Source: Candidatus Latescibacterota bacterium (GTDB lineage Bacteria; Latescibacterota; UBA2968; GCA-2709665). Taken from it: a stretch of DNA of 64,000 nucleotides. The position numbers and the translations under genes were made by a program. Every line of letters starts with the position of its first letter. The first letter of the stretch is position 1. Positions 1-64,000 of this stretch are shown here, one piece after another. The stretch is taken from assembly GCA_965219455.1 (NCBI GenBank), contig OZ244744.1, forward strand, positions 1,792,001 through 1,856,000, given 5' to 3'. Below the pieces are notes generated by a model. That model was not told the origin of the DNA, searched no databases, and saw nothing but the letters and a program-made list of their open reading frames with translations.

Positions 1-79
1 CGTCGAGTTCAATCTGGCGGATGCGTTCGCCGAGGGTCAGTGCGGACCAATCGCGGTCGTCAACGCGGACCGAGTCCAT
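1..79 (-). CDS. 5' end of a gene running off the window, possibly phytanoyl-CoA dioxygenase family
   Basis: ATG at 79 with GAGG RBS; reads MDSVRVDDRDWSALTLGERIRQIELD, resembling PhyH-family N-termini. Confidence 0.45.
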   Translation of the reverse strand, partial: MDSVRVDDRDWSALTLGERIRQIELD

Positions 80-168
80 GCCATACCTCGCTTCCCGGGT
101 TGGACATTGGGGCAATTCGCGCGGGCGCGCCCTGCCGCGATGTCATTCGGCCCCGCGGCCGGAGCGGA

Positions 169-1236
169 TCAGACGCGGTACTTTTCGATCCTGGATTCGT
201 CGACTTCCACGCCGAGGCCGGGGCCAAGGGGGACTTTCAGCCGGCCGTTTTCGAACGCCAGGGGCTCGGTCAGAATATCGTCGACGAGGCCGTGGTAGCA
301 CGTGTCGTTAGGCCCTGAGAAGTTGGGTGTTGAAGCTGCAATTTGGGTAATCGCGGCGGTCTTGAGGCCCAGATCGTGGGAGCAGTGCATCAGACACGGA
401 ACGTTCCAGGGCTCCGCCGCATCCGCGATTTTCCTGACGCGAAGCAGCGCGCCGGCGGCCGGGGTGTCCGGCATAAGGGAATCGGCGCAGCCGGCTTCCA
501 GAAAAGGCCGGATGCTGTCGGGCAGGGCCACGCCGCCGTTCACGAGGACGTGAGTGCCGACTTCGGACCGCACCCGCGCCAGCGTTTCCACGTGCTCGGT
601 ATGGCACGGGTCTTCAAAGTGTCGGACGCCCAGGTCCGCCATTTTTTTCATAATGTCCAGCGTCTCTTCCGGGGGGTATCCACCGTTCGCATCCGGACGG
701 AACACGGCTTCGTCCCCGATCTCCTTCTGCGCCGCTTCGGCAATGGCCAGGTCCTGCGCGGGGTCGTTTCCCGCCTTTGTTTTGATGAAACGGAACCCCC
801 ACCGGTCGATGTATTCTCGCGCGGTAGCGGCCGACTGTTCGGGTTCCTTCAGGCCCATGCAGGCGGTGAAGTCGACCTCGGTGCGGACAACGCCGCCCAT
901 CAGGCGGCACAGCGGCAGGCCGGCGTGCTTGCCCAGGAGGTCCCAGAGCGCCATTTCAATACCCGACATCGGACCCCTGGTGATGCCCGCGCTTTCCATC
1001 AGGCCGATCGCCATTTCGATATCCGAGACATGGTTGCCCGCAAGGATCGTGTTGGGGTCCGATTCGAAACCGCCGGTTCCCTCGCCCCATCCGACGAGGC
1101 CCGTGTCGGCTTCGATTCTGACAATAAGCCCGGTCCCACCCAGCGTGCCGCCGCCGGCGCCTCGACCGACGTAAGGTCCGACCGGCGCGGCATAGGGAAT
1201 CGTGACGGTCGTCGCCGTGATGTTCTTGATGATCAT
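169..1236 (-). CDS. Mandelate racemase/muconate lactonizing enzyme family (enolase superfamily)
   Basis: GWGE and EMALWDLLGK N-domain, KTK motif, DAN..EDP metal ligands, C-terminal GPGLGVEVD. Confidence 0.9.
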   Translation of the reverse strand: MIIKNITATTVTIPYAAPVGPYVGRGAGGGTLGGTGLIVRIEADTGLVGWGEGTGGFESDPNTILAGNHVSDIEMAIGLMESAGITRGPMSGIEMALWDLLGKHAGLPLCRLMGGVVRTEVDFTACMGLKEPEQSAATAREYIDRWGFRFIKTKAGNDPAQDLAIAEAAQKEIGDEAVFRPDANGGYPPEETLDIMKKMADLGVRHFEDPCHTEHVETLARVRSEVGTHVLVNGGVALPDSIRPFLEAGCADSLMPDTPAAGALLRVRKIADAAEPWNVPCLMHCSHDLGLKTAAITQIAASTPNFSGPNDTCYHGLVDDILTEPLAFENGRLKVPLGPGLGVEVDESRIEKYRV

Positions 1237-1308
1237 CGTGAAATCCCTCCACGGGTTGTGTGCGCCACGCAGGCGCCCGAACGCTGTGCCGCGCCGTCCT
1301 GTACGCTG

Positions 1309-1746
1309 TTATCCACTCGATTTTCCCGCTGCCGCGATATGCGCCGTGATCTTGCCGGTCATCTCCTCCGCGGAATTTTTGCGGGTCAGGGTCTCCACAA
1401 CGGTGTTATTGGCGGAATCGATGAGCAGAACCAGGCCCGTTCTGTTGTTGGCCTTGAGATGCGCCTCGATACCGAGCGCGGCTGCCAGCAGGCGGGATTG
1501 GGCGGTGCGGGCCGCGTCGGTCACGTCTAATTCAACAAAGAGGACGGGCTTATCGGCCACAGCCGTACGAACCTCGTTGAGGACGGGCGCCAGGGCTGTA
1601 CAGGCGCCACACCAGTCGGCGTGTACCTTCACGACGTAAAGGGCCGGGGCGCCCTGGCCATCCACCGCTACGGTACCCGCGAGAGCGGGACCGGCGACAA
1701 GAACCATGGAAAGGGCTGCGGCGGCGAACGTGCGTCGAATGCGCAT
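1309..1746 (-). CDS. Exported thioredoxin-like protein
   Basis: AAAGGAG RBS before ATG 1746, signal peptide, HADWCGAC (CxxC) motif. Confidence 0.8.
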   Translation of the reverse strand: MRIRRTFAAAALSMVLVAGPALAGTVAVDGQGAPALYVVKVHADWCGACTALAPVLNEVRTAVADKPVLFVELDVTDAARTAQSRLLAAALGIEAHLKANNRTGLVLLIDSANNTVVETLTRKNSAEEMTGKITAHIAAAGKSSG

Positions 1747-1871
1747 GGACCAACTCCTTTGAAACGGTGTGAGAACGGACCGGGCCGGCGGCGGCCCAAC
1801 GACTGGGCGTGCGCCGGGCCGGATCGGATGTACTACAAACAGTCGACGGCTCACCGTGACTGACGAAGTAT

Positions 1872-1897
1872 AGACGACCCTTGTGGCCCGCTGGTTC
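1872..1897 (-). promoter_or_regulatory. Putative ECF sigma promoter (GAACC-N17-GTCT) for the thioredoxin-like gene
   Basis: Minus strand reads GGAACC...CGTCTA; same motif and spacing at 32034 and 56889. Confidence 0.5.
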
Positions 1898-1967
1898 CCT
1901 TAATCGAAACGATAGGCGCCCGCCAGTCAGTCGCGCGTTCCACCTTCGCGCCGTCGCGAACGGGCGC

Positions 1968-1995
1968 TTGATATTATCGGGTCCGGTGTTATATT
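1968..1995 (+). promoter_or_regulatory. Putative sigma70 promoter for the VOC gene
   Basis: TTGATA-N16-TATATT with a TG extension. Confidence 0.4.
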
Positions 1996-2091
1996 TTCCG
2001 TAGGCAGACCTGCGGCTGCCCTTCGGTCTGACGAGCTATATCGTCACATCTGCCGCGTGAGCGGTCGTCGACTATCAGAGAGCGAGGAATC

Positions 2092-2556
2092 ATGGGCATT
2101 GTAATGGGACACCATCACGGATTTACGGTATCGGACCTGGAGCGTTCGGTCTCGTTCTACCGGGACCTGCTCGGGATGGAGCTGGTGCGGATATCGGAAC
2201 GTAAGAATCTGCCGTCGTACGATACCATTCTGGGGTACGACGAGGTGCATCTGATGATCGCGATCCTGCGGCATCCCGTGAATGAGTTTATCCTGGAACT
2301 CGTGCAGTACGTTCATCCGGAAGTCGAAGCGCGGCCCCAGGAGAACCGGTTTCTGGGCGCGTCGCACGTGGCGTTCGAGGTGGACGACGTGGATGCGATG
2401 CACGCGCGGCTGAAGGACGCGGGGCTCGGATCCATCAATCCGCCCGCGGACGTGGACCGCGACGGGGTGGTCGTTGCCCGCGCCATGTACGCGCTGGACC
2501 CTGACGGGATCAGCATCGAGATGTTCCAGGAGTACGAGGACGTAATCAGGAGATGA
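2092..2556 (+). CDS. VOC/glyoxalase family protein
   Basis: HHGFTVSDLERSVSFYRDLLG, HVAFEVDD and DPDGISIE motifs. Confidence 0.9.
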   Translation: MGIVMGHHHGFTVSDLERSVSFYRDLLGMELVRISERKNLPSYDTILGYDEVHLMIAILRHPVNEFILELVQYVHPEVEARPQENRFLGASHVAFEVDDVDAMHARLKDAGLGSINPPADVDRDGVVVARAMYALDPDGISIEMFQEYEDVIRR

Positions 2557-2649
2557 ATAAGGCAGCGGTCAGCTCTCAGCTTGAGGCAAAAACCGAAAAC
2601 CAAACCGCAAAACCGACACCGCGCGAATGCAAGCGCCGTTATTGCATAT

Positions 2650-2674
2650 GTAGGGGCAACCCTTGTGGTTGCCC
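2650..2674 (+). repeat. GTAG-type REP palindrome
   Basis: GTAGGGGCAACCCTTGTGGTTGCCC; copies at 15956, 30350 and 61061. Confidence 0.8.
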
Positions 2675-2815
2675 GAAAAATGGCGCTGACATCGTAGATG
2701 GATTTCGCGTGTCCATATCGCTAACCGGTTTTGGCTGATAACTGACAGCTAGACGCTGATAGCTGGGTCTCGGGGTCGTCTCCCGTCTTCCGTCTCACCT
2801 CTCCCCTGATGCGAG

Positions 2816-3412
2816 CTACTTGGAAAACCGGAGCAGCACCTGCGGTCCGTTCGGATTCGCCACGCGGACGGCGTGTCCCAGGTTGAGGTCCTTGATCCGG
2901 GCGATTTTGTTTTCGATGGTTTTGGGCTCGCGGTCGTAAAAACCCAGAATCAGCCGTCCATCGTCTCTCACGTTTTCGAGGGCGCGTTTAAGAAGATCGA
3001 TCCGGTCCTGGCGGTCGAACCGGTAATTATCCCACACGGCCCAGTAGATGAAATCGTACTGTTCGAGAAGGCCGTGAGAATTGATTTCGCCCAGCCGCTC
3101 GACCGGAAGACGGGCGAAATGGTCGCGCTGTGAAGGGAAGAACCGCCCGGTATCCCCGGCCCTGCCGGCGCTGGCGTCGATGCCGAACGGAGTGAGTTCG
3201 TGGTCGGTCCATTCCGTGAGGCACCGCAGCAGGAACCCGTTGGCGCAGCCGATATCCAGCAGCGTTCCGGGGCGGTGGATCGCTGAAGCGATGAAGGCCC
3301 GGGCGTGCTTCCAGGTTTCAAAGGACGGGCCGTCGACACAGCTTCCATTGAGCGCAAACCTGAGCAGGCGTGGGTCTGTCTCCAGGCTGCTCAGGTCGAT
3401 GGTGTCATTCAC
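2816..3412 (-). CDS. Class I SAM-dependent methyltransferase
   Basis: LLDIGCANG motif I; GID motif. Confidence 0.75.
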   Translation of the reverse strand: MNDTIDLSSLETDPRLLRFALNGSCVDGPSFETWKHARAFIASAIHRPGTLLDIGCANGFLLRCLTEWTDHELTPFGIDASAGRAGDTGRFFPSQRDHFARLPVERLGEINSHGLLEQYDFIYWAVWDNYRFDRQDRIDLLKRALENVRDDGRLILGFYDREPKTIENKIARIKDLNLGHAVRVANPNGPQVLLRFSK

Positions 3413-3497
3413 AGGATCGTCTTTGGCGGCAGGTGGTTTCTTTTCCGGTGCAGGGCCGGTTCCGCGGCGGGTGCTTTTTAATCCCGATGTTTCGATG

Positions 3498-4142
3498 CTA
3501 CCGCGGTTCGTAGGTTCCGGATCCCTTAAGTGGAAGCGGTACGGCCCAGATGTTCCGATAGGCTACTCGATCCTTGTGGACCTGCAGGCGCAGGGGGCCG
3601 GAGGTTTCCACCGCCATACTGGAAGCGGAACCGGTGGGGCCTGAAATCCCGACGTTGTTGTGAATGGCGATGCCGTTTTGAAGTACCGTGGCGCGGGCTT
3701 GCTCGCTGACTTCCCCGACGTCGTTCATGCGCGGCGCGCGGAAGAAGATGTCATACGTCTGCCATTCCATTGCGGGCTTGCAGGCGTTGACCAGGGGGGA
3801 CGACTGATCGTAGAGGGCGCCGCAATCGCCGGTGCCGGGAATGTTTACCCCGAATGAATCCAGAACCTGGATCTCATAGATGCCCTGGAGGAAAACCCCG
3901 CTGTTGCCCTTGGCCTGGCCCTTGGCGTCGGGCATGTCAGGGCATCGGAACTCCAGGTGGAGATAGAAATCGGTCAGGCGTTCGGTATTCACAATATCCC
4001 CGGCCCGGGGCACGACCTGGAGGATGCCGTCTTCCACGGTCCAGCCGGGTTCGCCGCCGTCCAGGGCGGTCCAGTTACTGAGGTCCTTGCCGTTGAACAG
4101 GACAAAGGCGTTGGGAGGCGCCGCGAGTTGCAATGTGTTCAT
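3498..4142 (-). CDS. DUF1080 / 3-keto-disaccharide hydrolase family protein
   Basis: LFNGKDLSNW, GNSGVFLQG.YEIQVLDS, LRLQ.H...V.YRNIW; probable start ATG 4142. Confidence 0.88.
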   Translation of the reverse strand: MNTLQLAAPPNAFVLFNGKDLSNWTALDGGEPGWTVEDGILQVVPRAGDIVNTERLTDFYLHLEFRCPDMPDAKGQAKGNSGVFLQGIYEIQVLDSFGVNIPGTGDCGALYDQSSPLVNACKPAMEWQTYDIFFRAPRMNDVGEVSEQARATVLQNGIAIHNNVGISGPTGSASSMAVETSGPLRLQVHKDRVAYRNIWAVPLPLKGSGTYEPR

Positions 4143-4376
4143 CAAGGAGTCCTTTCTCTTTAATCGGGTCCGGACGCGGAGGGCGTCGGAATGGAAATCC
4201 CGCGACCGGTATAGAATAACGCCGCCGTGCGCGATGCACAAGGCGGATTTGCCTCGCCCCGTATTCAGGATATCCCGGTAAGCCCGATGCACAATATTCA
4301 GGAATGGGCGGTCTGCGTCAAAGCGGTCAAGCCCCGTCCGGAGTCGAGCACTTAGCATACGTCCGGAGGATGAAAT

Positions 4377-5447
4377 ATGGAACACGTCGTTATCTACAGG
4401 GAAAAGGGGCGGTACGCCGGGTGGCCGGCGAATTACGGGATCTGGTCCTGGGGAGACGAGATCGTGGTGGGGTTCACGCTGGGGTATCACAGGTCGGACG
4501 GCGGATTTCACCGGCGGGACCGGGACCGGCCGTTCGAGACCATGCAGGCACGCAGTCCGGACGGTGGCCGGACCTGGACGGTTGAACCGATGCCCATCGC
4601 GTCTCCGGACGACAAAGGGGTGTCGGCTAACGAGCATATGAACCGTTCCCTGGAAATAGAAGAGGCGGTTGCGCTACCACAGGGACACCCCAAGGGGATC
4701 GATTTCAGCCATCCGGATTTCGCGCTGATGTGCGCGCGGACGGGACTCGCGGCCGGAGCACGGTCCTGGTTCTACACGTCGAAGGATCGGTGTCGGTCCT
4801 GGGATGGACCGTTCGGTCTGCCCATGTTCGGATTGCCGGGCATCGCGGCGCGGACGGATTATCTCGTGGAAGGCACGGATACCTGCACGTTATTCCTGAC
4901 GTCGGCCAAGTCCAACGGACGCGAGGGCAGGGTATTCTGCGCGCGGACTACGGACGGCGGAAAGACGTTCGCGTTCGTATCATGGATCGGAGAGGAACCC
5001 GAGGGATTCGCCATCATGCCGGCCAGCGTGCGGCTTCCAGGGGGACGCCTCCTGGTGGCCGTTCGATGCCGTGGAGGCAGCGAGAGCCGGGACGGAAACT
5101 GGATCGACCTTTACTTTTCGGACGACAACGCGGCGAACTGGCGCTATATGTACCGGCCGGCAGCGGAAACCGGGACAGGCGGCAACCCGCCCGCGATGAT
5201 GCTGCTTGCCGACGGACGCCTGTGTCTGGTATACGGGTACCGGGATGCGCCTTCGGGCCTGCGGGCGGTATTGAGCGAAGACGAGGGGGCGACGTGGGGA
5301 AACCCGGTGATCCTTCGGGACGACGGCGGGGACCACGACGTCGGTTATCCGCGGGCGGTGCAGCGGCCCGACGGCAGCGTCGTTTCGGCGTATTATTACG
5401 ACGACGAGCCCGACGGCGAGCGGTACATCGCCGCCACGATCTGGTAG
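4377..5447 (+). CDS. BNR/Asp-box sialidase-like beta-propeller protein
   Basis: Several SxDxGxTW Asp boxes; DVGYP motif. Confidence 0.85.
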   Translation: MEHVVIYREKGRYAGWPANYGIWSWGDEIVVGFTLGYHRSDGGFHRRDRDRPFETMQARSPDGGRTWTVEPMPIASPDDKGVSANEHMNRSLEIEEAVALPQGHPKGIDFSHPDFALMCARTGLAAGARSWFYTSKDRCRSWDGPFGLPMFGLPGIAARTDYLVEGTDTCTLFLTSAKSNGREGRVFCARTTDGGKTFAFVSWIGEEPEGFAIMPASVRLPGGRLLVAVRCRGGSESRDGNWIDLYFSDDNAANWRYMYRPAAETGTGGNPPAMMLLADGRLCLVYGYRDAPSGLRAVLSEDEGATWGNPVILRDDGGDHDVGYPRAVQRPDGSVVSAYYYDDEPDGERYIAATIW

Positions 5448-5594
5448 CGTAATCCTTCAGGAAACGGTTTCGGGGCCTTTCTTTCATTGAGAATTCCGTA
5501 ATGCCGTGTGGTTGTACGGGCTTGACATTGCGGATGAAGGCTTTATTTTGAATGGACATTCCAGGGAATCATTAACTCATACGGAGGAGAGCAA

Positions 5595-6188
5595 ATGGCG
5601 GATCTGCACAATTCATGGCAGCGGGATTTCGACGTTTACGACCGGTTGGAGGCGCTGGGGATCGATCTGGGGTCAAGGGAGGACGCGTGTCCGGCGCCCC
5701 AGGGAAGGCGGATTTGCATGGCCACGTTTACGCCTTCAGGGCTGGTGTTTACATCGGGCACCGGAGGCGGCGTCGGGGCGGTCACCAACGACGACGCGGA
5801 CGTGGAAGCCGGTTTCGAGGCGGGGCGGGAGGCGGGCATCTCCCACGTCGTGACGCTGCATTGGGCGCTGGAACCGTACGGTACACTCAACGACGTGTGG
5901 TATTGCGTGAAATGCATCGGGATGGTGAATTCCGCCGGCGGCGGATCATTCTCCAAGTCGCCCCAGGTCGTGGACGGGTATAGCACGGTTTTTCACGACG
6001 TGTTCGGAGGACCGGCATCGCAGTTTGCGGAAAGTGGGATGGACGCGTCGCTATCGGGATGGCACGCCCGGAGCGCGGTGGCGGGGTTCGACCTGCCGGG
6101 ACACTGCAAAATCGAACCGGAGATGATTGTGCAGATCGATCCGGAACTGGCGCTGCGGATTATTCGGGAACGCGGTCCGCACGTTTAG
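5595..6188 (+). CDS. RidA/YjgF-like family protein
   Basis: VFTSG, GMVNS and HARSAV..LP...IE motifs; GGAGGAG RBS; TTGACA-N16-TATTTT promoter at 5522-5549. Confidence 0.7.
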   Translation: MADLHNSWQRDFDVYDRLEALGIDLGSREDACPAPQGRRICMATFTPSGLVFTSGTGGGVGAVTNDDADVEAGFEAGREAGISHVVTLHWALEPYGTLNDVWYCVKCIGMVNSAGGGSFSKSPQVVDGYSTVFHDVFGGPASQFAESGMDASLSGWHARSAVAGFDLPGHCKIEPEMIVQIDPELALRIIRERGPHV

Positions 6189-6209
6189 GTACGCCGCAGA
6201 AAGAGACAC

Positions 6210-6240
6210 AAAACGGGGGCGAGTTTATCGCCCCCGTTTT
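6210..6240. terminator. Bidirectional intrinsic terminator
   Basis: Perfect 13-bp stem AAAACGGGGGCGA/TCGCCCCCGTTTT between convergent genes. Confidence 0.7.
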
Positions 6241-6292
6241 CAATTACGTTGCAATTAGCAATTGGCGGCCAGCCAAAGGTGAAAACCAAAAG

Positions 6293-6389
6293 TCCACATC
6301 TCCCCAAATTCCCTGCCTACGGCGTGTTCCTTTTGAAGCAAGAAAAAGGGCAAGGGAATAGGGGACGTTTGGGGGTGGGGAGACTCTAT
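6293..6389 (+). repeat. Internally deleted copy of the 8.5-9.2 kb repeat element
   Basis: Matches 8623-8669 joined to 9112-9166 at a shared GAAGC. Confidence 0.75.
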
Positions 6390-6405
6390 TTCCCTCCCCT
6401 CCGTT

Positions 6406-6633
6406 TCAGGACGACACCAGCTTCAGTTTTTCCGCGATCCAGAACTTGATAATGGATTGTCGCGTTACACCCAACCGCCTGGCTTCCTTGTCCAATGAAT
6501 GAACCATCCAGATCGGGAAATCGACATTTACGCGCTTCGGTTCCCGGGCAGGTCTTCTCGCCCGATCAAGGTCCAGGTACCCGGTGATATCTTCTCCGCT
6601 GTCGAACCTTTCGTCAAGTTCCTTCGCTTTCAT
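6406..6633 (-). CDS. brnA: BrnA/CopG-family antitoxin
   Basis: MKAKELDERFDSGEDI...RVNVDFP.W...LD.EARRLGVTRQSIIK ribbon-helix-helix; overlaps the toxin gene. Confidence 0.85.
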   Translation of the reverse strand: MKAKELDERFDSGEDITGYLDLDRARRPAREPKRVNVDFPIWMVHSLDKEARRLGVTRQSIIKFWIAEKLKLVSS

Positions 6634-6883
6634 AGATTTCGATCTCCTCCTTTCGGGACCGACGCACGGATATAATCCGGATTTTCTCCCCGCGATAGGT
6701 GACAATGCCAGACCAGTATGCTCCCTGATGCCTGCCGATCACCAGAAATCTGGGTTCTTCTTCGACGCGCGCCGGAATCTCAATCAAGTTGGAATCCTCC
6801 CATATCTCTTGGGCCTCGATGAAATCGATGCCGTGTTTTTCCATGTTTCTCCTGCTCTTCTTGTCGTCGAACTCAAACTCCAT
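6614..6883 (-). CDS. brnT: BrnT family toxin
   Basis: FEFD..K...N..KHGIDF..A and RIISVRR motifs. Confidence 0.9.
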   Translation of the reverse strand: MEFEFDDKKSRRNMEKHGIDFIEAQEIWEDSNLIEIPARVEEEPRFLVIGRHQGAYWSGIVTYRGEKIRIISVRRSRKEEIEIYESEGT

Positions 6884-6940
6884 TTACGGCATCCGTCCAA
6901 TTAGCCCCTCTCGAGTATTCAATTCAGCATACCCTCTGAG

Positions 6941-6981
6941 AATATATATTATAATTATATATTAACAATATAAAATTTATA
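6941..6981. promoter_or_regulatory. AT-rich palindromes, likely toxin-antitoxin promoter/operator
   Basis: AATATATA-N7-TATATATT and TATAAA-A-TTTATA just upstream of brnT. Confidence 0.45.
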
Positions 6982-7041
6982 CTATTTTAATAGCATTTCT
7001 CAATATCCCTGCCATTATGTGGGCACGTGGACCTCTCGCCC

Positions 7042-8109
7042 CTACACCCGATAACGGTCCTCATCGGCAGGTTCGACGGTGTCTTCCGACATGGACACGT
7101 TGAGCCGGTCTGCACAATCCCTTAAACTCTCCATGATGGTGTGGGGAATATCGAATCCTTCGGCGAGGCGCTTCACGCGGGTGCGGTGTTCGAAGTCGCC
7201 GGGCACGAGAACCTCGTCGAAGCCCGGAGCCGGGGGGATGGCCTTGATATTGTCCAGGAACGCGCGAATGCCGCGCTGGTAGGGCGCCAGCGGCGTAAAA
7301 GCGCTGACGCGTATCACCTGCATGAAGGCGCCGGCGAGGGTCCCCTGCTCCACTTCCGAAGCCCCCGACAGGCCGCTTAACAGGCAGGTCAACAGCAAGA
7401 GACCGGAGCCCTTGTGCGCCCCGAACGGCAGGAGATAGCCGCCGTCGTAGAAGTCCTGCGGGTCGGTGCTGGGTTTACCGTGCCGGTCCAGGATATATCC
7501 TTCCGGCAGGTCTGCATTTTCGGCCCGCGCAACCTGCAGCTTGCCTTCGGCCACGATGCTGGTGGCGATGTCCAGGATGAACGGGGCAGCGTCGCCGGTG
7601 GGTACGCCCACGGCGATGGGGTTGGTGCCCAGGGGACCGCTGGCTGCGCCGTACGGCGCAACGGCGTCCACGGTCCCCACGCCGATGGTGATGATACCGA
7701 TACAGCCGGCGCGGGCGGCGATCTCCGCGTACTCGCCGAGCCGGCCGAAGTGGCCGACGCGTCTGAAACTGATGCAGCACACCCCCGATTGCGCCCCGTT
7801 TTCTATGGCCAGGTCAATGGCCTTCCGGGCAGTGTAGATGCCCATACCGTGGTGGCCGTCGATAGTCAGTGTATTCGTGTGCTGCCGGACGACCTCCGGT
7901 TCGGCGGCTGGAACGATGGCGCCGCTCGCGATCCCGTCCAGATAGGTCGGGATGCGGAGGACACCGTGGGAGTCGTGCCCGGAAAGGTTGGAATTGACCA
8001 GGATTTCGGAAACGGTATCCGCAACGTGGCGTGGAGCGCCGGAAGCCATCAGCAGGTTGCGGGAGATGGCGTGCGTATGCGCGGGGCGGAATCGTTGTGC
8101 GGTCGACAT
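7042..8109 (-). CDS. Ldh_2 family (malate/L-lactate-type) oxidoreductase
   Basis: GHDSHG, GHFGRLG, GTNPIA, DIATS and GAHKGSGL motifs. Confidence 0.9.
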   Translation of the reverse strand: MSTAQRFRPAHTHAISRNLLMASGAPRHVADTVSEILVNSNLSGHDSHGVLRIPTYLDGIASGAIVPAAEPEVVRQHTNTLTIDGHHGMGIYTARKAIDLAIENGAQSGVCCISFRRVGHFGRLGEYAEIAARAGCIGIITIGVGTVDAVAPYGAASGPLGTNPIAVGVPTGDAAPFILDIATSIVAEGKLQVARAENADLPEGYILDRHGKPSTDPQDFYDGGYLLPFGAHKGSGLLLLTCLLSGLSGASEVEQGTLAGAFMQVIRVSAFTPLAPYQRGIRAFLDNIKAIPPAPGFDEVLVPGDFEHRTRVKRLAEGFDIPHTIMESLRDCADRLNVSMSEDTVEPADEDRYRV

Positions 8110-8524
8110 GGTCTGCGCTCCGGAAGGGCAAGGGGTTGCGATGCGGAAGGACTGGGGATATATTGGCGTCGTTCGACCGTTCGCGACGACGTATGATTGC
8201 GATTCCCGGTCACCGCCAATTTAGCAAAATGAGCGATCGGTTTCCACCAAAATGATGCCCGCGCCTGACCGGCGGTCAACGATGCCAATGCGTTCGGCAA
8301 CGAAGATGGGAGCGCCCGGAGAGGAGGCCTGCGATAGATCGCAAAATCACCATCACTCGTGAGCTCTGCGAAGCGTCGCCGGGCCCCGCGAAGTGCGTAA
8401 GCCGCGATCAGCGCTATGTCCGTTCGGGAGGATCGAGCTGTATCTCACCAGGCTCGGCGCCGATCCGCGGGATTTCTGGCGCTCGAATGCCTTCCGCTAC
8501 CTCATCGACACCACGTGAGTCCTG

Positions 8525-9170
8525 GGACCTCTCCCCCCGGCCCGCTCAGGAATAGCTATCTGCAATCAGCCTTCAGCAGTCAGCTAAAAACGTAAGGCAA
8601 AAGGCGGAAAACAACGTCAACATCCACATCTCCCCAGATTCCCTGCCTACGGCGTGTTCCTTTTGAAGCGACCAAAAGGAACCAAAAGTCGCCGCTGGGC
8701 GCGGGGCCTGCCATATGCATAGCGCGAATTTCGTTACTGGATGCACGTCGGACATTGCCCTACCAGCCTCAGCTGAACACCGATCGTCGCTGCTTAACGG
8801 AACCACGCGCTCTGCTCTGGAAGTGTTCTTGAAAGGCATCGCGTTCAGATTCTTTCTGGCTACCCGAGTGGGAGAAGCAGACAGCCAAAAGCGGTACGAC
8901 CGCAAACACGCTCGGCGGACCTTGCAGGTTTACCTCACGCCCGCCCGGTGGCACGGGGGGTTTTTCCGTGTCATTCCGTAAATCTCCGTAAGTCGGGAGT
9001 ACCGGGAGGGCTCGTAGGCCACCCAATTCCAATTTCCGCCCCTGAGGTAATTCACGGAAAAACCGGCCCCGCGCCGAGCGGCGCCCTTCTTTTTCGCCCT
9101 TTTTCTTGGGCGAAGCAAGAAAAAGGGCAAGGGAATAGGGGACGTTAAGGGTGGGGGAGATTCTATGCCG
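8525..9170 (+). repeat. Composite non-coding repeat element (~650 bp)
   Basis: 8525-8919 recurs inverted at 21824-22221; deletion derivative at 6293. Confidence 0.75.
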
Positions 9171-9302
9171 CTCCGTAAGTTATGTGCCATGGCGACGGGG
9201 TTGCGATACCGGACCCCAGGGGATATATTGGAGTCGCTCATCCGCTTTGGGCGACGGTAGAGCGAGTTTCTGCCTACCCTCATATTGATCAGGAGGTTTT
9301 AC

Positions 9303-10307
9303 ATGAAAGTTCTGGTTACTGGCGCGGCAGGACAGGTCGGGTGCCGGCTGATACGGCAGCTTCTGGATCTGAACCTCGAAGTCAAGGGCTCCGTATTGCC
9401 CGACGATCCATGTCTGAGCCGGCTGGAAGGCCTGGACATGGAACTTGTGGAAGGGGATTTGACGGACGGTGATTTTGTAAAGCGCGCGGTCTCGGGGACG
9501 GATGCGGTGATCCACACGGCCAACCTGGTAGGACCTCACTTCGAAATCAACACGCAGATAAACCTGGAGGTGTCGCGTGCGTGCGGTCAGTTCGCCGACA
9601 GCCTGGAAAGGTACGTCTACGTAAGTTCGTCCGGCGTTTTTCCGAATAACGGCGAGAACATCGCCTGCGCATACCATCCCGTGGACGAGTTGCATCCCAA
9701 ACGGCCCGACAACGAGTATTCCCTTTCCAAGTACATCGGGGAACTGATGGCCGAGCGCGTTTCCCGGGAGACGGGCCTTCGAATTTCCATCGTTCGGCCC
9801 AGCCACGTGCTTTCGGGCCGAACGATTTTCGATCAATTCACGGTTGGACGGGTATGCACGATATTGAAGGCGGGACAGGTCGGGCCCGGTACGGAAATGT
9901 ACATGGCCGACGGAACCGAACTGTGGCACGACATCGAGGCGCGCGCGGACAGTCCTGACCAGCCGTGCGCCGTCCGGGACGAATCCGGGCGCCCGTGGTA
10001 CTACCAGCCGAATGACGCGCGGGATATCGCGCATTGCATGGTGTGCGCTCTGCGGTCTCCGGATGCGGTTGGAGAGTCGTTCAACGGCGGAGCCCCGGCC
10101 CCCTTTACCTTCCCGGAGGGCGCCCGGCTACTGGGGAAAATCACCGGGCGGGAACCCCTGGAGGTGACGGTTCCGGTGCGCTGGATGTACGATCACGACA
10201 TCACGAAAGCGAAATCGCTGATCGGCTACCGGCCACAGGGAGACCTGGAGACCATGATGGCATCGGCCGCAGCCTTCGAAGCAGGAGAACCCGACTATCG
10301 GTGGTAA
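9303..10307 (+). CDS. NAD-dependent epimerase/dehydratase
   Basis: VLVTGAAGQVG Rossmann motif, YSLSK (YxxxK); AGGAGG RBS. Confidence 0.9.
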   Translation: MKVLVTGAAGQVGCRLIRQLLDLNLEVKGSVLPDDPCLSRLEGLDMELVEGDLTDGDFVKRAVSGTDAVIHTANLVGPHFEINTQINLEVSRACGQFADSLERYVYVSSSGVFPNNGENIACAYHPVDELHPKRPDNEYSLSKYIGELMAERVSRETGLRISIVRPSHVLSGRTIFDQFTVGRVCTILKAGQVGPGTEMYMADGTELWHDIEARADSPDQPCAVRDESGRPWYYQPNDARDIAHCMVCALRSPDAVGESFNGGAPAPFTFPEGARLLGKITGREPLEVTVPVRWMYDHDITKAKSLIGYRPQGDLETMMASAAAFEAGEPDYRW

Positions 10308-10373
10308 CGGATCGCGTTCGCGTGAAATCGATACGTCGCCGAGGGCCCGCGGGGCGGCTTCCCGGTTGGGGAA

Positions 10374-11132
10374 TCAGGATGCTGTCGCGGGCGCGCCAAG
10401 GACAATGAGATTGCGGTTGGTGATACGCTGGTCGATCGCCGTGATCTTGTAGGCCCCGTACCGGCCGGCAATGACACCCACCGCAGCCGTGTATCGCGCG
10501 TAGTCGTCAAGATGGTTGATGCGGCGCAGGTAGATGCGGTCCCGGATGCAGCAGGGCATGGCGGCGAAACACGCGTTCGCCGCGCCAGCCATCTCCAGGG
10601 CATCCCGGGTGCCTTCGTTGCAGGCGTGAATGCAGATGACGTAGGAACGGGGGCTCAGTTCCACATTCTTGAAGTCGCTTTCAATGTACGCGACGTTCTC
10701 CATGGGCGCGGCATGTTCCCGCACGATTTCCAGGTAGTGACCGAAGGCCGGACGGCGTTCCAGGTCCACGCAGACCACCTGGAGTCCGCGAAACCGCCAG
10801 GCCAGCAGGATGCCCAGAAGACCGTGGCCGCAGGCCAGGTCGAAAATCGTCTCGACGTTGCCCGCACGCCACTGTTCGTAGATGGCCTGGCCGATTCGTT
10901 TGTATGCTTCGAAGGTTTCAAACAGTTCTTTCACACGCAGATATCTCGGGTGACGTTCCACAATCTGCGCGACACAGTCGGAAAGGGCTTCGCTGTGGCC
11001 GGTTTCCGCCACGTACGCAAGAATAAGCTCCAGTCGCTCCCGGTCCAGATCGCTTACCATCACGTTGGGATTCATCGGAAACCGGTCGAGCATGTGGGGT
11101 TGCCAGACGCCGTCGTATTTTTCTTTGGCCAT
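10374..11132 (-). CDS. SAM-dependent methyltransferase (Methyltransf_32-like)
   Basis: DLACGHG, IHACN and MPCC motifs. Confidence 0.8.
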   Translation of the reverse strand: MAKEKYDGVWQPHMLDRFPMNPNVMVSDLDRERLELILAYVAETGHSEALSDCVAQIVERHPRYLRVKELFETFEAYKRIGQAIYEQWRAGNVETIFDLACGHGLLGILLAWRFRGLQVVCVDLERRPAFGHYLEIVREHAAPMENVAYIESDFKNVELSPRSYVICIHACNEGTRDALEMAGAANACFAAMPCCIRDRIYLRRINHLDDYARYTAAVGVIAGRYGAYKITAIDQRITNRNLIVLGAPATAS

Positions 11133-11277
11133 ATCGGATTCCGGGCGACAGGATTGAGGATCTACAGGCTCGAATTAATATAGCCAATCCCGCCGGAAGA
11201 CGCAAAACAGGCGGAAAGAGTCGACCGGGGTCGTCGAGACCGCGTGACTCAACGAGATCCTTAAGCGGAGAGTTTCC

Positions 11278-12138
11278 ATGTCAGAACAGGCATCCTCGCA
11301 CCGGATCGTCGACGCCCACATCCACGTCTGGACGGACGATTTCGCGCGTTATCCCCTGGCCCCCGGTGTCAAAGCAGAAGACCTCTGGCATCCCACGTTC
11401 ACGCCGGAAGCGTACTTCAGCTACAGCCGGACGGTCGGCAACGTGCGCATCAACCTGGTCCAGATGATCTGGTACGACTACGACCACAGCTACATCCTCG
11501 ACCTCATCGCCGGCGACCGCGAGACGTTTGCAGGCACGGGCATGGTCAGCCTGGACGATCCCGAGCCGGACAAGACCATACTCGAACTCTCACAGCAAGG
11601 ATGTTTCGCCTTTCGCGAGCCGCCCTCCGGATTCGATCACCCGGCATTCGAGAAGATGTTCGCCGCCGGTGCGGAGCACGAACTCGCACTGAGCTTCAAC
11701 ATGCAAGTGGATCTGCTGCCCGGCCTGGACCGGCTATGCAGCCGCTTTCCGGAAACGCCGGTCATCCTCGATCACCTGTGCCACGTCGGCATCCGGGAAG
11801 CCGACTACAGCGAAAAAGACCTGGAAGCGCTGCTCCGGTTTGCCAGGCATGAGAAGGTGATGGTCAAGATCGGTCCGCTCCAGGCGCTGTGCTCCCGCCG
11901 CGCCCCCTACCTCGACGTCCTGCCCCTGATCCAGCGGGTGGTCGAAGCGTACGGCGCCCATCGCTGCATGTGGGAGTCCGACAGCGGCGGGCCAATCGAG
12001 ATGGAGGACCCGATGACCGACTATCCGGCTGCCGTGGACCTGATCCGCGACCACGCGAATTTTCTCAGCCCCGCCGAGAAAGACGCCATTCTTTGGGGTA
12101 CGGCGCAGCGCTTCTTTTTCCGCAATCTCAACGGCTGA
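11278..12138 (+). CDS. Amidohydrolase_2 family protein
   Basis: IVDAHIHVW, ILDHL and CMWESD motifs. Confidence 0.88.
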   Translation: MSEQASSHRIVDAHIHVWTDDFARYPLAPGVKAEDLWHPTFTPEAYFSYSRTVGNVRINLVQMIWYDYDHSYILDLIAGDRETFAGTGMVSLDDPEPDKTILELSQQGCFAFREPPSGFDHPAFEKMFAAGAEHELALSFNMQVDLLPGLDRLCSRFPETPVILDHLCHVGIREADYSEKDLEALLRFARHEKVMVKIGPLQALCSRRAPYLDVLPLIQRVVEAYGAHRCMWESDSGGPIEMEDPMTDYPAAVDLIRDHANFLSPAEKDAILWGTAQRFFFRNLNG

Positions 12139-12215
12139 TTCGATCCCTGGTGAGCATGCGGGCATTCTCATGATTGCATTCGGCGTTGGGGCGCCACTTC
12201 GTAAGGAGGAAACCT

Positions 12216-13643
12216 ATGCGTTCTGGAAAGCCGCTGTTCCTGGAGATCGCAGACAAGAGCATCGGACTTGTCGCGGGCCAACGAGCGACCCTCCGGGTAC
12301 ACGCCTCAGGGTGGCAGCCGCAGCGCGGGTCGGCCCGGTTGGAAGTGAACGACGCCGTCGGGGCAAGGCACTTCCTGGAAAGCAGGGACGACGTTTCGAT
12401 TGAGCCCGGCTCTGCGGAATTCGAGTTCGAATGGGAGATCCCGGATGGTGCGCCGCCTGGACGGTACTCGGTAACGGCAACACTTTTCGGCGCCAGAGAA
12501 GGCATCCGCACCGTTGTATCTGACGACTTCGAAGTCGTGGCGGTGGAGGTCAAGTCTCCGGGTTGCTTTCCGGCTCTGCCCAGGGACAGGACGATCTCCT
12601 GCCTCTACGACTTCGAGCCCGTCCGCAGGGAACAGCTTGTGGACTACTTCCAGGTCTGCCACGGGATGTGCGAACAGGACCGAAACCCCGACGGGTCCTG
12701 GGGCAAGGGCTACAATTCGCAGGAGCTCAGTTTCCATCCCCTCTACCGGTCCGTGGCGAACATCATCCTGGGCTACCTCATCGGGTATCGGTTGTTCGGC
12801 GAGGAGACGTATCTGGACCGGGCCGTGGGCGGCTTGCACTATCTGCTCGATGAACAGGAGCCGAACGGCGCCTATCGGTGGTGGTACAGCCGGGAGGGAG
12901 TCCTGAACGACCGCGACTGCTTCTACAGCTCGGGATGGGCTGCGTTGGCACTTGTCGAGGGCTACCGAATGCTGGGAGACGAACGTTGCCTGAGCGCGGT
13001 TCGACGGGTTGCGGATTGGACGGTCCATTGCCCCGCCACCGGCAACAACAACTACGACGCGTTCGCGCTCTGGTTCCTGGGTCCGCTCTTCGAGGCCACG
13101 GGTGAGGAGGCCTACCTCGAATCCGCCGTGCGGCGGACCGAGGAAGCGATCTTTGTTGCGCAGTGTCCCCACGGCGGATATCCGGGTCACAACTCTTACG
13201 TTGGGTATCAGCTCATCATCCTTAAAGGCCTGGCATCGCTGCACAAGACGCTGCCGCGGGATCATCCGTTCGCACCCGCGCTCCGCCGGCGGTTGATCCT
13301 GGCGACGAACAACGTCATCTATAAGCAGTCCGACTCCGGCGAGGTCTACGGCGGATGGGAGTACAACCCGGAATTCACAATTGACGAACACAGCCGCCCG
13401 GTGGGTCGGGTCTCCTCAGAGCCGTTTCCGTATGCGCTGTACCTTGCCTGGCGCGAGCTGAACTTCGATCGGCGCTTCTTCGACGGGATGTGTCGTGTAC
13501 AGGTTTCCCACAGTGAGGACCTCAAGGGTATGTCCCACGTAGAGCGGGACAATCGGGCCAAACTGCTCGAGCCGGCGACGCTTCTTCGGTGGTACGACGA
13601 ACTGGAGAGGGAAGGGACCGGTATCCGTACAACCGAGGGATGA
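12216..13643 (+). CDS. Alpha/alpha-toroid (glycoside hydrolase/prenyltransferase-like) protein with N-terminal beta domain
   Basis: AGGAGG RBS; repeated helix-hairpin motifs (NPDGSW, YLDRAV..LHYLL..Q.PNGAY, EEAYLESA). Confidence 0.6.
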   Translation: MRSGKPLFLEIADKSIGLVAGQRATLRVHASGWQPQRGSARLEVNDAVGARHFLESRDDVSIEPGSAEFEFEWEIPDGAPPGRYSVTATLFGAREGIRTVVSDDFEVVAVEVKSPGCFPALPRDRTISCLYDFEPVRREQLVDYFQVCHGMCEQDRNPDGSWGKGYNSQELSFHPLYRSVANIILGYLIGYRLFGEETYLDRAVGGLHYLLDEQEPNGAYRWWYSREGVLNDRDCFYSSGWAALALVEGYRMLGDERCLSAVRRVADWTVHCPATGNNNYDAFALWFLGPLFEATGEEAYLESAVRRTEEAIFVAQCPHGGYPGHNSYVGYQLIILKGLASLHKTLPRDHPFAPALRRRLILATNNVIYKQSDSGEVYGGWEYNPEFTIDEHSRPVGRVSSEPFPYALYLAWRELNFDRRFFDGMCRVQVSHSEDLKGMSHVERDNRAKLLEPATLLRWYDELEREGTGIRTTEG

Positions 13644-13782
13644 ACGATGGCACTTCGACAGTCTCAGTGTAAACAACGCAGCGGGACGGGATGAAACGGC
13701 GCCTGCCTTTGTGTGTTGCCTCACGCACGCAGACAGGGAAAAATGGAGATAATTTCCTGGGACAGGACATTAATCGGGAGGG

Positions 13783-14796
13783 TTGATTTTGAAGCCATTC
13801 GAAGATTCGACCGACATAGCGGGAAACGGACCTCGACTGAAAGAGCGTATGCACCGCGACGGATACCTCTTCGTACGCGGCATGTTACCCAACGAGATCC
13901 TGGCGGAACTGCGAACGGCGTTCCTCGAGATCGCCCGGGAAGCCGGATGGGTCAGGATGGACACGCCGCCGGAGGACGGAATCGCGGACCTGGACGGCTT
14001 CTGCGTCGAGCCCGAGCCGGCCTACATGGACGTCTATGCCGCCATGTATGGGTTAGAGGCGTTTCACGCGCTCCAGCATCACCCGAACATCGTTACCCTT
14101 CTCGAGCGAATGGCCGGCGAACCGATTCTGCCTCATGCGCGCATTATCGCGAGGACCATCTTTCCTCAACGCGAGGCGTATACGACCCCGGCCCATCAGG
14201 ACTTCATTCCCATCCAGGGGACACCCGAAACTTACACCGCGTGGCTTCCGCTCAGCGATCTGCCGTCCGAGATGGGCGGCCTGCAGGTCGCGGCCGGTTC
14301 TCACCGCCAGGGTGTGTACGACTTCAAGCCGTCTCTGGGAGCGGGCGGAATCGAGATCACCGATCCGCTCGAAGGAGCCTGGGTCAGCGGAGGGTTCGAG
14401 CAGGGCGACGTCCTCTTTTTCCACAGTATGCTCGTCCACAAGGGCCTTCCGAACCGGTCCGACCGTCTCCGCATGTCCATCGACGGGCGATACCAGAGAG
14501 TCAGTGATCCCATCGCGCCGGGGAGCATTCTTCCCCACAGCCAGCCGAACACCTGGGAGAATATCTATGCAGGCTGGAAAAACGAATCGCTGAAGTACTA
14601 CTGGGAGAACTACGAACTGGAGATCGCGGAGTACGACAACAGTTACCACGACAGGCGGGACCGGATGGCCTTCGACATGGCCGAGCAGGGAGACGAGAAG
14701 GCCGTCTCAGCGCTCCAGCGCATCATCGCGCGGCACAATGACCCGGCCACGCGGGAAAGGGCGGCCGAACTGCTGGCCCGGTTGAACGGGAACTGA
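13783..14796 (+). CDS. Phytanoyl-CoA dioxygenase (PhyH) family
   Basis: RDGYLFVR, HQD, WLPL, GSH, GDVLFFHS..VH and R.S.D motifs. Confidence 0.9.
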   Translation: MILKPFEDSTDIAGNGPRLKERMHRDGYLFVRGMLPNEILAELRTAFLEIAREAGWVRMDTPPEDGIADLDGFCVEPEPAYMDVYAAMYGLEAFHALQHHPNIVTLLERMAGEPILPHARIIARTIFPQREAYTTPAHQDFIPIQGTPETYTAWLPLSDLPSEMGGLQVAAGSHRQGVYDFKPSLGAGGIEITDPLEGAWVSGGFEQGDVLFFHSMLVHKGLPNRSDRLRMSIDGRYQRVSDPIAPGSILPHSQPNTWENIYAGWKNESLKYYWENYELEIAEYDNSYHDRRDRMAFDMAEQGDEKAVSALQRIIARHNDPATRERAAELLARLNGN

Positions 14797-14935
14797 GTCC
14801 GTTGCCGGGCGGAGAGAAAGAAGGAATCACGAGCCCGTTTAACCGGATGCAGTGGCCGGAGAGCAATGCGATGAAATCGTGGGTGGAATACAATGCAGCA
14901 TACGCAGGGTTAAACGGACTGACAGGCCGCGAACG

Positions 14936-15712
14936 TCAGGATCCGTCGCCATAGACCCCGTCGAGGTCTCGCGAACACGCTTCAAGCATCTGCATAAGCG
15001 CGAAGAACTCGCTGCCGTATGCGACCAGCTTTGCGCCCATGTCGTGGAGCTCTTGAACGTGGTCCGCGGAAGCCGCCGGACAGCCCCACGCCACACCCCG
15101 TTCGGCCGCGACGTCCGCGACTTTTCTAATGGCTTCTTCAAGTGTGAAATCCGTCTTCAGTCGTTCGATCCTCAGGGCAAGGTCGCCCGGTCCCACGAAC
15201 AGCCCGTCGACGCCCTCGATGGATGCGATCGCGTCGAGGTTTTCCAGGGCCTGCGGCGTTTCGATCTGTACAACGAGAAATGTCTCGCGGTTGGCCTCCT
15301 CGACGTAGGATTCCCCGCCTGACATAAAAAAGTCGGCGTCGACCCCCGCCCCGTCCATACCGCGGTCGCCAACGGGCGGAAACTTGACCGCTTCAACCAG
15401 CATCCGCGCCTTCTCCGGCGTCGAGACGTGGGGTATCATCAGGCCGGTCGCGCCGTCCTCCAGATATCGATACAGCCTCGTCCTCTCCGTGGTCGGCGGG
15501 CGGAACAGGCAGTCGATATCGTATAGGTGGAAGTAGGCGAGCATTGCCTGGATTTCGCGGTCCGTAAAACAGCGATGCTCCCCATCCAGCCAGATGCAGT
15601 CGAATCCGGCGTTGGCGGCCATGCGGATGTACGCCGGAATAAAGTGGCCGAGTCCGCAGATCCGGGCCGGCTTGCCATCCCGCACCTTCGCGAGCAATTT
15701 GCTGTTTCGCAT
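14936..15712 (-). CDS. HpcH/HpaI aldolase family
   Basis: GFDCIWLDGEH, FPPVGDRG, QIET and FVGPGDL motifs. Confidence 0.9.
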   Translation of the reverse strand: MRNSKLLAKVRDGKPARICGLGHFIPAYIRMAANAGFDCIWLDGEHRCFTDREIQAMLAYFHLYDIDCLFRPPTTERTRLYRYLEDGATGLMIPHVSTPEKARMLVEAVKFPPVGDRGMDGAGVDADFFMSGGESYVEEANRETFLVVQIETPQALENLDAIASIEGVDGLFVGPGDLALRIERLKTDFTLEEAIRKVADVAAERGVAWGCPAASADHVQELHDMGAKLVAYGSEFFALMQMLEACSRDLDGVYGDGS

Positions 15713-15955
15713 GATTGTGACTCCTGACGTGAGGATTGACGCCTTCCGGACCCCGCGGATTCGGACCGTGAACAAGAGGTTCCCGAAATTGTCTTGAGGT
15801 ATGTCCCACGGAGGTGTATACCATACAGGATGCACGGCAGGAACACCAGCATCTTCTGACGTGGATCGACGGACATCTGTGGGACAGAAAATCCTCACAC
15901 GGAGACACGAAGACACGAAAGAACACAAAGGGAAAGCCGGAAACAGCGACAAGGC

Positions 15956-15980
15956 GGGCAACCACAAGGGTTGCCCCTAC
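15956..15980 (-). repeat. GTAG-type REP palindrome
   Basis: Exact reverse complement of 2650-2674. Confidence 0.8.
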
Positions 15981-16080
15981 AGATGTACAACAGGCGCAGG
16001 TGTTGATGGTCTTGCCTTTTGCTGTACGCTTACGGCTGATAGCTGACGGCTTTTTTTACCACATCGATAGGAGAGAGACT

Positions 16081-17202
16081 ATGGCGAAATATCGAGCAGG
16101 AGTGATCGGACTGGGTTGGATGGGCATGCTCTACGATCTGGCGACGCGCATCCCCGACCGGTTCGACATCGACGACGTGGACCGTCCGACCCCCCAACTG
16201 GACGTCCATCGCCGATTCTACCACCACGAACATCCGGGCACCGAGGGAAATCCAACCTCCTATGCGGAGGCGCTTCACAACCGGCCCGAGGTGGAACTGG
16301 CGGCGGCAGCCGACCGGGACCCGAAACGGCTCGCGGCGTTCAGCGAGCGCTACCGGATCGAGGCGACCTACACGGATGCCGAAGAGATGCTGCGCGCCGA
16401 GCGTCCGGACATCGTGGCCGTCGCCACGAATACGAAGGGACGCGCCGATCTGACGTGCCTGGCCGTGGCGTGCGGTGCACAGGGCATCGTTACGGACAAG
16501 CCGATGTGTCACACGCTCGAGGAAGCGGACCGCATGGTAGCCACGTGCGCAGATGCGGGCGTTCCCCTCAGCTGTGGCGCGATCACGACGACCCACCCCT
16601 CTTTCGCCAAAGCCAGAGAACGGGTTCAGAGCGGGGCCATCGGGGAGATCCAGTCGATCGAGGCGCCCGGACCATTCGCTCAACATCAGAACTGGTCGTA
16701 TTTCCTGGACAGCGCGCCGGCCTGGGTCTCGGGAATCGGAGACCTGCCCCGCCGGGGGGAGGGCACCGACGAGTTCGGCGGCCCCGGAGGAAGCGACGAA
16801 TTCACCGGCCAGGGAATCATGGTCGCGGCGGATCAGACGGTGGTGCATTTTCGCAAGGGAGCTCCGGGGGTTCGCCTGGAAGGGAGCACGGGAGAGATCG
16901 AGTTCGGGGCAGACCGTCGATGGCACCTTAGACAGCAGCTTGAGACGACCGGTAACGATCGCGTCGAGATGCCGTGGCCGGAACCCCAGATCGTGTTTCC
17001 GTACGGCGCCGTCTACTCGCTGAACGACGTGATCGACTGCATGGAAGGCCGTCTCGACGAGCCGAAAAACTCGGGGCGTCGGATCGCCGTCGCCCTGGAG
17101 GTCGAGGTCGCGTTGAAGCAGTCTTCGGCGCGTGGAGGAGAGCGCGTCGAGCTTCCACTCGAGGACCGGTCTCTCGGGCTGCACTATGACTGGTTCCGGT
17201 AA
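16081..17202 (+). CDS. Gfo/Idh/MocA oxidoreductase
   Basis: GVIGLGWMG and DKPM motifs; AGGAGAG RBS. Confidence 0.85.
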   Translation: MAKYRAGVIGLGWMGMLYDLATRIPDRFDIDDVDRPTPQLDVHRRFYHHEHPGTEGNPTSYAEALHNRPEVELAAAADRDPKRLAAFSERYRIEATYTDAEEMLRAERPDIVAVATNTKGRADLTCLAVACGAQGIVTDKPMCHTLEEADRMVATCADAGVPLSCGAITTTHPSFAKARERVQSGAIGEIQSIEAPGPFAQHQNWSYFLDSAPAWVSGIGDLPRRGEGTDEFGGPGGSDEFTGQGIMVAADQTVVHFRKGAPGVRLEGSTGEIEFGADRRWHLRQQLETTGNDRVEMPWPEPQIVFPYGAVYSLNDVIDCMEGRLDEPKNSGRRIAVALEVEVALKQSSARGGERVELPLEDRSLGLHYDWFR

Positions 17203-17365
17203 AGAAAGTGAAACGGGAAGCGGAATCAGAAAGGCTCGCAGCCACGGGGTGAAGCGCCGCCTGACGCGTCGGTCACGTCCTGAACAGTAAGGATACGAAT
17301 GTTTTCAGACTCATCTCCGACGGATACGCGGGACCTGGCGCTTCGATATGAAAGGAGACACAAAA

Positions 17366-18160
17366 ATGGCTGGCAACGGTAAGGTGCAGGTGCAGATGAT
17401 CGGGTTCGCGACACTGAAGCTGACGTCGCCGAACGGGAAGGTGCTTCTGGTGGACCCCTGGCTCTCGGGAAACGACTTCTTCCCGGATGGGAATCCGGCG
17501 GTTCCCGAGAAGTACAGGGAGGACGTGGGTGCGTTCGGCAACGTGGATATCGTCCTGCAGACGCACGCGCATTTCGACCATTTGAACCTGAATGACCTGG
17601 TCGCGATCGCGGAACGGTTTGATCCGATCATCCTCACTCCCGTGGAGACCGCGGTCTACATCCGGGAGCACACGGACCTCCAGAATTTCTGCAACGGAGG
17701 ATTTGGGATGAACCGCGGCACGTTGCCCCCGATAGACGGGATCGCAGTGTCGGGCGTGCACTGCGAGCATACCTCCTCGGAGATCGAACTGCTCGATAAC
17801 GGCAGGTTGAAGGGCCGGGACATCGGGGATCCGATCGGCTTCGTTGTGGAGTTCGAGAACGGGTTCAAGGTCTACATCTCGTCGGACACGGGGCTGTGCT
17901 CGGACCTGAAGCTCGTGATCGGCGACTACTACAAGCCCGACCTGGCGATCCTGAATATCTGCGGGGGTGGGTTCACGGTTGGAGGGGACAGCGCCGGCTA
18001 CGCGGTGAAGATGATCGACCCGAAGTATGTGATTCCGGCCCACTACGGCGTTTTCGAGGTGATGGACCAGACGCCGGAAAATTTTCTCGAGGCGTTGAAG
18101 ATCCACGCGCCGGACGTCGAGGCGATCGTGCTGGAGCCGGATGAGACGGCGGAATTTTGA
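17366..18160 (+). CDS. Metallo-beta-lactamase-fold metal-dependent hydrolase (UPF0173-like)
   Basis: VDPW, THAHFDH, SSDTG and IPAHY motifs. Confidence 0.88.
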   Translation: MAGNGKVQVQMIGFATLKLTSPNGKVLLVDPWLSGNDFFPDGNPAVPEKYREDVGAFGNVDIVLQTHAHFDHLNLNDLVAIAERFDPIILTPVETAVYIREHTDLQNFCNGGFGMNRGTLPPIDGIAVSGVHCEHTSSEIELLDNGRLKGRDIGDPIGFVVEFENGFKVYISSDTGLCSDLKLVIGDYYKPDLAILNICGGGFTVGGDSAGYAVKMIDPKYVIPAHYGVFEVMDQTPENFLEALKIHAPDVEAIVLEPDETAEF

Positions 18161-18180
18161 AGACCTGCTGAGCCTGGACT

Positions 18181-19161
18181 CTACTTCCAGGGGACCGGGA
18201 GAGAGAACTCGCGGGCCAGGCCCTCGAGCGACGTTACGGCCTTTGCGGCAATGGGAACGCCGTTCTCCCGATAGTCGGCCTCTTTTCGCCAGGCCCTCGT
18301 TCCCGGCAGACCCGCATCCGGGAGTCCGGACAGAGGCCGCATCTTCGCCGTCTCGTCCATCAGGAAGTCCATGTCCGCCTTGAAGGCGTCGAGAGACGTG
18401 AAGCAACTCACGTCCAGCGCCATGTGAAATCCGGACTGGTCCGCGCCCTGGAACTTCGCGGTTCGACGGTCGAATTCGGGCAGCATCTGTCCCCCCAGGG
18501 TCCCCGAGAGGATGTTGGCCACGTGAGACATGCCGATGGCTTTCACAAAGACCGCCGGATTCCTGCGGACGTCGACGTCATCCGCCGTGAAATGGCTGGC
18601 ATAGTCCAGCAGGAAATTCGGATGCTCCCGGCCCGCGGGCATCCCGAAGGCCAGCGGCGGACTGCCCTGGATCGAGCCGCGGATGCTGCTGGCGTGGTCA
18701 TATGACGGGGAGGCGCTCCGTCCGGAGAGGCTGATGCCGATAAGGTCCTCCTCCAGGGCCATGCGCACGTACTTTCCCGAGCTTCCCAGATGGTCGTGAT
18801 AGACGGTGGTGACCACGCCAATGCCGAGTTCTTTGGCTTTGGCAATGGCCATTTGCATCGCCCGGGTGGCGACGACCATTCCGAGACCGCCGTCCCCGCT
18901 GAGTGCGGCGGTCGTCGGACCCTCGTGAAGGACGCGGATGGACGGATGGGGATTGGCGCGGCCTTCCTGGAACGAGCGGACGTATCGCTCCACCTGCGCC
19001 ACGCCGTGGCTGACCACGCCGCGCAGTTCGGTGTCGACCAGCAGATCGGCGATCAGGCGGGCATGCTCCGCAGGCAGAGGAACGGCCTCGTAGATCCCGG
19101 ATACGAGGCGCCGCAGATCTTCAACGGGAACGCGTATCCCGTCTTTGGGTGGGACGTTCAC
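18181..19161 (-). CDS. Ldh_2 family oxidoreductase
   Basis: LRGVVSHG, DGGLG, HLG and PLAFGMP motifs. Confidence 0.85.
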   Translation of the reverse strand: MNVPPKDGIRVPVEDLRRLVSGIYEAVPLPAEHARLIADLLVDTELRGVVSHGVAQVERYVRSFQEGRANPHPSIRVLHEGPTTAALSGDGGLGMVVATRAMQMAIAKAKELGIGVVTTVYHDHLGSSGKYVRMALEEDLIGISLSGRSASPSYDHASSIRGSIQGSPPLAFGMPAGREHPNFLLDYASHFTADDVDVRRNPAVFVKAIGMSHVANILSGTLGGQMLPEFDRRTAKFQGADQSGFHMALDVSCFTSLDAFKADMDFLMDETAKMRPLSGLPDAGLPGTRAWRKEADYRENGVPIAAKAVTSLEGLAREFSLPVPWK

Positions 19162-19212
19162 GAGAACCCTCCTTTATTGGTGATGAAGTCGGTCGATAGG
19201 GAATCTTCGAAT

Positions 19213-20184
19213 ATGGGTCCTTCTTCGCAACTAACGCAAGTACGGCTGGGACAGACCGATCTCCTGGTAACGCGGTACTGCCAGGGCACGGCCTTCCGTC
19301 ACCTGGAGCGGTGCGCGCACGATCCGGAGGCAGAGCGGGTGCTGCGGCATTGCCTGGACGTGGGCGTGAACTTCTTCGACTCCGCACACGAATACGGATG
19401 GGGTGCCGCGGAGGAACTGCTCGGAAGTGTGCTGGCGGGCCGTCGGGACAGCGCCGTCATCTGTACGAAGGTGCCTGCCAGTCAACCTCCCGACGGCGAA
19501 CGAGGCGCGAGGAAGCCGGCGACTTTCACACGAGAGTTTCTCACGCGGCAGCTGGATGGATCGCTGACGCGTCTGCGCACCGATTTCGTGGATCTCTACC
19601 TGCTCCATGAGCCGGACGGCATCACACCTGCCGAGCAGATCTGCAAGTCGATGGATCATCTCGTCCGATCGGGGAAGGTGCGCTTCTGGGGCCTGTCAAA
19701 TCACGACGCGGCATTCGTGGCGGCGTGCTGTGCGTTCAGCCGGGATGCGAGCGTGACCCCGCCTTCGGTGATCGAGGACTATTACACGGTTGCGGGCTAT
19801 ACGCTCACGCCGGACGGGCGGTCGAGAATCCGAAAACTGGAACGCGAGATGTTTCCCGTCGTGCGCGTCGAGGGACTCGGGGTGATTGCGTACAGCCCGA
19901 TGGATGCCGGCCAGTTGTCGCCCCGTTACGAAGCCGATCCGGAATCCCCCCTGGCGGAGATGCACACCGCGCTGGACGAGGCCGCGGGGGAACTGGGCGT
20001 CAGCCGGGCGCAGGTCTGCGTCGCATGGGTGCTGGACCACCCGGAGGTGACGTCGGTACTGGCCGGTCCCGAGAGCACAGCCCACGTCGATGAGACAATC
20101 GCCGGTGCGGCGCTGAAGCTTCCGGCCGACGTGCGGGGGAAGCTGGACGCGGCGAGCGAGTATTACGGCAGAAGGTTGGAGTAG
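19213..20184 (+). CDS. Aldo/keto reductase
   Basis: GVNFFDSAHEYG, SLTRLRTDFVDLYLLH, GKVRFWGLSN, YSPM; start may instead be 19183. Confidence 0.9.
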   Translation: MGPSSQLTQVRLGQTDLLVTRYCQGTAFRHLERCAHDPEAERVLRHCLDVGVNFFDSAHEYGWGAAEELLGSVLAGRRDSAVICTKVPASQPPDGERGARKPATFTREFLTRQLDGSLTRLRTDFVDLYLLHEPDGITPAEQICKSMDHLVRSGKVRFWGLSNHDAAFVAACCAFSRDASVTPPSVIEDYYTVAGYTLTPDGRSRIRKLEREMFPVVRVEGLGVIAYSPMDAGQLSPRYEADPESPLAEMHTALDEAAGELGVSRAQVCVAWVLDHPEVTSVLAGPESTAHVDETIAGAALKLPADVRGKLDAASEYYGRRLE

Positions 20185-20586
20185 GTGCATCGGTCGGTTG
20201 GTGGCGGAACCGGCTGAGACAGAAGAAACTCCCGATTTCACTGACTACGGAAAGACAACAATCGGCTCACACGAAGACACAGAGACACAAAGGGAAACCA
20301 AAAGACGGGCAACCGATAAAGGCAGTGAAACGGGAGACGGAAGACGGTAGAGGATCCCACCTCGATCAACCGGTCAGCGATACAGTATCGCGACATCAAT
20401 CCACGAATAACCGGGTTTATGTAAGGGCGGTTCGTGAGCCACCCGGCGGGGCAGACCTCTCTCCCCCCGGCCCCGCACCGTGGCTCCTCGAGGTGCCGTT
20501 CGGAGGAAGCGGAGACGAGGTTCAGAATAGAGAGTCCGTAGAAAACCGTAGATTCAGGTTCTTATCCTGCATCTCAAAAAGCGTCG

Positions 20587-21777
20587 TTAAGCAAAGTACC
20601 TCGGCCCCATCGCCGCGGGAGGGGTGCGTTCGATGGGATCGCCCGACCCGCGTTCGATGGCGAAGCCGATGGGCGCGGGGCCGGGGTCGTCGAAGCGCAC
20701 ATTGTAGGTCGTGCAGCCCCAGCGTGACCCTGCCGCGACGGCATCGAAGGCCTCAACGGTCCGCCGCTGGGGATCGTACGCGAGCCAGCCGTACAGGCTC
20801 AGCTTCAGGCCCCGGGGTTTGTCCACGGTAAGGCCGCTGAAGGGATTGCTCTCGAGCGTGGGTTCCGCTTCCAGGTGGATGCGTCCCTCCAGGCGGAGAC
20901 GGATTCGGTCGGATTCGGTGGATTCGACGGTCAGGCTTATCTCACCTTCTTTCAGGTTTTCTTCCCGCCAACCGGGCGATTGACCTCGCACCGTGTCGAT
21001 GAAGTGACGCAGGGCGAGCCGCCTCGTAAACCAGCCCGGTGCGCGATACGTCTGGCCGGGCCGGGCATTCTCGGGCGCCAGAGACCGGACCTCCTCTTCG
21101 GTAAACCATGCAAAGTCGATGTTGTGCCGGGTGTCCCCGTCTTCAGAATTCCTCGGCAGGTCGCGGACCGTGACCTTGAGCGCCAGGCCGTCTTCCGGAT
21201 AGGACCATCCGAGTCTGGGATCGACGGGGTAGGCTTCGGGGATGTCACCCGCTGCGCCGTTGTCCGGGCGTTCTCGCCACCCTGCCAGGCTCCGCTCGAG
21301 CATTTCCAAAAAAGGGCCGGCATCCCTCGTGTTGATGGACCCCAGCAACTCGCCGTCCGCCGTGCAGGCGTACAGGCCCTGCCGGGTTGCCGTGGGTTGG
21401 GTGCGGCCTCCGTAATGGCCCTGTTCGGCCACGAGGCGGAAGAACTCGCCCTTTGCGTCATTCTGCGTCTGGGTATAACTGCAATTATCCGCAACGGATA
21501 TGAAAGATCCGTTGAGGATCCGGATCACTTCAGGATGGGAGAAAACGGACTCACGGCCCGCTATACCGTTGTTTCAGACGCAGCCGAGCGGGTTGCCGTT
21601 CATCGACCAGATAAACAGCGGTCTGCGCACGGCAGCCGCGCGCCGTCGGGCTTTCCAGAGGTCGGTTTCCCAGGCGATGTCTGTCCACCGCACTTCCTCG
21701 GGTTTTGACTTGATCCGCGACAGTAGAGATTCAAACGTTCCGGGACGAGGCGTCCATTCCGATTGTTGAGTTGTCAT
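20587..21777 (-). CDS. Putative selenoprotein, thioredoxin-like/SelN-like, 396 aa with in-frame UGA (Sec68)
   Basis: ORFs 21574-21819 and 20587-21528 are in frame and separated only by TGA in GNPLGCV-U-NNG; SECIS-like hairpin follows; GGAG RBS before ATG 21777. Confidence 0.8.
21544..21562 (-). promoter_or_regulatory. Putative bacterial SECIS hairpin
   Basis: AGCGGGC-CGUGA-GUCCGUU; loop starts 19 nt after UGA, with G at loop position 2. Confidence 0.6.
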
Positions 21778-21823
21778 ATCCATCTCCTGTTCAGTGTCCA
21801 ACTCCCTGAAACCTGCCATGATT

Positions 21824-22221
21824 CTTCCGCCGAGTGTGTCTGCGGTAGTACCGCTCTTGGCTGTCTGCTGCTCCCACTCGGGTAGCCAGGCAGAATCTGA
21901 ACGCGATGCCTATCAAGAGCACTTCCAGAGCAGAGCGCGTGGTTCCGTTAAGCAACGACGATCGGTGGTCAACTGAGGCTGGTAGGGCAATGTCCGACGT
22001 GCATGCAGTAAGGCAATTCGCGCTATGCATATGGCAGGCCCCGCGCCCAGCGGCGACTTTTGGTTCCTTTTGGTCGCTTCAAAAGGAACACGCCGTAGGC
22101 AGGGAATTTGGGGAAAGGTGGATCGTGAATTTGGGTTTCGCCTTTTGCCTTTCGTTTTTAGCTGACCGCTGAAGGCTGATTGCTGATAGCTCTGTCTGAG
22201 GGGGCCGGGGGGAGAGGTCCC
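21824..22221 (-). repeat. Inverted copy of the 8525-8919 repeat element
   Basis: High nucleotide similarity over ~395 bp. Confidence 0.8.
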
Positions 22222-22326
22222 CGCGCCCGCGGTCGTCGTGCATTGGCATCGCCAGTCCGTATGGCAATCCGCCTTTTGCCTTTCGTTTTTAGCTGACAGC
22301 TAACCGCTGATAGCTGATAGCTTCTT

Positions 22327-23091
22327 TTATCGCTTCAGGATCCCGCCGTTCACGTCGATCGTGGCGCCGGTGATATACGCGCCCATCCGGGAGGCAAGGA
22401 ATAAGGCCGAATAGGCGATTTCCTCGGGCTGCCCGATATAGCCCAGGGGGATAAGTTCGTTGATTGTGCTGCGGCTTTCGGGAGAAATCTGAAAGCTGGT
22501 TTCGATCACGCCCGGGGTGATGGCGTTGACCGTGATATTGCTCGAGGCCAGGTCCCGGGAGAGGGTTTTGGTCATGCCCAGCATGCCGGCCTTGGAACTG
22601 GCATAGTGGACCCCGCCTGAGACACCGCCGGTCTGGCCGCTGATGGAGGAGATGTTGATGATCCGGCCGCTTTTCTGTTTTTCCATGTGGGGGGCCGCGG
22701 CGAGGCAGCAGAGATACGCACCCGTGAGATTGGCGCCGATCACCCGCTGCCACTCTCCGTGGTCGACGCCGGAATAGTGACCCGGGCTGGCCAGGCCCGC
22801 GTTGTTTACCAGAATGTCGACGCGGCCGAAGGCTTCCAGTGTCCTTTGAACAAAGGCGTTGATCTGCCTCTCATCCGCGACGTCGGCGGGAACCGCAAGC
22901 ACGTCCCCGCGGGCCGAAAGCGTCTCGGCGACCGCCTCCAATGGACCGGCATTGCGCGCGACCAGGGTGAGGCCGGCGCCCGCCTGGTGGAAGACCTCGG
23001 CGATGCTTTTGCCGATGCCCCGGCTGGCGCCGGTGACGATGGCGACCTGTCCGGAAAGGTCGAGGAGGTCGGCAAGGGGTTTCGTTGACAT
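22327..23091 (-). CDS. SDR family oxidoreductase (FabG-like)
   Basis: TGASRGIG, NNAG, YASSK and VNAITPG motifs. Confidence 0.92.
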   Translation of the reverse strand: MSTKPLADLLDLSGQVAIVTGASRGIGKSIAEVFHQAGAGLTLVARNAGPLEAVAETLSARGDVLAVPADVADERQINAFVQRTLEAFGRVDILVNNAGLASPGHYSGVDHGEWQRVIGANLTGAYLCCLAAAPHMEKQKSGRIINISSISGQTGGVSGGVHYASSKAGMLGMTKTLSRDLASSNITVNAITPGVIETSFQISPESRSTINELIPLGYIGQPEEIAYSALFLASRMGAYITGATIDVNGGILKR

Positions 23092-23123
23092 ATGGGTCTC
23101 TTTTTCCGTGACGCCGGGAGACG

Positions 23124-23157
23124 AAAACGGAAGCGCATGCGATCCTGCTTCCGTTTT
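23124..23157 (-). terminator. Intrinsic terminator after parC
   Basis: AAAACGGAAGC...GCTTCCGTTTT 11-bp stem. Confidence 0.55.
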
Positions 23158-23173
23158 GACACCGGTATCGGGT

Positions 23174-25063
23174 TCAGATGAACTTGACGGTCTGGACTTC
23201 GCGGTTGGCCAGGCGAATGCCCCTGGCCCTGTTACCGCGAACGGGATATTCTGCGATGACGAATTCCTCTTCTGTGATTCTCACCCGGGGTTTGGGTTTG
23301 AAACGGGCCTGGATTGTGCGTTTGGTGTCGGTCGTGAGTTTCAGGATTCGGCAGTCTTCCGGCGCCAGTTCGTACCCCCGGTTCAGGATGAATCTGTCGA
23401 TTCTGCACCGTTTTATGTAAAGATATCCGGTCCTGGTCTCCTTATAGAGGATATTGTAGACGCGGTCTTCGTCCACGAAACCGCAGAAAAGCATGCCCTT
23501 ATCCACGAAGAGCTTTTCGGGGGCGTCCACCACGGAGTACATGCCGGTTTTTCGAATTACCAGAACGCGGTCGTACGGTGACACGTCGAAAAGGGCGCCG
23601 CCATTGACCTGGTGGCCCAGGTACCCTGTATTCTTGTCGTATCGCAGCATGAGATTGCGCTGGGCGGCCTCCCGAACGTCGACTTTCTGGATGCTTGTGA
23701 TCTCGGTTTTACGGGGGTGGTCGTTGCGATATTTCTTGATGATGCCCTCGAGAAACGCAACGGCGAACGCCTGCATGCCGCGCAGGTCGGCGCGGACCTC
23801 CCTGAGGCGCCTCCGGATATCCTGCATTTCCGCCTCGGCTTTGTTGATATCGTAGAGCGAGATGCGCCTGATCGGGATTTTGAGCAGGTTTTCCACGTCC
23901 TCCCGCGAAACTTCCCCCCTGATGCTCTCCTGGAAGGGTTTCAACCCATCGAACACCGCACGGTAGACACTCTCGGAGGTGGTCTCCTCTTCGATGCTTT
24001 TGTAAACGCGATTTTCAATAAAGACCTGTTCGAGGGTTTTCGCGTGATGCCGCGCGGTCAGCTGGCGTTCCTCGAGTTTGAGTTCAGTCCTGAGAATCTC
24101 GACGAGGCGGCCGGTGTTGTATTCGATCACTTCGGTCACGGACGTAATTTCCGGCCGGTTGTCCTGTATGACCAGCAGATTCGCCGATATCGACGTTTCA
24201 CAGTCCGTAAACGCGTACAGCGCGTGAACGGTATCCTTGGTATGCACACCGCGGGCGAGCTGGATTTCGATTTCCACCTGATCGGTCGTATAATCGCTGA
24301 TACCCGTGATTTTGAGCTTGCCTTTTTTGGTGGCGTCTTCGATGGAGGCAATGAGGGTTTCGGTTGTCGTGCCGTAGGGTAGTTCGCGCACGACGATGCG
24401 TTTCGGATCTCCGGTGTCCAGTCTGGCGCGGGCGAGAACCTTCCCGTTGCCGTCGTTATATTCGGAAACATCGACCAGGCCCCCTGTGGGAAAGTCGGGT
24501 TGGACCCCGAAGGGTTTGCCCTGCAGGCAGGCAATCTGCGCTTCGAGCAGTTCGATGAGGTTGTGCGGGAGAATGCGGGTGGTCATGCCGACGGCAATGC
24601 CCTCTGAGCCAATGGCAAGCAGGGCCGGGATTTTGGCGGGAAATGCGATCGGTTCACGGTTGCGGCCATCGTAGGAGTCTTCGTATTCGGTTATCTCGGG
24701 GTTGAAGAGAACCTCTCTTGCAAGTGGCGTGAGGCGGCATTCGATATAGCGTGCGGCGGAGGCTTCGTCGCCGGTGAAGATGTTGCCGAAATTGCCCTGC
24801 CTGTCGATGAACAATTCCTTGTTGGCCAGGTTCACGAGGGCGCCGAAGATTGAGAGGTCGCCGTGGGGATGGTACCGCATGGTCTGGCCCACGACGTTGG
24901 CGACCTTGTGGTACTTGCCGTCGTGCATCTCGTACAGGGCGTGCAGAATGCGACGCTGAACCGGCTTGAAGCCGTCGTCGATACTGGGGATCGCCCGGTT
25001 CTTGATGGAATAGGACGCAAACTCGAGATAATATTTTTCGTACAAGGTGTCGACGTATGCCAC
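23174..25063 (-). CDS. parC: DNA topoisomerase IV subunit A (short type)
   Basis: RAIP..DDGFKPVQRR, YHPHGD, AARYIE catalytic Tyr; no GyrA-box seen. Confidence 0.9.
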   Translation of the reverse strand: MAYVDTLYEKYYLEFASYSIKNRAIPSIDDGFKPVQRRILHALYEMHDGKYHKVANVVGQTMRYHPHGDLSIFGALVNLANKELFIDRQGNFGNIFTGDEASAARYIECRLTPLAREVLFNPEITEYEDSYDGRNREPIAFPAKIPALLAIGSEGIAVGMTTRILPHNLIELLEAQIACLQGKPFGVQPDFPTGGLVDVSEYNDGNGKVLARARLDTGDPKRIVVRELPYGTTTETLIASIEDATKKGKLKITGISDYTTDQVEIEIQLARGVHTKDTVHALYAFTDCETSISANLLVIQDNRPEITSVTEVIEYNTGRLVEILRTELKLEERQLTARHHAKTLEQVFIENRVYKSIEEETTSESVYRAVFDGLKPFQESIRGEVSREDVENLLKIPIRRISLYDINKAEAEMQDIRRRLREVRADLRGMQAFAVAFLEGIIKKYRNDHPRKTEITSIQKVDVREAAQRNLMLRYDKNTGYLGHQVNGGALFDVSPYDRVLVIRKTGMYSVVDAPEKLFVDKGMLFCGFVDEDRVYNILYKETRTGYLYIKRCRIDRFILNRGYELAPEDCRILKLTTDTKRTIQARFKPKPRVRITEEEFVIAEYPVRGNRARGIRLANREVQTVKFI

Positions 25064-25109
25064 GGTTTCTCCGGACCCCTGTATTCCTTGCAGGGGATCG
25101 ACGGGTTGT

Positions 25110-27011
25110 TCAGATCAGATTGTCGATAATGTAGTCCCTGCGTTCCGGGGTGTTCTTGCCCATGTAAAAACTGAGCGTATCGGCGATTTCGGAGATGGAC
25201 CTGATATTGACTTTGACCAGTCGTATATTGTCCCCGATGAACTGCCCGAATTCTTTGGGCGAGATCTCCCCGAGGCCTTTAAAGCGGGTGATTTCTGGAT
25301 TTTTGATATCCTCCAGGGCACTGTCGCGCTCCCGATTGTTGTAGCAGTAGCGGGTGACCTTGCTGTTTCGCACGCGGAAAAGCGGGGTTTCAAGAATGTA
25401 AAGGTGGCCGGCCAACACCAGTTCCTCGAAGTAGTTCAGGAAATACGTGAGGAGCAGGTACCGGATATGGTAGCCGTCATGGTCCGCATCGGTGGCGATG
25501 ACGATTTTGTTGAAACGCAGGTTTTCGATGCCGTCTTCGATGCCGAGCGCCATCATGAGGTTGAACAGTTCCACGTTCTTGTACACGGCTGCCTTGTTCT
25601 TGCCGAATACGTTCAGAGGAACGCCCTTGAGGCCGAAGATCGCCTGGCTGTAAACGTCGCGCGCGGCGACCATGGATCCCGCGGCGGAAGGGCCTTCGGT
25701 GATGAAGATCGTCGAGTCCTCGCCATGCTTTTTGTGGCCCAGGTGGTACTTGCAGTCTTTGAAATGCGGAATCTTGATTGCGATTTTTCGAGCGGCCTCT
25801 TTGGCCTCTTTCTTGACGGCGTTGAGTTCCTTCCTCAGACGTTCGTTCTGTGCGATTTTCTCGGACAGGCGTTGGGCCGCGGTCTGGTTCTTGTGCAGAA
25901 GGTCGACCACGGCGCTCTTGACGTCCGTGACAATCCACCCCCGGATATCCGTATTCCCCAGTTTGTTCTTGGTCTGAGACTCGAAGACAGGGGCCTTGAG
26001 TTTGACGGCGACGGCGCCCGAAATGCTCTCCCGAACGTCGATGCCGTTGTAGTTCTTCTTGTAGAATTCATTCACGCCCTTGAGGATGCCTTCGCGGAAT
26101 GCGCTCTGATGGGCCCCGCCGTCGCTGGTGCATTGGCCGTTGACGAAAGAGAAGTAGTTTTCCCCGTAGCTGGCCGTGTGGCTGAATGCGAACTCGAGGT
26201 ACTGCGATTTGTAATAGAGCGGTTCGTAGAGAGCCGTTTCGCCGACTTCGCGGGTGAGAAAGTCCAGCAGACCGTTCCGGGATACAAAGCGCTCCTTGTT
26301 GAAGACCAGCGCGAGCCCGCTGTTGAGGCAGGCGTAGTTCCACATCCGCTGTTTGACGTAGTCGAAATTGAACGCGAAGTCTTCCCCGAAAATCCGTACA
26401 TCCGGCAGAAATTCAAAATAGGAGCCGTCGGGTTCGCCGGGCTTCCGTCCTTCCTTTTTCCCTTTGAGACGCCCTCGTTCAAAACGCGCTTCGAGGTAGT
26501 TCCCTTCCCGGAAGGCAACCGCCCTGAAGTCCGAAGAGAGGGCGTTGACTGCCTTGGTGCCCACGCCGTTGAGGCCCACGCTGAACTGGAAGACATCGTC
26601 GTTGTACTTGGCGCCGGTGTTAATGATGGATACGCAGTCGATGACTTTGCCAAGGGGAATGCCGCGGCCGTAGTCCCGGACGCGGACCCGGTTGTCTTCG
26701 ATGCTGACGTCGATCGTTTTTCCGTAGCCCATGATGAATTCATCTACGGCATTGTCGATGACTTCCTTCAGCAGGACGTAGATGCCGTCATCGGGATTTG
26801 ACCCGTCGCCAAGCCGGCCGATATACATTCCGGTACGGAGGCGGATGTGTTCCAGGGAACTGAGCGTTTTGACCTTGGATTCATCGTACCCGTGTTCCGG
26901 CGATGCGCCATTTTTGCTCTTGCCGGACGATCTCGGGGTGGACGCGGGTTTCCCGTTAATGGAAAGCGAAAGCTGACCTGGACTCCGCAATTTCGATTTT
27001 GCTTCGGGCAT
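25110..27011 (-). CDS. parE: DNA topoisomerase IV subunit B
   Basis: EHIRLRTGMYIG, EVIDNAVDE, DYGRGIP, GLNGVG, TDADHDG and RFKGLGE motifs. Confidence 0.92.
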   Translation of the reverse strand: MPEAKSKLRSPGQLSLSINGKPASTPRSSGKSKNGASPEHGYDESKVKTLSSLEHIRLRTGMYIGRLGDGSNPDDGIYVLLKEVIDNAVDEFIMGYGKTIDVSIEDNRVRVRDYGRGIPLGKVIDCVSIINTGAKYNDDVFQFSVGLNGVGTKAVNALSSDFRAVAFREGNYLEARFERGRLKGKKEGRKPGEPDGSYFEFLPDVRIFGEDFAFNFDYVKQRMWNYACLNSGLALVFNKERFVSRNGLLDFLTREVGETALYEPLYYKSQYLEFAFSHTASYGENYFSFVNGQCTSDGGAHQSAFREGILKGVNEFYKKNYNGIDVRESISGAVAVKLKAPVFESQTKNKLGNTDIRGWIVTDVKSAVVDLLHKNQTAAQRLSEKIAQNERLRKELNAVKKEAKEAARKIAIKIPHFKDCKYHLGHKKHGEDSTIFITEGPSAAGSMVAARDVYSQAIFGLKGVPLNVFGKNKAAVYKNVELFNLMMALGIEDGIENLRFNKIVIATDADHDGYHIRYLLLTYFLNYFEELVLAGHLYILETPLFRVRNSKVTRYCYNNRERDSALEDIKNPEITRFKGLGEISPKEFGQFIGDNIRLVKVNIRSISEIADTLSFYMGKNTPERRDYIIDNLI

Positions 27012-27362
27012 AACACACCTTTTCGGGGTCGCTCGAACGCGCAACCCCGCGCGGGGATGGTACAGACGGGGAGACAGTCGTACCCGACGTGGGCTCAGGA
27101 CGAAATGGGGCCTAAAGGGAACCTAACTGCGGGGAAATAAAGGGGAAAGAAAGCACTATAATATAGTGCATCTTTGTTCATCTTTCAAGATGTTTTTTGT
27201 TCAGCCGTACCGGACACGTCGGGGGAAATACGCGCTTGCGATACGGCGGTGCATTCCCGGGTACGGTCGACACGGCACCACTTGCACGTGTGGAACCTGT
27301 GGGCATTCGCCGCCCGTTTGCCGGTTATTTTTGACACATCTGTCAGACGGGTAACGTGCAAT

Positions 27363-27815
27363 TCACGTTTCCCGGGTCACGTACCCGAGAACGTCCGCTA
27401 CCTGTTCGGGCGTCTGTGCCACCGCCATCGCCGCCGAGTCGACTTCCTTGAGCGCGTGGGCGATGTCGGCGTCGTGCATCACCACGATCGGCTTGCCCAG
27501 CGCCGCGGCGAAACCGGCGTCGAACGCCGCGTTCCACTGCCGATATGTGCCTCCGAAGCGCACCACCACGACGTCGGCATCGCTGATAAGCGTGCGGGTC
27601 CGGATGGCATTGATCTTCGCGCCCTTGTGATCCTTCCAGAACGAGGACGCTTCGGGGCCGAGGATATCCACGCCGCAGTTGTCGCTGGCGGCGTGATCGG
27701 TAACGGGCGCCGTAAAGGAGACCGGAAGTTCCTTTTCCGCCGCCGCGCTGACGATCCGGTCCCGCCAGTCACTGTGGATTTCGCCGGACAAATACACCCT
27801 CCACCGTTTCGGCAT
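27363..27815 (-). CDS. YtoQ family protein
   Basis: VYLSGEIHSDWR, VVRFG..YRQWNAAFDAG and HALKEVD motifs. Confidence 0.88.
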   Translation of the reverse strand: MPKRWRVYLSGEIHSDWRDRIVSAAAEKELPVSFTAPVTDHAASDNCGVDILGPEASSFWKDHKGAKINAIRTRTLISDADVVVVRFGGTYRQWNAAFDAGFAAALGKPIVVMHDADIAHALKEVDSAAMAVAQTPEQVADVLGYVTRET

Positions 27816-27850
27816 CGGCCGAACTCCTTTCTCGACAATGCGCTGTTCGC

Positions 27851-28978
27851 TCAGTCCTTTACGATCCGATTGTTTGTATACTGATTTGAGTAGTGCCGCA
27901 AGTTGCCCGTGGCGTAGGCCTGCCTTATGGCAGTAGCCGGGAGCCAGTGGATAAACCAGTTATTGTAGATGTCACAGATATCCTGGGGAATGCCCCGGAT
28001 GGTCACGGCTTCCACGTCGACGGCCATGAACGTATTGTGATGAATGAGAATGAGGCCGCCGGCGATGTCTGTTCCGTCGTCCCGGTCCCTTCCGCCGTGC
28101 ATGTCGAAACTGTGGCTGTTGGCGTTTTCCAGAACCAGGTTGTAGCGGGCTTCGTAGCTCGTGCCTGGCCTGCCCGTGCCGGCAATATGGTGCCGGCCCC
28201 AGTCGAACAGGTTGGCCTCGATGAGGGCTTCGGATCGGTCCATAACCACGCCGTAACCCAGGCCGTGGCGCTGGTTGTGGTGGAAATAGTTGTGATGGAT
28301 GTTGTTGTCCGTTGAATTGGCCCGGAGGAAAATCGCCCCGTGGCTCCAGCCCCAGAGTTCACAGTTGTCCACTTCGAGCCTGGGATGTACGGTCTGGATG
28401 CCCCGGGAGTTGGGAATGCTGTAATACTCCCCGACTGCAAGGAGCTCCTTCATCTGCTCGGTGCGTCTCATGGTGTCCGGGCCCTCCAGCCTGAGGCCGG
28501 TCACGCGTACGTCGGCCCCGGTAACGAGGAAGAGCGGAAGGGTTTCCAGTTGTTTGGAATAGACGAGACCCCCCTCCGAATCGGGCTTGCCCCGCCCGCC
28601 GGCCAGCGTGACGCCTGCGCGGATCTCGATGTTCTGGTCGCCTGTAAGGTCCACCCTGGCGGTGTCCGCCAGATAGACGACCTCACCTGCGCCCGCCCGT
28701 CCAAGTGCGTCCAGCAGTTCCATCCGGTTCGTGACGAGATAGTCGTATTGGTCGACCCGTTGATTGTATCCGTCTCCCCCGCCGATGGGATTGCCCGTGG
28801 GGTTCGAGTCGGCGCCGAACTTTTCATCCGAAAGCAGGGGTCGATTCTCCTGGCCGTTGCCGTTTGACGAATCGCCGTCCGGCGTCTCCGGCGCGGCGGA
28901 TTTGTCTTTCCCGCCGCATGCCGCCAGAAGAATCATGACGGCGAGACAGATGAGCTTTTTGTATAAGGTCGTTGTCAT
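27851..28978 (-). CDS. Lipoprotein with right-handed beta-helix (pectin-lyase-like), copy 2
   Basis: Lipobox LAAC; HHNYFHHN and IEANLF beta-helix repeats. Confidence 0.75.
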   Translation of the reverse strand: MTTTLYKKLICLAVMILLAACGGKDKSAAPETPDGDSSNGNGQENRPLLSDEKFGADSNPTGNPIGGGDGYNQRVDQYDYLVTNRMELLDALGRAGAGEVVYLADTARVDLTGDQNIEIRAGVTLAGGRGKPDSEGGLVYSKQLETLPLFLVTGADVRVTGLRLEGPDTMRRTEQMKELLAVGEYYSIPNSRGIQTVHPRLEVDNCELWGWSHGAIFLRANSTDNNIHHNYFHHNQRHGLGYGVVMDRSEALIEANLFDWGRHHIAGTGRPGTSYEARYNLVLENANSHSFDMHGGRDRDDGTDIAGGLILIHHNTFMAVDVEAVTIRGIPQDICDIYNNWFIHWLPATAIRQAYATGNLRHYSNQYTNNRIVKD

Positions 28979-29065
28979 TTCCTAAACACCGTCCAATCAC
29001 TCGCGGCAAGAATCGCGCCGCGGACCATCGCGTATTTCTTCAAGAAATCGTCTATCACTTTTTTC

Positions 29066-30193
29066 TCAGTCCTTGACGAGCCGGTTGTGCGTGTACTGGT
29101 TTGAATAGAGCCGTAGATTACCCGTGGCGTATGCCTGTCTGACAGCGGTAGCCGGGAGCCAATGGATAAACCAGTTGTTGTAAATCTCACAGGCTTCCTG
29201 GGGAATCCCCCGGATGACGACGGCCTCCACGTCGATAGCCAGAAACGTGTTGTGATGAATGAGAATAACGTCGCCGGCGATATCCGTTCCGTCATCCCGG
29301 TCCCGGCCGCCGTGCATGTCAAAACTGTGGCTGTTGGCGTTTTCGAGAACCAGGTTGTAGCGGGCTTCGTAGCTCGTGCCTGGCCTTCCCGTACCGGCGA
29401 TATGGTGCCGGCACCAGTCGAACAGGTTGGCTTCAATCAACGCTTCCGACCGGTCCAAATTCACGCCGTAGCCCATATGGTGGCGCTGGTTGTGGTGAAA
29501 ATAGTTATGGTGGACGTGGTTGTCCGTTGAATTCGCCCGGAGGAAAATGGCGGCGTGGGTCCAACCCCAGAATTCGCAGTTGTCCACTTCGAGCCTGGGG
29601 TGTGCGGTCTGAATGGCCCGTGAGTTGGGGATACTGAATTGCCGGCCTTCCGACAGGAGTTGCTTCATCTGCTCGGTGCGTCTCATCGTGTCCGGGCCCT
29701 CCAGCCTGAGCCCGGTAACGCGAACGTCGGGACCCGTGACGAGAAAGAGTGGAATCGTCTCCAGTTGTTTGGAATAGACCAGGCCCCCCTCGGAATCGGG
29801 CTTGCCCCGCCCGCTGGCCAGCGTGACGCCGGCGCGGATCTCTATATTCCGGTCGCCTGTAAGGTCCACCCTGGCAGTGTCCGCCAGATAGACCACCTGG
29901 CCCCCGGTCGCCTGCTTGAGCGCGTTCAGGAGTTCCGTGCGGTTCGTAACGAAATAGTCGTACTCCTCGACCCGTTGATTGTATCCGTCTCCACCTCCGA
30001 TGGGATTGCCCGTAGGATTCGAGTCGGCGCCGAACTTGTCGTCCGAAAGCAGGGGTCTGTTCTGCTGGATGTTGCTACCCGTCGTCTCGGCAGGCGGCGG
30101 CTCTGGGGCGGCGGGTTGTTCCTTCCCTCCGCATGCGGCCACAAGAATCAGCACGGCGAGACAGGTGAGCGTTCTGTATAAGGTCGTCGTCAT
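29066..30193 (-). CDS. Lipoprotein with right-handed beta-helix, copy 1
   Basis: Lipobox VAAC; same length (375 aa) as and highly similar to 27851-28978; GAGG RBS. Confidence 0.75.
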   Translation of the reverse strand: MTTTLYRTLTCLAVLILVAACGGKEQPAAPEPPPAETTGSNIQQNRPLLSDDKFGADSNPTGNPIGGGDGYNQRVEEYDYFVTNRTELLNALKQATGGQVVYLADTARVDLTGDRNIEIRAGVTLASGRGKPDSEGGLVYSKQLETIPLFLVTGPDVRVTGLRLEGPDTMRRTEQMKQLLSEGRQFSIPNSRAIQTAHPRLEVDNCEFWGWTHAAIFLRANSTDNHVHHNYFHHNQRHHMGYGVNLDRSEALIEANLFDWCRHHIAGTGRPGTSYEARYNLVLENANSHSFDMHGGRDRDDGTDIAGDVILIHHNTFLAIDVEAVVIRGIPQEACEIYNNWFIHWLPATAVRQAYATGNLRLYSNQYTHNRLVKD

Positions 30194-30349
30194 AAACACC
30201 TCACGCATCCACCCCCGGGCAACAGACCGCCCTTCCACCCCGTGGCCACCGGGTGAGTAGGGAGAGGGGAGAGGTAAGAAGGCCGCCCGCGTCCACCGGA
30301 TATCCATATGGCCTGGCGATGTCGACCATCGATATGCTCGCCACGACGC

Positions 30350-30374
30350 GTGCAACCACAAGGGTTGCCCCTAC
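30350..30374 (-). repeat. GTAG-type REP palindrome
   Basis: One mismatch to the 2650 copy. Confidence 0.75.
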
Positions 30375-30445
30375 ACGGGATAGGGATATCCGATTGGTAG
30401 CAGCGGTTGTCGAATCTGTTCCGTTGACAACACAGGGCGCTCAGC

Positions 30446-31815
30446 CTAATAAAGATCTTCCCTGGTGGTAATGGGACACCACCGGGCCGTGCTGAGATGG
30501 TCCAACAGGACGTTGAGCGATCCGGGCGTGCCGATATACTGGAGCGCCACCGCGGCATGACCCGAGGCGTAGCGATTCTCGTCCTGAAGGGCTTCGCTCA
30601 GCGCGGGAACGGCGGCTTCGGCGTCTGATCCGAAACGCGCCAGGGAATACGCCGCGTTGTAACGAACCTGGGTGTCGTCGTCCTTCAACGCTCTCGCCAG
30701 GGCGGGCACGGCCTCGTCCGGGTTGCCGGCGATGGTACCCAGGGCTTCGGCCGCGTGGTGGCGAACCCATTCGGAGGGATCGTCCATCGTATTCGCGAGC
30801 GCGGATACCGCCTCCGCGGCCGCCGGGCCTGCGTCGCCCAGCGCGAAGGCGGCGTGGCCGCGGACCTTCTCGTCCTTATGTTTCAGCGCACCTGCGAGTT
30901 CGGAGACGGCGGGCTCTCCCACGGCGGCCAACGCGTACGCGGCGTTGAGTTTGACGCTGTCGTCGGCCGACTGAAGGGCGCGGGCAAGCGGACCAACAGC
31001 CGGTTCTCCGGTTGCGGCCAGTTCGTACGCCGCGTTGAGCCGGGCGGGTTCATCGGCTTCGTGAAGGGTCCGCGTAAGCGCGTCCACGTTGCCCGGGTGG
31101 CCGTTGGCGTTCAGACCCCGAGACCATTCCCAGATGCTGTTCCAGACAAATGGGTGCCTGTTTCCGACGTCCGTGTTGCTCCAGGCCTCGTCGTTGTGGT
31201 TCCACTCCGGACGCCGGGGCTCGGACATGCGCGTAAACTGGAATTTCATCATATACCGTCTCTTGTCCACCTGGTTGGGCATGGCCCGATGCCAGATGTC
31301 GAAATGGACGATCGCAATCGTTCCGGCTTCACCGCACACGGAAACACCGACCTCGTCCGGATTCTTCAGACGGTCCATATAGCAGTGCGTGTGGGGTATG
31401 ACGCCGGTCGGGCCGTTTTCGAGTTCCACGTCCTGGGGATAATAGAAAGCCATGGCCCACCGGTTGCGGTGTAACGCAGCTTATAGTAGCCCCAATAGCT
31501 GTCCTTGTGCCATCCGCCGCCGGGCCCGTTGGGTTTGTTGAAATGGCAATGGCGGTGGGTGTGCATGGTATAGCCGGGCCCGAGGATGGAGGTGAAGGCG
31601 CCGCGGACTTCGGGCTGGTCGAAAACGGTCTGGATTTCGGGAACGCGAGGCAGGACGTTGTTTCCCGGGTTCCCTTCCTTTTCGAAGACTTCGTCGGTCT
31701 TCCTGTAGATTTCTTCATGGAACTCAGGCGGGAGATTGACCTTAATCGTTGTGAATCCATTGGCGATGAATTCCTGCATTTTCCGGTCGTCGAGGAGATA
31801 TATCGGATCCGGCAT
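30446..31815 (-). pseudogene. PhyH-like dioxygenase fused to HEAT repeats, frameshifted near 31470
   Basis: WHKD is in ORF 31366-31815; WHRA and HEAT repeats are in ORF 30446-31453; adding one base gives ..LRYHRNRWAMAFYY.. Confidence 0.7.
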
Positions 31816-32032
31816 AGTTTAATTCTCCGTGAAGTTGGTGAAGAGGGCAGGGCGGGCGTGATCCTCGCTTTTTGCGCCGCCACACTCAAAAAGTAGGTAC
31901 ATGGGCAGGACGCGTCAAGGAATTATTGGGCAGCGGGCGACGAGAGGCCACCCGGCGGGCACAATCGACGCGCCTGCGTTTCGGTTCCCCGCAATAAATG
32001 TTGCTTTTTGGTGAGAAGTGGCGAATTTTTAC

Positions 32033-32059
32033 TGAACCCGTTCAACAGAAGGCGTGTCT
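32033..32059 (+). promoter_or_regulatory. Putative autoregulatory ECF promoter
   Basis: TGAACC-N17-GTCT upstream of the ECF sigma gene. Confidence 0.6.
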
Positions 32060-32187
32060 TGCAGGATGTGAGAAGGGATATGCAGCGCCACTTACCGCGG
32101 TGTTTGGGAAATTGAGTGTTATCCTTAGATCACATAAAGCAAATTCCGATAGCGTTTCATCTGCACGCCAAGACGCCGGAGTTCACC

Positions 32188-32751
32188 ATGCTTCAGGAAC
32201 GGGACCTGATCCAGCAGTGTCTTTCGGGAAATCGGGACGCGTTCCGGAAGTTGATTGAACCCCACCAGGACTTTGTCTTCCGCGTTGCGCTATCGGTTCT
32301 GGGCAGGCGGGAGGAAGCGGAGGAGGCCGCTCAGGACGCGTTCGTCCGTGCTTACAGGGGCCTGGGTTCGTTTTCCGTTCAGGTTCCCTTTCAGGCCTGG
32401 TTGTACCGGATTGCGGTTCGAACCGCACTGAACGCGCGGCGGCGGCGGCGGCGACGGCGGCTCCTGGAGCGCCTGACACCGCCCTCATGGTTCGGGAGCC
32501 TGGCTTCGGCGCGGACGGACGCGCCCGATGTCGAGGCTGCGAAACGGGACGTGCGCATACGCCTGCGGGCGACGATTGACCGGCTGCCGAGAAAACTTCA
32601 CGAGGTTGTGGTATTGACCTATCTGGACGAACTCGCCTGCGGTGAAATTGCTGAGATTCTCGACATTCCCGAAGGCACGGTAAAGTCCCGGCTTCACCGG
32701 GCGCGAGAAAAATTGCAGAAAGAGATCAAGAGACAGGGTCTGTTGGACTGA
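32188..32751 (+). CDS. ECF RNA polymerase sigma factor
   Basis: AEEAAQDAFVRAY and WLYRIA (region 2); EIAEILDIPEGTVKSRLHRAR (region 4); GGAG RBS. Confidence 0.93.
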   Translation: MLQERDLIQQCLSGNRDAFRKLIEPHQDFVFRVALSVLGRREEAEEAAQDAFVRAYRGLGSFSVQVPFQAWLYRIAVRTALNARRRRRRRRLLERLTPPSWFGSLASARTDAPDVEAAKRDVRIRLRATIDRLPRKLHEVVVLTYLDELACGEIAEILDIPEGTVKSRLHRAREKLQKEIKRQGLLD

Positions 32752-32756
32752 CCGAA

Positions 32757-33248
32757 ATGAGAAAGGGTTGCAAGATGCTGAAATCCCGGTGTCGCGAAAC
32801 CAGAAAGCGGATGCATAGCTACCTGGACGGCGATCTATCGCCCACGGACGAGGAGGCTATGCGGGCACACGTGGCGCATTGCGGGGATTGCGCGCCTGCG
32901 TTTGAGCGTCTGCGTCGAAGCGATGACGCGGTCCGGAGCCATTTCGAGGCAACGGTCGCACATGTGACGGCGCCGGAGGGATTCTGGAGTGGTTTGTCGA
33001 ATCGGCTACTGCCGCCGCCGCCTCGCGCTCGGTGGCGTCCGCCGGATCTCCTCACAAAGATTCCCCGCAGGGTGCTTGCGCCGGCGGCGGTGGCCGCGGT
33101 GTTGATGCTTGCGATCTGGGGATTGGAGATGTACGAGCCGATTCCGCCTGCGGGAAAAAGGAGATCGGCGCCCGTTCGCAAGGAACTGGCGAAGATCAGG
33201 GCGTCAATCCTGGATATGGAAGCTGAACTGGAGCAACAGTGGAGGTAG
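32757..33248 (+). CDS. Zinc-binding (zf-HC2) anti-sigma factor
   Basis: YLDGDL..., HVAHCGDC (HxxxCxxC), one TM segment; directly follows the sigma gene. Confidence 0.88.
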   Translation: MRKGCKMLKSRCRETRKRMHSYLDGDLSPTDEEAMRAHVAHCGDCAPAFERLRRSDDAVRSHFEATVAHVTAPEGFWSGLSNRLLPPPPRARWRPPDLLTKIPRRVLAPAAVAAVLMLAIWGLEMYEPIPPAGKRRSAPVRKELAKIRASILDMEAELEQQWR

Positions 33249-33253
33249 GAGCC

Positions 33254-36200
33254 ATGCGCGGTTTGAAAACTGTCGTTCTGTTCTATCTGTTGCTGGCCTG
33301 TGCGAAAACGGCCAACAGCGATTCGCTGGATGTGCGTGTCCGGGGAATTCAAGGTCCTTTAGACAGCATTCATCTGAAGTTGGACGGGAGACGTTCTCTG
33401 CGCGCGGTGAAACCTGGACCGTCCTTGCCAGCTCCAGTTGGCGACTTCGAGGAAATGCTTACAGACTTGCGCAAGCGCAACCGCAAGTCGCTGCTAACGC
33501 TCAAACGGGACGTCGACGCGATGAACCTGGCGCTGGAGACCGGCTCGGTCAGCGCGGGCGAGACCCGGCTGCTGCTGGCCGATATCCGGATGCGTCGGAT
33601 CGACGCGCGCGCGAGCCTGAACCTGATGGGCTTTATGAACCGTCTTGTGAAGGACCGGGACCTGGCAGGCCGGTGGGGCGACCCGGTGCACCTGGTGATG
33701 CCCGCGCCGGCGACGCCGAACATCCTGGTTGTGAATCGCACCCGAGGACAGATGGCGGCCGACGTCTGGGACGCCGATACCATACGCGTGGGGTATATTC
33801 CGGCCTTCTCGGGGTGGGTTAAAGAGGACATGCCGAACGATGAAGCGCTGGAAAAGGCGGCGAACGTGAAGGCGGAGGTTTCCGTGCATAGCGCCGCGGC
33901 GGTGGCGGCCGCTATAGAGGGACTCAATGGAGGACAGGGCGGGGGCATCTCGGGGGCGATGACAGTCGTTACGGTCTCAGATCCCACGGGGGTGCACGCA
34001 CCGCCGGGGGCGGCCACCAAAGACCCGCCTGCACGCGGCGTGCTGGTCTTTCCGTCCGCCATGGTGCCACGCCCGGACCGGTTGCTGCTGGATCGCGCTG
34101 ACCCGGTTGCGATTCGGGCCATGGAGGGCGTCCGGCTTATCCATCTCGCCAACAGCGACACCCTCCTGGCGCGCCTGAATGCCGTACCGGAGGAACGGCG
34201 CACGGCTTTCGAACGGACAACCGGCCCTGAATCGGGCTATTGGTCCCACCGTGTACCGCGCCTCCCGCGGCAAACGCCGAACGGTGTTAACATGCAAAGC
34301 GACATCACGGGGCGAACGGCTGCAGAAGCGGCCCTGGTGACAGATCCCGGCGGGCCGGCAGCATACAACCAGGGGGTCGGTCTGCTGGATGCCGGCAAAT
34401 TCGACGAGGCCAAGCGGCAATTCGAGGAGGCGATTTCGGAGGACGGTCAGTACGCGCCTTCCTACGTGGGACTGGGAAGGGTCCATATGAAGCAGGGCAC
34501 CCGGGAAGACGCGAAATATTACCTGAAGAAGGCGTTGAAGCGGTCACCAGGGTCTCCCTCGGCATTGATGGCGCTGAGCGACGTGGCGATGCAGGAGGAG
34601 GATTGGGGGGATCTGAAGAAGTGGTCGGGGCAGATTCTCGTGCGGGATCCGGATAATCCGGAAGCGCTCTACCGGCTGGCCATCGCGCACCGGGAAGCCG
34701 GCAAATTCCAGGCGACGGTAATGCGCTGGTTGAATTGGCGGCGATCGGAACGGTACTTCAAACGACTGGTCGACGAAACTCCTCAATACCGCGACGCCTA
34801 CTATCAGTACGCGGTGCTCAAACGCTATGACAAAGCGTTTGAGCAGGCGATTCGGCTGGGCGAAAAACAGGTCGCTTTAAAGCCGGACGCCCCCGTCCAC
34901 CGGCAAAGGCTGAGGCGATTGTACCTGCATTATCTGGACAATTCAAATCCGAAGGATGCGCTGAACTGGATGCGCAGACACGGATCGGAATACGCGCGTT
35001 ACTTCGAGGGCGAGGCGCTTCGCCTCTCCAAACGGACGGCCCGCGCCGATACTGTCTTGCACGACTGGCTTGCGTCGGACCCGCGGTTGAGCGTGGTACC
35101 TGCGTATCTTGCCCTGGCGCGAATTGCCTATGGACGCGAAGCCGTTGAGGCCGGGGAGAAGTATTACGACAAGGCGGTGCAGAGCATCCAAGACTCGCTT
35201 GATGCGCATCTGATGTACGAAGACGTGAAATATGTCGTGAACGTCGAGGAGATGGACGCGTTTTCCAAACTCGAAACACCGGAGGAATTCCGGGAGTTCT
35301 TCCGTAAGGTCTGGGTAAGCCGCGACCCCACGCCCGCCGTGTTTCCCAACGTGCGACTGGCGGAACATTATCGGCGGATCCTGTATGCCGAGCGTTACTA
35401 TCTTTACGACGGCTTTCGTACGTGGTTTTACGATCCTGACCAAGGCGACAAAGTCCCGTATCCGAGTACGATCGAGTTGAACGACAGGTTTAACGATCCG
35501 GGTCTGCTATATATAAGGCATGGCCGTCCGTCGGATACGCAGAAGTTCTCGATGGCCGAAATCTGGCACTACTGGAAGACCGATGCGTTTCCTCAGATGG
35601 TGTTCAATTTTGTGGCAACGCCCAGCAGCATGGGCTCGAACTGGCGTCTCGTGGAATCCCTTTCCGGCTCGGGGAACTACAGAGCGCGCCTTAGATGGGA
35701 GAACGAGAAGTCCAGGCGCAAGGCACACCGCTCCGTGGAGATGGGGCTGCGTACGGACCGGCATTCGTGGGAGGAAGACGTGGATGAGCTGGATTACGAT
35801 TCCTACCTGGCGTATTTCAAGGGTGAAGGGGGCCGGGGCGACGTTGAGTTGTATTATGGAATGCCATTCAAGGCGTTGAAAAAGGACTACGGCCAGTTGC
35901 CCGATACGTCGGCGATCTACGAGTACGGGCTGGCGATGCACGACCTGCAATGGAATCGGTTCGAGAACTTGAGCGGACACGTACGAAAGGCGCAGGTGGA
36001 ACGATCGCGTTACGAGGGCAGGAGTTTCGGCGTTCTACGGCTTTCCGCGGACCCCGATTCAGGCCACGCTGCGTTTTTCCTGCGGCCCTCGCGGGGCCAC
36101 CGTCTGGGGGGTTGGAAGCAGGGCGTGCGAATTCCGGACTTCTCGGAGACCGAACTGGAAATGAGCAGCGTCGTGCCGGCGCATGTGATCTGGCCCGACG

Positions 36201-36589
36201 TCGAGGGAAACGACGGGTTCAACCTTCGAGGTATCCATGCCGTACCCAATCCCTCGCTTCGATTCTCACGTAATGATCCGGTGTACATCTATTTCGAGCT
36301 TTACAATCTGACGCCTGACGAGCGCGGCACGACGTCGTTCGAGGTCTCGTACGGTTTAACCCGCTTGAAACGGAAGGGCGTCAAGAGACTGCTCAGAATT
36401 TTCGGCAGCGGGGAAAAACCCACCACGTCCGTTACCGTTGCGCAACTGGGCGATACTCCGGATACAAGGGAATTCCGGTCGCTGGACCTGAGCAAAGCGG
36501 GTGGCGGGGAGTTTCTGCTGAAAGTAAAGGTCCGCGACAACCACGCAGGGACAGAGCGTGAAAAAACCGTGGAACTGGTTCTGGAATAG
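33254..36589 (+). CDS. TPR + GWxTD-domain protein (degenerate motif) with an extra N-terminal region
   Basis: Signal peptide, TPRs, W..RDPTP...N.R..EHYRRI.YA, D.G..YIRHG.P, C-terminal YFELYNL domain. Confidence 0.8.
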   Translation: MRGLKTVVLFYLLLACAKTANSDSLDVRVRGIQGPLDSIHLKLDGRRSLRAVKPGPSLPAPVGDFEEMLTDLRKRNRKSLLTLKRDVDAMNLALETGSVSAGETRLLLADIRMRRIDARASLNLMGFMNRLVKDRDLAGRWGDPVHLVMPAPATPNILVVNRTRGQMAADVWDADTIRVGYIPAFSGWVKEDMPNDEALEKAANVKAEVSVHSAAAVAAAIEGLNGGQGGGISGAMTVVTVSDPTGVHAPPGAATKDPPARGVLVFPSAMVPRPDRLLLDRADPVAIRAMEGVRLIHLANSDTLLARLNAVPEERRTAFERTTGPESGYWSHRVPRLPRQTPNGVNMQSDITGRTAAEAALVTDPGGPAAYNQGVGLLDAGKFDEAKRQFEEAISEDGQYAPSYVGLGRVHMKQGTREDAKYYLKKALKRSPGSPSALMALSDVAMQEEDWGDLKKWSGQILVRDPDNPEALYRLAIAHREAGKFQATVMRWLNWRRSERYFKRLVDETPQYRDAYYQYAVLKRYDKAFEQAIRLGEKQVALKPDAPVHRQRLRRLYLHYLDNSNPKDALNWMRRHGSEYARYFEGEALRLSKRTARADTVLHDWLASDPRLSVVPAYLALARIAYGREAVEAGEKYYDKAVQSIQDSLDAHLMYEDVKYVVNVEEMDAFSKLETPEEFREFFRKVWVSRDPTPAVFPNVRLAEHYRRILYAERYYLYDGFRTWFYDPDQGDKVPYPSTIELNDRFNDPGLLYIRHGRPSDTQKFSMAEIWHYWKTDAFPQMVFNFVATPSSMGSNWRLVESLSGSGNYRARLRWENEKSRRKAHRSVEMGLRTDRHSWEEDVDELDYDSYLAYFKGEGGRGDVELYYGMPFKALKKDYGQLPDTSAIYEYGLAMHDLQWNRFENLSGHVRKAQVERSRYEGRSFGVLRLSADPDSGHAAFFLRPSRGHRLGGWKQGVRIPDFSETELEMSSVVPAHVIWPDVEGNDGFNLRGIHAVPNPSLRFSRNDPVYIYFELYNLTPDERGTTSFEVSYGLTRLKRKGVKRLLRIFGSGEKPTTSVTVAQLGDTPDTREFRSLDLSKAGGGEFLLKVKVRDNHAGTEREKTVELVLE

Positions 36590-36654
36590 GCGCTTCTGTA
36601 TTCTGTCCGGGAGATAGATTGCCGGAATTCAGCCGACAAGAAACAGCAAACACA

Positions 36655-36860
36655 GCTATCAGCTCTCAGCCGTCAGCTTGAATCAAGAGCCCGATCAATT
36701 GACGTCAGCGCCGTGACCTCTCCCCCCGGCCCCGTCAGAAAGAGCTTTCAGTGGTCGGTAAAAACCGAAAACAGGTGGCGTCAACGCTATTATGTGGGCG
36801 ACCGCGAAGGGCGAGACCCTCACCCCCCAACCCCCTCTCCCAGTGGGAGAGGGGGAGCAA
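36655..36860. repeat. Cluster of REP-like modules
   Basis: GCTATCA heptamers, ACCTCTCCCCCCGGCCC, and CCCCCTCTCCC-AGT-GGGAGAGGGGG palindrome. Confidence 0.6.
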
Positions 36861-37002
36861 GACCAGGCGGGCTGCATATTGTGGACACACGCAGGACCGT
36901 TTTGTAGTCCTTTGAGGTCCACCCGGACGAGTAAGCGCAAACCTGCTTACCTGAAACCGCGCCAAATTTGCGAAAGAACTGTTTATTTCCTGGGGGTTCA
37001 AA

Positions 37003-39336
37003 ATGAGACCAGCAGCGGTTATGGAGGTTCTGGCAATTGCCGCGATGACATTGTTCAACGCGGAGGCCGGGGTGACATCAATGCCCAGTGAGGACCGTAC
37101 GTTGGTGCAGAACCTCTACAGCGAGGGAATGGATCTTTTCGACAGCGACAGCCTGGACGCGGCAGCGTCAAAGTTCCGCACCGCGATCGAGATCGACCGG
37201 AAACACGCGCCTTCGTACGTCGGTCTGGGCCACGTGTATCTGAAGGGTGGAGATCTGAAGGCGGCCGAACGGGCGTTTAAGGATGCGCGGCGCAGGAAGC
37301 ACGATTACGCTCCGGCGTACAACGGACTCGGGTTGGTGTGGCGAGAAAAACCGAAAGGCCTGTACACGGCGATAGACTATTTCAAGATGGCACTGCAATA
37401 CGACCGAAACTATCTGGAAGCGAGGTACCATATCGCCGAGGCGAGGTACGCGTTGGGAGAATACGACGTTAAGCGAGAGGCGGAGAAGTTGCTCAAAATG
37501 GATGCGACATTTGCACCCGCATACCGGCTGCTCGGTGAATGGTATGAGACCTTCAAGGAAGATCATCTACGCGCGGTAGAGCACTACGAACGATACCTGT
37601 CTTTACAGCCCGATGATCTTGACGTCACGCTGCGTCTGGCCGGAGCGCTTGGCAAAGTCGGTGACCACGCTTGCGTTGTGGACCTGATGCGCAGGCAGAT
37701 GCTGAACAATCCGGATGCGATCGACTTGTCGCCCGTTCTCGCGAACGCCTATATCCAACTCGACTCCCTGGAAATGGCGGAGGTCGAATTCAGCCGATAT
37801 CTTGAAGTGTGTGAACCTGCTGAAAGGATGCTATATGAGGATATCCGACTCCTGGCTTCTCCCGAGGAATACGAGTCGTTCGGCCTGGCGCCGGATCGAT
37901 ACGCGTACTTGACCCGATTCTGGGGAGACCGGGATCCGGATCTGACAACGGCCGCCAACGAGCGGCGGTTGGAACATTACCGGCGCGTATGGTTCGCGCG
38001 GCGCCATTTTTCCAGGTCGAAGCAGCCTTGGGATACGCGGGGAGAGGTATACGTGAGATTCGGCGAGCCGGACCATCGTTCGAGGTCTGACTGGGTGAAT
38101 TTCCAGCAAAGCCTGGATGTTCAGCGTGTGAAGGAAGCGCTTGCAGGGCAGATCCACGGTGCGACAACGGCTTCGAGTTGGGGAGACATCCTGGTCGCGT
38201 TTCCGGTTCGCAGCATCCGCGGATTGCAAGACCTTGGAGGATTCATGGCGCCCGCCTACAGGCCGGTGCTCGCCAATCAAATGGACACCTCAATGGTCCC
38301 GTGGGAAAGCTGGGTGTATGTTAATAGTGGTGTGGGTGGGGGAATGGAGGTGACGTTTACGGATGAGATGTTGAACGGCGCCTTTGATTTCGCGCCGCCT
38401 CCGGTCGACGTGGATATCGACATTCGAAAACTGGCCATGTTTAGCCGGTTAAGTCCCAAAAATGTAAGTATGCGCACGGCCGCGCGCACACCAAACTACT
38501 ACCAGCCGCCCGAGAACGAAGATCCCCTCGAGTTCTACTACGATCTGGCGGATTTCCGCGGGCGGGTCGAAGCGGCGTCCGCACTGGAGGTCTACGCCGG
38601 AATTCCTCAGAAAATGGCGCAATACCTCGAGGCCGAGGACGCGACGTTTCTGGACGTCGAACGGACCGTAGCCGTGCTGAACAAGGAAACCGGGACGGTT
38701 TACCGCGTGCAGGGCGACGTTCGGTTCCGGCGGCAGGGAGACGTGAGGCAACAGGAGGGGGCGTTTATTCCTGACGTCGTTCGGCTGGACGTCCCGCCGG
38801 GCCACTACCGGATGGAGGTAAAAGCCAGGGACAAACGCACCGGCAGGCGTGGGAGATACCGACAGATTATCCAGGTGGAAGCCTATCCGGAGACCGGTCT
38901 TCGGATGAGCGACCTGGAACTGGCCTGGCGGATCACTGAGGACGATGCGGACGGCAAATTCAGCAAAGGGGAACTGCACGTCGTGCCGATGCCGACGCGA
39001 ACGTACGGAAAGGGCCACAGCGTCTGCGTATATTACGAAATCTACAACCTGGCCAGGGATACGTTCGGGCGCACGAAATACCGTGTCGCCTATACCGTCG
39101 GCGAAAAGGGAAAACCAGAAGTTGGCAATATCGCACGGCTGGTGAGGCTGCGAGGGAATCGACGCGTGGAAGTTGAGGTGGCGTACGAGCAGGTGGGGAC
39201 GGCTGACTCGGAGATGGAGTACGTGGCGTTACAACTGGGACATCAAAACGACGGGCGCCAGGTGCTGCAGGTGGCGGTCACGGATTTGAACAGCGGGGAA
39301 ACGGTGACCAAGGATGCAGCGTTCGTGGTGAAGTGA
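37003..39336 (+). CDS. TPR + GWxTD-domain protein
   Basis: TPRs, FW..RDPD....NER..EHYRRV, WDTRGEVYVRFGEPD, YYEIYNL; start may be 37021. Confidence 0.85.
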   Translation: MRPAAVMEVLAIAAMTLFNAEAGVTSMPSEDRTLVQNLYSEGMDLFDSDSLDAAASKFRTAIEIDRKHAPSYVGLGHVYLKGGDLKAAERAFKDARRRKHDYAPAYNGLGLVWREKPKGLYTAIDYFKMALQYDRNYLEARYHIAEARYALGEYDVKREAEKLLKMDATFAPAYRLLGEWYETFKEDHLRAVEHYERYLSLQPDDLDVTLRLAGALGKVGDHACVVDLMRRQMLNNPDAIDLSPVLANAYIQLDSLEMAEVEFSRYLEVCEPAERMLYEDIRLLASPEEYESFGLAPDRYAYLTRFWGDRDPDLTTAANERRLEHYRRVWFARRHFSRSKQPWDTRGEVYVRFGEPDHRSRSDWVNFQQSLDVQRVKEALAGQIHGATTASSWGDILVAFPVRSIRGLQDLGGFMAPAYRPVLANQMDTSMVPWESWVYVNSGVGGGMEVTFTDEMLNGAFDFAPPPVDVDIDIRKLAMFSRLSPKNVSMRTAARTPNYYQPPENEDPLEFYYDLADFRGRVEAASALEVYAGIPQKMAQYLEAEDATFLDVERTVAVLNKETGTVYRVQGDVRFRRQGDVRQQEGAFIPDVVRLDVPPGHYRMEVKARDKRTGRRGRYRQIIQVEAYPETGLRMSDLELAWRITEDDADGKFSKGELHVVPMPTRTYGKGHSVCVYYEIYNLARDTFGRTKYRVAYTVGEKGKPEVGNIARLVRLRGNRRVEVEVAYEQVGTADSEMEYVALQLGHQNDGRQVLQVAVTDLNSGETVTKDAAFVVK

Positions 39337-39399
39337 GGAAGGCCGGGCGCGGAAGCAACCGCATCCGATTCGGTTTGATTGAGTGGAAGGTTCCAGGCA

Positions 39400-41772
39400 A
39401 TGAGACAGATTATCGTCTTAATTGTGACGCTTCTGGCGACAGGCGAAGTACGTGCAGATACAAGGGACGCGCGGTTGGATTCGCTGTATCGCGAGGCATT
39501 GGCGCAGGTGGGTCAGGTAAATCCGAAGGAGAGTATCAAGGCATTTGAGCGGGTCTTGAAGCTGGACTGGAAATTTGCCCCAGCGCACTATCAGATCGCT
39601 GAGCTATACATGGAAATGAACACGCCGCTCACGCGCCAGAGCGCCCGGAAGGCGCTTAATCAAGCGATGCGGCTCGACCCTGAGAACAAGGACTATCAGA
39701 CAACGCTCGGCGAATTGCTCAGCAGACAGGGATTCCGGTGGCATGCCGTACGGCACTATGAGAAATTAGCGCAAGCGGAGCCGGAGAATGCGGAGGCGGC
39801 ATACTGGGCCGGGTATTTCGCAGTGCAGGATTATCTTCGTTATATCGATAGGCAGGACCCTTTCATCTTTATCGACAAAAGCCTTGGAAGGATGTTTTAT
39901 TGGAAACATTTCGCCAAGCGGGATCTCAAACGGGCGAGGACACATTTTCAGCAGAGCATTGAAGCGGATTCCGGTTTTAGAGGGTCATATTACCAGCTTG
40001 GTTTGCTGCATGTTGAGACCGGGCAACCCGAAGGTTTGATCCGCGTCTTCAAGTGTTTTTTGGAACAGACGCCGGAGGACAAGGATGGGTTGATGTTCTG
40101 CGGTTTGGGCTACCAGATGCTGGGTGAAATGAACGTGGCACACAACTATTACACGCGTGCCCTGGAGCAAATGACTGACGAAGAGCGGTCCATGATGGAG
40201 TCGGTGGATTTAATTGCGTCGAAAGAAGAACGTACACGGATGGCGCAAGCGATTACGTACGGAGACACTGACAGTGACAATTGGACAAATGACCGCCGCG
40301 ACCGCTTCTGGCGCAGTCTTGATCCACTTTTCCTGACGGGGTTCAACGAGCGGAAGATGGAGCATTATGGCCGGGTTGCGTACGCCAACCTCAGGTACAG
40401 CCGGCCATTCAAGGGTATTGCAGGATGGCAGACGGATACGGGTAAGACATTTATCAAGTTTGGACGGTATATTAAGCGAATTTCCTACGGTACGTTGAAA
40501 ACGTGGTTCTATGAGACATTTCGCATATCGTTCAAGAGCAGCGACGGCTTGGTCGGATGGTGGTTCGGACTGGGATCAGCTGGAGGCGGGGCCGTTGGAG
40601 ATCGGATGGAGAATGTTAGAATCGTTAATGGAAATGATACGTACTCCGTCACACAACTGCGAAACGATCTTGGCGACTTTTATGCGGGCAGGAATCGGAG
40701 GAATATGTGGGGAACACCCGAGCCTCCCGCCCGGCATGTATATCGCGACAAGCAGCAGCGATATATCGACCCGTATCGCGAACTGAAATATCGGATGCCC
40801 TACCAGGTCGCGGCCTTTCAGGAGGATGACAGTATTCGCGTGGAGTTTGCGTACGCCATTCCGAAGGAACGTGTGCGGGTGTCCGAGAAAGATGGCCTTC
40901 TGGACCTTGAGGACGGCGTGTTCTTGTTCGATGAACACTGGGACGAGGTCTACAAGCGAAAGATGGACGTCACCGTGCGGTGGCCTTTATTCGACACATC
41001 TTCTGAAACAAAAAGCGACAGTCTGCGGCGCAACCACGTGGTGTCGTTCCGAACGCTGCGGGTCGCGCCCAAACCGCAGCGTCTCGTGGTGGAGGTCCGG
41101 GATCGCGGCACGGGATCGATCGGGACCTTCCGCGAATTGCGGGCGTTCGGCACGGCGGATTCATTACTGACCATGAGCGATCTTCTCCTGGCTTCCGGCA
41201 TCCAGCCCAAAACACCGTTTCCCGAGGGGCGAGACGATCTTCGCGTCACGCCAAATCCTCTCCATACCTACGGCCGATCCGAGCCGGTCTTCATCTATCT
41301 CGAGTTATACAATCTCAAGAAAGACAGGTTCGGCCGTACCAAATACCGGATTTCCTACCGGCTGACCCGGCCGGACCGCGAGGAAATCCACCCTGAACGG
41401 TTCGCCGCCCTGGATGCGCCGGGCGCGGGCGCCACGGTGGAGATTCAGACCATCGTGGAAGAACCGATAATCGAGAGTGAAGAAGACCTTTGGCGGGATG
41501 AAACCGACGCGTCCGTGAGTTACCGCGTGAAATACATCCTTCCCGAGCGAAACAAAATCTCCGAGGAGATCGAAAGTACACCGCGTTCGCGCGAAAGCAC
41601 GGAGACGACGGTCACCGCACGATACCAGGGAAACCAGAAGGATGACTTCACCTTCCTGCAGATCGACGCCAGAAGCGCCCCCGCCGGTTTCCACAAACTG
41701 ATCGTTACCGTGAAGGACCTCTACACCGGCCAGATCGCGGAACAGGATGTGGTGTTCCGCGTGGTTGAGTAA
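39400..41772 (+). CDS. TPR + GWxTD-domain protein
   Basis: Signal peptide, EHYGRVAYANLRY...GWQTDTG, YLELYNL. Confidence 0.88.
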   Translation: MRQIIVLIVTLLATGEVRADTRDARLDSLYREALAQVGQVNPKESIKAFERVLKLDWKFAPAHYQIAELYMEMNTPLTRQSARKALNQAMRLDPENKDYQTTLGELLSRQGFRWHAVRHYEKLAQAEPENAEAAYWAGYFAVQDYLRYIDRQDPFIFIDKSLGRMFYWKHFAKRDLKRARTHFQQSIEADSGFRGSYYQLGLLHVETGQPEGLIRVFKCFLEQTPEDKDGLMFCGLGYQMLGEMNVAHNYYTRALEQMTDEERSMMESVDLIASKEERTRMAQAITYGDTDSDNWTNDRRDRFWRSLDPLFLTGFNERKMEHYGRVAYANLRYSRPFKGIAGWQTDTGKTFIKFGRYIKRISYGTLKTWFYETFRISFKSSDGLVGWWFGLGSAGGGAVGDRMENVRIVNGNDTYSVTQLRNDLGDFYAGRNRRNMWGTPEPPARHVYRDKQQRYIDPYRELKYRMPYQVAAFQEDDSIRVEFAYAIPKERVRVSEKDGLLDLEDGVFLFDEHWDEVYKRKMDVTVRWPLFDTSSETKSDSLRRNHVVSFRTLRVAPKPQRLVVEVRDRGTGSIGTFRELRAFGTADSLLTMSDLLLASGIQPKTPFPEGRDDLRVTPNPLHTYGRSEPVFIYLELYNLKKDRFGRTKYRISYRLTRPDREEIHPERFAALDAPGAGATVEIQTIVEEPIIESEEDLWRDETDASVSYRVKYILPERNKISEEIESTPRSRESTETTVTARYQGNQKDDFTFLQIDARSAPAGFHKLIVTVKDLYTGQIAEQDVVFRVVE

Positions 41773-41859
41773 ACGGGATAGTTGCTGCGGACTACAATCC
41801 ACCTGGCGTATTGTATGTGAATTCCGATACAGCCAGGGCTGAAACAGAAAGGGGAGCCT

Positions 41860-44800
41860 TTGCTCCACAAAACCAGAGACCTCGTGGGCGAATGGCGAAA
41901 GGGCGACGCGGAGAAGCTCTACGCGCTCGAAATGGCGGCGGACGTGGCTTGGCCGGGAGGCGGAGGGTGGCAGACGACTCCCGACGAACAGGAGCGGGAT
42001 ATTCGCGAGAGCAATCTGATGGGGGCCTTCGTCACCGAGACTGAGCAGAAGATCATCAGCATCTGCAAGATCCGGGCAAAGCCGGGACAGCAGGTACACG
42101 CGTCTGTTCCGTACCTCAATTGCCGCCCGGATCACCACGGGAAGAAGCACGGAAAGTCGGTGCTGTGGGCTGCGCTGGACCGTGCGTACGAGGGCGGGTT
42201 CCAGCGCGTCGATCTGTACACGTGGCCGGGTAATTTGAAGGCGATGCCACTGTACAAGAAGATGGGGTTTATGTGGCGGCCGGACTCGTCCGTACACATG
42301 GAAAACTTCGTACCAGCCGCCCGCCGGCATCCGCTAGCCGCCGCTTTTTTCTCTAGGAGCCTGCGCTCCAGAACTGATTTGAGCACCGCACTATACTATA
42401 TATAGTGTCCTCAGATATCTTCTTTAACTATATATAGTATAGTGAGTTTTCTGCGGCGCAGACTCCTAGGCACGACTGGTACGAGACCCACGTTCGGGAA
42501 CTCAAGCCGGAAGAGGATGTGATGACGCGGGGCAGGGTGAAGGTTTACGAGTATCTCTGGCGGGCCCCGGACGGCGATCTGCTCAGACTGGTGTTCGACC
42601 GTGAGAGTTGGGGGATCATCGAGATCGAAAACAACGACCTGATGGTGTCGTGCAACCTGCCCGACGAGAAACTGGTTGCGGGAGTCCCCCACTCTGTCCG
42701 ATGGCGAATTGCGAACAAGAAACCGGATCCGGTTCACGTCTTTCTCACCGCCTCGGGTGATCCTGGTGTTGCGGTCGACAAGCGCAAGGCGCTGGATGTC
42801 ACGGACGCCGTGGAGCTTGAGGGAACATTCGTCATCGATCCGAATATCGAGGAAAAATTACACGAACCCAAAGCGGCGGTGCTACGGACCGATCTGGTGA
42901 TTGACGGCGCCGGGATCGAACTCGCGGCCGGGATTGACGCGCGCCAGGCTGTGGATGTTTCCATTGATGCCCCTCGCTCGATCCTGACGCCCGGGAAGCC
43001 GCAGGATACCGTGCTGACACTTCGGTCGAACCTGGACGAGGCATGTTCAGCGAACCTGCGGGTGAGACCGGCGGGTGGCGTCGATGTCAACGCGGGCGAG
43101 CAGCAGGTGGCGCTCGATCCGAAGGGCGCCGCCGAGTTGGCCGTTCCGGTTACGGCCCCGCACGCCGGGCCCGTTGCAATTGACGTCGAGACGACTGCCA
43201 CGGTGGACAGTAAGGCAATTCCGGTAAGGACAAAACGCCTCGACCTGTTGGCCGCTGAGCGAGGAGGCGTGTCCGGAGGCGTCGGGGAGCAGGGCGCCCT
43301 GCTCTGCGGCGGCGGACTGATGGTCAGCGCCGATTTGCGCAACGGGGAACTATCGATCTTCCACAGGCTTCGGTCGCTGAGGTCCCCTATGCTGGACCTG
43401 CGCAATCCGACGCTTGGACCGCCCTTTTCCGGAGGCGATCTGTTTCAGGAGAAGGCCGAGGCGTGGGTCGAACGAGACGCCTTCGGCGTTGTACTCCGGC
43501 TGCGGACCCGGTCAGTGCTTCGACCGGGCGTGATGCTGGACAGGCGGGTCGCGGTGGGGCACGGCCCGCTGGTGCAGGTCGTGGATACGGTGATCAACGG
43601 GTCGGCCCAGCCGCTGAACCTGTCGATGGAACAGAATTGGACGATAACGATCAGCCCCGTCGCGGCGTACATCGTGCCGCGGAAGCAGGGGGTGTACCGT
43701 CAGGTTGCCGATTCCGGCGGGCGCGAGATGGGCGAACTCCGGCTCTCCGAGGGTGGGGAGACGTGGCCGGAGGGATGGTTCTGCGTTGAAAACGAGGATG
43801 TCTGCGCCGCCGGATTTCTCTGGAACCGGGCCTCGCGAGTGGAACCCGGCCGTTGGGGCAGTGTGCGGCAGGAGGCGGTCCCGTTGAAGGCGGGTGAGTC
43901 GAAGTCGCTCGACCCGATATACGCTTTCGCCGGCGATGGGAACTGGCAGACGATCCGGGGATGGTGGCGGACCCTGTTCGGCAGCGTTCCGGAGGTCGAG
44001 GCGTCGCCCGCGCCCACCCACAGCCCGATCGAATTCGCAATCGAGCCAGGTCCGCTTGTGGTAACGGGCGAAAAGGCGGACGCGACCCTGCGCCTAAACC
44101 ACGTTGGAGAATACACGCTCGACGGGAAACTCATTGTCGAGGAATCCCCGGGTGTGCGTCCGGACGTGGCGGCCGTTAACGTCTCGCGGCTTTGCGAGTC
44201 CAACCCGGTTGTGAGAAAGGTGGGGTTCCGCCTCACGGGCCGAACCCGGCGTGGCGCGGAGGATATCCGTGCGCGTTTCGAGACCGAGGAGGCGGTCTAC
44301 CGGTTTACCGAAAGGGCGCTGATCCTCCCCGCGGACGCTGGCCAGGTAAGCGTGTCACGCCAGGAGAAGGGGCGTTTGGTCGTGCTGGACAACGGGATAT
44401 TGAACGTGAAGGTCGCGCCTTCTTTCCTGGGGTCCGTCATATCCCTCCGTCGGGACGGCCGTGAGTATCTCAACAGTTCGTACCCCGAAGCGGCGCCTCG
44501 AGGCTGGATAAATCCCTGGCACGGCGGCATCTCGCCGATGTACAGCCGGCTGTGGGATACGCTTTACAAGGAACGTTTTTGCTACCGGATAATTGAACGG
44601 AAGGGACGCCAGGGCCTTGTCTGGCGGGGCGTACGCGTCCATTGCCGCATCGCGCAGGAGCACGTCCGCGGCCAGTCCATTGCGGTCGAGTACCTGCTGG
44701 CGCCCGGCGCCGACGTGCTTGCGGTTTTGCCGAGTTGCCGCGATGAACTGGGGATCAGCGCCAGTGGTAACATGGGCTTTAGCGTCTGGCCCGGTTTCGC

Positions 44801-45128
44801 CGCCTCACCCGGGACCGCGTCTTTCTACAATGGGTGCTACGAGTCGATTACCGCGCTGGCGGCGCCCCACGAGGTCGAGGCCGGGCGCTGGAAGTGGGGT
44901 GGGATTGTGGGGAAGCGTGGAGAGGCGTTGTTCCTGAGCGGTAAGGGGGATCGGGCGCGCACAGGCGGTGAGTCCTTGGGCGAGGAGGGGTGCACGCTTG
45001 GAGGCAACGTTGGCCGCTGGATGACGCCCCGGGAACGAATCGAGGGGCTCTTCTTCCTGCTTCCGACTTCGGGGCTGGAAGAGGGGAAAGCGGGCGCGGT
45101 CTGGAGTGAGTTCGAAGCGCTGCCATAG
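41860..45128 (+). pseudogene. Large GNAT-family protein (~1051 aa) interrupted by a MITE
   Basis: GNAT motifs (PDHHGKKHGK, WPGNLKAMPLYKKMGF); removing 42357-42469 joins the two ORFs in frame (FFSRHDWYETH). Confidence 0.85.
42357..42465. mobile_element. 109-bp MITE with CTAG target-site duplication
   Basis: CTAG at 42353-56 and 42466-69; TIRs match 14/17; perfect internal 18-bp inverted repeat. Confidence 0.88.
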
Positions 45129-45164
45129 CGGTTCAATCAGGGGCACGCGACCGACCAAGAAGGG

Positions 45165-46565
45165 TTACGCGAGATCCGCCCTTCGAAAATAGGTTTCGAC
45201 TTTATACCAAAAGAGGAACTGGGAAAGGAGGATCAATGCAGCGCATCCTAGGATCTCATGGATGCTGGCGAAACCAGAACCCATTTCAAGCCATAAACCG
45301 CCCAATATCCCGCCGCCAAACGCAAAGAGAAACCATATTACCGCAAACGAAATCAAACCTCGTCCAAATCGCAGAAGGATCCACGAAAGAAATGGGCTGA
45401 ATAATAACATAAGGGTTAGCGGTCGGATAAATTCAGGGACAAATTTGAATGGCGTTTCGTATCCCGCATAAAGCCACGCTAGGCTTCCCGCAAAGTAGAA
45501 GATCAGTAGCATGATTCCACAGAAAACAGCATTGTGAAGGAAGCTACCCCAATACGCGTGTTTTGCCAACTGCTGACGAGAAAGCGGATAAAGCAGATTT
45601 CCTTTGAGGAGCAACGATCCAAGCGTAAAATGGAAACAGACGAACATGGCGGGAAAGATCGATACGAGCACGGTCATGTTCTTAATGGAGGTCGGTTCGA
45701 ATATCGCCTGATATATGTACTGAATTCCCGTCTGGTGAAAACCTCGTTTGTATCCCATGTGATATGCCATAGTGATTACCACCAGTAAAGCAACACTTGA
45801 TAATCCGACGGCTACAACCGGCCATCCTCCGCGAACCAGGCCGAGATTTTCGTATGCACCGGCTCGAATCCAGTCAAATAGGCCGGTAATCGGCCGTTTA
45901 TTCTTCCACATCCGCCTCGATTTTCCCTTCGGGGCCGTCAGTACCTTGATGGAGACCAGTGAATTCCGGCGGGCGACGTCGACGGCGATATTTCTTTGGA
46001 GAAACAGCGAGGCTCCCAACGTTGTCAGGAGGACACACAGTAGGGTCTGGGTACCGTAAAAATCGACGATTCGATTGATCGAAAATCCCGCCACGACCAA
46101 TAGAAACAATGTAAACTTCGCAACTTGGCTTCCGCGGATGCGCAGAGTCGAAAAATCCGGCACTTGACCGCGGCCGACAGTCAGTCCCATATTGTACCAG
46201 AGGAGAACGGACGTAAAAATCGGGAGGGTCGGACCCGGTCCGTCGAGCGACTTGTAAGCCCACGTTACGATGAACGCCGTGGCGATGCCGACCGACAACA
46301 ATGAGAAAAAGAGTTGCCTTCGCAGATTGGGCAAAGTCCATGAAATCAGTGTATGCTGAAGTTCGCGCACGCCCTGGCCGAGGCTGTTTCCGACAAATGC
46401 GGCGAAAAGAAAGCTGAGGAAATTAAGACGGCCCGGCGTCGGTGTTCCGGGGAAGGACTGGTCCGGATAGGTAAACAGAAAAAATGCGAAGGCAAATCCC
46501 TGGCTTAAGACGTACAGGATCGTAATCCGGCGCCACAACAATCCGAAAAGCGCGTAAAGCCCCAT
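45165..46565 (-). CDS. Multi-TM ABC exporter permease-like protein (paralogue 3)
   Basis: Highly hydrophobic; ELQHT..W.LPNLRR, WIRAG.YEN and LYPLSR motifs shared with its neighbours. Confidence 0.75.
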   Translation of the reverse strand: MGLYALFGLLWRRITILYVLSQGFAFAFFLFTYPDQSFPGTPTPGRLNFLSFLFAAFVGNSLGQGVRELQHTLISWTLPNLRRQLFFSLLSVGIATAFIVTWAYKSLDGPGPTLPIFTSVLLWYNMGLTVGRGQVPDFSTLRIRGSQVAKFTLFLLVVAGFSINRIVDFYGTQTLLCVLLTTLGASLFLQRNIAVDVARRNSLVSIKVLTAPKGKSRRMWKNKRPITGLFDWIRAGAYENLGLVRGGWPVVAVGLSSVALLVVITMAYHMGYKRGFHQTGIQYIYQAIFEPTSIKNMTVLVSIFPAMFVCFHFTLGSLLLKGNLLYPLSRQQLAKHAYWGSFLHNAVFCGIMLLIFYFAGSLAWLYAGYETPFKFVPEFIRPLTLMLLFSPFLSWILLRFGRGLISFAVIWFLFAFGGGILGGLWLEMGSGFASIHEILGCAALILLSQFLFWYKVETYFRRADLA

Positions 46566-46600
46566 GCGAAGTCTCCTGGAGGACAACACGAATGCGAAAG

Positions 46601-47965
46601 TCAGACGAGGTCCGCGCTTCGATAATAGCTCTCGAGTTTGTAGCGAAAAAGCCATTGGGACAGGAGGATCAGACCTGAGCAAGCGATGACCTCGTAAAAA
46701 AGTGGGATACTCGACTTTGTTCCAATCCAGAACCAGCCCAGGCCTAAGCCGAAAACGCCAAGAATGCAGCACAGATAAAGCGCTAGTACTGTTGGAGTAT
46801 CAGTAAAACAAGGGCCGTGTCGCAGGCGCATCCATTGAAATACCGGGTTGACGATAAATACCAACGCCAGAGGACGCCTGAAGCCGAACCAATTGGCCAG
46901 TTCTACAAGGCTCTCAAAGACAAGAATCGCCAGCAACATGATCCCGCATATCCCCACATTATAAAGGAGGCTGCTCAAGTACGCGAGTTTCGACAATTGG
47001 TTGCGGGAAAGCGGATAAAGCCAGCCCTTCTGCAGGAATAACGAACCGTTGGCGCAGAATCCCATCGCCAGCATCGCTGGGATACCCGGTGTCAACATTT
47101 GGAGTCCGATCAGGATGCCAAACTCCCTTAATGCCGACGGGTATGAAAGGACAAACACGATAAGCACAGCGATCGCCGATATTTTGACGGCTCTTCCCGC
47201 CCATCCTCCCCAATTCGAGGCGAAATTTTCATATTCACCGGCGCGAATCCAGCAGGAAATGCCAGTGATAGGACCCTTAAATGGCAATCCACGCGTCGGA
47301 ATTCTCTTCCGGGCCAAAAGCTCCTCCTCCGGGGACCTTATAGGAACGAGAGATTTCATTCTTGCGACGTTGACATTATGGAAACGTAAGAAACAAAACG
47401 TCGTTCCGGCCAATGTCAGGACAAAACTGAGGATGGGCTGGTTGCCATATAAATTATTGATACGATTTATCGAGAAAACTGCCAGGACGAGCGCGGTGAT
47501 TCGCAAAATCACTGCTCCGTAGTGAAATAAAGGACGATCCGAACCCCGAACGTATCCATCCACCGCGACGATTCCCACACTGTACCATAATGTGCTCGAT
47601 GTGAAAACCGGGATCCACGGAGCGGCACCGCCGAGCCAACGATATACTACTGTTACTGGGATAGCAGCGATGATGCCCACGGAAATAAGCGGAAAAAGGA
47701 GATTCCGTCGGAGGTTCGGCAGACTCCAGGCAAGCAGCGTGTGTTGTAGTTCAGCTGCACTTTGCCCAGCCAATGTAAGGCCGACAAGGAATGGAAATAT
47801 CACGGGAAACAGGTTGACGCGCGTGTGGCCGGAAATTCCGAAATCGGGTGCATAAATGGTCAGTACCGGTAACAGTACTGCCGCTGTACCCAAACCCAAG
47901 AAGGACACTTGGACGAGCAATGCTCTTCGCCAGAGCAATCGGAAAAATGCGTAGAAACCGATCAT
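46601..47965 (-). CDS. Multi-TM ABC exporter permease-like protein (paralogue 2)
   Basis: Same shared motifs; within the ABC operon. Confidence 0.75.
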   Translation of the reverse strand: MIGFYAFFRLLWRRALLVQVSFLGLGTAAVLLPVLTIYAPDFGISGHTRVNLFPVIFPFLVGLTLAGQSAAELQHTLLAWSLPNLRRNLLFPLISVGIIAAIPVTVVYRWLGGAAPWIPVFTSSTLWYSVGIVAVDGYVRGSDRPLFHYGAVILRITALVLAVFSINRINNLYGNQPILSFVLTLAGTTFCFLRFHNVNVARMKSLVPIRSPEEELLARKRIPTRGLPFKGPITGISCWIRAGEYENFASNWGGWAGRAVKISAIAVLIVFVLSYPSALREFGILIGLQMLTPGIPAMLAMGFCANGSLFLQKGWLYPLSRNQLSKLAYLSSLLYNVGICGIMLLAILVFESLVELANWFGFRRPLALVFIVNPVFQWMRLRHGPCFTDTPTVLALYLCCILGVFGLGLGWFWIGTKSSIPLFYEVIACSGLILLSQWLFRYKLESYYRSADLV

Positions 47966-48450
47966 CTTGTCACCTGGTAGACGACGTCAATGCGAGGATC
48001 ATACGAGATCCCCTGTCTTGAAATATCTCTGGATCTTGTAGCGAAAAAGGCCCTGGGACAGTATGACCAGTCCCGTGACCGCTGCGGCCTCATAGGTGAA
48101 GTCTATGCGTGGACCCAGATAAAGCCATATTGTAATCAAGATCGAATAGCCAATAACGAAAAGCGCCAGGAATACGTATGAAGAAACCTTGAATTGGACG
48201 TTCCGCAAGCGGACCCATTGGATGACCGTGATACAGATGAACATCAATAGGAGAGGACGCGCGAGGTCGAGCCCCGCGAAAATTCCGGTAAGGCCTTCGA
48301 GCAAAAGAAACGCCAATAACAAGATCCCGAAGTGTAGTGTGCTATGTAGCAGGCAACTCCAGTACGCGAGTCTCGCCAATTCCTGTCGCGAAAGCGGATA
48401 GAGCCAGCTTTTTTGAAGGTACAATGCCTGTTGTATCATGAGAATGCCTA

Positions 48451-50153
48451 GCGCGGCTTCGCTTTGCTCAGCCGCAACCAAATAGGTGGTAGTCAAGAGC
48501 AGATTGTTTTTGGGTATGCAAAACGGCGTTCATCCCCTATGATGGTGGTACCCACCGCCATCAATGGAAGGAGGAACGCCGTGAAAGACTTCGTGGACCA
48601 ATGTAGTGAAAAAATCACCGGAGTGGTATCCTGTTTTGATCGGGTTCTGTTCAAAGGGTACCTGCCGCTGGGATTTGGAACTGCGATGGAGCGGTTCATC
48701 AGCAATCAGGGTTTGTTGTTGAAGGACTTCAAGCGTTTTGTGATGACGCATTCCGATACGATCAAAGCCCACGCGGAGGCGATGGCAAACAAGCACGAGC
48801 GCCCGTTCATCTATCTGCAACGCAACACCATCAGGAAAGAGGACGAAGCGCGACGGTTGGCAAAACGCGATGGGATCACGCAAGGCCTGGTCTGTGTGTT
48901 TCGGGCCCTGGAAGGCTGCCAGAGTTTCAAGCTGGTGCCAGGGGAAGGAAGGCCTCGCCTGATCAACGCACAACGGAAATGCCTGTGCTACTACTTCTAC
49001 TGGATTGACCGGGAGTTTGGACTGATGCATATCCGCATCCAGTCCTGGTTCCCGCTGGTGGTACAGATCTGTCTCAATGGCCACGAGTTCTTGGCGCGCA
49101 AGCTCGACAAACACGGCATCGCCTATGAAAAATTGGACAACGCGTTTGTCTGGATTGCCGATGTGGACCGGGCGCAACGCTTTGCCGATCGTTTTGTGGG
49201 CAAGAATTGGCCGCGCATTCTCTCTGCGTTCGCCCGCAAGGTCAACCCCCTGCTCAACGACCTGCTTTTGGGCATGGACTACTACTGGGTCGTTGACCAG
49301 GCCGAGTTCGCCACCGACGTGATGTTCCAAAACCCCCACGCCCTGAAGGCGCTGTATGAAAACCTGCTCAGACACACGGTGCTGTGCTTCTCTCCCCAGG
49401 ACATCTTGACCTTCCTGGGCCGCAAACTCCACGGCAACTTTCAGGGTGAAGTCCTCACGGACTTCAAAAACAAACGCCACAAAGGCGCAAGAGTCAAACA
49501 CCGGATGTGTGAGAACTGGATTAAAATGTACGACAAACACGGGTGCGTACTACGCGTCGAAACAGTGATCAACCATCCAAGGCAGTTCAAGGTTCGCCGC
49601 TGGGGCATACGGCGAGGACAACGCGTGATGGGCTGGTATCCCATGGCCAAAGGCGTGGCCAACCTCTACCGCTATCGGGAAATCTCGTTGACGGCCAACC
49701 AACGCTACTTTCAGGCGCTGTCCGCAGCCCCTGACGCCGCTACCGGACATCAAAGCCTCACCACACTGGCGCGGCCACGCAGGCACAAGGGACGTACCTA
49801 TCGGGGCTTTAACCCCGCCGACCTTTACGACCTCGACCTGTTTACCGCTGTGTTGAAAGGCGAACACGCCCTTATGGGCTTCCGCAACCAGGACATCCGA
49901 ACACACCTCTTCCAACAACCCGCATCCCTTCTGCAACGCACTCGGCACGCCAATGCCACCAGCCGCCTCCTCAAACGTCTACACGTCCGCGGCCTGATTG
50001 CAAAAATCCCACGGTCCAGACGATGGCGCGTCACACCCGCGGGGCACAAAACACTCGCCTTGTCTTTGACCCTTTACCATCAACACCCTACCACTAAACA
50101 AGCAGCATGAATAATTATCTACGCATTTTGCGTAGAAGTCACACTGTAAGACT
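48451..50153 (+). mobile_element. Insertion element without TIRs, with hairpin ends, flanked by a CTA direct repeat
   Basis: CTA at 48448-50 and 50154-56; hairpins GCGGCT..AGCCGC (left) and TCTACGCA-TTT-TGCGTAGA (right). Confidence 0.85.
48581..50110 (+). CDS. Putative transposase with Rep_trans-like motifs and a C-terminal winged HTH (509 aa)
   Basis: GGAGGA RBS + GTG; QAEFATD, KMYDK and LRVE motifs; LKRLHVRGLIAKIPRSRRWRVT wHTH; fills most of the element. Confidence 0.75.
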   Translation: MKDFVDQCSEKITGVVSCFDRVLFKGYLPLGFGTAMERFISNQGLLLKDFKRFVMTHSDTIKAHAEAMANKHERPFIYLQRNTIRKEDEARRLAKRDGITQGLVCVFRALEGCQSFKLVPGEGRPRLINAQRKCLCYYFYWIDREFGLMHIRIQSWFPLVVQICLNGHEFLARKLDKHGIAYEKLDNAFVWIADVDRAQRFADRFVGKNWPRILSAFARKVNPLLNDLLLGMDYYWVVDQAEFATDVMFQNPHALKALYENLLRHTVLCFSPQDILTFLGRKLHGNFQGEVLTDFKNKRHKGARVKHRMCENWIKMYDKHGCVLRVETVINHPRQFKVRRWGIRRGQRVMGWYPMAKGVANLYRYREISLTANQRYFQALSAAPDAATGHQSLTTLARPRRHKGRTYRGFNPADLYDLDLFTAVLKGEHALMGFRNQDIRTHLFQQPASLLQRTRHANATSRLLKRLHVRGLIAKIPRSRRWRVTPAGHKTLALSLTLYHQHPTTKQAA

Positions 50154-51041
50154 CTAAACTCACGGAAACCGCGACGAATCCGTGCACCTGATATTGCCCG
50201 AAAATCCGAACGATGACCGCTACCAGGGCCAGCATGACAACTGAGTGCAGAAACACCGAACCAACCCATCCGACACGGACCGTGCCGTAGTTCTCGTATT
50301 CACCGGCTCGCACCCAGTCGACGAGGCCCGTGAGTGGAGCCGCGCGCTTCCATCTCCGCCCGGAATCTCTCCGTCCAGCCAACTTGGCCGATTGGTAAGG
50401 TCCGAACGTGAACTGATGGAACACAGGCATTGAGACCTGCGATTTTCCTCTGGCGGCGTTGACGCCAAAGCTGTGTATCAAATAGAGCAGTGCGCCAATG
50501 AGAGTAACAAGCGCACAAAGAGCCGGTTGGGACGTGTAAAGATCGGCGATTCGATTGATCGAGAGAACGCTGAATACCAGAATCAGAATCGTAATATACA
50601 AGACAGCCGATTTGCGAATCCGGAACGATCGAGCGTCTATGAATTCGTAAGTTCCGATCGTAAACACCAGACTGTACCAAAGGAAACAGGACGCGAGAAT
50701 CGGGATTGTGGGGGCAGAACCTCCCAACCAGTCATAGGCCCAGCCTGTCAGGACGGAGATAACGGCTCCTGTGAAAAATACCGAAGAAATGAGCTGTCTG
50801 CGTATACGGGGAAGCGACCAGGAATGCGGTGTGTGCTGAATCTCCCCCACACTCTGGCCGACAAAGAAGCCGGCAATTGAAGGAAGGGCCATTGTGAGCA
50901 GAATGAGGCGTCCCGGTTCAGACAGGCTTGGCAGTTTCGTGCCGGCGGCCCAAAGCACCAGCAGAATCAGTCCGGTGAAAAGCGCATAGAATACAATGAT
51001 CACCGGACGCCAGAGCAATCGGTACAGCGCGTAGAGCCCCA

Positions 51042-51926
51042 TCACTCGGTCTCCTGAAGGAGGAGAGGAAACATCCTCTCCAGGTTCAGCGGGTTGCCGG
51101 CCACGTCCACGCCGTATTTCATCTTGAACGCGTCCAGGTTGTCTGAAGCCCCATTGACGAGCAGGCGCGCCTGGTAGCTGTCCACCTCCTGAGATAGAAT
51201 GAAGTCTTCCTGGAAGTGCGTGGGGAGTCTGCCGGTCTTGACGCTTACCTGCCATTCGGCGAAGCGCTCCTGGAGGTCGTCCAGCGAGGCGTCGGCTCTG
51301 ACTCGGCCCCGGTCCATGCAAATCACGCGATTGATGACTTTTTCGATGTCGTGCAGAACGTGCGAAGATATCACGATGGTATTGGCGTCCTGTTGAAGAA
51401 GTTCAAGGAGGAATTTCAGAAACTGTTCCCGCGTGATGGGGTCCAGGCCGCTGACGGGTTCGTCCAGAATCAGCAGGTCCGGGCGATGGCAGACAGCCAG
51501 AATGATGCCCAGTTTCTGGGCGTTGCCTGGCGAGAGGGTCCCCACGCGCGCTGAGGGCTCCAGTTCCAGTTCGCCGAGCAGGCGCACCTCCAGGTCCCGG
51601 TCCCAATTCTTGTAGAACGAGGAGACATAGCGCAGTTGCTGTTCCACCTTCATCCATTCCAGGAACCGGTTCTCCTGGTGAACGACGCCGATGCGCGAGA
51701 GTTCGCCGGGGCCGAGCTTGTCGCTGGGGCATCCAAGGGTGGTGCATTGCCCGCTGGAAGGCAGATAAAGTCCGATGACGTGGCGGAGCAGGGTCGTCTT
51801 TCCGCTTCCGTTTCTGCCGATCAGGCCCACAACGGCCGGTTTTGGAACGGCCACGCTCACGTTGTCCAGCGCGGTCACGTCTCCAAACGCCTTTGTGAGA
51901 TTCTTGACTTCGAATGCAGATTCCAT
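51042..51926 (-). CDS. ABC transporter ATP-binding protein (YtrB-like)
   Basis: GRNGSGKTT, LSPG, LLILDEP and SSH motifs. Confidence 0.93.
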   Translation of the reverse strand: MESAFEVKNLTKAFGDVTALDNVSVAVPKPAVVGLIGRNGSGKTTLLRHVIGLYLPSSGQCTTLGCPSDKLGPGELSRIGVVHQENRFLEWMKVEQQLRYVSSFYKNWDRDLEVRLLGELELEPSARVGTLSPGNAQKLGIILAVCHRPDLLILDEPVSGLDPITREQFLKFLLELLQQDANTIVISSHVLHDIEKVINRVICMDRGRVRADASLDDLQERFAEWQVSVKTGRLPTHFQEDFILSQEVDSYQARLLVNGASDNLDAFKMKYGVDVAGNPLNLERMFPLLLQETE

Positions 51927-51927
51927 A

Positions 51928-52320
51928 TTATGATTCCTCTTGATTGCCGGCGGTATCCATCATCTGGCCGAAGATCTCCAGGGCCTGGCCTTTGTCAATG
52001 CCAAGCTGTCTCGCGATGGCCACAATGGGCGCCAGGCTCTGCCGTAGCCGATTGAGCTTATGAACCTCGATCTTTTCGGGTCTCAAGTAACTGACTGTGA
52101 GGGGACGCCCGCGACGCCGTTCCACGATGCCCTCCGCCTCCAGATATCCGTAGGCTTTGCTGACGGTCATCGGGTTGACACCCAGTTGTGCGGAGAGGGT
52201 GCGCGTGGCGGGCAGCTTCTCGCCCGGCCGTATCAGACCGCTTGCGATATGAAATTTGATCTGGTCCATCAACTGCCGGTAGACCGGCACGCCGCTGTGG
52301 TGATCGATTGCAATCAGCAC
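51928..52320 (-). CDS. GntR family regulator, YtrA subfamily
   Basis: PVYRQL..QI...I..G...PGEKLP..R.L...LGVNPMTVSKAY; short C-terminus; first gene of the ABC operon. Confidence 0.9.
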   Translation of the reverse strand: MLIAIDHHSGVPVYRQLMDQIKFHIASGLIRPGEKLPATRTLSAQLGVNPMTVSKAYGYLEAEGIVERRRGRPLTVSYLRPEKIEVHKLNRLRQSLAPIVAIARQLGIDKGQALEIFGQMMDTAGNQEES

Positions 52321-52345
52321 GGGTCAGTTCTCCAGAGTGTATTAG

Positions 52346-52365
52346 TGTATTACTTCCAATATACA
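52346..52365. promoter_or_regulatory. YtrA-type operator
   Basis: TGTAT-N10-ATACA palindrome 25 bp upstream of the GntR start. Confidence 0.65.
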
Positions 52366-52419
52366 GTATAGCAGTGCGAATGTCAAACATGCTTTCTTGG
52401 ATGATAATGCTGAAGACGG

Positions 52420-53360
52420 AGCCGATGTGCTGCATCTCAACTCGCGCTGATTGCCAGACGCTCGGGCATGATCCCATGCCGCAGGAGATCCTTCGTCAGC
52501 CTGACGCCTGCCTGTGCCGGGCACGGCAGACAGGGCTTCCTCAGGATGACAATACGGGCCAACGAATGACGGATACATGTAGCGCAAGGTGGTTGCGTCG
52601 CATGTCATTCTGAGCGAAGTCGAAGAATCTCCCGTCTATTCGATTGTCCTAACGCAGAAACGCAGTAAACACATTTGCGCGGACATATCACCGGTTTGAC
52701 GGCCTCCTCAGCATGACAGTACGGGCCAATGAATGACGGATACATGTAGCGCAAGGTGGTTGCGTCGCATGTCATTCTAAGCGCAGTCGAAGCAGGAGCG
52801 GAAGTGCTGCATTTCCGGTCGGAGCGAATCCCGGACGCTCGGGCATGATCCCATGCCGCAGGAGATCCTTCGTCAGCCTGACGCCTGCCTGTGCCGGGCA
52901 CGGCAGACAGGGCTTCCTCAGGATGACAGTACGGGCTAACGAATGCCCGACACATTTCGACAATGTTTATTGCGAAGCATGTCATTCTGAGCGCAGTCGA
53001 AGAATCTCCCGTCTATTCGATTGTCCTAACGCAGAAATGCAGTAAACACATTTGCGCGGACATATCACCGGTTTGACGGCCTCCTCAGCATGACAGTTTG
53101 GGCCGATGAATGACGGCTGCGTTTCGACGATGGTTATTGCAAAGCATGTCATTCTGAGCGTAGTCGAAGCAGGAGCGGAAGTGCTGCATTTCCGGTCGGA
53201 GCGAATCCCGGACGCTCGGGCATGATCCCATGCCGCAGGAGATCCTTCGTCAGCCTGACGGCTTCCTCAGGATGACAGTACGGGCTAACGAATGCCCGAC
53301 ACATTTCGACAATGTTTATTGCAAAGCATGTCATTCTGAGCGAAGTCGAAGAATCTCCCG
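52420..53360. repeat. Tandem array of REP-like units with a 377-bp higher-order period
   Basis: GACGCTCGGGCATGATCCCATGCC at 52457, 52834 and 53211; five GCATGTCATTCT boxes. Confidence 0.9.
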
Positions 53361-53540
53361 CTGCATCGATTGTACGTGCAAAAGAAACGTCCGTTAAAGA
53401 ACGCGGGCGGACGCATCGTCAGCGCGACTGGCCCCGCGACCGTACCGCAAACTGCCAGTTTGCGGCACCTGATCAGACGTCCGCGGCGCGCCGGGTACAG
53501 ACAAACTGTATTCCGCAATCTTTAAACCGAGGAGTGGACG

Positions 53541-54653
53541 ATGAAAATGACATCAGTAGACGTGTGGACCGTGGTGGTGCCGACGATCCCTGGGCGGGTG
53601 AACAGCCCCGAATGGGTGCCGAAAGTCGGGTGGGACGAAGTGACCAAGCATATCCTCCGGCTCAATACGGATACCGAGTACTACGGGTTGGGAGAGACGG
53701 GCCGGGGCGTGCCCATCGAAGACGTGCGCGCGGGCGCAGGCCTGGTGCTGGGCAGGGACCCCGAGACGGTGACGCTGCAGAATATCTACGAGTCTCGCAG
53801 CGACGGAACCGAGACGATGCCGGAGGTGGGAACGGGCCCGGCGTATCACGCCCTCGAGGTCGCCGTTTTCGATCTGATCGGCCGGGTGCGCGGACTTCCC
53901 GTGCACGCCCTGCTGGGCGGGGCGGTGCGCGACCGGGTGCGGGCGGATTACTGGATGGGGTCCCAGACGCCTGAGGATGGAAAGGGGACGGTCGCTCGGG
54001 CGCTCGAGTACGGCTTCAAGGGGATCAAGATCAAGTGCAAGATCGAGGAACCGATGGTGGAACGGCTGCGGGCCATCCGGGACGTGGCGGGGCCGGAGTT
54101 CAAGGTCACGGTGGATCCGAACGAGCGGTTTCGCACGGCGGCACAGACGATTGAACTCGCCGGCCAACTCGAGCAACTCGGCAACGTGGAGGTATTCGAA
54201 GATCCGATCCCCAAGTCGGATTTGGAAGGGTACGTGGAGATTCACGAGGCCATCGGTATTCCGGTTGCCATGCATCTGGGAAGCGGGGAGGGGGTGCTGC
54301 GCGCCGTGAAGGCCGGCGTGGTGGATTGCGTCAACCTGGGCGGGAGCATGGCGGGCTTTGCGAAATGCGCCGCCGTTGCGGAGGCGGCCGGGCTGCGCTG
54401 CTGGCACGGTTCCGGGGTGGACCTGGGAATCATGGAATCCTCCTTCGTGCACGCGGTCTCGGTGGTGCCGAACTGCACCATGGCGTCGGACATCGTGGGT
54501 AGCTGGGTGCGGGAGCACAACCTGATCCTGGAGCCGATGGTTTTCGAAGAGGGATTCACGCCGGTTTCCATGGCACCGGGGCTGGGGTGCGAACTGGATA
54601 TTGAAGCGGTAACGCGGTACAGCAGTGCCCATGAGACGATACACGCGCCATAG
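53541..54653 (+). CDS. Mandelate racemase/muconate lactonizing enzyme family
   Basis: GLGE, EVAVFDLIGR, KIK, DPN..EDP and PGLGCELD motifs. Confidence 0.9.
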   Translation: MKMTSVDVWTVVVPTIPGRVNSPEWVPKVGWDEVTKHILRLNTDTEYYGLGETGRGVPIEDVRAGAGLVLGRDPETVTLQNIYESRSDGTETMPEVGTGPAYHALEVAVFDLIGRVRGLPVHALLGGAVRDRVRADYWMGSQTPEDGKGTVARALEYGFKGIKIKCKIEEPMVERLRAIRDVAGPEFKVTVDPNERFRTAAQTIELAGQLEQLGNVEVFEDPIPKSDLEGYVEIHEAIGIPVAMHLGSGEGVLRAVKAGVVDCVNLGGSMAGFAKCAAVAEAAGLRCWHGSGVDLGIMESSFVHAVSVVPNCTMASDIVGSWVREHNLILEPMVFEEGFTPVSMAPGLGCELDIEAVTRYSSAHETIHAP

Positions 54654-54712
54654 CAGATGGGTATGGCATGGATTGGTGTCGCAAGAATGGAAATCCCGCC
54701 GGGTTTTCGGAG

Positions 54713-56839
54713 ATGCGAATGCTTGTATTAGTGGCAATTTACTTGTGGTTGTTAACGGCCCCGGCGCTGGCCGCGCAGGCCGACCCTGCGAAGGTGGATT
54801 CGCTCATTCTGGCATCCACGGATACGACGCTGGAGTGGGAAACGCGCAGGGATCTCGCGAAGCAGGCGATGAAACACGACCGGACGGGAAAGGCCATGCA
54901 CGCGCTCGCGCGATTGAAGCTGGAAAAAGGCACGACGTATTCGCGCCAGCAGGCGCGGTCTCTGTTGACGCGGGCGAGGGAACGCGAACCCGAGAACGCG
55001 GACTATGTTGCAACGTTCGCGGAATTGCTTTGGCGAACCGGACCGAGGTCCGCGTCCTACAAAAAGGCCCGCGAGGCCATTGCGCTGGACCCGGAAAACG
55101 TGCGAGCGCACTATTGGGCGGGGCGGTACGTGGTCTGGTCATGGGAGATGACGTTTTTCACACGCGAGGAAGCAGGGGATGCGATGCGCGTGGCCGGGGA
55201 TGGAGACGTGACCACGGGGCGCACGTTTGCGCAGCGCGGCTATGCGGACATGGAGGTGGACGTCGGGATCGACTATTTGAGCCGCGCTCTGTGGCTGGAT
55301 GCGGATCACTGGCCGTCCCGGGTGCATCTGGGGCTGGCGTACTACATGGCGCGGATGCCGGATGCGTTGATTGCCCTGTTTAAGGACGATATTAAACGAC
55401 ATCCGGGTCGTGCGGACGCCTATTTCTTCATGGGATTGGGACATCAGGCCAAGGGCGACCCCGAAGCGGCCCACCGGGCCTACGTGGACGGCCTGGCGCG
55501 ACTGTCCGACCGGCAACGCCGCTTCATGCAATCGGTGTTCCTGATGCGGGACAAGAAGGCGTGGAAGAAGGGCGAACCCCCGCCGGACGAGGAGGCGATT
55601 CAAAAATTCTGGTTCGGGAAAGATCCGTTGTATTTGAGCGATATAAACGAGCGAATGCTGGAGCAGTGCAGGCGGGTTGCCTACGCGAATCTGCGGTTCG
55701 GCGACCCCATCAACGGGTACGCCGGGTGGGAAACGGACCGGGGACAGGCGTATATCCGATATGGCGACCCGCTCTCGCGGCAAATGTCGCCGGGCGACAT
55801 CGATCTGGGTCTCACCCGAACCATAATGGAAGAAGAGGAGATGCGGAGGCGGAGACCGCGCCCGTCCGGTGGGATTTTCGAATACCATCCTCGAAAGGAT
55901 ACCTGGACGTATGACGGATTCGAGGTGTCCTTCGTCAATACCAATTCGTGGGACTCGTGGCGCTTCGGAACGTCGAAGCTGGGTGGCCGGACGCTTAATT
56001 TCAACGAACTTGTAAAGGCGATCCCGGATTACTATCGCTATCCTTATCAGTACAGCGTCCCTTACCAGATTGCGCAATTCCGGCGCGATGAAGGGAAGAC
56101 AAGCGTGGAGGTGTATTACGCGCTTTCGGGCGATCAGGTCACGCATGAAGTGGTCGGGCCCGGCGTCCGTGCGGTGGACGTGGTGCAGGCGATGTTCCTG
56201 TTTGACGCGGCCTGGGATACGCTGCGGCGCGAGGTCGGCCGCGTGCGAATGATGCCATGGATACAGTACGTGTCCACCAATCGGGGGTATCTGATCGCGA
56301 GCGAGCAGTTGACGCTGGCGCCGGGGGATTATCACCTGGCGGGAGAGGCGGAAGACCAGGCGAACAGGAAAGTGGGTACGTTCAGGGACCCGTTGCGGGT
56401 CAGGCGGTTCAGCCGCGATTCGCTGGAGATCAGCAGCCTGCTGATGGCGCGCCGGATCGTGGAACGCGAGGAATGGCCAATGGAGCGAGCGCGGTATATG
56501 GTGCTCCCCAATCCGCTGGCGGAGTGTTCACGGAACGGAAGTGCGTGGTTTTATTTCGAGGTGTACAACCTGGCGCGCGATTCCTTCGGCGCCACGCATT
56601 ACCGGATTGGTTACCAGACGCAGGTGATTCCGGAGAAGCGACGACTGGAGGATCCGCAGCCGCAGTGGACGACGGCGGTGTCTTATACGTACCGCGGCGG
56701 TCAGGATTGGGAACCCCGGTATCTGCGGGTGGATATGGCCGATACATCGCCGGGGTTGCGCGCGTTCCGGGTGGTCGTTGAGGATTCACTGGCCGGCACG
56801 GCGGCCGAATCGACAACACGTTTTCGCGTGCGGTGGTAG
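54713..56839 (+). CDS. TPR + GWxTD-domain protein
   Basis: Signal peptide; RRVAYANLRF...GWETDRGQAYIRYGDP; YFEVYNL. Confidence 0.9.
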   Translation: MRMLVLVAIYLWLLTAPALAAQADPAKVDSLILASTDTTLEWETRRDLAKQAMKHDRTGKAMHALARLKLEKGTTYSRQQARSLLTRAREREPENADYVATFAELLWRTGPRSASYKKAREAIALDPENVRAHYWAGRYVVWSWEMTFFTREEAGDAMRVAGDGDVTTGRTFAQRGYADMEVDVGIDYLSRALWLDADHWPSRVHLGLAYYMARMPDALIALFKDDIKRHPGRADAYFFMGLGHQAKGDPEAAHRAYVDGLARLSDRQRRFMQSVFLMRDKKAWKKGEPPPDEEAIQKFWFGKDPLYLSDINERMLEQCRRVAYANLRFGDPINGYAGWETDRGQAYIRYGDPLSRQMSPGDIDLGLTRTIMEEEEMRRRRPRPSGGIFEYHPRKDTWTYDGFEVSFVNTNSWDSWRFGTSKLGGRTLNFNELVKAIPDYYRYPYQYSVPYQIAQFRRDEGKTSVEVYYALSGDQVTHEVVGPGVRAVDVVQAMFLFDAAWDTLRREVGRVRMMPWIQYVSTNRGYLIASEQLTLAPGDYHLAGEAEDQANRKVGTFRDPLRVRRFSRDSLEISSLLMARRIVEREEWPMERARYMVLPNPLAECSRNGSAWFYFEVYNLARDSFGATHYRIGYQTQVIPEKRRLEDPQPQWTTAVSYTYRGGQDWEPRYLRVDMADTSPGLRAFRVVVEDSLAGTAAESTTRFRVRW

Positions 56840-56888
56840 CCGGCGAAGAACCGACCCACCGGTCTCAGGGTCGACATTCACTCCTGGG

Positions 56889-56914
56889 GAACCTTTCATT
56901 CCCTTTCAGGGTCT
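56889..56914 (+). promoter_or_regulatory. Putative ECF promoter for the GWxTD gene at 57004
   Basis: GAACC-N17-GTCT(A). Confidence 0.6.
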
Positions 56915-57003
56915 ACAATGTGATACGGGATTCGTTCGAAACCGTCCGTAACGGGATACGGTTCACCGGTTTCCCATCCCCACCAATTTACGCGGTGTTC
57001 GTC

Positions 57004-59037
57004 ATGTTGCGTTTTGCACTATTGATCTCGACCATCCTGTGCGTCACCGCGCCCCTGGCGGCCGCCAAGCCGGACGCGTACAAGGTGGCGGCCCTTCTGG
57101 CCTCGGCGGCGGATTCCTCGCTGTCGCACATGAAGCGGGTGTCGCTGATGGAGAGGGCGGTTCGGTACGATCCGTCGGGACGGGCGATGCATGCACTGGC
57201 CAGGCACTATTTGCGCCGCGACACCGTCTTGTCCAGGCGCTTCGCGAGGCAATGGGTGCATAGAGCGATGAAGAGGGAGCCGGAGAACGCCGCTTACGCG
57301 AAAACGATTGCGGAGATTTTCTGGCAGGCGGGATCGCGGGATGCGTTTTACGAGCAGATCCGGCGCGCAATCGCGCTGTCGCCGAATGACGCCGAGGCCC
57401 TATACATGGCCGGACGATACGCCGCCAGGGAGATGATGTACAATCTGGAACGGGAAACCCTGAAGTCCGGTCTGGAACGCAAACGAAGGTTCCATTACGG
57501 AAATTACGGCAGGAGAATGCGGGAGCAGGCGATCGGATATCTGACCCGCACGCTGGAGGTGGATCCGGAACATCGTCCCGCCCGGATTCTGCTGGGCCAG
57601 GTCTACCTTGAAGGACATATGGCCGATCGGCTCGTGGAGCTGTTTGAGGATTATGCGGAACGCCATCCGGAAGACTGGGATGCGTATTTTTTCACGGGCC
57701 TGGGTTATCAGACCAGGGCGAACCTGGACAAAGCCTTCGCCGCCTATACGGAAGGCCTGAACCTGATGTCCGGGCTGGAACAGCAGTTTATCAGGTCGGT
57801 GGTGGTGTTGGCGGATCGGGAGGCGTTGAAAGACGGGGGGGAACTGCCGGACGAAGAGACCCTGCGCCGGTTCTGGACAGGACGGGACCCGTTATTCCTG
57901 ACTCCAGGAAACGAGCGGATGCTGGAACACTGCAGGCGGGTCGCATATGCGAATCTCAGATTTTCCGATCCGGATCGCGGCGTCGAGGGCTGGGAGACGG
58001 ACCGCGGGCAGGTGTACATACGTTATGGACATCCCGACGCGCGGAACATCTATCTGGATCGTATGAATTACGTGTTGCTGCGCGAAACGTGGAACTATCC
58101 GGGGTTCAGCGTGACATTCGAACGCCTGGGGGAAAATGACTGGGACGTGCTGCAGGTTTCGATTCGGGGTACGATGCGAACCAGATATAAGGATCTTCTG
58201 GCACGGGTTCCCGAGTACTACAGCGACCCGTACTGGCTGAAACGGTACGATGCGCCGTTCGAGATCGCGCAGTTCCGCGGAGAGGACGGCAAGACCCGCG
58301 TGGAGCTATATTATGCGCTTTCCGGCGATCAGGTCGCGCACAGGGAGGTCAGTTCCGGCATACAGGCGGTGGATCTGATGCAGGGCCTGTTTCTTTTTGA
58401 CGCAAGGTGGAAGGAAGTCGAAAAGACCATATCTCCTATTCACAGAATGCCGTGGATCGAAGGCAATGCGGTCCGGGATGGGTACCTCTTTTGGGGCGAG
58501 CGGCTATCTGTGGATCCGGGGACGTACCATCTGGCAGTCGAGACGGAGGATCTGACCAAACAGAGTCTTGGCACCCTTCGAGATTCACTGCAGATCAGCC
58601 GGTACGGGAAGGACAGACTGGAGATAAGCGACTTGCTGCTGGCCCAACGGGTTGTCGAACAGGACGATCGCCCGTTCGGCCGGGACCGGTTTATGGTGTT
58701 GCCCAATCCGTTGAAGCAGTGCCAGCGGGACGGCAGTATGTCGTTCTACTTCGAGGTCTATAATCTGAAGCGGGACGAGTTCGGCGCCGCGAGTTACCGG
58801 ATCACTTACCAGACCCGCCTGCTGCCGGAAAAGTGGACGGAAAAAGACGTGGTGATTCCGGAGTGGACGACGGCCGTGACCAACTCATACAGAGAGACGA
58901 GGGATTGGCAGCCGCACTATCTCACCCTGGATATGGACGGGTTGGCGCCCGGACCCTGGGCGTTCAATGTGATCGTGGAGGATTTGCAGGCGGAAAGCCG
59001 GGCGACGAGTTCGGCGGTATTTCGGGTGATGCCCTGA
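57004..59037 (+). CDS. TPR + GWxTD-domain protein
   Basis: Signal peptide; GWETDRGQVYIRYGHPD; close paralogue of 54713. Confidence 0.9.
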   Translation: MLRFALLISTILCVTAPLAAAKPDAYKVAALLASAADSSLSHMKRVSLMERAVRYDPSGRAMHALARHYLRRDTVLSRRFARQWVHRAMKREPENAAYAKTIAEIFWQAGSRDAFYEQIRRAIALSPNDAEALYMAGRYAAREMMYNLERETLKSGLERKRRFHYGNYGRRMREQAIGYLTRTLEVDPEHRPARILLGQVYLEGHMADRLVELFEDYAERHPEDWDAYFFTGLGYQTRANLDKAFAAYTEGLNLMSGLEQQFIRSVVVLADREALKDGGELPDEETLRRFWTGRDPLFLTPGNERMLEHCRRVAYANLRFSDPDRGVEGWETDRGQVYIRYGHPDARNIYLDRMNYVLLRETWNYPGFSVTFERLGENDWDVLQVSIRGTMRTRYKDLLARVPEYYSDPYWLKRYDAPFEIAQFRGEDGKTRVELYYALSGDQVAHREVSSGIQAVDLMQGLFLFDARWKEVEKTISPIHRMPWIEGNAVRDGYLFWGERLSVDPGTYHLAVETEDLTKQSLGTLRDSLQISRYGKDRLEISDLLLAQRVVEQDDRPFGRDRFMVLPNPLKQCQRDGSMSFYFEVYNLKRDEFGAASYRITYQTRLLPEKWTEKDVVIPEWTTAVTNSYRETRDWQPHYLTLDMDGLAPGPWAFNVIVEDLQAESRATSSAVFRVMP

Positions 59038-59046
59038 TCGCACGCC

Positions 59047-61026
59047 TTAATAATTGTGCACGCCGTGTCCCTGGCCGGGGAACCAGATGGCGTCCACGAG
59101 GAAGGAGAACGTGATGGCCAGGACATAGCCGGTCAGCAGGCCCAGGAAGGCGGGTTGCCACTTTCGGTAGAGGTTGACGCCGCCGACCTTGAGCAGAATG
59201 GCCTTGATGGCCCAGACGACAAAGATCGAGAAGAACGTGAGCTGGGTGTTCCAGGAGAAGGCAATGGGAAAGGCGATAGGATGAAAGGGCCACCACGGGA
59301 GCCGGTAGTGCAAGAAGGTAAGCAGGGACATCGCGGCGGCGCCCACGCAGAAGACGGCCAGGCGCTCCCAACTGGTATCGAAGGGGCTCCGCATCTGGGT
59401 AACGGTGAGGTCGTAGGCGAAGCGGCCGGCGCTGGAGAAGGGCCAGGCGTTGAAATTGAAGGCGCCGGTTCGGTAACCGAGGTGGATGGTGAGGGCGAAG
59501 TCCGCCGCCAGCCCCACGAGCACGACCAGGGCCAGTGCGGGGACCAGGCGGCGTCGGTTGCGGCGGATGAGGTCCGCTAGTCGAACCACGTGCATAAAGG
59601 GAGACATAAACGTGCCTTTGCCTTGGCAGACAAGGCTGTACGTGAGGCTGACGCCGGACATGCTGGCGGACGAAAGAGAGGTGGTGCCAATCGTGTAGAG
59701 GGCGGCGTACTGTTCGGTCAACGTGGTACGCATGTAGGCCAGACCGGTCTCCGAGACGATACGGGCTATGGAGAGATAATTGACGATCAGCGCGGGCACC
59801 AGCAGCGCGACGAGTTTGCCCTGCATGCCCAGCTGGGCGAAGAAGGCGCAAATGAAGACGAGGCTGCCGATGAGCCCGAACACGGCGGCGCGGTAGGAGA
59901 GCAATTCGCCGGCATCGTCGGCATCCCCCTTTCCGAACGCCCTGGCGAAAACGGCTCTGATATGGGTCCGCGCGGTCCAGAGGTTCCACAGTACCAGCGC
60001 TGCCAGGGCGCCGAAGCCCTGCCAGGCCGTGACTTCGGTTTCGGCCGAGAAATTGAGCGGCTTGCGCGGGATAACGTATCCGATACGGTTTATGATGCCG
60101 TTTTCGAACCAGAAAAAGAGGACAAAGAAGACCCAGATGGAAAACAGGATATTCAGGTTGGCGAAGTACGCGAATCCCGCGGTCAGAAAGTTGATGCGGG
60201 TGTTGACACGCGGAAATCCCTTCGCGAACACGACCCATTTGCCCTGTAACGGGATTTTGGGCACGACTGGCCAGAAATAGTTGAGGACGTTCCAGGTAAT
60301 GGCGCCGAATCCCACCCCGAAGCCACCCCAGAAGAGGCCGCCGCGAAGGGCATCGGGCAGGAAACCGCCGCGCGTCGCACGCGTCAGCGTGGCGCCTACG
60401 GAAGCAAGCGGAAAGACCAGGCGCTCGTCCCGCACCCACTGCTTGCGGAGGATAACCGAAATGCAGAACAGGAGCGCACAAAGGGCAAGCAGGAAGAAAA
60501 TCCAGCTGATGAGAGGAGAAACCCATGCATGGTAAGGCGCCTGCTGCCCATCGGGCAGACCCTCGTAAAACCAGGTCATCGCCTGATTTTCATTCGATGG
60601 CACGGCCCACCCGGGCATGTTGGGATGCAGATAGTTGGCCCACTGGTTCTCCGGGGTGGCGAAATAGTAGACGCCCGAAAGAATGCCCAGAAGAAAACCC
60701 GTGATGCCGGAGGTTGGTATTACGGCGCCTACGAACCCCATGGCCAGGACGGTGAGCAGTTCGGACGATTGGAGCGCGCTGTCAGGCCGGAGGCGGCGGA
60801 CGATCCCGTTGCCGATGACGAGCACGAGGAAGGTGGCGAAGAGGGCGAGGGGGAAGAAGGAGAGTTGCATCCGCGAGGCGTGGATGACGTATTCGGTCGT
60901 TGAAATCCAGAAATTGACGATGAGAACCAGCAGCAGACCGATGGCGACGGCGCGAAACGTCACCGCGTCGGATTTCGGTGCGGCGTGGGACCCGGACTCT
61001 GTCTGAACTGCGGAACTCTGCGCCAT
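59047..61026 (-). CDS. DUF6785/DUF6784-type polytopic membrane protein (putative transporter)
   Basis: VTFRAVAIG, YFATPENQW, LRKQWV..ERL.FPL and WWPFHPI motifs; many TM segments. Confidence 0.75.
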   Translation of the reverse strand: MAQSSAVQTESGSHAAPKSDAVTFRAVAIGLLLVLIVNFWISTTEYVIHASRMQLSFFPLALFATFLVLVIGNGIVRRLRPDSALQSSELLTVLAMGFVGAVIPTSGITGFLLGILSGVYYFATPENQWANYLHPNMPGWAVPSNENQAMTWFYEGLPDGQQAPYHAWVSPLISWIFFLLALCALLFCISVILRKQWVRDERLVFPLASVGATLTRATRGGFLPDALRGGLFWGGFGVGFGAITWNVLNYFWPVVPKIPLQGKWVVFAKGFPRVNTRINFLTAGFAYFANLNILFSIWVFFVLFFWFENGIINRIGYVIPRKPLNFSAETEVTAWQGFGALAALVLWNLWTARTHIRAVFARAFGKGDADDAGELLSYRAAVFGLIGSLVFICAFFAQLGMQGKLVALLVPALIVNYLSIARIVSETGLAYMRTTLTEQYAALYTIGTTSLSSASMSGVSLTYSLVCQGKGTFMSPFMHVVRLADLIRRNRRRLVPALALVVLVGLAADFALTIHLGYRTGAFNFNAWPFSSAGRFAYDLTVTQMRSPFDTSWERLAVFCVGAAAMSLLTFLHYRLPWWPFHPIAFPIAFSWNTQLTFFSIFVVWAIKAILLKVGGVNLYRKWQPAFLGLLTGYVLAITFSFLVDAIWFPGQGHGVHNY

Positions 61027-61060
61027 TTTTCCCTTTCTGCGGATCCCACCGCCAGAGGTC

Positions 61061-61085
61061 GGGCGCCCACAAGGGACGCCCCTAC
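61061..61085 (-). repeat. GTAG-type REP variant
   Basis: GTAGGGGCGTCCCTTGTGGGCGCCC; stem retained through paired substitutions. Confidence 0.7.
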
Positions 61086-61179
61086 AATGCGAGGTGGTGG
61101 GATTTTTCGCTAATACGCAGAATCGAGAGCATTTTTCTTGCTCTCGCCTTTATCCAGTCTACTATCCTGTCCATCCATG

Positions 61180-63158
<1,979 letters not shown>

Positions 63159-63159
63159 T

Positions 63160-64000
63160 TTATTCCGGTTCCTTCAGTTTCCAGCCCGGATTCGTGCCCC
63201 GCTGCATGTCCGGCGGAAGGGGTTCCACCAGTCTACCGTAGAGGTCGGGGCGGCGGGCGCGCAGATAGCGGTACCCGGAGGAGACCGGTATTTTATCGGG
63301 CGTGAGCAATCCCACCACCACGTCGTCCTCAAGCGCATCGGACTCGACCAGGATTTCACCAAACGGGTCCAGAATCATCGCATTGCCGTTCTTGACCGTG
63401 TCATGGTCGATGCCAACAGGATTCGTGTACACGGCGTAGACGCCGTTTTCGTAGGCACGGGCCGGCAGCCAGCGCATGAGCCAGCCCCGGCCCTTGGGCC
63501 CGTTGAACTCCTGCCGGAGGGTCACGGGGTCGCGGTGACGGTTCTCCCAGAGGGCGCGGTCGATGACACCCCGGCCCGGCATGGAAGAGGGCAGCCCGCA
63601 GGTGACGTGGGGCATGAAGATGACTTCGGCGCCCATCATGGCGGTAAGGCGCACGTTCTCGGGCAGGTTATTGTCATAACAGATCAGGATGCCTGCGCGG
63701 CAGCCGCAGAGGTCGAAAACAGTGAACGCATCGCCGGAGGCGATGAATTTGCTGATGAAGGCGTGCATTTTGCGATGCTTCGCGACGAAACCGTCGGGAC
63801 CCACGGCGACGCAGGTGTTATACAGGACGTCGTTTTCCGTTTCCACGAGGCCGGCCAGGACGGCAACGTTGTATTCCATGGCGATTTCGATAAGGCGTTT
63901 CGTGGAAGGGCCGCCCGGAACGGATTCGGCCAGTTCGGCAATGCGGGAACGCGGGAGAGTCTGCAGAAACGTGTATCCGGGAATGCAGCATTCGTGGAAG
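63160..64000 (-). CDS. Nitrilase/carbon-nitrogen hydrolase family (5' end outside the window)
   Basis: E-K-C triad in FHECC, HRKMH and ICYDN; frame stays open to the window edge. Confidence 0.9.
   Translation of the reverse strand, partial: FHECCIPGYTFLQTLPRSRIAELAESVPGGPSTKRLIEIAMEYNVAVLAGLVETENDVLYNTCVAVGPDGFVAKHRKMHAFISKFIASGDAFTVFDLCGCRAGILICYDNNLPENVRLTAMMGAEVIFMPHVTCGLPSSMPGRGVIDRALWENRHRDPVTLRQEFNGPKGRGWLMRWLPARAYENGVYAVYTNPVGIDHDTVKNGNAMILDPFGEILVESDALEDDVVVGLLTPDKIPVSSGYRYLRARRPDLYGRLVEPLPPDMQRGTNPGWKLKEPE

Follow-up and report, generated by a model that had tools for sequence, protein, structure and literature searches.

Two open reading frames on the minus strand of the window, i.e. 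the whole stretch of 64,000 nucleotides analysed here from a Candidatus Latescibacterota bacterium, lie in the same frame and are separated by a single TGA. Does this TGA end a gene or encode selenocysteine (Sec), what would the resulting protein do, and is it related to eukaryotic selenoprotein N (SELENON)? Reading from 21777 to 20587 gave 67 codons, the TGA (21576-21574), 328 codons and a TAA. The frame arrangement of the original prediction was borne out, and read-through yields 396 amino acids including the motif it had quoted. The features of the locus are:

20587..21777, minus strand: whole gene, 396 aa plus TAA, with one in-frame TGA (from the translation and the alignment of related loci)
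21784..21788, minus strand: ribosome-binding-site-like AGGAG, 6 nt upstream of the ATG at 21777 (from the sequence and the ATG position in loci L009-L016)
21574..21576, minus strand: UGA, almost certainly Sec68, in G-C66-V-U68-N-N-G71 directly ahead of helix 69-77 (from alignment and model)
21544..21562, minus strand: putative bacterial SECIS with a 7-bp stem and the loop CGUGA (21555-21551), the loop overlapping the codon of the invariant Arg75 (from fold and covariation)
21262..21705, minus strand: thioredoxin-fold domain, residues 25-172, of the Thioredoxin_7/DsbD-C/DsbH/AGR type, with conserved AEQGHYxGR and TRQG
20590..21210, minus strand: beta-rich C-terminal domain, residues 190-396, without a family name

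The ATG stands 67 codons ahead of the TGA in all eight of the closest loci (L009-L016). A public contig, which may come from the source sample, spans 21078-21949 with 0 differences from the window; a sequencing slip at the TGA is thus unlikely. Upstream of the gene, at 21991-22220, a palindromic intergenic repeat was observed, represented by 81 blastn pieces in the genome and with an inverted copy at about 8524-8754 and very high contig depth; it looks like a REP/MITE-type element. At 27851-30361 on the minus strand, the window contains two tandem paralogous lipoprotein-like frames with a right-handed beta-helix region.

Related loci were taken from species-representative genomes, and the best 80 of 126 were used; by record title, the 126 belong to Latescibacterota, Poribacteria, Chloroflexota, Planctomycetota and a few others. 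Homologues with TGA or Cys at the site and conserved flanks had been proposed as a check, and both were found. All 80 loci aligned through the site without a change of frame, each with TGA there. Neither TAA nor TAG, named beforehand as evidence against the proposal, occurred at the site in these loci, and their terminal stops were mixed (36 TGA, 27 TAG, 12 TAA, five contig ends). Cys was present at -2 from Sec in 79 of 80, in the motif G-C-V/T-U-N, and Arg at +7 in every locus. Seven of 265 database proteins examined spanned the site, three with Cys (P0029, P0073, P0167) and the other four with Ala, Asp, Ser or Arg. When the 168 genomes of the own phylum were searched in full with the domain profile A4, 42 of them yielded 47 matches in total, and every match contained one TGA. 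In the phylum of a Planctomycetales MAG (G171), 93 of 301 sampled genomes matched; 143 of 150 among the matches listed contained one TGA, the position of which was verified in the fetched loci only.

Among the stops of long frames in the genome, TGA is the most frequent (1980 of 3869), and 118 of 120 database matches begin past the site, as would be expected if the TGA were a genuine stop between two distinct, translationally coupled genes, or a recent nonsense mutation. Such a stop would, however, break a single thioredoxin domain; TAA and TAG never replace it in the 80 loci, fused Cys forms exist, the database start positions are scattered over residues 72-159, and the hairpin behind the TGA covaries as a SECIS. 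We consider this reading extremely improbable. The late starts of the database matches rather indicate that gene callers cut the family, which agrees with the predicted split of one gene by annotation, and sequence comparison leaves very little doubt that the TGA encodes selenocysteine.

The genes selA, selB, selC and selD, for which a search had been suggested, are all present in the source genome; selA, selB and the tRNA-Sec gene are adjacent at C1:4374106-4377628. The selD gene (G000 C1:3407174-3408097) carries its own TGA and encodes a selenoprotein itself, with C-G-U-A-A-K and a weak hairpin at +18. Carrier genomes of the own phylum contained selA in 41 of 42 cases versus 131 of 168 genomes overall, those of the G171 phylum in 90 of 93 versus 221 of 301; these counts are tallies, not statistical tests, and, as kin are not independent, they are overstated, as are the covariation figures given below. 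The lone selA-less carrier of the own phylum is an 80 % complete assembly in 820 contigs. The three of the G171 phylum are a non-TGA form (L149), a match not spanning the site and a distant TGA form (L153).

A 7-bp hairpin with the loop CGUGA beginning 19 nt past the UGA had been predicted to fit the general bacterial SECIS model. Two of its seven pairs are G-U; the stem energy is -7.6 and that of a 44-nt fold -10.3 kcal/mol. [quoted passage not shown] Folded as a single sequence, it did not surpass its shuffled counterparts (z -0.04 to -1.39, four folds); the support for a SECIS is therefore comparative. Among 81 distinct sequences, the 7-pair stem was paired in 83.8 % of cells, and slid-register controls reached 30-46 %. 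Two-sided changes were present at all seven pairs, in 70 cells, and none of 500 shuffles was as high, a test that somewhat favours the stem since the structure was taken from the window sequence. The outermost pair is weak (unpaired in 47 of 81). The codon of Arg75 in the loop was CGT in 62 and CGC in none of 80 loci; two other conserved Arg residues had CGC in 31 of 80 and 42 of 78, and all other Arg used CGT in 267 of 2436 cases. A simple scan with an energy threshold of -5, looser than the published rule, passed 68 of 80 Sec sites versus 485 of 2190 control codons (22 %); 58 of the 68 had the loop at +19 or +20, compared with 2.8 % of the 2190 controls. In a second Latescibacterota subfamily, the same loop is enclosed by additional stem variants. 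The predicted hairpin is upheld by this covariation.

The predicted structure (pLDDT 95) comprises a Thioredoxin_7/DsbH-type domain and a beta-rich C-domain, and together with its fold neighbours supports the earlier placement of the Sec site in a thioredoxin-fold redox domain. In alignment and model, Sec68 takes the position of the attacking Cys of the thioredoxin CxxC, Gly71 stands in place of the second Cys and Gly134 in that of the usual cis-Pro; the register is based on the model and on weak HMM alignments, in which U fell on the first Cys in both 3f9u and 3ira at E 0.1. The closest known domains are Thioredoxin_7, Thioredox_DsbH, DsbD-C, AGR-ERp19 and UAS (PF13899, PF03190; 3f9u, 2lst, 1sen, 3ph9, 2ju5, 3ira, 2dlx). 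The window protein differs from these in having Sec for Cys, no second Cys at +3, a further Cys at -2, Gly where the cis-Pro would be, the AEQGHY insertion and the fused beta-rich domain. Glu118, His121, His258, Asp221 and Asp261 are conserved, as are the C-domain motifs RDLPR, NxDxxW, HxxDxVRG, GxRxG and NxRxxD. The window protein (P0001) had no Pfam match, and no NCBIfam match at E <= 10; 108 relatives gave weak matches only, and among the matches listed no member reached the Pfam cut-off. The modelled C-domain had no clear structural match, and residues 190-396 indeed form the large uncharacterised domain anticipated.

The best explanation, probable as a whole, is one gene for a two-domain redox selenoenzyme with Sec68 inserted by SelB. 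Following the standard bacterial pathway, SelB and Sec-tRNA would bind the hairpin 19 nt past the UGA. The protein is very likely a redox enzyme with Sec as nucleophile. Its selenolate would reduce a substrate held at the C-domain interface, and a hydroperoxide, a sulfoxide or a specific disulfide is tentatively proposed; that neither a second Cys nor the cis-Pro is present speaks against a general protein disulfide reductase. Oxidised Sec may be resolved by Cys66 as a selenenylsulfide, which a cellular thiol system would reduce again. Cys66 is slightly favoured for this role, which is not universal, because several paralogues lack Cys at -2 (e.g. G-L-T-U, G-F-A-U). The window copy is presumably cytoplasmic, and many of the copies in planctomycetes appear to be exported. 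Conservation of neighbour genes does not reach past close kin, thus the genomic context points to no substrate.

Loss of the cis-Pro can allow metal binding at thioredoxin sites. Together with the conserved His121, His258, Asp221 and Asp261, this would suit Sec and Cys66 binding a metal or metalloid for sensing, detoxification or chaperoning in place of redox cycling, a reading that is unlikely as no metal-resistance gene is found among the neighbours common to many loci and Sec is kept in paralogues without the Cys. Deiodinases have a C-x-U spacing and a conserved Glu/His pair, which the window protein resembles, and the absent cis-Pro argues against an ordinary disulfide reductase. Sec could then attack an aromatic halogen, aided by the -2 Cys and Glu118/His121, in a reductive dehalogenase. 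This is slightly less probable still: the deiodinase family (PF00837) was not among the listed Pfam matches of the 108 members at E <= 0.1, and the fold neighbours are of the DsbH/AGR type. The top-50 lists of the structure searches were taken up by other thioredoxin folds.

The proposed redox selenoenzyme belongs to a family of 1799 clusters at 50 % identity (E <= 0.001), probably a selenoprotein family not described before, in which a known principle takes on a new architecture. Table 1 of PMC13188914 (119 families) has no matching entry as far as accessible, the words Planctomycet-, Latescibact-, Poribacter- and Chloroflex- are absent from the text of that paper, and the family matched no NCBIfam model of these 119 families among those that could be tested. 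The accessible parts of the deep-Sep study (PMC12013277) and of an algal survey (PMC7539508) contain no description of it. Table S9 of PMC4807772 names split planctomycete candidates, without sequences, as 'hypothetical' or 'thiol-disulfide isomerase-like thioredoxin'; these could be relatives. Among bacterial selenoproteins, the VPGUxxT thioredoxin-like proteins (NF041382, NF041383) and Trx7/PDZ (NF041199) are of the same thioredoxin subtype but differ from the family in motif and C-domain. Of the 108 members, 14 matched their models weakly, with E 6.8e-5 at best, and paralogues scored 12-20 bits against curated cut-offs of 275-350; a split Trx7/PDZ selenoprotein used as positive control (L133, G170) scored 423 bits on NF041199. 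A similar Sec spacing (CxU/PxGxxU) is listed in the accessible part of Table 1 of PMC13188914 for Brachyspira Sec.1, TsoC (NF045708), a UshA-like protein, rhodanese form 3 and ferredoxin-thioredoxin reductase. The NCBIfam models of these entries, including TsoC, matched none of the 108 members at E <= 0.1, and Brachyspira Sec.1, as far as described in PMC5330540, is unlike the window protein in being small and carrying Sec in an extension before the domain.

The family extends into a wider superfamily. Barring contamination of the MAG, profile A4 had 29 matches at E <= 1 in G171 alone, of which 24 contained one TGA, always at the Sec position and with a hairpin predicted behind it. The TGA-bearing loci, some in tandem pairs, are:

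L122, L126, L128, L132, L136, L138, L140, L142-L148 and L154-L161

Their Sec motifs vary (e.g. GCGU-NN, ERCU-GY, GQCU-HG, GVCU-AA, GLTU-NN), and 15 of the 24 matched the C-domain profile. At L138/L141, L152 and L156, a TGA copy adjoins a non-TGA copy with Asp at or near the Sec site; the latter are possibly inactive or regulatory partners. In P0173, P0137, P0179 and P0174, the family is fused to further domains, identified by eye, among them a Ser/Thr kinase-kelch protein and a PQQ-like propeller. The most distant G171 genes led to a sister group, A5 (L162-L191), which one query detected in 56 of 251 genomes and which is homologous to A4 (HH probability 99.3 %, E 1.7e-20). It has the pattern G-x-L-D-x-x-x-U-x-x-G-x-x-x-R with invariant U and Arg at +7; the C-terminal parts differ. 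Cys directly precedes Sec in 10 of 27 A5 rows, and 58 of 120 database forms have Ser-Cys by a simple pattern. Against family models, A5 gave weak matches only and no family name.

The resemblance to SELENON claimed in the original prediction held in part. The comparison drew on published descriptions of SELENON. SELENON has a membrane anchor, an EF-hand and SCUG with U462, and its disease changes G463, R466 and R469 lie in a hairpin, the SRE, adjoining the UGA (PMC12839072, PMC8967691, PMC8584023, PMC3541580). Like SELENON (human U462/R469; PMC3541580, PMC12839072), the window protein carries Sec in a domain of thioredoxin type and an Arg at +7, and like the SRE its gene's hairpin lies directly 3' of the UGA. 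Fold class and Arg +7 thus stood; SCUG, Arg +4, EF-hand and membrane anchor did not. The window protein has G-C-V-U-N-N-G instead of S-C-U-G, no Arg at +4 and another domain order; Pfam gave no EF-hand match, no N-terminal hydrophobic stretch is present and the model leaves no room for an anchor before residue 25. SCUG was absent from the 80 loci, and C-U-G was seen only in paralogues. On these grounds, the window protein is probably not a member of SELENON.

A true bacterial orthologue, i.e. a protein-thiol reductase acting on a partner transporter, would account for Sec ahead of a helix in a thioredoxin-type domain, for the Arg at +7 in 80 of 80 loci, equivalent to human R469, and for the C-U-G paralogues (L142, L147, L154, L156). 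It is nonetheless doubtful, given the C-x-U-N motif, the missing Arg at +4 (human R466), EF-hand and anchor, and the large extra domain C-terminal to the thioredoxin domain; moreover, this C-domain is missing from the A5 group, in which 10 of 27 rows show Cys at -1. Kinship of the redox selenoenzyme family with SELENON via a shared superfamily is plausible, and A5 is the better candidate for the link, presumably resembling SELENON more than the window family does. The window gene may be one branch of a very large, uncatalogued Sec-thioredoxin superfamily of Planctomycetota, Latescibacterota, Poribacteria and Chloroflexota, defined by U, Arg at +7 and a SECIS loop lying on the codon of this Arg, and expanded in one genome to no fewer than 24 genes with TGA; that SELENON descends from it, most likely via an A5-type branch, with the SRE as a possible SECIS relic, is conceivable at somewhat less than even chances.

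With few exceptions the family is encoded with Sec, gene callers split it in nearly every case, and the selenoproteome of some planctomycetes would rise sharply with its inclusion. Its natural SECIS alignment is clean and shows covariation, its C-terminal domain has no name and its active site departs from the standard. Should the SELENON ancestry be true, the small soluble bacterial members and their natural Cys forms would be tractable models of SELENON chemistry, including the myopathy mutations G463, R466 and R469, and the chemistry of a human disease protein would become testable in bacteria.
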